Assembly: GCA_018818285.1 (NCBI GenBank)
Contig: JAHIRT010000075.1
Span: forward strand, 1,608-33,607
Length of the DNA: 32,000 nt
Reading direction: 5' to 3'
Source of the DNA: Nanobdellota archaeon
GTDB lineage: Archaea > Nanobdellota > Nanobdellia > Pacearchaeales > GW2011-AR1
Shown: piece after piece, positions 1 through 32,000 of the stretch
Numbering within the stretch: position 1 is the first letter of the stretch
Layout: each line of letters begins with the position of its first letter
Program-made: the position numbers and the translations under genes
Notes under the pieces: generated by a model
What the model was told of the DNA's origin: nothing
The model's input: the letters and a program-made list of their open reading frames with translations, nothing else
Database searches by the model: none

Positions 1-484
1 TTTTTACTTCATTTGAAATTAATGGGGCATGTCCTGGACAGGGTATATCTACAGCGATGCTTAATACAGATGCTCCTGTAATTTCTGCTGCAGAAACATT
101 GCCAGTTATATTTGCAATATATGGGAATACAAAAATGAAAAGAATCAAATTAATCCCAACTGTTGAACCATACATTATTGATAAATATCTTTTTTTTCTT
201 TTGATTCCTTCTAAAGATAAGGATTTATTTTTTCTTAAATATAAAAAAGAAGAGATAGTTGCAAAACCAACTGAAATTAAAATTAAATAATGAAATATAT
301 ATCTATTCATTAAAAGAGGCCTGAAAAACTGAATTAGGATTGTTGAACTAAGGATTGTTGCAATTATAAACATAATGCATCCTGTATGTGGGATTAAACC
401 ATAGGCAATCCCCATAAGAGGATTATTTCCTTTGTATTCTTTTTTTTGTTTGCAACAGTCAGAGAGGTTCTCATTATTTTCCAT
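1..484 (-). CDS. Partial polytopic membrane protein with cysteine motifs; C-terminus lies beyond the window start. Possible metal/thiol-handling protein.
   Basis: My own minus-strand translation from ATG (484..482) is stop-free down to position 2: 161 codons, MENNENLSDCCKQKK...GLIPHTGCIMFIIATIL...AVDIPCPGHAPLISNEVK. It is absent from the ORF track only because it has no stop in the window. Several hydrophobic TM stretches. The CC, HTGC and CPGH motifs are HMA/MerT-like only by pattern. Confidence 0.6.
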   Translation of the reverse strand, partial: MENNENLSDCCKQKKEYKGNNPLMGIAYGLIPHTGCIMFIIATILSSTILIQFFRPLLMNRYIFHYLILISVGFATISSFLYLRKNKSLSLEGIKRKKRYLSIMYGSTVGINLILFIFVFPYIANITGNVSAAEITGASVLSIAVDIPCPGHAPLISNEVK

Positions 485-533
485 AAGAATTTATAGAAAT
501 AGATTGTTTATATTAGCTTTGATGAAACTAGTT

Positions 534-1028
534 TCAGTTCTTAAGAATAACTATATTATTCATTCCTCTTCTTTTTCTTTCTATAAGCTGTTTAGCTTCG
601 AGTTTATCAAGTAAACGAGTTGTTTTTACTTTTCCAATTTCAAGTTTTTCCATTAAGTCTGCCTGGAACATACCACCTCTTTCTTCTAAAATAAGTTTCA
701 TAATTTTTTTCTCATCTTTATCTAAGTTAGTTAAATCAATTTTTTTCTTTTTATCCTTTATTGTTTTGATTACAATTTTCTCCTCAGATTTAGAAAAAAT
801 TAAAAATAAACCAATTATAAATACAAGCCAAGCAATAGCTAAACTAATCCCTGTTTGAATTGAAATTGTTCCGTACATAGAACATTCAGAGCCATGAGTA
901 CAAGTTTGTGTAACAATTTTTTTTAAACCTAGATTAAATATAAGTACAATTGTAATAATAATCAGAGACATTCCGAGAATTAAAAATCCGACATTTTTAT
1001 TTTGCATAAAATTATAACGAAGAACCAT
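534..1028 (-). CDS. Membrane-anchored winged-helix (MarR/ArsR-like) DNA-binding protein
   Basis: 164 aa. Two N-terminal TM helices flank a CTHGSEC loop. The C-terminal part, KIMKLILEERGGMFQADLMEKLEIGKVKTTRLLDKLEAKQLIERKRRG, is typical wHTH. Confidence 0.7.
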   Translation of the reverse strand: MVLRYNFMQNKNVGFLILGMSLIIITIVLIFNLGLKKIVTQTCTHGSECSMYGTISIQTGISLAIAWLVFIIGLFLIFSKSEEKIVIKTIKDKKKKIDLTNLDKDEKKIMKLILEERGGMFQADLMEKLEIGKVKTTRLLDKLEAKQLIERKRRGMNNIVILKN

Positions 1029-1074
1029 TTAAAAATTTATAGATTCTATATTTTTAATTAATTTATAAAACTCA

Positions 1075-1099
1075 GCGAGTAGGATTCAAATGGAAAATT
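1075..1099 (-). other. 3' half of the pre-23S rRNA processing stem
   Basis: gcgagtaggattc (1075..1087) and atggaaaatt (1090..1099) are perfect reverse complements of 4706..4718 and 4673..4682. They bracket the whole 23S gene, as in archaeal pre-rRNA processing helices. Confidence 0.75.
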
Positions 1100-2033
1100 A
1101 TTGAGGCTTTTAGTAGTTGCGGGCTGAAATTCTCGCCGAAGCTTGAATCTTACACCCCAACTCTATTAACGTCATGTTCTTTGACGGCCTTTGTTGTCTC
1201 GTTTTGCGGATGACTTCGAGCTTAGATGCTTTCAGCTCTTATCCATTAAAGCGTAGCTGCCCGGCATGCTTGTAACAACCGGTAGACCAGAGGCTTCCAA
1301 GCCTAGTTCCTCTCGTACTATAAGCTTGTTCCACTCAAACAACAACACACCTAGTAGATATCATACAAACTGTCTCACGACGTTCTTAACCCAGCTAACG
1401 ATTCCTTTTAATATGTGAACTCCAGCACCCTTGGATGCTTGTGCACATCCAGGATAGGAAGAGCCGACAGCGATGTACCAAACCGCGCCGTCAATGTGGA
1501 CTATCGGGCGCGACGAGCCTGTTATCCTTGAGGTACCTTTTCTGTCATCAACCTGACCTATCAAAAATCATGGTTGGTTCGCTGAGCCAATCTTTCAATC
1601 CTGCTTTTCGTGCTTTTTGAAAAACAGTCAGACAAGCTTTTGCCTCTGCACTCTACTCCAGGTTTCCAAGCTGGATGAGCTTGTCTTTGGGCCCTACAGA
1701 TACATTTTCTGCAGGGTGCCGCCCCAGCCAAACTGCCCGCCTGTTGCTGTTCTTTTACAAGTTAGCGACTCCACAAAAGATAGGTAGTATTACAATTTTG
1801 CTCAGTTTCGACCGAAATCTAACTTCGACGCTCCTACCTATTCTGTGTATCTTCGGTAAAGCCACAACAACAAGTTGCAGTAAAGGTCTACAAGGTCTTA
1901 GCTTCCCACTAGGCGTATCCGGCATTTTCACCGAAAAGTGCTTTCAGAAGGTTCTAGTTAGGGACACTGACTACCTCGTTAAACCGTTCATGCACGTCGC
2001 CATTCAGACGACAAGGCATTACGCTACCTTAAG

Positions 2034-2791
2034 CAAATTGTTACTTTCATTCTTTGAAAGAATTACTAACCATCATTTGATGGCGGACTTATGCGAATAA
2101 GTCTCTATATGTCTCCACATAGTTCGGACTGTATCATCATAATTTACAATTTAGATTATGTTTGGCGTACAGTCTCTGAGGATCCCATTGATTTTAATAC
2201 CTCATCAAGTTTATACCTTCTTTGTTTTCCTCCACCATTCATTGTAAATACTTTTTTTAAAAGTCTTATGAATTCTTTTTTATTTGCATGTTTATGTTGA
2301 TCTAATTCTTTAACAACATCTGCAAATATTTCAAAATCTTTTTTCTTAGTTATTAAAGGATATTTTTTAAAAAAAGGTATAATTTTATCTACAAGGTCTC
2401 TTCTACTTTGAACAACAAATTGCATAGTATTTGGTTGACCATATTTTTTTATTATCATTCCACATTCAAACATTCTTTGAAGTGAATATAATATTTCTTT
2501 ATTCACAGAATGTTGAGTGACATGAAATATAGGGTCTAAAACCCATCTTACCTTAGCAGATTTTTGATTTTTTAGAGCAATGCAAAAGCATCCTTCTCCA
2601 TCAATAAATCCTATAAGATAATAAATTAGTTGCTCTTTATTCATGACCTCTTGTAGATGGTTAAATATTTAAATCTTTGGTTTCCTGCGGATTGTCCTTA
2701 TTTATTGAATTTTTACTATCGATAAAGATTAGTATCAATAACTTAACAGGAGTTTCCCGCATACAGCCAAATTTAAATACCCCCTAAATTG
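2034..2791 (-). mobile_element. Group I intron in 23S rRNA at the U1923/C1924-equivalent (I-CeuI-type) site, carrying a LAGLIDADG homing endonuclease gene
   Basis: Exons rejoin as GTAACTATGACCCT|CTTAAGGTAGCG. P1 pairs exon ACCCU with intron GGGGU (2779..2783), giving U.G at the splice site. Core elements: P-like UAUGCGGGAAAC (2752..2762), Q-like AAUCCGCAGG (2684..2693), R-like UCAGAGACUGUA (2168..2179), S-like GAUACAGUCC (2126..2135). P3 is TTGGC/GCCAA (2766..2770 with 2162..2166). P8 hairpin is 2138..2160. The intron ends in G (2034). Confidence 0.8.
2156..2644 (-). CDS. Single-motif LAGLIDADG homing endonuclease (intron-encoded)
   Basis: 162 aa with the N-terminal motif YYLIGFIDGEGCFCI. 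The size fits homodimeric I-CreI/I-CeuI-class enzymes. It lies between the Q and R elements (P6 region), and its last codons overlap R and P3'. Confidence 0.85.
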   Translation of the reverse strand: MNKEQLIYYLIGFIDGEGCFCIALKNQKSAKVRWVLDPIFHVTQHSVNKEILYSLQRMFECGMIIKKYGQPNTMQFVVQSRRDLVDKIIPFFKKYPLITKKKDFEIFADVVKELDQHKHANKKEFIRLLKKVFTMNGGGKQRRYKLDEVLKSMGSSETVRQT

Positions 2792-4672
2792 AGGGTCATA
2801 GTTACCCCCGCCGTTTAATGGACCTTAGCTGCCTTGAAAGGCAATTTTAGACACCACCACTGGGCAGGTCTCACCGAGTATACAAAGCTTTTCAGCTTAG
2901 CACTCAGCTATGTTTTTGATAAACAGTCGGGCAGTCCTTGTTACTGAGATCTACACTTGCCAATATATTTCAAAAAACAAGTATAGACACCCCTTATACC
3001 GAAGCCACGGGGCTAAATTGCCGAATTCCCTTAACTAGTTTCACCTTACACGTCTTAGCTTTTTAAGCTAGGGCACCTGTGTTGGTTCTAGGTACAGCTA
3101 ATTTATATCTATCCTAAGATTTTTCACAGGCTCTAAGAATCAACAAACTTTCGCAAAATAAATTTACTTGTATCTTAGCATTACGCTTCTCAAGTTTCTC
3201 TATTCAGATTGTTTTCACAACTTTGCTTATCTTAAAGCATTCTTAGGAATCAAACAACATAAATCAGTATAGGAATATTAACCTATTGTCCTTTCGTTAT
3301 ATTCATTTAAGGTATAACTTAGGAGCTGACTAACCCTCGGTTAATTGATATTGCCGAGGAAACCGCGCCCTTTCGACGTTTTCCGGTTCTCAGGAAAATT
3401 TGATCTTACTCTCACCAGGATTTGCATTTCTTTTTGCTCCACACTTTTTCTCAAAAATGCTTCTGTGCAAAAAAAACGCCTGTCTACTAGACTATCTTTC
3501 TAGATAGCTCTATGGTATCGGTACCATGTTTAGCCCTGTCAATTTTCTCCGCCAAGAACCTCAATACGTGAGCTGTTACGCTTTCTTTAAAGGATGGCTG
3601 CTTCTAAGCCTACCTCCCTACTGTCTCAGGTTCTCGACAAGATTCGATACACTTAACATGGATTTTGGGACCTTAACCATAGTCTCCGTTGTTCAGGTCT
3701 CGGAATAGCATCTTACACACTATCCCTGATTCTTATTTTATGCAGAATACAAGTTCTGAGTTGGAAGAGGTCCCGTAGTCATTTGACTCTGCAGATCTGA
3801 TCCGTACTTTACCTCATATTCAAACAAAATAAGACTATACTTAGGCATATTTCGACAGGAACCAGCCATCGCCAGATTAGATTGGCTTTTCACCCCTAAT
3901 CCCGAGTCATCCAAGTGCATGCACACAACAGCGGTTCAGGCCTCCATTTTCCTTTCGGAAAACTTCGCCTTGCTCAGGATTAGATCATCTGGCTTCGGGT
4001 CTTGCCCATATGACTATCGCCCTTTCAGACTTGCTTTCGCTAAGGCTTCGCTAAATGCTTAACCTCGCCATATAAACAAACTCCCTGGCCCGTTCTTCAA
4101 AACGTACGTTACAACTGCGTCCTTCTATAAAGAAGTGCAGCAGTAACAAAATGTAACTGTTAGATTTCAAGTCTTTTAACCCCCTATCAAGGGTACTTTT
4201 CAGCTTTCCCTCGCGGTACTATTGCGCTATCGGACTTGAGCTAATGTTTAGGGTTAGCAGTTAATCCTGCTATTTTCATACCTCCAATCCAGGAGGCACT
4301 ACTCTTTTGAAGAGCAGCATATCAAGTTTGTCTACGAGGCTTTCACTCTCTAAGGCTTCTCTTTCCAGAGAAATTCAACTCCTTGACTTAGCTACTTATC
4401 TTCACCACATCTCTTTTCTCTTTTCAGATAAAGATTCGGTTTGCCCTCTGCCCTTTTCGCTCGCTGCTATTAAGGGCATCACATGTTGTTTTCTTTTCCT
4501 GCCGGTACTAAGATGTTTCAATTCCCGGCGTAGATTTACTTCTCAGTATTAATACTGTTGCCAGATTAGGAAATTTTGGGTTCAAAGATTGCATGCATCT
4601 CACCCAAACTTATCGCAGCTTGCCACGTCCTTCATCACAGCTCAAACCAAGCTATTCATCTAACAGCTTAAA

Positions 4673-4718
4673 AATTTTCCATGAAACTAATATTTCTTTT
4701 ATGCCGAATCCTACTCGC
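4673..4718 (-). other. 5' half of the pre-23S rRNA processing stem
   Basis: aattttccat (4673..4682) and gaatcctactcgc (4706..4718) are perfect complements of 1090..1099 and 1075..1087. A 23-nt asymmetric internal loop lies on this side. Confidence 0.75.
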
Positions 4719-4842
4719 TTCATTGAACATTCTACCTTAAGTTAAACTCAAGGTTAATTATCTTAGCTCCCCCCGTGAAATTTTCTCGAGGTTCATATGC
4801 TTATATTTTAAGTCCGAGGACTTTCACTGATGTGAATATGAA

Positions 4843-5037
4843 TTACTTAACTAATTCTGATAATCTTTTTGCTAATCTTTCCCCACTACCCCTAACCAAA
4901 GATACACCACCTCTTATTAATCTTGTAGCTTGACTTATAGTTTTTTCTATATATTTTATCCTTTGGATTCTGGGCCCTTTCATATTTATTACTGCAATTA
5001 CTTCTCCATCTTCTGGTATGTATACTTCATATGGCAT
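4843..5037 (-). CDS. Hypothetical 64-aa basic protein encoded inside the tRNA-Ala/23S spacer
   Basis: ATG-initiated ORF (MPYEVYIPEDGEVIAVINMKGPRIQ...). Its AT-rich, coding-like composition differs from the flanking rRNA. A TATA-like tataatttat (5051..5060) lies just upstream. I recognise no family. Confidence 0.4.
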   Translation of the reverse strand: MPYEVYIPEDGEVIAVINMKGPRIQRIKYIEKTISQATRLIRGGVSLVRGSGERLAKRLSELVK

Positions 5038-5162
5038 TTTCTAATTTCTCTATAATTTATTTAATCACTTCTTATTTTTATTTTTTATCCATGAGAAAAG
5101 GTTTGTCCTCATGAACCTATCGAAAATCAAAGATTTTCGAAGACTCCATTTTCGTAAGAAAA

Positions 5163-5233
5163 TGGACCTGCCGGGAGTCGAACCCGGGACACCTCCGTGC
5201 AAGGGAGGAATTTTACCATTAGACTACAGGCCC
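5163..5233 (-). tRNA. tRNA-Ala (anticodon UGC), no encoded CCA
   Basis: The reverse complement is GGGCCTGTAGTCTAATGGTAAAATTCCTCCCTTGCACGGAGGTGTCCCGGGTTCGACTCCCGGCAGGTCCA. It folds as a cloverleaf with the G3.U70 Ala identity pair, anticodon loop CTTGCAC and T-loop GGTTCGACTCC. Confidence 0.95.
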
Positions 5234-5281
5234 TTAAAAAAAGAACCAGAGTCAGTTTTTAAATTTTAGCATTATAAAATT

Positions 5282-5294
5282 GTATGTAAGACTC
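5282..5294 (-). other. 3' half of the pre-16S rRNA processing stem
   Basis: gtatgtaagactc (5282..5294) is the perfect reverse complement of gagtcttacatac (6858..6870). The two halves bracket the 16S gene. Confidence 0.7.
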
Positions 5295-5321
5295 ATCCGT
5301 TTAATCTATAAATAAATTTAT

Positions 5322-6776
5322 AGGAGGTGATCCCACTGCAGGTTCCCCTACAGTGACCTTGTGTCGACTTAACCTACCTTGTCTTACAAAGGCTCGTTCT
5401 CGAAAGACCTCGCCAACGCAAAACTCGGTTGGTTTGACGGGCAGTGTGTGCAAGGAACAGGGACATATTCACCGTTCGCTGCTAACAAACGATTACTACA
5501 AATTCCAGCGTCACGAGGCTGAGTTTCAAGCCTCGATCTGAACTAGGCTACATTTTAGGAGATTAGCTTCTCTTTTCAGAGTCGCATCCCATTGGATGTA
5601 GCATTGCCGCGCGCGTGTCGCCCAGGGCATTCGGGCAGTACTCACCTAACGTAGCCCGCACCTTCCTCCTGCTTACGCAGGCAGTCTGTATAGAGTGCCT
5701 CTTCATCAGATAGCAACTATACACACGGGTCTCGCCTGTTACCTGATTTAACAGGTCATCTCACGACACAGGCTGAAGTCGGCCATGCAACTCCTCTCAG
5801 CATGTCAGGTAAGCCCTTCAGACTGACCTTCATTCTGCTATCGGTCCTGGTGAGGTTCACGGTGTGGAATCTAATTGAACCGCACGCGTCACTTGTTGTA
5901 GTGCTCCCCCGCCAATTCCTTTAAGTTTCGGCCTTGCGACTATACTTCCCAGGTAGCGCACTCTTCGGCTTCCCTACAGCACCAATACCTCTCGAAGAGG
6001 TACTGATGTTTAGTGCGCAGTGTTTACTGCTAGGACTACACGGGTATCTAATCCGTTTTGCGCCCCTAGCCTTCATCCCTCACTGTCAGATCCGTATTTG
6101 TGAGATGCCTTCGCTGTTGTTAGTCCAATCAAGATCAACGTATTTTACCACTACCTTGACCGTACTTCTCACATCCTCCGGTCTCTAGCAACACAGTATC
6201 TCTTGCTCGCCCTATCCTTAAGAGATAGGATTTCACAAAAGACTTATGAAGCAAGCTACAGATGTTTTAGACCCAATAATTATGGCTACAACTTGGACCG
6301 CTGGTATTACCGCGGCGGCTGGCACCAGTCTTTCCCAGTCCTTATTCTCCAACTTTTTTACAGTTGGCAAAAGTTTCTCAAATAGAGAAACACTCTGGTT
6401 CGCTTTGTCACGCTTTCGCGCATTGCAAAAGATCCTTGATTGCTGCACCCCGTAGGGCTAGGAATAGTGTCTCAGATTCCTTCTCAGGGCTTCTCCGCTA
6501 AGAGCCCTTATGGATAATTGGCTTGTTAGTCTTTTACACCAACAACAACCTAATCCACCGCAGTCCCATCTTTAGGCATAATTTTCAGAGATAATTCCTT
6601 CCAGAATTTATCTCCTGCCAGATATTACTCTCAGTTTCCCGAGGATATCTCTGACCTAAAGTTAGGTTAACTACGTGTTACTGAGCAGTTCGCCTTGCTC
6701 CTATTTCTAAGAACAAAAACTTGCATACCTAAGTACAAACCAGATAGCTGTAACCTCCAGCAGGATAAACTGGATT
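5322..6776 (-). rRNA. rrs: 16S (SSU) rRNA, archaeal type, about 1455 nt
   Basis: Reverse-complement 5' end is AATCCAGTTTATCCTGCTGGAGG; 3' end is GGATCACCTCCT. Internal GGTGCCAGCCGCCGCGGTAATACC and AAACTTAAAGGAATTGGCGGGGGAGCAC are present. Confidence 0.95.
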
Positions 6777-6857
6777 TTATCCTTTTATGGATGCAAAGCT
6801 TAACCTCTGTTTGACGGTCTAGCAATATCTAAAATAAAAATAGAAATTACTAGAATA

Positions 6858-6870
6858 GAGTCTTACATAC
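6858..6870 (-). other. 5' half of the pre-16S rRNA processing stem
   Basis: Perfect 13-nt complement of 5282..5294 (14 bp if 5281/6871 are included). Confidence 0.7.
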
Positions 6871-6956
6871 ATCATACCTTAAAAATACATAAGGCACTCA
6901 TTCTAGTTTGAAACATTTTAATAAAATTTCTCACTTTATGTTTATTTTATAGAAAT

Positions 6957-6974
6957 TTGGTTTATAAATGTTTT
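6957..6974 (-). promoter_or_regulatory. Candidate BRE/TATA promoter of the rRNA operon
   Basis: Minus-strand aaaacatttataaacc matches the window-wide RAAAnTTTATAAA promoter pattern. It lies about 90 nt upstream of the 16S processing stem. Confidence 0.35.
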
Positions 6975-7032
6975 GGAAAATTTTACGTCGGAAGATATTT
7001 GAAAATATAGTTTAAATTATAATACAAAAATT

Positions 7033-7899
7033 TCACTCTGTCTCAACAAAATCCTCTAACTTCACTTCCTTTTTTATTTTCTTTGACTTGAGATATTCTC
7101 TTGCAATTATATATAAAATCAAACCCAAAGATTTAGAAGATTTATTATTGCATGGAACAAAAAAATCTGCATCAAATGCATAATTGTTTGTATCGCACAA
7201 TGCAAAAATTTTTTTCTTTATTTTTTTTCCGTCCCTCATAGCATTTCTGTCAATCCATGGATCGCAAACTAAAATCATATCTGTTTCAAAAAAATTAGGC
7301 AAGGTTATATTTGTTAATATTCCTGCAGGATATTTTTTTGTGAATACTCTGACACCAGTTAATTCTGAAAATTTTTCAACTGCTTTCCATCCAGCTTCTC
7401 TTTTGCAAACCAAAATAAAATTTTCAGGCTCAAATTTTTCAACAAGTTTTATCAGTTCTTTTAATTTTTCATCAGTAAAATTTATATCAAGTATTGCTAT
7501 GCCATCATTTCTTCTTCTATAAACATATTTTCTCATGTGAGGAGTAATAACTTTAGTTCCAATATGCGCTCCGACTTTAATGTAGTCTTCAATAGGAACA
7601 AGTGTTTTTCTTGATGCTTCTAATTTTTCTTTTATTTCTTCTGTTTCAACCCTGCCCTCAATTTTTTCAGCAAGTTTTTTTGCTTTTTCTAATAATTCTT
7701 TTTTGCTTATTTTTTTAATAGGTATATCTTTTTTAATTTCATCAGTTTTTCTTTTTTTCTCTTTTTTTGTGATTTTTTTTACACTTTCTTCAATAAATTT
7801 CTCTGTTTTTTCTTTAATTTTTTTAATAGATTTTTCTATAGTTTCCCCTATTTTTTCAGGGATAATTTCCATAACTTTTTCATTTTTTTCCTTAAGCAT
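7033..7899 (-). CDS. rps2: 30S ribosomal protein uS2 with a K/E-rich N-terminal extension of about 95 aa
   Basis: The C-terminal 190 aa (YIKVGAHIGTKVITPHMRKYVYRRRNDGIAILDI...CKREAGWKAV...YPAGILTN...LVCDP) is the archaeal S2 pattern. The N-terminus is low-complexity KKEK repeats. Confidence 0.9.
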   Translation of the reverse strand: MLKEKNEKVMEIIPEKIGETIEKSIKKIKEKTEKFIEESVKKITKKEKKRKTDEIKKDIPIKKISKKELLEKAKKLAEKIEGRVETEEIKEKLEASRKTLVPIEDYIKVGAHIGTKVITPHMRKYVYRRRNDGIAILDINFTDEKLKELIKLVEKFEPENFILVCKREAGWKAVEKFSELTGVRVFTKKYPAGILTNITLPNFFETDMILVCDPWIDRNAMRDGKKIKKKIFALCDTNNYAFDADFFVPCNNKSSKSLGLILYIIAREYLKSKKIKKEVKLEDFVETE

Positions 7900-7999
7900 T
7901 TTAAAATAATTAGTGCAGGAGTCATAAGCTACTCATCTTCAAAAGATTTTTGCACCTGCTAATTTGATTAGATGACAAAGAAATTTAGAGTTTATAAAT

Positions 8000-8512
8000 T
8001 TACTGATTTGGATTTTTAAATAGATTCTTAAAAAAACCAACAATTTTTTCAAACAATGAAATTTTTTGTCTTTCACTAAAAACAAGTTCCGGTTCTTCTT
8101 GAGTTTGGTTTTCTTTAGTTTCTATTGTTTTATTTTCTGTTTCTATTTTTTTCTTAGAATCTTCTTTTAAACAAGCCCCATCATTACATCCATATCTGCA
8201 TAAACTTGAACTTTCTTGAACAAGATTTTTGAAACCACAATAATATTCTTTAACACTGCATCCAAAACCCTTCCCACAACCTGTGATATTTGAGTCAGTT
8301 CTATTATAACAATAATCAGCATATTCTTTTTCTTCTTCAAGAAGCCCTGATTTTCCAATTACACTTCCTTTTGTATAATAACCTAATCTTTCATCACTAT
8401 CTACACAACTAATTTCCTGAACTGTGTTGCCAGTTAAGGTTTTCCAATTTCCATAAATAAAAGAAAATAAAATTATTATTAATAAAATTCCTATTATCAC
8501 CTTTTTTTTCAT
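8000..8512 (-). CDS. Secreted or membrane-anchored cysteine-rich protein, unknown function
   Basis: N-terminal signal/TM MKKKVIIGILLIIILFSFIYG, then about 10 Cys in a 90-aa module (CVDSD...CYNRT...GCGKGFGCSVKEYYCGF...CRYGCNDGAC). Confidence 0.65.
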   Translation of the reverse strand: MKKKVIIGILLIIILFSFIYGNWKTLTGNTVQEISCVDSDERLGYYTKGSVIGKSGLLEEEKEYADYCYNRTDSNITGCGKGFGCSVKEYYCGFKNLVQESSSLCRYGCNDGACLKEDSKKKIETENKTIETKENQTQEEPELVFSERQKISLFEKIVGFFKNLFKNPNQ

Positions 8513-8661
8513 GATAAATAAAGAATGTTTTTATTTTTAAATTTATCTTAAGTTCTTATTATTATAGTCTTAATTAATATTCTATCAATAAAAATAGGGG
8601 CTTTAATATAGTATAATACAGGATAATATCTAATTATTATACAAATCTTTAAAAATAATCC

Positions 8662-8901
8662 ATGAGTAAAACCAATATGTCAGGAAAATATAATCTTAAA
8701 CCAAGTGATTTTTTGTTTGGTGGTTCATATAGATATGAAAAAAGAACCGGTGCTAACAAGATTCTTTTTGGTCCTGTTATAGAGAAGCATTTTATGGAAA
8801 ATTACATTGCAAATAGAGATTTATTTTTATCGTGTTGCGATATCCTTTGGACTTCAGCAATATTCATGGGGCTTCTTGGATTAGAAAAATTAATTAATTA
8901 A
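8662..8901 (+). CDS. Hypothetical 79-aa protein with a C-terminal hydrophobic segment
   Basis: ATG ORF in an otherwise empty gap between minus-strand genes. No recognisable family and no well-spaced TATA. Confidence 0.3.
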   Translation: MSKTNMSGKYNLKPSDFLFGGSYRYEKRTGANKILFGPVIEKHFMENYIANRDLFLSCCDILWTSAIFMGLLGLEKLIN

Positions 8902-8949
8902 ATTTATTTTCTTTTTTGTTTCATCTATAATACAAACACAACACCCATT

Positions 8950-10146
8950 TTATCCAAAACTTTTTTCAATCTCAATCATTCTTCTTAATTTAGCATCTCT
9001 TTCTTCTCCCATAACTCCTGTTTTAATGTAGTCTCCTTCAAATCCAAAGCACAAATCTGCAAGAATATTTTCTGATGTTTCTCCTGACCTGTGTGAGAAA
9101 ATTGTTTTGATTCCATGTTTTTTTGCCAGTCTGACTAATCTTGAAATCTCAATCAAGCTTCCAACCTGATTTGGCTTTACAATAACAGCATTAATGCTTT
9201 TTTGTTTTATTGCTCTTTCAAGTTTTTTTGGTTTTGAAACAATCAAGTCATCTCCAACAATTAAACAACCTCCTAAGTTTTTTGACATTTTTGTTAATTT
9301 AGAAAATCCAGAAAAATCATTTTCTTCTAAAGGATCTTCCATATAATCAAGTCCAAAATATTCTATTAATCTGCTTACAAACTTTATCTGCTCATTTTTT
9401 TGAAGTATTTTTCTTGAGTTTTTATAATTATAAACAAGCCCGGTGTAAAAACTACTTGCAGCAATATCAACTCCAATATCGACTTCTTTTCCAATTTCAT
9501 TTTCTATTTGAAGTTTTATTTTTTTTAACATTTCTAAAACTCTCACATTGCTTAGAGAAGTTGTCCATGCATTTTCATCATTCAATCTTCCCTTCGCATT
9601 TCTAATTTTCAATTCTTGCTTGCAGATCCTCCATATTTTTTTCATTAAAAAAACAGAATCAGAAAAATTTTCTGTTTTAGGAATAATTAAAAATTCCTGA
9701 AAATCAGGTTTTTTGCTGAATAATCTTGTTTTTGAATGCAAGCCTCCACCAATACAATTGCCAACTGGAAATGGAAATTTTCTTGCTTTTTCATTTATTA
9801 ATTCCCATACTTGTTTTCTTTTTTCATTTGCAAGTGCTTTGAGAACACTTGATTCTAAAGCAAATAATGTATTTGCTCCAACTTTCCCTAAAATTAAATT
9901 TTCTATTTTTTTTAAATCAGAAAAATTATTTATATTTAACTCAGAGATTTTATCTGAAAAAATTTCCAAGATTTCAAAATCATGATAAATACCTCTGTGA
10001 TAAGCTGGAGCTTCGTCTTTTCCTTTGCTTTTTCCATTTGGTGAAGAAGCTAAAAACAATCCATTTTGGGTTTTAGATAAAACTTGAATTGTTTTTTCAT
10101 TTCTTGAATCCCTAATAATTCTTGCACCTACTTTTTCAATTTTCAT
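8950..10146 (-). CDS. eno: Enolase (short, divergent)
   Basis: Motifs SSPNGKSKGKDEA (cf. SGASTGxxEA), DIAASSFY, EDPLEENDF, VGDDL, VKPNQVGS, SHRSGETSENILADL and KTGVMGEERDAKLRRMIEIE. Confidence 0.9.
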   Translation of the reverse strand: MKIEKVGARIIRDSRNEKTIQVLSKTQNGLFLASSPNGKSKGKDEAPAYHRGIYHDFEILEIFSDKISELNINNFSDLKKIENLILGKVGANTLFALESSVLKALANEKRKQVWELINEKARKFPFPVGNCIGGGLHSKTRLFSKKPDFQEFLIIPKTENFSDSVFLMKKIWRICKQELKIRNAKGRLNDENAWTTSLSNVRVLEMLKKIKLQIENEIGKEVDIGVDIAASSFYTGLVYNYKNSRKILQKNEQIKFVSRLIEYFGLDYMEDPLEENDFSGFSKLTKMSKNLGGCLIVGDDLIVSKPKKLERAIKQKSINAVIVKPNQVGSLIEISRLVRLAKKHGIKTIFSHRSGETSENILADLCFGFEGDYIKTGVMGEERDAKLRRMIEIEKSFG

Positions 10147-10170
10147 TTCTAAAGCAAGTTAAAATGAGTT

Positions 10171-10185
10171 TTTATATATTATCTA
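10171..10185 (-). promoter_or_regulatory. TATA box of eno
   Basis: tttatata is centred about 28 nt upstream of the eno ATG (10146). The same spacing recurs at other genes in the window. Confidence 0.4.
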
Positions 10186-10364
10186 AATGGGAATTTTATT
10201 TTCTTTATTGATGATTGAAATATTTGTAAATAAATCTGAGTTGTTTTAATATTGCTAAGCCTTAATAATTTTCAAAGGCTAAAAAGTGGAAAGGGGTTTG
10301 ATATTCAATCAGAAATCAGTGTTAATAAGTGGGTTTGGAGCTTATCTAATTTTATATAGATCAA

Positions 10365-11102
10365 TCATCCAAAAGAAGAGGTTTGTCCAAACAATTTAGG
10401 TTGGTGAAATTCTTGATGTGCTTGCATTATTTTATTTTGTGCACTTAAAAAATCTAGACGTTGCATCATTTCTTTTTCTTTTGGATCTTTTATATCATCA
10501 TAGTTCTTTATTGGTACTATGGGTAATTCAATAACAGGAACTTCTTTTTGCATAATGTCGCTGACAATTTCAGCTAATTGTTTTTCTTTGGATCCTGTTT
10601 TTAGCCCATATGGTTTAAAGAAAGCTCCTGTAATATCTGTCCTTCATCACCTTTCAAAATTAACTCGTTATATTTGATATCATCAGGACCTTGTGTTTGT
10701 GTTAAAAGAATTAATGGGTGTGTAATTTTTCCCTTATGTTTTTGAACATATTTTTCTAACTCTTTTGGGTCTTGTAGACTTCCTAAATCACAATTCCACG
10801 ATATTTGAACCAAACCATTGTAAGCAGGATCAAGTATTATACCTATATTCCCAAAAGTTTCCATTTGATATACTTCTCCACCATGCCAACCAATTTTCTG
10901 TTTTGCAGATTCTCCATCTAAATGTGCTATCATAGATGTTCTATAGAATTGATTTGGATCTCTTACTCTATTCACTTTATCCTTCATTTCTTGAGGAGAA
11001 ATTCCATTACCATTCCAATCCAATAGACCATGAACTAAATAAATGAAACCATTTGGATTATGATCTTCTGGTTCTGTTAATGATTTTTTCCTTCAGGGAC
11101 AT
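10365..11102 (-). pseudogene. Frameshifted gene of unknown function (at least two frame breaks)
   Basis: ATG at 11102 opens MSLKEK... The frame is then lost in an A-run (GGAAAAAATCA, about 11083..11089). The main frame is open from 11092 (RKKSLTEPEDHNPNGFIYLVHGLLDWNGNG...) but has no ATG. It stops at 10601, while another frame stays open across the stop (GAFFKPYGLKTGSKEKQLAEIVSDIMQKEV...) to 10365. Confidence 0.55.
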
Positions 11103-11292
11103 TCTATTAAAATCAATTCTTTTGAGAGTTTAACAGAAGACCCTACCAACAAATTAATTTTATTTCAAAATTGAGTTATAATCTTTTTCCCAAACCCCAA
11201 ATTCTTTTCAAAGAACTAAATCTCCTTTACTTCTTATGTAACTCACTAACATATATTTAATATATCCCATAACATATGTCACCTTATATAGA

Positions 11293-11305
11293 AAAGTTTA
11301 TATAC
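11293..11305 (+). promoter_or_regulatory. BRE/TATA of the 11326 gene pair
   Basis: aaagtttatatac is centred about 25 nt upstream of the ATG at 11326, which implies a leaderless or near-leaderless mRNA. Confidence 0.45.
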
Positions 11306-11325
11306 CTGCTAACATATTTTTCTTT

Positions 11326-11712
11326 ATGAAAATTAAAGACCATTTAGATTCTTTTGAAGAACATAAAGAAATCATAGATTTGGTTGTAAGCATAAGAGGT
11401 TTAGAAAAGTCCCAAAGAACTATAGGATTGCATAGTTCAAGAGCAATTGTAGAATTATTATCAGCTTATTTGCATGAAAAAAATCTGATTACATTAGGAA
11501 CCCAACTTAATCATAGATGGTTTAAATCTAAGTCAGTAAGTGAAAAACTCCCAAATTTTCCTAAAAAAGAAATCATTATTAATAATATGATGAATTTAGA
11601 AAATCTTTCTGAAGACCTTGCTTATGGTTCTCCAAAATCTATTGAATTAATCAAAAAAAATTTATTATTACTAAATAAAATAAATGAACAAATTCAGGAA
11701 TTAAGAAAATGA
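11326..11712 (+). CDS. Helical protein, putative partner (HEPN / HI0074-like?) of the downstream nucleotidyltransferase
   Basis: 128 aa, and by eye its composition looks helix-forming. It overlaps the next gene by ATGA (11709..11712). I could not find a canonical Rx4-6H motif. Confidence 0.6.
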   Translation: MKIKDHLDSFEEHKEIIDLVVSIRGLEKSQRTIGLHSSRAIVELLSAYLHEKNLITLGTQLNHRWFKSKSVSEKLPNFPKKEIIINNMMNLENLSEDLAYGSPKSIELIKKNLLLLNKINEQIQELRK

Positions 11713-12317
11713 AAAAAACAGGAAGTTTTCAAAAATCAAAAATAATATCTTATGCAATGAACTTGGCATCTTTTTTAATTAATTTAGCTGGAGATAAAAT
11801 AAATAAAATAATTTTGTTTGGTTCAGTTGTTTCAGGCGAATTTAATAAAGAAAGTGATATTGACATTTTTGTAGATAGTGATTTAGAAAAAAAAGAAATA
11901 AATAAATTTTTTGAACTTTATCAAAAAACCAAAGATTATGAAAAATTTTTCTCAATAATAAAAAATCCAATTAGTTTGAGGGTTGGCAAATTAGAAAAAT
12001 GGACTTCCTTGAAAAGAGAACTTATTTCAAATGGGCTTTTGCTTTATGGAAAATACAAAGAACTTCCGGAGAAATTAAAAGCATTTAGCATAATCCAAAT
12101 CTCTGCAAAATCAATTAATCTTTGGAGAAAAATTTATGGATATAAACAAAAAGTTGGGAGAAAAATTTATATTTCAGAAGGAATTATAAGCAAACTCGGA
12201 GGTAGAAAACTAACACAGGGTTTAGTTTTAATTCCACAGGAAAAAACAAATGAATTCCTAAAATTTTTAAAAAAGAATAAAATTAATTATACAGTTGAAG
12301 AAATTTGGAAAGAGTGA
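11709..12317 (+). CDS. Minimal nucleotidyltransferase (MNT / Pol-beta superfamily) with a C-terminal domain of about 100 aa
   Basis: Motif ILFGSVVSGEFNKESDIDIFVDS matches GSxxxGx(n)SDxDxxV. The C-terminal half (AFSIIQISAKSINLWRKIYGYKQKVG...LVLIPQEKTNEFLKFLKKNKINY) is of unknown family. Confidence 0.8.
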   Translation: MKKTGSFQKSKIISYAMNLASFLINLAGDKINKIILFGSVVSGEFNKESDIDIFVDSDLEKKEINKFFELYQKTKDYEKFFSIIKNPISLRVGKLEKWTSLKRELISNGLLLYGKYKELPEKLKAFSIIQISAKSINLWRKIYGYKQKVGRKIYISEGIISKLGGRKLTQGLVLIPQEKTNEFLKFLKKNKINYTVEEIWKE

Positions 12318-12320
12318 AAA

Positions 12321-12725
12321 TTAAATTTCCTTTACTTCTTTTTCTTTGTCAGTTTTGCTCTCAACTTCTTCTTCATCATCAGGAGTTGCAAGTTCCATAA
12401 TCTCTCCTTCTTCTTTTATTTTTTCTTCTTCCTCTACTTCTTTTTCCTCTATTTTCTCGTCAATGTTTTTTTCTTTTTCTTTTTCAACTTCTTTTTTAAG
12501 CTTAGATTCAATTTTTTTTGGAAATGGTCTTTTTACACTAATTGGAAGAACTCCAGATTCAAATTCAATTTCAGCAATTTTTAAAGGGTCAAATTTTACT
12601 TCTTCTAATTTTTCTTTTTTTATTTTAAGAAGCAATGGTGCATCCATAGATATTTGCAGGGCTCTTGCACCTAAAATTCTTGCAGATTCATATTTTGTGA
12701 ATTTTATTTTTTCCATTTTATTCAA
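12321..12725 (-). CDS. rpoK: DNA-directed RNA polymerase subunit K (Rpo6) with an acidic K/E-rich C-terminal tail of about 65 aa
   Basis: [26 protein letters not shown]...[21 protein letters not shown] is the Rpo6/omega core. The tail is [21 protein letters not shown]... The gene overlaps rrp42 by 8 nt. Confidence 0.85.
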
Positions 12726-13530
12726 CTCCTTCTGTTTCTTTTTGAATATCTTTAAATTTTCTTACAGTCAAGTCAATTATTTTTGAGATTTCTTCCTGAG
12801 TAAAAGTGCCTTCTCCGCCTTTTTGCAAAGAGCTTATAATTATGTCATCTCCTTTTTTAGAGTCTGTTAATCCAAATGAAATTCTTGAAGTGCTTGAATC
12901 TTCTTCTTCTCTTGTAGTATCAACAACAATTTTATCTCCAATTTTATAACTTGTTATTGTCACAGGGACTCTTTCATTTAAAGGAAGTGATTTTGAGCTG
13001 AACTCTCCGAATTTTATTTTTTCAGTTTTCTCGTCGTATTTTGGCATTTTTGCACTTTTTAGAGCTTCAACAGCTGCAATGCATCCTGCATCAATAAGAT
13101 TTCCATCATCATTCAGAGTATACAAGTCAATTAAAACTGTATAAACTTTTTCTCCTTTTTTTATGCATAATTTTTTAAAATCAATAAAACCTGATTCTCT
13201 TATTACTCTGTCAATTATTCTTGCAATTTCAATAGCTTCAATTCTTGGAGGTCCATATTCAAATCTTGAAGATGATAATGGAAGAAGTTCTAATGTTGTT
13301 ATCATGGTTCCCTCATCTTCATGATCAGGATAAGGCTCAGAAACATCAACTTTAATTCCTGCTATTACTTCTGTGTCTCCAATCTTTACTCTTGCAGAAC
13401 CTTCGGCATTTTTACTTATTCCTGTTTCAATTTCTATTTTTCTAAAATCTTCAGGTTTTCGTCCATCTAATCTTTTATCTTCTTTCAATGATTCTCTAAT
13501 TTTCTTTTTATTTATATTTGAAATTTCCAT
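12718..13530 (-). CDS. rrp42: Exosome complex component Rrp42 (RNase PH-like)
   Basis: [41 protein letters not shown] is the RNase PH domain pattern. The gene sits downstream of rrp41, as expected. Confidence 0.9.
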
Positions 13531-13532
13531 TT

Positions 13533-13595
13533 TTAGTTTTTTGAAATTTTAAATGCTTGAAAATTTCCTGTTTTCATTGTGTTTGAAATTTCCAT
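13533..13595 (-). other. 20-codon uORF created by duplication of the rrp42 start region
   Basis: Minus strand: TAA(rrp41 stop)-A-ATGGAAATTTCAAAC...AACTAA-AA-ATGGAAATTTCAAAT(rrp42). The uORF MEISNTMKTGNFQAFKISKN shares its first 14 nt and MEISN with rrp42. Confidence 0.35.
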
Positions 13596-13596
13596 T

Positions 13597-14295
13597 TTAT
13601 TCCCCCATATCCTTTAAAGCTTTTTTCTGAACTTCATAAATTTTTTTGCAGGCATCTCTTCCTACTTTAATTGCTTCTCTTAATTCATCTTCTTTTATTT
13701 TTCCATCTAATTGAAGATGGCTTAGTTCTCCACTTGCAGATTTAAATGACATTGCAATATCTGTTGCTCCTTCTCCTTCTTCATAATCTTCTTCTGTTTT
13801 ATCAACATCAACTACAAGTGTTTTATCAATTTTTCCTATGCTTACACTTGTTACAAGCTCTTTCATAGAAATTCCTGCTTGTGCTAATGCAATTGCCGCT
13901 GCATTTATTCCCGCACATCTTGTACTTGCATTTGCTTGGAGAATTTCAATATGAACGTCAACAACAGTATTTGGATAAGCATCCAAGTCAACAACAGAAC
14001 TTAATGCCCATTCAGTTATCTTGCTTATTTCTTGGCTTCTTCTTGAAGGTCCTGGTCTTATTCTTTCTCCAACACTAAAAGATATCATATCATAATTGCA
14101 TCTTAATATTCCTTTTTGGGGATTTTGAAGATGCTGAGGATGAAGTGGACGAGGACCATAAACAGAAGCAATTGCAATTGTATCCCCAAATCTGAACATG
14201 GCAGAACCATTTGCATTTTTTATTATTCCAACTTTAGCTTCCATTTTTCTTGTTTCATCAAACTTTCTTCCATCATATCGTTTTGTATAAGCCAT
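13597..14295 (-). CDS. rrp41: Exosome complex exonuclease Rrp41 (RNase PH-like, catalytic)
   Basis: YDGRKFDETRKMEAKVGIIKNANGSAMFRFGDTIAIASVYGPRP and the downstream RNase PH pattern. Confidence 0.92.
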   Translation of the reverse strand: MAYTKRYDGRKFDETRKMEAKVGIIKNANGSAMFRFGDTIAIASVYGPRPLHPQHLQNPQKGILRCNYDMISFSVGERIRPGPSRRSQEISKITEWALSSVVDLDAYPNTVVDVHIEILQANASTRCAGINAAAIALAQAGISMKELVTSVSIGKIDKTLVVDVDKTEEDYEEGEGATDIAMSFKSASGELSHLQLDGKIKEDELREAIKVGRDACKKIYEVQKKALKDMGE

Positions 14296-14296
14296 T

Positions 14297-15028
14297 TTAT
14301 TTTTTACCTTCAGTTTTTTTTACAATTTTTTTTAAAGGTTTATTTTCAAACCATTCTTTTACTTTTTCAGTCAAGCCATCAATGAAACTTTTGCCAACAA
14401 CAAATTCTATTGCTTCTCTGGCTTTTATTTCATCTTCAACCTTGTCTCCTGAAATCCAAACAATTCCATTTTGCCCCACAACAATATTGCATTTAGTGTT
14501 TTCTTTTATTAATTTTATCATACTTCCTTCTCTTCCGATTACTCTTGGAACTTTGTTTGAATTAATTTTTGTTATTATCCCGCCTTCTAATTTTCCTAAT
14601 CCTCGACCTTTTATTGTTAAGTCTATTCCACTATTTTTAACAGAAATAACTTCACAAGACAACATATCACCAATATTGTAATAGTCTTTTAAATCTCCTT
14701 TTATAAATCTTGGGCATTCTGCAACTTGCAAAAATGCAGAATAAGGAGCATTAATATCCATTATCCATCCTTTAAATGTAATATTTTCAATTCTTCCAAT
14801 AACAACATTTCCCATTCTTGGCATATAAACCCCAGACAAAGGGATTAGTTTAATAAGTCTTCCTGAAATATCTACAAGCCCAAATTTATTTGCAACTATA
14901 TTTTCGCCTTCTCTTCTTGTTCCATCTCCAGGAAGATAATCTTTTCCAGAGACTATTGTCTCTCCAGGAACAGCAATTTCCCTTACTTTCTTTTCTTTTT
15001 CTTCTGTTTGTTTTTTTTCTGAAATCAT
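14297..15028 (-). CDS. rrp4: Exosome complex RNA-binding protein Rrp4 (S1 + KH)
   Basis: VPGETIVSGKDYLPGDGT...IKLIPLSGVYMPRMGNVVIGRI...GWIMDI and the C-terminal KH-like VPRVIGREGSMIKLIKENTKCNIVVGQNG. Confidence 0.9.
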   Translation of the reverse strand: MISEKKQTEEKEKKVREIAVPGETIVSGKDYLPGDGTRREGENIVANKFGLVDISGRLIKLIPLSGVYMPRMGNVVIGRIENITFKGWIMDINAPYSAFLQVAECPRFIKGDLKDYYNIGDMLSCEVISVKNSGIDLTIKGRGLGKLEGGIITKINSNKVPRVIGREGSMIKLIKENTKCNIVVGQNGIVWISGDKVEDEIKAREAIEFVVGKSFIDGLTEKVKEWFENKPLKKIVKKTEGKK

Positions 15029-15030
15029 TT

Positions 15031-15708
15031 TTATTCCTTAACTTCCTCAACAATAGCACTTCCATGTGTCACACCATTTAGTTTATCATAAAAATCCATT
15101 TGCAAGCCAGCTGGAAGATTTATTATGCATGATAAATCTCCATTACTCATCCAGTTCTCTGTTTCCTTATAGTCCTTTAATAAACCATAAACTTTTCCTG
15201 TATGAACTGCAGGAACAAGTATTTTTAATTTTTTTGTTTCAATTGTTATAGGGATAATTTTTTTTAGTTCAGAAATTATCTCTGTGATTTGCTGTTCAAT
15301 TGGTTTATTTTTAATTTTAATTTTTGATTGTTCAAGAGCTTCTTTAATTCTTGATTCTGAATGCGGTCTTCTTGTTGTTGGGTCAACAGCATTTTTTATT
15401 AAAAATTCAATAACTTGTTTTGTTTTTGTTTCTTGTTCTTTTTTTCTGTATTCTGTTGGTAGGACTACTTCTCCTTGCTTGATTATTTTTTCAGCAATTA
15501 TTTTGAAATCAGAAGTTCCAAAATTTTCTTCCAATTCTTTTGAACTTGCTCTTAATCCTTTTTTAACATCCTGAAAAATATCATTAACAGCAACAACATT
15601 GTCCAAACTAACATCTATTCCCTGCTTTAATTGCAGTGCTTTATCAACATCAACAAGAATTTCAAAATTTTTTCCCTTAATTTTTAATCTTGCTTCAACA
15701 TTAACCAT
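15031..15708 (-). CDS. SBDS-family ribosome maturation protein (Sdo1)
   Basis: N-terminal VEARLKIKGKNFEILVDVDKALQLKQG. The length and the position between psmA and rrp4 are typical of the archaeal exosome superoperon. Confidence 0.88.
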   Translation of the reverse strand: MVNVEARLKIKGKNFEILVDVDKALQLKQGIDVSLDNVVAVNDIFQDVKKGLRASSKELEENFGTSDFKIIAEKIIKQGEVVLPTEYRKKEQETKTKQVIEFLIKNAVDPTTRRPHSESRIKEALEQSKIKIKNKPIEQQITEIISELKKIIPITIETKKLKILVPAVHTGKVYGLLKDYKETENWMSNGDLSCIINLPAGLQMDFYDKLNGVTHGSAIVEEVKE

Positions 15709-15719
15709 ATTATAATTTC

Positions 15720-16451
15720 CTATTTTGCATACTTCTTTAATTCATAAGCATCCACTCTTTTTAGTTTTTTTTCCTTAAGTGTTACGTAAGCAACATCAAA
15801 TCTGCTGACATCAAAATTCTTTCCTAAAAGTTTTTTAAATATCTTAAATCCTAATTTTATTCCTTCTTCGATGGTTATTCCTTCTTGATATTCTTCCCTT
15901 AGCATTTCTTTTATTTTTTCATCATTTTCTCCAATTGCTGAAGCTTTATATTCAAAATAATTTCCAGTAACATCTGAGAAATACAATCTTGGTTTATCTT
16001 TTGTTAGTCCTCCAATCATTACTGAAACACCAAATGGGCGCGCTCCGCCATATTGTGTAAATGCTTGTTTTAAATTTGAAATTTCTTTGATTAAAGACTC
16101 AATTTCAATTCCACTATCATAAGTAACTCTGTTTTGTTGGGCAATTAATTGTGCTCTTTCAATTAAAATTCTTGCATCACTAAGGATTCCTGCAGCACTT
16201 CCCATAACATGCTCGTCAATTTCATAGATTTTATTTGCAGAGTCCTCTACAATTAATTTATCTCTGGTTCTTCTATCAGCAACTATTAAAACTCCATCAC
16301 AACAAACAATTCCAATGCTTGAACTGCCTAATCTAACGGTTTTTTCAGCATATTCAACTTGTAAAAGATGTCCATCTGGGGAGAACATAGTTGCAGTTCT
16401 ATCATAACCCATTACTTGATTTTGCATTTCCATTGGTACATCCATTTTCAC
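15720..16451 (-). CDS. psmA: Proteasome subunit alpha
   Basis: YDRTATMFSPDGHLLQVEYAEKTV plus the Ntn-hydrolase alpha-type body. Confidence 0.93.
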   Translation of the reverse strand: MKMDVPMEMQNQVMGYDRTATMFSPDGHLLQVEYAEKTVRLGSSSIGIVCCDGVLIVADRRTRDKLIVEDSANKIYEIDEHVMGSAAGILSDARILIERAQLIAQQNRVTYDSGIEIESLIKEISNLKQAFTQYGGARPFGVSVMIGGLTKDKPRLYFSDVTGNYFEYKASAIGENDEKIKEMLREEYQEGITIEEGIKLGFKIFKKLLGKNFDVSRFDVAYVTLKEKKLKRVDAYELKKYAK

Positions 16452-16729
16452 TTAGTTTCCATAAGTTTTAAATTTGTTATCATTTTAAAAATTTCTTGTT
16501 TTTAAAAGGCAAAAAACTTCTTGTTTTTTTCATTTTTTAAAAATAGGTAATTTTTCACCTAAAGTTTATTTTCTCTCTACCAGAAATATAAAGAAATAGG
16601 GTTTTTAAATTTTTGGGGAGTGTTTTTTTTGTGTAATGCCAGAAATAAGATTGCTCCAATAACCAACTATGAAAAAACAGAAAACCTTATATATTAATTA
16701 TATACTTTTGTTTTATAGAGGTAATAAAA

Positions 16730-17083
16730 ATGTACACAAGAATGCCAGATACTTATAGGGGCGGGATAGATAATGCAAGTAGAGCAAGTGATGTGGATGA
16801 TAGAAGAGTAGGTTATGTTTCATTAAAAAAAATAAAAACACCTTTAGTAGCACTACTCATTCTAATATCATCATATGGCTGTGCTTACAATAAAGCTGCG
16901 TCTAAACCATTTATAGGTTCAGGACCAGTAAAATTAACCCGAGAACAGAAAGCAGATTATATTCGCAGACATGGAAAAACCGCTGGAGAGGAAATTGCTG
17001 ACGAAGAAGAAGGGTCTAAAAAAGCTAAAACTATAAGCGGGTTAGTAGAAAATGCTTTGAAGGTTCTTTTATTGGGTTTATAG
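16730..17083 (+). CDS. Hypothetical lipoprotein-like or membrane-anchored protein, inserted on the opposite strand within the superoperon
   Basis: 117 aa with a TM/lipobox-like LVALLILISSYGC. GAGGT lies 8 nt upstream of the ATG. Visibly richer in G/C than the neighbouring genes. Confidence 0.5.
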   Translation: MYTRMPDTYRGGIDNASRASDVDDRRVGYVSLKKIKTPLVALLILISSYGCAYNKAASKPFIGSGPVKLTREQKADYIRRHGKTAGEEIADEEEGSKKAKTISGLVENALKVLLLGL

Positions 17084-17186
17084 GTAATCATTTTATTTCT
17101 TAAGTCTCCAAGAAACTTAAATATTGATATTATAGATAAGTGAATTAGTTAAGATTTAGAATAGGCAGGATTTAAATTTTAACATA

Positions 17187-17456
17187 TCATCTTTTAATCT
17201 TCTTCAAACTCCCACTAACCCTCTTAACCAAAATTCCGGCTAAATTCAAACTTGCCCTAATTTTATCTGTTTCTTTTCTGTTGATTGCAAGAATATTATT
17301 GCCTATAAACTGCGGGCTTGCTTTTGCATAACCTAAGATTCCAATATAATCTAATATAGCTTTTTCCACTTCTTTTTTATTTGATTTTTCCAATAATAAA
17401 TATCTCTTATTTTCTCTTAAGCTTGGTTTCAGAGCTTTTTCTTTTTTTTGCTTCAT
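17187..17456 (-). CDS. rnp2: RNase P protein component 2 (Pop5/Rnp2), reduced 89-aa form
   Basis: LKPSLRENKRYLLLE...LGYAKASPQFI...ILAINRKETDKIRASL...VKRVSGSLKKIKR aligns to the Pop5 pattern (LPPTLRxKKRY...GxxRC...VSGTIK). Its N-terminus overlaps the protease gene by 50 nt. Confidence 0.8.
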   Translation of the reverse strand: MKQKKEKALKPSLRENKRYLLLEKSNKKEVEKAILDYIGILGYAKASPQFIGNNILAINRKETDKIRASLNLAGILVKRVSGSLKKIKR

Positions 17457-20139
17457 TTTTTCTCCAAAAATTTACAATAATGCAAATAACAATAGTTAGC
17501 AAAAGAGAATAAGCTATATATAGATTTCTTTTTTTTACTACAAATCCAATAACAGCTCCAACAAGATTGATTTTTGTTTTTTTAGAATTATCAGATTCAA
17601 CTTCATAATCTAAAGGAACAGAAGCATTTTCTTTATTTGTTGGATTTATAGTTTCTTGTTTTTCTATTTTTTCATTTATATTTTTTATTGTTATATTTGC
17701 CTTATTGTTTTTTATAGAATTTAATTTAATTATTAAATTATAATAATCACTGTTTGTTAAATTAAATTTTTTTTCTTCTTCAATAGAAATATCAAAGTTC
17801 ATGGGGGTGCTTCTGAGTGTTACAGAAACTGTGCTTGCAAAAATTTTTGCTATTGTTATTGAATGTTTTTCGTTTTCTAAATCAAAATTTATTTTATCTC
17901 CAATACCAATTATTTTTGAATATCCTTTTTTTATTTCTTCTTTATTTACTGAATATGTGTTTATTGAAGTTATTGCTCCTCCACCACCACCACTTCCAGA
18001 AGATGCTACGGGCTGTGAAATTGCAATGCTTCTTGAACTTGAATTATTCTCATTTCCTGCTTCATCTGTGCAGTTTATATTCCAAATATAATTTCCTGCT
18101 GATAAGGTTTTTGAGATTGTACTTGTGACATTAATTTGAGAACTGTTTAAATCAACAGAATCAGAAGAACCAATTATTATTAACTCACAAGATATTATCT
18201 CTGAATTATCTGAAACATTAAACTGAAAATCAAGTGTTGTTGAAGAAGCTGTTTCTGAATAACTATCTGAAGGAGAAATCAGAGCTATATTTGGTTTTGT
18301 TTTATCATATGTTATTGTAAAATTTGAATCTGAGTAAATTTCTGAAGTTTTATTATTAATAGCAAGGCAGTTCCAGTAATAATCTGTTTCTTGAGAAAAA
18401 CTAAAATTAAATTCTGTCTCATTATTTAATCCAGTTATATTTTTTGTTTCATTAAAAATTAAATCTGTTGAATTCCATAAAAAGAATGTTATGTTGTTTA
18501 GATTTGAGTTTAAAGTTACATTGCAGAAAAAACTTTGATTTTGTGTATTTGTTTTTGTGTTGTTTTCAGGTGAAATCAATCCAACAACTGCTTCAAGTAT
18601 TTCTAAACTATGGCTTTCAGAATAATTCCCGCAGTTCTCCTGCATATCACAAGCATAACAATTATAATAATATTCTCCTGTATTTATATCTGAAAGATTA
18701 AACTCTGAATAACTGCTTGTAGCATTTATATTTGTCGAATTTTCATAATACAATCCAGTTGAATTGTAAATATCAATTGTTATATTTTTTAATTGGATGT
18801 CTGTTGCATTACATGAAAAAATAATATTTGTATCTATTGTTTTTAAATTATCAAGGGGATAGTTTAATATTATTTCTGGAGGGGTTTCATCTAAACTTAA
18901 AATCGAAGAGTAGATATCTATTCTTGAGAAGTTTAATCCTGAAAAAGAATCACTTATTATTTTTCCATTATTTACGAGAGCATTTTGAATTTCCAATGGT
19001 GTGAGAATTTTTCCTGTTTCAAGTTTTTTAAATTGCCTAATTAATGCAAATGCTCCAGCAACATGAGGAGTAGCCATGCTTGTTCCTTGATGAGTGGCTG
19101 TTCCTCCATCTAACCAGGTAGATGTTATATCTGTTCCAGGAGCAATTAAATCTGTTATATTATTTCTGTTGCTGGCAGAATTTATTATATCTTCTTTACT
19201 TGCCCATGCAACAGAAGTTGCATTTTCTATGCATGCAGGAGAAGAAATTGCAGTATAATCCCCATTATTTCCTGCTGCTGCTATAACTGAAATGTTTTTT
19301 GCTATTGCGCTATTTATTGCACTTGCAACTCCTGAATAATCTGAATCACAATAATTAATATAGTCTCCCTCTGCAAAACCTAAACTCATACTGATCACAG
19401 AAATATCATAAATAGAAGAATTATCAACACACCATTGAATAGCATTAGCAAGAACTACCTCATTTCCTCCATCTCCAGAATCATTAAAAACTTTTAATGC
19501 AATAATTTTTGTATCAGGTGAAACTCCTAAAACAGAACCTTTTGCTGAAACAATTCCTGCAACATGGGTTCCGTGTCCATTATGATCCATTGGATTATCA
19601 TCTTCTGAAGAACAAAAAGCACCCACACAAAAATCCCATCCACCAATCACCTTGCATCCTTCTCCAAAACAACCACCTAAATCAGGATGATTATAATCAA
19701 CTCCTGTATCAATAATGCAAACAGTTTCATTTAATCCTGTTATGTTTGTGAGATTTTGCTGAAAACTCCATGAAGATGAAGCATTTATTATGGAAACAGA
19801 ATCCTGAAGAAAAAGAATTAATTTTTTTGATTCTCTCACTCTAAGAACTTTTTCATTATTTTCCAATTCTTCAAGTTCTTTTTCTGAAACTACAGTAGAA
19901 AATGAATTTTCAAATTTATTATTTATTTTTTCTTCTGGAAAATTTCCTAAGTCTTTTTCAGAAAATGTTTTTATTTTTTGATTATCTAATTTCATTTCAA
20001 CAATAACTTCAATTTCTTTTTTTTCTTTTAATTCTTTAACAATGGTTTTATCAATTTTTTCATCAATAGAATGAATAGAACTAACCATTACGAGTAATAA
20101 AAGAACAAAGCAAAAAACAAGTTTAAACTCTTTTTTCAT
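17407..20139 (-). CDS. Cell-surface subtilisin-like serine protease (peptidase S8), with propeptide, repeated Ig-like stalk and C-terminal TM anchor
   Basis: Signal peptide present. Catalytic D (CIIDTGVDYNHPDL), H (HGTHVAGIV) and S (GTSMATPHVAGA). Dozens of NxS/T sequons, a GSGGGGGA linker and a C-terminal TM LYIAYSLLLTIVICIIVNFW. Confidence 0.9.
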   Translation of the reverse strand: MKKEFKLVFCFVLLLLVMVSSIHSIDEKIDKTIVKELKEKKEIEVIVEMKLDNQKIKTFSEKDLGNFPEEKINNKFENSFSTVVSEKELEELENNEKVLRVRESKKLILFLQDSVSIINASSSWSFQQNLTNITGLNETVCIIDTGVDYNHPDLGGCFGEGCKVIGGWDFCVGAFCSSEDDNPMDHNGHGTHVAGIVSAKGSVLGVSPDTKIIALKVFNDSGDGGNEVVLANAIQWCVDNSSIYDISVISMSLGFAEGDYINYCDSDYSGVASAINSAIAKNISVIAAAGNNGDYTAISSPACIENATSVAWASKEDIINSASNRNNITDLIAPGTDITSTWLDGGTATHQGTSMATPHVAGAFALIRQFKKLETGKILTPLEIQNALVNNGKIISDSFSGLNFSRIDIYSSILSLDETPPEIILNYPLDNLKTIDTNIIFSCNATDIQLKNITIDIYNSTGLYYENSTNINATSSYSEFNLSDINTGEYYYNCYACDMQENCGNYSESHSLEILEAVVGLISPENNTKTNTQNQSFFCNVTLNSNLNNITFFLWNSTDLIFNETKNITGLNNETEFNFSFSQETDYYWNCLAINNKTSEIYSDSNFTITYDKTKPNIALISPSDSYSETASSTTLDFQFNVSDNSEIISCELIIIGSSDSVDLNSSQINVTSTISKTLSAGNYIWNINCTDEAGNENNSSSRSIAISQPVASSGSGGGGGAITSINTYSVNKEEIKKGYSKIIGIGDKINFDLENEKHSITIAKIFASTVSVTLRSTPMNFDISIEEEKKFNLTNSDYYNLIIKLNSIKNNKANITIKNINEKIEKQETINPTNKENASVPLDYEVESDNSKKTKINLVGAVIGFVVKKRNLYIAYSLLLTIVICIIVNFWRKNEAKKRKSSETKLKRK

Positions 20140-20253
20140 TTTATTAAAAATGCTCTATTAAGGGAACATTTTGGAGTGGAGGGGTGTTGCATTTTTGATT
20201 TTTGAAAATTTCCTTTTTTCATCAAATAATTAAATAAAACACTATTTTAAATT

Positions 20254-20571
20254 TTACTTCTCTTTGCACTTTCCAAAACTGCATCCACATTCAATTTCTT
20301 TGCAATTATAAACTGCAATGCACATTATGTTTTTATCGCATTCTTTTAATTTTTCTTTCCAATTTTCAGAATTATCTTTAGACATGCATTCCTGCTTTCC
20401 TCCCATATTACAAGGACAGCAAGTTGTTTCTTGCAAAACACATCCAGAATCAGACTTGCATTCAGAGTTATTTTTAAATTTAATAACAAAAATAAATATT
20501 GAGAATAGGATTATGAGGGATAAAATTATGAAGAGAATAGGTTGAGCTATAAATTTTTTGTTTTTTTTCAT
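20254..20571 (-). CDS. Small membrane-anchored cysteine-rich protein
   Basis: The likely start is ATG at 20571 (MKKNKKFIAQPILFIILSLIILF...). The track's upstream extension starts at TTG. The ectodomain has 14 Cys (CKSDSGCVLQETTCCPCNMGGKQEC...CGCSFGKC). Confidence 0.6.
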   Translation of the reverse strand: MKKNKKFIAQPILFIILSLIILFSIFIFVIKFKNNSECKSDSGCVLQETTCCPCNMGGKQECMSKDNSENWKEKLKECDKNIMCIAVYNCKEIECGCSFGKCKEK

Positions 20572-20705
20572 TTTAGACTTCTGACTTAATATTTCACCAA
20601 CATATTTAAACCTATTTTTTCTTTTATTTAAAAGAGGTTTGAATAATGAAATCAAAAATGTGCCACTACACTCTAAGAAGTTTCCTTAGCAAAAGCATTT
20701 TTGAT

Positions 20706-20755
20706 ACAGGAATTGAAATTCCTGTCTCCCAAACTCTAAAACCTCAAAGAGTTTG
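20706..20755. promoter_or_regulatory. Two adjacent palindromes in a divergent intergenic region
   Basis: acaggaatt-ga-aattcctgt (20706..20725, perfect 9+9) and caaactct-N10-agagtttg (20730..20755, 8+8), located 55-105 nt upstream of the RNase J ATG. Confidence 0.3.
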
Positions 20756-20811
20756 TGATATCCAAAAATCAAGGAGATTTTTGGCTTTTAAATTTCAGGA
20801 AAAAATTTAAA

Positions 20812-22143
20812 ATGAAAATATTTACAATCGGCGGTTATAATGAAGTTGGAAAAAATATGACTGCTGTAAAGATAAATGATGATGTTGTTATATTTGATTG
20901 CGGGCTCCATCTTCCCCCTATAGTTGAATTAGAAGAACAGGAAAGAACAATGAATGAAAAAAGACTTAGGAGTATTGGTGCATTACCTGAAGACACAATT
21001 CTTGACAGTCTTGATTTGAGAAGAAAAGTCAGAGCAATTTTAATTGGACATGCTCATTTGGACCATGTTGGGGCTGTTCCTTATATTGCTCAAAGATATA
21101 ATGCAGATGTTTATGGAACTCCATTTACAATGCAAGTTTTGAAAACCTTAATAAAAGATGAGGAAGTTAATTTTAAAAATAAAATAAGAGAAGTTCTTCC
21201 AAATTCTTCTTTTACTATTAAAGGTAAAAAAAATTACACAGCAGAATTAATAAACATAACTCACTCTACAATACAATCCACTATGATGGCACTTCATACT
21301 CCAGAAGGAGTTGTCTTGTATGCTAATGATTTTAAATTTGATAATGCCCCACAATTAGGAAAAAAACCAAATTATGAAGCTTTAAAAAGAATAGGAAAAG
21401 AGGGTGTGAAGGCTCTTGTTGTTGAAAGTTTGTATGCTTCTGAAGAAAGAAAAACTCCATCTGAAAAAATTGCAAGAGGATTATTAGAAGATGTTTTATT
21501 TGCTACAGATAATAAAAATTCTGGAATTATTGTAACAACTTTTTCATCCCATATAGCAAGGCTCAAAAGCATAGTTGAGTTTGGAAAAAAATTAAACAGA
21601 AATGTTATTTTTCTTGGAAGAAGCCTTCACAAATATGTTTCTGCAGCAATGCAAGTTAAACTTTGTCCTTTTCAAAATGATATTTTATTAGTTAAATATA
21701 GAAAACAAGTAGAAGCTGTTTTAAAAAAAATAAATAAAAATAAAGATAAATATCTTATTGTTTGCACAGGGCATCAGGGAGAACCTGGAAGTATTTTAGA
21801 CAGAATAGCAAAAAATGAAACTGCTCTTGATTTGTCTTCAAGGGACCAGGTTATTTTTTCATCTAAAACAATTCCTTCAGAAATAAATATAGCAAACAAA
21901 GGACAATTAGAAAAAAGATTAAAGAAAAAAGGAGCCAGAATATTTAATGAGGTTCATGTTTCGGGGCATGCTGGAAGAGAGGATTTAAGGGATTTTATTA
22001 ATATGATTCAGCCAGAGCATATAATTCCTGCACATGGGGACTTGCCTAAATTATCAGCATTAGCTGAACTTGCAGGAGAAATGGGTTATAAATTAGGAAA
22101 AACTTCTCATATAATGCAAAATGGGCAGAATATAGAACTTTAG
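20812..22143 (+). CDS. rnj: Archaeal RNase J (beta-CASP metallo-beta-lactamase)
   Basis: HAHLDHVGAVPY (HxHxDH), beta-CASP motifs, and the C-terminal HVSGHAGREDL / PAHGD. I prefer the ATG at 20812 (MKIFTIGGYNEVGKN) with ttttaaat about 22 nt upstream. The track start at 20755 is GTG. Confidence 0.9.
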   Translation: MKIFTIGGYNEVGKNMTAVKINDDVVIFDCGLHLPPIVELEEQERTMNEKRLRSIGALPEDTILDSLDLRRKVRAILIGHAHLDHVGAVPYIAQRYNADVYGTPFTMQVLKTLIKDEEVNFKNKIREVLPNSSFTIKGKKNYTAELINITHSTIQSTMMALHTPEGVVLYANDFKFDNAPQLGKKPNYEALKRIGKEGVKALVVESLYASEERKTPSEKIARGLLEDVLFATDNKNSGIIVTTFSSHIARLKSIVEFGKKLNRNVIFLGRSLHKYVSAAMQVKLCPFQNDILLVKYRKQVEAVLKKINKNKDKYLIVCTGHQGEPGSILDRIAKNETALDLSSRDQVIFSSKTIPSEINIANKGQLEKRLKKKGARIFNEVHVSGHAGREDLRDFINMIQPEHIIPAHGDLPKLSALAELAGEMGYKLGKTSHIMQNGQNIEL

Positions 22144-22183
22144 TTTGCCAAACTTATTTAAATCAAGATTTCTTATTTTATTT

Positions 22184-22534
22184 ATGCAAAAACCTGAAAT
22201 TGTTGAAGGATTAAAATATGCAATAGAAAAAGGGGAAAGTATTGAAAAAGCTAAGCAGAGTTTTATAAATGCGGGATATGAATTAAGTGATGTTGAGGAT
22301 TCTGCAAATGTTCTTGGGGGTGTTATAACAAAGATTCATCCTGAAGAGAGTCCTGCTCCAATTAATGAAGAAGACAGGAAAATTCCTGTTAATCCAATGC
22401 CAAAAGAAAAAGGAACAAAATCAAGAAAAATTTTAATTGCACTTATAATTGTTTTATTAATCCTCATATCTTTTTTTCTTGTGTCTTTCTTTTTTAAAGA
22501 CAAAATTATTAATTTTATTTCTGGTTTTTTTTAA
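22184..22534 (+). CDS. Hypothetical protein with a C-terminal TM anchor
   Basis: ATG at 22184 (MQKPEIVEGLKYAIEKGE...). C-terminal ILIALIIVLLILISFFLVSFFF. Tightly packed between rnj and the methyltransferase. Confidence 0.55.
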   Translation: MQKPEIVEGLKYAIEKGESIEKAKQSFINAGYELSDVEDSANVLGGVITKIHPEESPAPINEEDRKIPVNPMPKEKGTKSRKILIALIIVLLILISFFLVSFFFKDKIINFISGFF

Positions 22535-22535
22535 A

Positions 22536-23123
22536 ATGCCTATTTATGAACCAAGAGAAGACTCTTATCTTTTATCTGAAGAATTAAAAAAATATTTGAT
22601 AAAACTAAAAAACAGAAAAATAAATGCTCTTGACATTGGAACTGGCTCTGGAATTCAGGCAGAGACAATTTCAGAATTTATTAATAAGAAAAATATAACT
22701 TGTTCTGATATTAATAAAGAAGCTATTGAAATTGCAAGAAAAAAAGGGTTTAAAGCAGTTAAATCTGATTTGTTCTCAAATATAAAAAGAAAATTTGATT
22801 TGATTGTTTTTAATCCACCATATCTCCCAAAAGACAGGCATGACAAGAAAAAAGATACAACTGGAGGAAAAAAAGGAGATGAAACAATATTAAGATTTCT
22901 CAAACAATCTAAAAAACATCTTAATCAAAATGGAAAAATATTTTTGCTGTTAAGTTCTCTTACTCCAAGAGCAAACATAAACAAAGAATTGAAAAAACAT
23001 AATTTCAAAATTAAAAAAACAGGGAGGTTTTTTGCCTCTAAAAAACAGGAAATTTTTAAGATGAAAAAATTATCAGAAAAAAAATTGTTTTTTGAGAAAT
23101 TAGAAGTTTGGATGATTAATTAG
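22536..23123 (+). CDS. HemK/Mtq2-like N5-glutamine (NPPY) SAM-dependent methyltransferase
   Basis: MPIYEPREDSYLL N-terminus, SAM motif ALDIGTGSGIQ and catalytic FNPPYLP. The internal ATG at 22536 is in frame (residue 20 of the track ORF) and abuts the stop of the previous gene. Confidence 0.8.
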   Translation: MPIYEPREDSYLLSEELKKYLIKLKNRKINALDIGTGSGIQAETISEFINKKNITCSDINKEAIEIARKKGFKAVKSDLFSNIKRKFDLIVFNPPYLPKDRHDKKKDTTGGKKGDETILRFLKQSKKHLNQNGKIFLLLSSLTPRANINKELKKHNFKIKKTGRFFASKKQEIFKMKKLSEKKLFFEKLEVWMIN

Positions 23124-23571
23124 AGATATGGTATTTATATTTGTGAAAATAATATATATTTGTTATTGTTGGAATAAGATAAATTAAAAATGCATAATAA
23201 GAAATTGAATTAAATAATAATCTTGCAATTATGATATACATCAACATTATTGCATAAGAACTTACACAGGTTAAAATTCCAATTTTATTAAAATCATAAA
23301 TTGTGCTGTTATATTTTTTTATAAATTTTAAATTTTTATGAACCCATAAAAAACCATTTTTTATTTTTTTAATTGTTTTATCTTTATAAGATAATTTTTC
23401 TTTTTTGTCTCCATAAAATTTATTCATTATAATAAATTCAAAAATCCCGCCGAATGCATAAAAAACAAATGAGATTATAAAAAATTCAAACCTTGCAGAT
23501 AGCATTATAATAACAGCAAACAATACTAATATAAATTGCAAACTTCTTCCTAAAAAATTTTTCAAAGTCAT
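23116..23571 (-). CDS. Hypothetical integral membrane protein
   Basis: 151 aa with about 4 hydrophobic helices. ATG start. Convergent 8-nt overlap with the methyltransferase gene. Confidence 0.55.
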   Translation of the reverse strand: MTLKNFLGRSLQFILVLFAVIIMLSARFEFFIISFVFYAFGGIFEFIIMNKFYGDKKEKLSYKDKTIKKIKNGFLWVHKNLKFIKKYNSTIYDFNKIGILTCVSSYAIMLMYIIIARLLFNSISYYAFLIYLIPTITNIYYFHKYKYHISN

Positions 23572-23573
23572 TC

Positions 23574-24155
23574 TTATTTCTCTTTATTTTTAACATGCCA
23601 CCAAGCAACAGAAGCTGAAACAATTCCAGTTAAAATTAATATAATCATATCAACTGTGGTTTTATTTTGTGAAATTAATGCTGTTTTAACTGCATAAACC
23701 ATGAATACATAAAGAACAAAATAAAAGAAAATCATGCTTAATATTTTGCACCCTAAAATTCCACTTTCTTCAATTAAATCTCTTAGGTATATGGATATGG
23801 AAAAACCAACTGCTATTAAAATTAATGCTCCAACTAAAGCCGGGATAACAACTAACACAGAGGTAATCCAATTTGTTAATTCTGGGATATCAAGTTGCTC
23901 TAATGCAATACTGATGAATAATATATAGATAGACCATTTAACTACTGTGATAATTAATTCTACAAAACTATTTCTAACAGACCTTTGGATATTTGCTTTT
24001 TCAACTCCTTTTCTTAATACAAAGCCTGCAAATTTTCCTAAAATAATACCAACTCCGAGCCAAATTATTGCTAAAATAAGATTAATCACAAATAGATTTA
24101 TGTCTCCTACTGGAAATTTCTCAGACAAGATTTCTAAGACACTCATTGAAATCAT
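23574..24155 (-). CDS. Integral membrane protein (possibly with mechanosensitive-channel-like TM-helix repeats)
   Basis: ATG at 24155 (MISMSVLEIL...) with tttataaa (24177..24184) 25 nt upstream. Multiple TM helices. The functional guess rests on pattern only. Confidence 0.6.
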   Translation of the reverse strand: MISMSVLEILSEKFPVGDINLFVINLILAIIWLGVGIILGKFAGFVLRKGVEKANIQRSVRNSFVELIITVVKWSIYILFISIALEQLDIPELTNWITSVLVVIPALVGALILIAVGFSISIYLRDLIEESGILGCKILSMIFFYFVLYVFMVYAVKTALISQNKTTVDMIILILTGIVSASVAWWHVKNKEK

Positions 24156-24174
24156 AAAATAATTAAGCAAAACA

Positions 24175-24189
24175 AGTTTATAAATGTTT
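24175..24189 (-). promoter_or_regulatory. BRE/TATA of the 23574..24155 gene
   Basis: Minus strand aaacatttataaact. The core is 25 nt from the ATG. Confidence 0.45.
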
Positions 24190-24407
24190 TTTTAAAACAA
24201 GAGATATCAAATAAAAAGAAAAAGAAAAAGAAAAATATATACAAAGATATATATTTTTATTCTTCCGTAGTTTCTGTTTCTTCTCCTTCAGGTTTTTCGT
24301 TTTCTTCCATTTTATCCTCCATTTTCATAAAATCAATATTTTGCCTCTTTTAAAAAGGTTTAGAAAAGCTTAAAAAACAAAAAATCAGGTGATTCACTAT
24401 TTATTAA

Positions 24408-24496
24408 TGGCTGTGGAGGGAGTTGAACCCTCGACCTCCTGCTATCTCAAAAAATTGTTTCATGAGACAGGCGTTCTGCCACTGAACTACACAGCC
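24408..24496 (-). tRNA. tRNA with CAU anticodon (elongator Met or Ile2) and a 17-nt canonical 37/38 intron (24444..24460)
   Basis: The reverse complement is GGCTGTGTAGTTCAGTGGCAGAACGCCTGTCTCATG[AAACAATTTTTTGAGAT]AGCAGGAGGTCGAGGGTTCAACTCCCTCCACAGCCA. All four arms pair. Intron TGAGA pairs with the TCTCA of the anticodon region, which is BHB-like. TATA ttttaaat lies about 24 nt upstream. Confidence 0.9.
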
Positions 24497-24608
24497 TGTA
24501 TTTACAAAAAGAACCCCATTTAAAAATTTTTTTGATGTCAGAAATGTACACTAATTTTTTGATATTGGGCTTTTTGAAAAGAAAAATAAAAAAGAAAATT
24601 AGTGTTAA

Positions 24609-24938
24609 TTATTTTGTAAGGGTTATTTCTATTATTGATACATTAATGTCTTTACCCTCTTTATTCTTGAATTCTTCACTGCCTATTTTTATATCTTTTA
24701 CTTTTATGTTATCTTCTTTCAAGAATTTCTTTGTTGTTACTTCTGCTACATCAACAGCCCTCGATATAAACTTTCCTCTTGCCTTAACAATTACTTCTTT
24801 GCTTCCTTTTTTTGTAAACTGCATAACAACTCCAGTTATATAGTTCATAAAAGGTTTGTTTCCAATAAAGATAACATTGTCATCTTTTTTCTCAGAAACT
24901 TTCTCAGATTCCTGAAGTTTTTGTGTTTCTTCTGTCAT
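24609..24938 (-). CDS. albA: Alba (Sac10b) DNA/RNA-binding protein
   Basis: NVIFIGNKPFMNYITGVVMQF...EVIVKARGKFISRAVDVAEV...IKIGSEEF...VSIIEITL. Confidence 0.9.
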   Translation of the reverse strand: MTEETQKLQESEKVSEKKDDNVIFIGNKPFMNYITGVVMQFTKKGSKEVIVKARGKFISRAVDVAEVTTKKFLKEDNIKVKDIKIGSEEFKNKEGKDINVSIIEITLTK

Positions 24939-24976
24939 TTTTCTTGTTTAACCTCCTTGTTATTGTTGTTATTTAT

Positions 24977-25165
24977 CTAAGCTTTTTGCTTAGCATGAAT
25001 GCTCTTTAATTTAGTAATATATCCTGCAACCATATTTTTTATTTTTTTGCTTGGAAGCAAGCCATTTATTAATGCTTTATTTTCCTTAAAATCCTGTTTA
25101 AAATCATGTTCTTCATATAATTTTTTCGCAGTTTTTTTAACTAACGCTGATTTGATTCTTCCCAT
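24977..25165 (-). CDS. rps17e: 30S ribosomal protein eS17
   Basis: MGRIKSALVKKTAKKLYEEHDFKQDFKENK matches the S17e N-terminal pattern. 62 aa. Confidence 0.85.
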   Translation of the reverse strand: MGRIKSALVKKTAKKLYEEHDFKQDFKENKALINGLLPSKKIKNMVAGYITKLKSIHAKQKA

Positions 25166-25234
25166 CTTTTAAACCTGAAACCTGCATATTTAAATTTTAT
25201 TGTAGTGCAGAATGTTTCACTTTTCTTAAAAAAA

Positions 25235-26113
25235 TTAGATTTTCTTGAATATCACCATGTTTGAATAATCTTTTATATATTCTTTTGATTTTTTGTCCAG
25301 TTCTCCTGGGGAAACAAAAAAAACAGGCATTTTATTTGACTGGGATTTTTGCATGGCTATTGTCAAATCATTTTCTGAAACTCTCTTTTTATCCTTGGCT
25401 AAAAGAAGAAATTTCAAATCTCCGATTCCAGAATTTATTTTTATTATTGAAACAAACTCTTTTTTCTTTATTTCAATTTCTTCTAAAATCTCTATATTTT
25501 CTTGATTAAGCAAAGAAATAATTCTGTCCACAAACTCTGATTTTTCCTTTTTTTTCTCAATTTTTTTTGTTTCTTGAATTTCTAAAAGGGGTTTTTCTTT
25601 TTTTTCTTCATATGTTTTTTGGAGATTTTTTGGAATCTTTTCAAATGTTTCTATTTTTCTTGTTCTTTTTTCAAACAAGTTCTTAAGTTCTTCTTCTGAA
25701 AAACTATGAAATCTCCAAAATAATTTCTTTTGATTCTCAAAATTCAAAATTATAGGAAAAGCAAAATCCCTTATATTTCTCAAGGCCACCCTAATGGAAG
25801 GCTCTTGTTTTTCATCTTTTAAAACCTTTTTTTCTTTTAATAGAAGAAAAGCTTCTGCTTCTTTTCCTGGAAGATAATTATAAAATTTTTCGAGTTGCTT
25901 TTCTTGTCCAGATATTAAGTAAAGTGGGGAGCCTCCAACTTTTAAGTTGCTTACTTTTATGATTTTTTCTGAAACTAATTCAGATAAAAATGCAGAAGCA
26001 AACAAAATCTGAAGTCCTGTTTCCTTTGATATGTGAACAGGCAGGCTGGGGCCTCTTGATTTTATTATATTTATTATTTTTTCCTTTAAAAATTTAGGAT
26101 TTCCTTGTTCCAT
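25235..26113 (-). CDS. Tandem winged-helix protein with a K/E-rich linker and a C-terminal Mrr-cat-like (PD-(D/E)xK fold?) domain; function unknown
   Basis: wH-like segments at residues 10-75 and 80-140. The C-terminal GIGDLKFLLLAKDKKRVSENDL...MPVFFVSPGELDKKSKEY resembles the D...(Q)AK...fit-t core of Mrr-type nucleases, but with L in place of Q/E. Confidence 0.6.
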   Translation of the reverse strand: MEQGNPKFLKEKIINIIKSRGPSLPVHISKETGLQILFASAFLSELVSEKIIKVSNLKVGGSPLYLISGQEKQLEKFYNYLPGKEAEAFLLLKEKKVLKDEKQEPSIRVALRNIRDFAFPIILNFENQKKLFWRFHSFSEEELKNLFEKRTRKIETFEKIPKNLQKTYEEKKEKPLLEIQETKKIEKKKEKSEFVDRIISLLNQENIEILEEIEIKKKEFVSIIKINSGIGDLKFLLLAKDKKRVSENDLTIAMQKSQSNKMPVFFVSPGELDKKSKEYIKDYSNMVIFKKI

Positions 26114-26134
26114 AGATTAATCAAAGAAAAAGAG

Positions 26135-26146
26135 GTTATAAATTTA
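26135..26146 (-). promoter_or_regulatory. BRE/TATA of the 25235..26113 gene
   Basis: Minus strand aaatttataacc, centred about 27 nt upstream of the ATG at 26113. Confidence 0.4.
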
Positions 26147-26212
26147 TTTCTATAATACAGAACATATTAATCAAAAAATTCTTGTGTGTTTTTGTTTTGA
26201 ATTTTTGGATGA

Positions 26213-26243
26213 TCAGAAATGCAATCCATTCCAGCATTTCTGA
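26213..26243 (-). terminator. 10-bp hairpin immediately 3' of the CaCA gene
   Basis: tcagaaatgc (26213..26222) and gcatttctga (26234..26243) form a perfect inverted repeat with an 11-nt loop. No strong T-run follows on the minus strand. Confidence 0.3.
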
Positions 26244-26245
26244 CA

Positions 26246-27193
26246 TCATATTACTGCAAGTTGAATAAACATAAAAAACAAATATAAGAGTATAAGTCCG
26301 ATTCCTTCTTCAATTTTTAATTCTTTTCCGCTTTTTAAGAATGCTGTAAAAATAAAAGCAGAAATAAACAAAAATATTGCAGATGTTATAAATGGTATAA
26401 ATGTCGGGGTTATTGGTTTTATTATTGCTACAATCCCAACAATCAATGTTATGTTCACAAGTGTTGTTCCTGTTTGGTCTCCCACAGCCATTTCTTTATG
26501 CCCAAGTTTAATTGCTCTTACTCCAAAAATTAATTCAGGCAATGTTGTTGCAATTGATATTAAAAAAAACCCAACTACAATTTTCGGAAGTTTTAAATCT
26601 AATGCAAGAAGAGAAGCATATTTTACAACATATCCTGAAGATACAAATAAAACCCCCAATGAAATCATAAACAAAACAACACTCATTATAATCTGTATTC
26701 TTTTTATATGGTTTTCTTCAAATTTTGCCTTGAATTTTTTCCTTTTTTTAATCATTCTATATGAATTAAAAATAAAGAACAATATGAGAATAAATCCATC
26801 AATTCTTGAAATAGAGTTTCCAATTAAAAAAAGAATTGTCAGCAGTAAGATTGATGTTAAAACAAAATACATTTCTTTCCCGATATTTTTTTTCTTTGTT
26901 TTAATCCCTCCCCCAAGCAATACAAAAATACCCATTATTATTGTTAAGTTCATGATACTTGCTCCAATTACATTTCCTAAACTTAAAGAAGGATTTCCAG
27001 ACATTGCTGAAGAAATTCCCACAAAAAGTTCTGGAATTGATGTGGCAAGTGCCATGATTATAAATGCTGCAGTAAACTCAGAAATTTTCAGAAAAGAGGA
27101 TATTTTTTCCAATGCCTTCACAAGATATGTTGCAGAGCCAATTAAAACAAGTGAAGACAAAAGAAACAAAATTATATCTAGAATCATTTTCAA
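26246..27193 (-). CDS. Na+/Ca2+ exchanger family (CaCA, YrbG-like) membrane protein
   Basis: Two alpha-repeats, GNVIGASIMNLTIIMG and GDQTGTTLVNITLIVG, in a protein with about 10 TM helices. Confidence 0.88.
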   Translation of the reverse strand: MKMILDIILFLLSSLVLIGSATYLVKALEKISSFLKISEFTAAFIIMALATSIPELFVGISSAMSGNPSLSLGNVIGASIMNLTIIMGIFVLLGGGIKTKKKNIGKEMYFVLTSILLLTILFLIGNSISRIDGFILILFFIFNSYRMIKKRKKFKAKFEENHIKRIQIIMSVVLFMISLGVLFVSSGYVVKYASLLALDLKLPKIVVGFFLISIATTLPELIFGVRAIKLGHKEMAVGDQTGTTLVNITLIVGIVAIIKPITPTFIPFITSAIFLFISAFIFTAFLKSGKELKIEEGIGLILLYLFFMFIQLAVI

Positions 27194-27747
27194 GGTTTAA
27201 CCCATTCAATTTCATAATAAGTTACATCGTTTTCTTCGTCAGCAATTCCTATAAGGAGATTTTTTTTTGTTGAATGAGCTACCCTGTTTTTTGCTGAAAA
27301 ATCATACCATGTTAAAACATCAGATTCTTTAACAGGATAAAGAATCCATTTTGCATGCTCCTGCCCTGGTTTTTTTCCTTTATCATACACCCTAAATTCA
27401 GCACCAAATTTTAAAGCAGTTTTAACAATATAACCTTTTGTTCTCATGTCCTTAAAAATAGTATATTTTATTTCAATTCTTTTGTCTTCTTTTTTTAATT
27501 TGTCTAATAATTTTTCAAAATCTATTTTCTTAGTTTTTTCTTTAATTTCAATTTTTTTCTTTTCAAGAAGATAAAGTGCTTCATAAGAAGAATAATAAAT
27601 TTTTCCTTCTTTTGTTTCACCAAATCTTGATTTTTCATATAAGGCAAAAGCTTGTTTTTTATTAGAATAGATTTTCTCGCCTGAAAAAACTGCCTTGATT
27701 TTTTCTTTTTTTGAGGTTTTTTTCTTTTTTATTTTCTTTTTTAACAT
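27190..27747 (-). CDS. endA: tRNA-splicing endonuclease EndA (catalytic, short alpha-type subunit)
   Basis: KFGAEFRVYDKGKKPGQEHAKWILY...AHSTKKNLLIGI carries the Y/H/K triad at canonical spacing. K-rich N-terminal tail. ATGA overlap with the CaCA gene. Confidence 0.88.
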   Translation of the reverse strand: MLKKKIKKKKTSKKEKIKAVFSGEKIYSNKKQAFALYEKSRFGETKEGKIYYSSYEALYLLEKKKIEIKEKTKKIDFEKLLDKLKKEDKRIEIKYTIFKDMRTKGYIVKTALKFGAEFRVYDKGKKPGQEHAKWILYPVKESDVLTWYDFSAKNRVAHSTKKNLLIGIADEENDVTYYEIEWVKP

Positions 27748-27785
27748 GTTAATATATGGACAAATGTATTTTTAAAAGTGTTGTT

Positions 27786-27900
27786 CAAAAACTTTTGTGT
27801 TTTACACTTAAAAAAGTTTACTACCTAAACTTTTGCCTGCCCCTCCAAATTATACCTGTCCCTATTTAAAACTGCAAAAGTTTAGTGTTCGAAAGTTTTT
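27786..27900. repeat. Array of 5 copies of the AAAAGTTT/AAACTTTT motif forming nested inverted repeats, including a perfect 12-bp pair
   Basis: ctaaacttttgc (27825..27836) and gcaaaagtttag (27874..27885) are perfect complements around a C-rich 37-nt spacer that holds CCTGyCCCT twice. Additional copies lie at 27787..27796, 27811..27819 and 27892..27900. Confidence 0.7.
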
Positions 27901-27925
27901 TAAATACAAAAATTATTAGTTTAAT

Positions 27926-28000
27926 ATGAAAACTACTGAAAATTCTGTTTTAAGAATTTTATCAGCAGTAGCTTTGGTTCTCGTCTTATTAATCTTATAA
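27926..28000 (+). CDS. Candidate 24-aa hydrophobic micro-protein
   Basis: MKTTENSVLRILSAVALVLVLLIL. ttttaaat is centred 25 nt upstream, the window's typical promoter spacing. A 7-bp hairpin tctcatc/gatgaga (28004..28026) follows the stop. Confidence 0.25.
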   Translation: MKTTENSVLRILSAVALVLVLLIL

Positions 28001-28105
28001 ATTTCTCATCTAATTTTTTGATGAGATTAAAATAATATTGCGAGAGCTACAACTTTAATAAATAAATCAGGAGGAAAAAATGAAAAAAAATAGGAAGTTT
28101 TTAAG

Positions 28106-28477
28106 ATGAATAGAGAAGATATGGGATGGATAAAAATTACCAAGGGTTTTGATAATCAAAGATATTACTGTTCTAAAGGAAATGGTGAGTTTGGAGAATT
28201 CAGAAAAGATGGGAAAATTTATTCACGTATTAAGCCAATACATACAAGACTTAATATAAGATTTAAGAGAACAAGAGAGAGATGTGAATTAGATTGCAGA
28301 AGTTTATCAGAAGCTTTAGAAAGACAGTTTTGTCCAGCAATGCAAATTATTTTAGATTTATCTACCTATAGAGACTTAAGAGAATATAAAAAGAAAATAG
28401 AAGAAAGGAAAAGAGAATACACAAGTATGTGGCATTCTATATCCCAAGCTGGAAATGCTGTGGAAATTATTGAATAA
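28106..28477 (+). CDS. Hypothetical 123-aa protein
   Basis: ATG ORF preceded by a 9-codon uORF (28080..28109) with AGGAGG (28069..28074). No recognisable family. Confidence 0.55.
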   Translation: MNREDMGWIKITKGFDNQRYYCSKGNGEFGEFRKDGKIYSRIKPIHTRLNIRFKRTRERCELDCRSLSEALERQFCPAMQIILDLSTYRDLREYKKKIEERKREYTSMWHSISQAGNAVEIIE

Positions 28478-28513
28478 CAAAAATAATTTAAACTAAATTT
28501 TGCTTATAATAAC

Positions 28514-30973
28514 ATGGAAAACCATAAATTTAATTTTTCTCAGATTGAGAAAAAATGGCAGGAAAAGTGGGAAAAGGAAAAAGTTTTTGAAGTTAAAGAA
28601 AGCAAAAGCAAAAAAAAATATTATGTTTTAGAAATGTATCCTTATCCTAGTGCAAGTTTTCTTCATGTGGGCCATGTTAGAAATTACACAATCGGAGATG
28701 TTTATGCAAGATTCAGGAGAATGAATGGTTTTAATGTTCTTTATCCAATGGGTTATGATTCTTTTGGATTGCCTGCAGAAACAGCTGCAAAAAAAGAAGG
28801 AATTCATCCAAAAAAATATGCTGAAACATCTATTAAAAAAATTATGGCATATCAAAAAGCATTAGGCAATAGCTATGATTGGAGCAGAATTATTGCAAGC
28901 CATGATCCTGAATATTACAAGTGGAATCAATATTTTTTCTTAAAGCTATATGAAAAAGGACTTGCTTATAGAAAAAAAGCTCCTGTTAATTTTTGTGAAA
29001 ACTGCGAGTCTGTTCTTGCTAATGAAGAATCAGAAGGAGGAAAATGCTGGAGATGTGGAAATGAAGTTATTCAGAAAGATTTAGAACAATGGTTTTTCAA
29101 AATAACTGATTATGCTGACAAACTATTAAAAGATTTAAACAAGATTGAATGGCCTGAAAGAATTAAGATTATGCAAAAAAACTGGATTGGAAAATCTCAT
29201 GGCACTAATATTGAGTTTAAAATCAATGATGAAAAATGGCTTGTTTTCACAACACGCCCAGACACAATTTACGGAGTTACTTTTATGGTTATATCAGCCC
29301 AGCATCCAAGATTAATGGAATTAGTTTCTGAAGCCCAAAAAAAAGATGTTGAGAAATTCTTGAAAAAAATCAAGTCAACAAGTGAAAAAGATTTAGAAGA
29401 ACTTGATAAAGAAGGTGTTTTTACAGGAAGCTTTGCAATTAATCCAGTCACAAATGAAAAAATTCCTGTTTGGGCTGGGAACTTTGTTTTAGCTGATTAT
29501 GGTTCTGGAATGGTTATGGCTGTTCCTGCTCATGACCAAAGAGATTTTGAGTTTGCTAAAAAATATAAAATTCCAATTAAAGTTGTAATTCAACCTGAGC
29601 AATATGAACTTGCTCCTGAAAAAATGTCTCGTGCTTATACTGAAAAAGGAATTCTTGCAAATTCCAAAGAGCATGATAAAATTTCAAGTGATACTGCTAT
29701 TGAAATAATTTCTGATTTTTTAGAAAAAAAGAAATTAGGAAAAAGAACAATCCAATATAAATTAAGAGACTGGCTGATTTCAAGACAAAGATATTGGGGA
29801 ACACCAATACCAATAATTTATTGTGATAAGTGCGGAATTGTTCCTGTTCCAGAAAAAGAGCTTCCTGTTAAACTTCCTGAGAAAATTGATTTAAAATCTA
29901 AGGGAAACCCTCTTGCTACAAATAAAGATTTTGTTAATACTCAATGTCCGAAGTGTGCTGGCAAGGCAACTAGGGAAACAGACACTATGGGTGGTTTTGT
30001 TGATTCTTCATGGTATTTTTTGAGGTATTGTGATAACAAAAATAAGAAAAAACCATTTGATGAAAAAAAAGTAAATTATTGGATGCCTGTTGACCAATAT
30101 ATTGGAGGAGCAGAGCATGCTGTTATGCATCTGTTATATGCAAGGTTTTTTATTAAGGCTTTGAAAGATATGGGCTTTGTAAAATTTGATGAACCTTTTA
30201 AAAAACTATTTAATCAGGGAATTTTACATGCAAGTGATGGAAATAAGATGTCGAAATCTCGCCCTAAATATGTTATTTTACCTGAGATGGTTTCAGATAA
30301 ATATGGAATAGATACTGCAAGATTATTTTTAATGTTTGTTTCTTCTCCTGACAAACAAATGGAATGGACAGATAAAGGAGTTGAAGGAAGTTTTAAAATT
30401 ATAAACAAGTTAATAAGATTAAAAGATAATCTTAATACTAAATCAAACAAAGCTAATGAGAACAGAATAAATGCTACTGTTAAAAAAGTTACAGAAAATA
30501 TTGAAAATTTTGAATATCCTAAATCAATTATTGCAATAATAGAAGCATTAGATTATTTCTCTGAAGGAATCTCAAAGAAAAATTATGAAATTCTTATTAA
30601 ATTAATCTCTCCTTTCTGCCCACATATAGCAGAAGAGCTTTGGCATAATTTAGGAAATAAGAGTTTTATTTCATTAGAAAAATGGCCAAAAGCTGGCAAG
30701 ATAAATGAAAAATTATTAGCTCAAGAAAAGCAGATTGATAATTTAATTGAGGATATTAATAATATATTAAGAATTTTAGAAGGAAAAGGGGAGAAAAAAG
30801 AAAAAATAAAAATATTTGCAATTCCAAATGAAATTGATTTGTATAAAGAGGCAAAAGACAAGATTGAAAAATCAACTGGTATGAAAGCTGAAATTTTGTC
30901 AATTAAAGATGCAAAAGAGCAAGGAAAGAAAATTAAAGCAAAGCCAGGAAAACCTGGGATTTTTGTTGAATGA
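28514..30973 (+). CDS. leuS: Leucyl-tRNA synthetase, bacterial-type architecture
   Basis: PYPSASFLHVGHVRNYTIGDVYARFRRMNGFNVLYPMGYDSFGLPAE, CWRCGNEV zinc motif, CP1 TTRPDTIYGVTFMVISAQHP and KMSKS. It is collinear with E. coli LeuRS as I recall it. 819 aa. Confidence 0.93.
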   Translation: MENHKFNFSQIEKKWQEKWEKEKVFEVKESKSKKKYYVLEMYPYPSASFLHVGHVRNYTIGDVYARFRRMNGFNVLYPMGYDSFGLPAETAAKKEGIHPKKYAETSIKKIMAYQKALGNSYDWSRIIASHDPEYYKWNQYFFLKLYEKGLAYRKKAPVNFCENCESVLANEESEGGKCWRCGNEVIQKDLEQWFFKITDYADKLLKDLNKIEWPERIKIMQKNWIGKSHGTNIEFKINDEKWLVFTTRPDTIYGVTFMVISAQHPRLMELVSEAQKKDVEKFLKKIKSTSEKDLEELDKEGVFTGSFAINPVTNEKIPVWAGNFVLADYGSGMVMAVPAHDQRDFEFAKKYKIPIKVVIQPEQYELAPEKMSRAYTEKGILANSKEHDKISSDTAIEIISDFLEKKKLGKRTIQYKLRDWLISRQRYWGTPIPIIYCDKCGIVPVPEKELPVKLPEKIDLKSKGNPLATNKDFVNTQCPKCAGKATRETDTMGGFVDSSWYFLRYCDNKNKKKPFDEKKVNYWMPVDQYIGGAEHAVMHLLYARFFIKALKDMGFVKFDEPFKKLFNQGILHASDGNKMSKSRPKYVILPEMVSDKYGIDTARLFLMFVSSPDKQMEWTDKGVEGSFKIINKLIRLKDNLNTKSNKANENRINATVKKVTENIENFEYPKSIIAIIEALDYFSEGISKKNYEILIKLISPFCPHIAEELWHNLGNKSFISLEKWPKAGKINEKLLAQEKQIDNLIEDINNILRILEGKGEKKEKIKIFAIPNEIDLYKEAKDKIEKSTGMKAEILSIKDAKEQGKKIKAKPGKPGIFVE

Positions 30974-31127
30974 TTTTTTAATAACTTTTAATTGAACAAA
31001 ATTTTGAAAAATTCTTGTAATTAAAATGCGTTAATGCTCTTATGAAAATTTTAGAAATTTATCATAGTTTTATACAAAACCTTTTGAAAATACAACTTGT
31101 AATTATTGAGTAGTTACAAACCGAAAG

Positions 31128-31137
31128 ATTTATAAAC
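31128..31137 (+). promoter_or_regulatory. BRE/TATA of the 31158 gene
   Basis: aaagatttataaac is centred 25 nt upstream of the ATG at 31158. Confidence 0.45.
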
Positions 31138-31157
31138 TAGATTTTTTTAGGATAAGT

Positions 31158-31895
31158 ATGGCAAAAACAAAATATGGAGTAATCAAAATAAAACAACCAG
31201 AATTTTCACCAATAGAATTACTTGTAGTTCCACATAGAGAAGATATGGATTTAACAGTTGCTTGTTTTGGACTAAATACTTATGCGACAAATTTAAAAAA
31301 AATGGAGGAATTTTATTTTCATCCTCAAACAGGAGAAAAAATATCTTTTAGGGAACCAACTACTTCAGAATCTATTTCAGCTTCTGCTTATAATTTTGAT
31401 GGTATAGCTAAACCACAAATTTTTGACTCAAAATGGTTACAAGCTGGAAGAATGGTTATAACATCAGAAGGAGTTTATGTTAATCCTCCAAAAGATGAAC
31501 AAGGAAATCCTATAACTGATGTAATAACTCTTAAATCTTTTTTAGACAAATCTAAAAAAGTTAATGGAATTTATCTTTGTGAAAATGATTTTGGTTTTGC
31601 ATCTTATGAAACATTTAAGAAAGGAGTTCAAGAATCAGGAGATTTTGCAGAAAGTGGTTTAGCAAGAATATTAGAACATACTAAAGAAAAAACAGCTGAA
31701 AAACTTAAAAAAATATCATCTAAGAAAAATTATCCAATAGGAGTTAATGTATGGAGATTTGATTCAGTTAATAAACCTATTTTAGGGGTTGCAGGTCTGT
31801 TTTCCGGTAGGGGCTTGGATGTCAGGCTGTTGGGTTTCGATGGCGACGACTGGCTTGGTGACTACCTCGGCTATGCTTTTGGGGTGTTGAATTAA
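31158..31895 (+). CDS. Hypothetical 245-aa protein with a compositionally distinct C-terminal segment of about 36 aa
   Basis: Long ATG ORF with a well-spaced TATA. Family unknown. The last roughly 110 nt switch to G/C-ending codons. Confidence 0.7.
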   Translation: MAKTKYGVIKIKQPEFSPIELLVVPHREDMDLTVACFGLNTYATNLKKMEEFYFHPQTGEKISFREPTTSESISASAYNFDGIAKPQIFDSKWLQAGRMVITSEGVYVNPPKDEQGNPITDVITLKSFLDKSKKVNGIYLCENDFGFASYETFKKGVQESGDFAESGLARILEHTKEKTAEKLKKISSKKNYPIGVNVWRFDSVNKPILGVAGLFSGRGLDVRLLGFDGDDWLGDYLGYAFGVLN

Positions 31896-31965
31896 GTGGC
31901 GAAGTCACTGCAAAAATTTTTTAGAAGAGTTTATTAACAACAATTTTATTATTTTTTGTCTTAGT

Positions 31966-32000
31966 TTGGTAGTTATGCCTTGCTAGGGCCACACGCATCT
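31966..32000 (+). rRNA. rrf: Probable 5' end of a 5S rRNA gene, truncated by the window edge
   Basis: TTGGTAGTTATGCCTTGCTAGGGCCACACGCATCT resembles archaeal 5S starts as I recall them (GGCGGTCATAGCGG..GGGCCACACC..TCTC). tttattaa (31930..31937) lies about 30 nt upstream. G/C content rises sharply here. Confidence 0.4.

Follow-up and report, generated by a model that had tools for sequence, protein, structure and literature searches.

We find that a 758-nt stretch of DNA interrupting a 23S rRNA gene is, with high confidence, a mobile group I intron, likely of subtype IB4, that sits after U1923 in a low-G+C DPANN-type archaeon and holds a homing endonuclease gene (HEG) of the single-motif LAGLIDADG type in the loop of P6. 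The analysis covered a metagenome-derived stretch of 32,000 nt, hereafter the window. A sequence-only reading of the window had described the insert as a group I intron rather than a bulge-helix-bulge (BHB) intron, with a LAGLIDADG gene and within an archaeal 23S rRNA gene. Its structural claims were verified, and covariation in ten homologues together with a negative BHB test add support.

The 23S rRNA gene was delimited by an Rfam LSU_rRNA_archaea match at 1090-4683 on the minus strand (2073 bits). In a local scan, the LSU model aligned through ...GGGGGUAACUAUGACCCUC, then spanned 763 nt with only five model positions and resumed at GUAGCG..., leaving a 758-nt insertion at 2034-2791 (minus strand; 28.8% G+C) at the H69/H70 junction, immediately 3' of U1923 (E. 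coli numbering). The model thus aligned straight across the insert at the conserved junction where it had been placed. Read on the minus strand, the exon ends ...GACCCU (U at 2792), the insert runs from CAAUUU (C at 2791) to AAUUUG (G at 2034) and the downstream exon begins CUUAAGG (C at 2033). The sole alternative placement of the boundaries, moved by 1 nt, gives an identical spliced product; an exon-terminal U combined with an intron-terminal G is obtained only with the placement of the sequence-only reading. Based on the LSU-model alignment, these boundaries and homologues that occupy this very site in 10 archaeal loci, we annotate 2034-2791 as a complete group I intron.

Site numbering was anchored on the E. 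coli H69-H71 sequence. Because the E. coli rrl copy used is 2898 nt long and its later landmarks (GAC, SRL and the 3' end) are offset by 6 relative to the canonical 2904-nt numbering, the 5' G of H69, found at 1900 in this copy, corresponds to G1906, and the exon-terminal U, 17 nt further on, falls at U1923/C1924. With this landmark correction, the proposed identity with the I-CeuI target is borne out, as I-CeuI is assigned to the n.1923 LSU site (PMC3315327), a classic location for group I introns. When the spliced exons were compared across their junction with E. coli genomes by blastn in distant mode, no match was returned.

The elements of a group I ribozyme were located throughout the insert, all on the minus strand. 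The 5' exon strand of P1, ACCCU (2792-2796), pairs with GGGGU (2779-2783) of an internal guide sequence at 2779-2787, identified by homologue alignment, with U2792 supplying the U of the U.G wobble at the 5' splice site. This wobble, predicted by the sequence-only reading, is U.G in 11/11 introns; the pair next to it undergoes a compensatory change in one of them (L011), and a junction mini-construct folds into the P1 hairpin. Read by eye only, UUAG (2784-2787) can form a weak P10 of 2-3 bp with the 3' exon (CUU.A). Between P1 and P3, UAUUUAAAU is too short for a P2 helix to be defined. P3 is formed by UUUGGC (2766-2771) and GCCAAA (2161-2166), the latter closing the P3/P7 pseudoknot in the covariation alignment; all of its cells are paired, and both-side changes occur in 3/6 pairs (UA in six introns and CG in five, among others). 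P3 had been anticipated in the shorter form TTGGC/GCCAA and is 6 bp long. Overall, several helices are short, including P1 (5 bp), P10 (2-3 bp) and P5.

The P4-P5 domain (2686-2761) comprises P4 (UGCGGG/UCCGCA), J4/5 (AAAC), P5 (UCCU/AGGA) with an extended P5 arm and J5/4 (CAA). It was recovered by unconstrained minimum free energy (MFE) folding, and one P4 pair is G-C in five introns and U-A in six. The 5' strand of P6, GGAAACCA (2678-2685), pairs with UGGGAUCC (2180-2187), identified from the covariation alignment; the ORF occupies the P6 loop, and the 3' strand lies within it (coding for ..MGS..). P6 cells are 97% paired and an inner pair covaries between C-G and U-A. J6/7 (UCA) and the 5' strand of P7, GAGACUGUA, in which one A is bulged and a G-C pair belongs to the guanosine-binding site, occupy 2168-2179 and match RF00028 as the R element. 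J8/7 (AUGA) and the 3' strand of P7, UACAGUCC, occupy 2126-2137 as the S element, with support from the RF00028 match, covariation and published P7 strings. P7 thus has 8 bp with a bulged A; its guanosine-binding arrangement, G616-(A617)-G618ACUGUA/UACAGUCC, fits the RF00028 consensus columns and published archaeal P7 strings, with a G-C pair here versus A-U in 10 relatives. The P, Q, R and S strings cited earlier were all found, at 2752-2763, 2684-2693, 2168-2179 and 2126-2135, respectively, and R and S match the RF00028 consensus.

The P8 hairpin was also found where expected (2138-2160; CAUAAU...AUUAUG) and covaries, with both-side changes in 4/5 inner pairs; the UAA stop codon of the HEG lies in its 5' strand. 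Four hairpins, rather than the three described before, follow P7 on its 3' side. P9 (2105-2122) is capped by a GAGA tetraloop of the GNRA type, with both-side changes in 5/7 pairs and a loop of GAGA, GGAA, GCAA or GUAA in 10/11 introns. The peripheral hairpins P9.1 (2086-2103), P9.2 (2070-2083) and P9.3 (2049-2063), present in both MFE and centroid folds, are kept in closer relatives and missing from introns L007 and L011-L013. The last intron nucleotide is G, as had been noted: the terminal guanosine (omega-G) at the 3' splice site is G2034, and this position is G in 11/11 introns.

Model matches were partial. At gathering thresholds, Rfam reported only rRNAs and tRNAs over the whole window, with no group I match. 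In a permissive scan, RF00028 matched 2105-2259, the half comprising P7-P3'-P8-P7'-P9 (34.1 bits, E = 7.9e-7), and 2628-2761, the P4-P6 half (20.2 bits, E = 0.011), in the correct order and on the correct strand. The covariance-model check suggested by the sequence-only reading therefore gave significant E-values, while both scores stay below the RF00028 gathering score of 50 bits because a 489-nt ORF in L6 splits the match. We attribute this shortfall to the model and do not count it against group I membership; RF00028 likewise gave no significant archaeal matches in the survey of Nawrocki, Jones & Eddy (2018; NAR 46:7970, PMC6125680), whose introns came from subtype-specific models.

Folding and covariation provided independent views of the core. 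Unconstrained folding of the core with the ORF deleted returned P3-P9 with a stability z-score of -3.3 versus shuffles. We then used a MAFFT alignment of 11 introns (the window and ten archaeal homologues; 378 columns, left unedited so that the structure would not shape it), in which 94% of helix cells are paired over 48 pairs, compared to 36-41% when the partners are slid. Both-side (compensatory) changes occur in 21/48 pairs, a level reached by 0/500 shuffles. The P1 swap in L011 illustrates such a change: exon GACCGU is found with guide GGCGGU, an exon C-to-G change alongside a guide G-to-C change. At the fifth P1 pair (columns 10/38), four cells are unpaired: in L012 and L013 the guide sequences were displaced by 1-2 columns by MAFFT, and in L006 and L010 the guide reads GGGGGC, which leaves an A.C mismatch.

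The HEG (2156-2644, minus strand) encodes 162 aa with a single LAGLIDADG motif (LIGFIDGEGCF) and matches Pfam LAGLIDADG_1 at 82 bits (cut-off 23.1; E = 6.5e-23). The D and E of the motif are invariant in 11 homologues and dN/dS is 0.10-0.22 in eight non-saturated comparisons; the gene is intact and under purifying selection in the lineages examined. As described previously, the ORF lies between Q and R and its 3' end overlaps R and P3', such that the last ~15 codons (..GSSET(I/V)RQT) are co-encoded with P6', J6/7, P7 and P3'. At the other end, a conserved hairpin (2646-2661, minus strand), from an RNAalifold consensus of eight introns, adjoins the start codon; it covaries (GACCAU/AUGGUC, GACCUU/AAGGUC and AACCUUCA/UGAGGGUU) and may play a part in translation control. 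An intron-less sequence carrying the predicted HEG target site reads GTAACTATGACCCTCTTAAGGTAGCG.

We identified 235 relatives of the HEG. Its relatives in the PDB include two-domain I-OnuI-type proteins (115 bits over two stretches), the single-domain proteins 5gkk (84 bits) and I-Vdi141I (3e54; 73 bits), and I-CeuI (54 bits). At 162 aa it corresponds to one domain, which aligns to each half of the I-OnuI-type enzymes, and it is probably a single-motif LAGLIDADG endonuclease that acts as a homodimer. The sequence-only reading had pointed to the I-CeuI and I-CreI families; I-CeuI is indeed related, but distantly, and others match better, so that on sequence comparison the HEG is not a close I-CeuI orthologue.

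From its sequence and fold, the element would be self-splicing. The pre-rRNA would fold into the P3-P9 core, and pairing of the guide GGGGU with the exon end ACCCU would present the U.G wobble for catalysis. Exogenous guanosine, held in the P7 pocket by the G-C pair beside the bulged A, would attack after U1923; G2034 would then take the pocket, and the freed 3'-OH of the exon would attack the 3' splice site. The resulting religation, GACCCU-CUUAAGG, would restore H69/H70. The predicted endonuclease homodimer, in turn, would cut intron-less 23S rDNA near the site, and double-strand-break repair would copy the intron in (homing). Within the library searched, no paper was found that demonstrates by experiment the self-splicing of a group I intron from an archaeon.

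The best-surviving alternative, which we regard as unlikely though worth weighing, is that the intron derives from group I but does not splice unaided, relying instead on a protein cofactor, whether its own LAGLIDADG protein in the role of maturase or an RNA chaperone of the host. The extreme A+U richness of the intron (29% G+C) weighs against guaranteed unaided folding in vivo, and P1, P5 and P10 are short. Some LAGLIDADG proteins, such as I-AniI, also act as maturases, and the purifying selection on the HEG in all examined lineages would fit a splicing role as well. Against this, the catalytic core is intact and covarying, including the splice-site U.G, an A-rich J4/5, the bulged A and G-C pair of P7, a near-consensus J8/7 and the omega-G. 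Moreover, published LSU/1923 IB4 introns without an ORF (278-324 nt) must splice without an intron-encoded protein (PMC6125680).

A classical archaeal BHB intron with a HEG, removed by EndA, is far less probable. The endonuclease is encoded in the window (27190-27747, minus strand), as had been reported, and a tRNA-Met with a 20-nt BHB-type intron indicates that the BHB pathway operates in this genome; in archaea, many rRNA introns with a HEG belong to the BHB type (PMC2602781). However, when we searched both boundary placements for a BHB motif (helix, 3-nt bulge, 4-bp helix, 3-nt bulge, helix), the central helix had only 2/4 or 1/4 pairs and the flanking helices 0-2 bp, and a relaxed brute-force search gave no convincing match. 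The junction instead forms the P1 hairpin, and the entire group I core is conserved and covarying. The BHB reading was accordingly rejected under both strict and relaxed definitions.

It is similarly improbable that the insertion is never spliced, either being retained as an expansion segment or being excised without ligation to leave a fragmented 23S rRNA. Fragmented 23S rRNAs do exist in some bacteria. The site, however, lies at the base of H69, the helix that forms intersubunit bridge B2a, so a retained 758-nt insert at this site is implausible, and an unspliced insertion leaves unexplained why the splice-site U.G, the omega-G and the core are conserved across distant hosts. Least credible of all is that the sequence is not archaeal but a chimera of the assembly, or a contaminant of bacterial or organellar origin. 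The window does come from a metagenome contig, and CPR bacteria have HEG relatives, albeit more distant ones. Both exons, however, obtain their best score from the archaeal LSU model, and the 137-kb contig carries an archaeal 16S rRNA gene, exosome genes, SBDS, proteasome-alpha and EndA alongside the 23S rRNA gene. An identical copy of the HEG was also recovered on a contig of another sample, and ten other archaeal metagenome-assembled genomes (MAGs) have the same intron at this site.

The group I intron of the window thus has ten homologues in other archaeal MAGs (Pacearchaeota, Woesearchaeota, 'Nanoarchaeota', Micrarchaeota and Thermoplasmata), all following an exon U and all ending in G. 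Intron identity among hosts is no lower than 23S exon identity, and more distant HEG relatives (32-42% identity) are found in MAGs of Patescibacteria (CPR). It is conceivable, though we consider it doubtful, that HEG and ribozyme are coupled, with translation and catalytic folding mutually exclusive and expression gated by splicing state, and that L1923 elements spread horizontally between very distant hosts in DPANN, Micrarchaeota and Thermoplasmata, and perhaps across domains into CPR bacteria. Mutual exclusion is proposed because the 3' codons are co-encoded with the core and a covarying hairpin lies at the start codon. Coupling and horizontal movement are both foreshadowed by phage and organellar introns and by a 2024 study of CPR bacteria, and would be refinements even if true.

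As one more well-formed case, the intron has little importance beyond correct annotation. Automated annotation would report the HEG as a separate gene, named 'hypothetical protein' or 'LAGLIDADG endonuclease', with the 23S rRNA gene still interrupted, and the covarying alignment of 11 sequences could seed a model for ORF-containing L1923 introns missed by RF00028 at threshold. Within 32 kb, the window contains the tRNA-Met intron, EndA and the group I rRNA intron, and it thereby shows one archaeal genome harbouring both group I introns and the EndA/BHB pathway. This is relevant to an old proposal in which archaeal group I introns gave way to BHB introns, a point already made by Nawrocki et al. 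(2018) with 39 introns.

The element is not novel: archaeal group I introns at LSU/1923 in similar lineages were catalogued in 2018. The description of such introns as rare in archaea was overstated, given a 2018 paper with 'widespread' in its title, nine LSU/1923 IB4 introns and the 235 HEG relatives found here. The nine, among 39 archaeal introns in that catalogue, are IB4.7,.9,.11,.13,.17,.18,.20,.21 and.28, six of which are 687-1133 nt long with LAGLIDADG_1 (PMC6125680). They share with the intron of the window the gene, the site and the kind of host (DPANN phyla from metagenomes), and some of them also the HEG family (LAGLIDADG_1). The P7 string here, GAGACUG/CAGUCC, is that of IB4.7, and relatives L003-L011 have GAGACUA/UAGUCC, as in IB4.17,.18,.21 and.28, with the second position bulged; the length of 758 nt is close to those of IB4.28 (757), IB4.11 (756) and IB4.13 (753). 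All nine published archaeal introns at LSU/1923 are IB4, and subtype IB4 is the most likely assignment here, with the site, the P7 string, the intron length and the HEG family serving as proxies. The contig of the window (ENA ERZ27247128 k141_613749) is outside the 31 GenBank records of the catalogue, and the NCBI-sourced HEG homologues P0093 and P0100 are on contigs other than those of the 2018 table (Hainich groundwater assemblies; JACQCI010000110.1), so the link to the catalogue is drawn from these same four features.

Three other systems offer partial parallels. CeLSU.5 of the Chlamydomonas eugametos chloroplast is likewise a group I intron at the n.1923 LSU site (PMC3315327) and likewise encodes a single-motif LAGLIDADG endonuclease, the homodimeric I-CeuI. 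That enzyme (2ex5) is only distantly related to the HEG (E = 2.5e-13 over residues 8-99) and has a chain of 207 residues in a plastid host, compared to 162 aa in an archaeal host here. The 23S intron of Vulcanisaeta distributa with I-Vdi141I (PMC2602781) is also archaeal and encodes a single-motif LAGLIDADG_1 protein of ~165 aa homologous to the HEG (E = 3.4e-19). Introns of the Vulcanisaeta type are cut by EndA at a bulge-helix-bulge, whereas here no BHB can be formed and a full ribozyme core is present. Lastly, 23S insertions in CPR bacteria (Tsurumaki et al. 2024, J Bacteriol; PMC11270868) likewise carry single-domain LAGLIDADG_1 genes in group-I-like insertions, at neighbouring positions 1917, 1931, 1952 and others. 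They differ in their bacterial hosts and low HEG identity, and 1923 is outside the positions at which LAGLIDADG_1 was reported to predominate; spread between distant taxa was already proposed in that study.

The archaeal rRNA operon occupies the minus strand of the window in the order 16S-tRNA(Ala)-23S, with Rfam placing the 16S rRNA at 5322-6776 (-), tRNA-Ala between the two rRNAs at 5163-5233 (-) and the 23S rRNA at 1090-4683 (-) (LSU_rRNA_archaea, 2073 bits). Protein genes lie immediately 3' of the 23S, and no 5S rRNA match was found across window positions 1-32000 at the Rfam gathering threshold. In a local scan limited to 1880-2930, the archaeal LSU model aligned up to ...GGGGGUAACUAUGACCCUC, then set 763 nt against 5 model positions and resumed at GUAGCGUAAU..., which defines a 758-nt insertion (2034-2791 (-)), the only insert in this 23S. 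The boundaries, read as RNA, are ...GACCCU(2792)|C(2791)AAUUUAGGGGGU...AACAAUUUG(2034)|C(2033)UUAAGGUAGCG. Because intron and 3' exon each begin with C, a 1-nt boundary shift gives an identical spliced product; an exon-terminal U and an intron-terminal G are obtained only with the placement chosen in the sequence-only reading, which had also numbered the site as U1923, the I-CeuI target. Comparison with actual E. coli 23S confirmed this number: in an rrl copy of 2898 nt the 5' G of helix H69 is residue 1900, and the offset from canonical numbering (2904 nt) is exactly 6 at both the sarcin-ricin loop and the 3' end, making this residue G1906. The exon-terminal U of the window lies 17 nt further in a gap-free match and is thus U1923, and the literature describes the I-CeuI target as the 'n.1923 LSU target site' (PMC3315327).

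The Rfam group I intron model (RF00028) did not reach its gathering score on the window, but a permissive scan of 1980-2840 gave two partial matches in the correct order and on the correct strand, separated by an open reading frame (ORF): P4-P6 at 2628-2761 (-) (20.2 bits, E 0.011) and J6/7-P7-P3'-P8-J8/7-P7'-P9 at 2105-2259 (-) (34.1 bits, E 7.9e-7). With intron positions 119-600 replaced by a GAAA loop, unconstrained minimum free energy and centroid folding recovered P3 (UUUGGC/GCCAAA, 2766-2771/2161-2166 (-)), P4 (UGCGGG/UCCGCA, 2756-2761/2686-2691 (-)), P5 with an extended arm (UCCU/AGGA, 2748-2751/2695-2698 (-)), P6 (GGAAACCA/UGGGAUCC, 2678-2685/2180-2187 (-)), P7 with a bulged A (GAGACUGUA/UACAGUCC, 2168-2176/2126-2133 (-)) and P8 (CAUAAU/AUUAUG, 2155-2160/2138-2143 (-)). 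Four hairpins followed, where three had been counted: P9 (2105-2122 (-), tetraloop GAGA) and P9.1-P9.3 (2049-2103 (-)). J4/5 is AAAC (2752-2755 (-)), omega-G is G2034 (-), and exon ACCCU (2792-2796 (-)) pairs with guide GGGGU (2779-2783 (-)) as P1. The folded core had a stability z-score of -3.3, and none of 200 shuffles folded as well.

Scanning GTDB species genomes with the protein encoded by the ORF yielded 21 loci, 11 of them archaeal (48-80% endonuclease identity) and hosted by Ca. Pacearchaeota, Woesearchaeota, 'Nanoarchaeota', Micrarchaeota, Thermoplasmata and two unclassified archaeal MAGs. All 11 archaeal inserts lie directly 3' of GTAAC(T/A...)GACC(C/G)T, and the ten complete ones span 695-795 nt, with an exon U before, a terminal G and then CTTAAGGTA(G/A)CG. 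In an unedited MAFFT alignment of eleven ORF-deleted cores (the window and ten relatives), scored against a hand-written structure, standard pairs filled 94.0% of 518 cells versus 36-41% when 3' partners were slid by 1-3 columns. Changes on both sides occurred in 21 of 48 pairs, and the covariation score (0.317 versus 0.136 for shuffles) was reached by 0 of 500 shuffles. Compensation was seen in P1, where one relative (L011) joins exon GACCGU (C to G at the fifth base) to guide GGCGGU (C at the third), in P3 (U-A in six, C-G in five), in P4 (G-C in five, U-A in six), in P7 (G-C in the window, A-U in ten relatives) and at several pairs in each of P5, P6, P8 and P9. Ten of the 11 introns have a GNRA tetraloop as L9.

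The alternative is a canonical bulge-helix-bulge (BHB) intron (helix, 3-nt bulge, 4-bp helix, 3-nt bulge, helix). The pathway is present in this genome, as indicated by the splicing endonuclease EndA (27190-27747 (-), 185 aa, PF01974 and PF02778), which the sequence-only reading had also found in the window, and a tRNA-Met(CAT) with a 20-nt anticodon-loop intron (24408-24496 (-)). This tRNA, about 2.7 kb from EndA, was mis-read by ARAGORN as 'tRNA-??? catg'. At both boundary placements that yield the identical product, however, only 2/4 and 1/4 central pairs and 0-2 flanking pairs could form, a relaxed brute-force search gave nothing better, and the junction mini-construct folded as the P1 hairpin instead. 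The insert was therefore rightly read as not being a BHB intron; it offers the BHB pathway no recognisable substrate, and a predicted group I intron and BHB splicing coexist within 32 kb. A group I intron carrying a LAGLIDADG endonuclease is the reading supported by the RF00028 pieces, the fold, covariation and the LAGLIDADG_1 match.

The homing endonuclease gene (HEG; 2156-2644 (-), 162 aa) is located in L6 and has one LAGLIDADG_1 domain (E 6.5e-23). Each half of the monomeric I-OnuI-type enzymes aligns with its protein (E about 1e-32), as do 5gkk and I-Vdi141I (3e54), both single-domain proteins, whereas I-CeuI is only a distant match (E 2.5e-13). At E<=1e-10 the family comprises 235 members. 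The D and E of motif LIGFIDGEGCF are kept in all eleven homologues, and dN/dS against relatives was 0.10-0.22 in eight non-saturated comparisons. As proposed earlier, the 3' end of the ORF (..MGSSETVRQT*; 2156-2187 (-)) overlaps the core: the same nucleotides specify P6', J6/7, the 5' strand of P7 and P3', and translation ends at a stop codon inside P8. The peptide GSSET(I/V)RQ is accordingly conserved, and this stretch is under two constraints, one from the protein that it codes for and one from the RNA core. The segment coding for the C-terminus GSSET(I/V)RQT is near-invariant across hosts. A hairpin directly adjoining the AUG (2646-2661 (-)), conserved and covarying in 8 related introns (GACCAU/AUGGUC, GACCUU/AAGGUC, AACCUUCA/UGAGGGUU), could be a candidate gate on endonuclease translation initiation. 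From the intact, covarying ribozyme core and the selected HEG, we infer that splicing would be guanosine-initiated and performed by the intron RNA itself, and that homing would be driven by the LAGLIDADG endonuclease.

The host contig (ENA ERZ27247128:k141_613749, 137 kb) encodes archaeal exosome subunits (Rrp41, Rrp42, Rrp4), SBDS and proteasome-alpha and has 31% G+C. No fetched relative exceeds 79.8% identity to the spliced 23S (best, a Ca. Pacearchaeota MAG); the host is assigned as a DPANN-type archaeon, at no finer level. Against relatives L003-L013, nucleotide identity of the intron (74-81%) matches or slightly exceeds that of the 23S exons (73-80%). Strictly vertical inheritance would not be expected to give this for a protein-coding intron; the pattern points instead to horizontal spread and is consistent with homing between lineages. 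More distant HEG relatives (L014 and L016-L023) share 32-42% identity and come from MAGs of CPR/Patescibacteria, Saccharibacteria and Saganbacteria; their presence there suggests that archaeal and bacterial endonucleases of this kind are related across domains. In L020 nothing interrupts the segment 1906-1935, and the HEG is placed about 230 nt 3' of it, hence at a different 23S site. In three related groundwater contigs, the 23S gene that holds the L1923 HEG also has a second LAGLIDADG_1 gene about 0.9 kb further downstream (L025 2925-3380, L026 2928-3380, L029 1516-1971), implying a second putative intron. In Ca. Pacearchaeota CG06 (L015 3821-4438, PEVX01000037.1), an insertion follows the same GTAACTATGACCCT, its LAGLIDADG protein is merely 33% identical and CTTAAGGTAGCG was not found within 1.5 kb; tandem introns, or occupation of L1923 by another HEG lineage, may explain this. 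Elsewhere in the window, an 819-aa leucyl-tRNA synthetase (28514-30973 (+)) matches the LeuRS editing domain PF13603 (E 4e-68), a model typical of bacterial-type LeuRS, and could have been horizontally acquired.

In 2018, 39 archaeal group I introns (27 IB4 and 12 IA3) were reported, all from metagenomic sequences and mostly from DPANN phyla (Nawrocki, Jones & Eddy, PMC6125680). The same study obtained no significant RF00028 matches on archaeal sequence, noted that an HEG or other insertion may split an intron into separate local matches (for example, IA3.1, with its HEG in P6) and already documented the coexistence of group I with BHB introns in archaea (PMC6125680). The rarity claimed in the sequence-only reading is not supported: such elements are common, and publications from 2018 onwards already cover the kind, site, subtype, HEG family and host group. 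I-CeuI shares the insertion site with the window's HEG, which is not its close orthologue. Nine of the published IB4 introns lie at LSU/1923, six of them with a LAGLIDADG_1 gene and 687-1133 nt long, and the P7 strings tabulated in that study (GAGACUG/CAGUCC or GAGACUA/UAGUCC, second position bulged; PMC6125680) are identical to those of the window and its relatives. Given the same site, P7 and HEG family, the window's intron is a further member of this published class.
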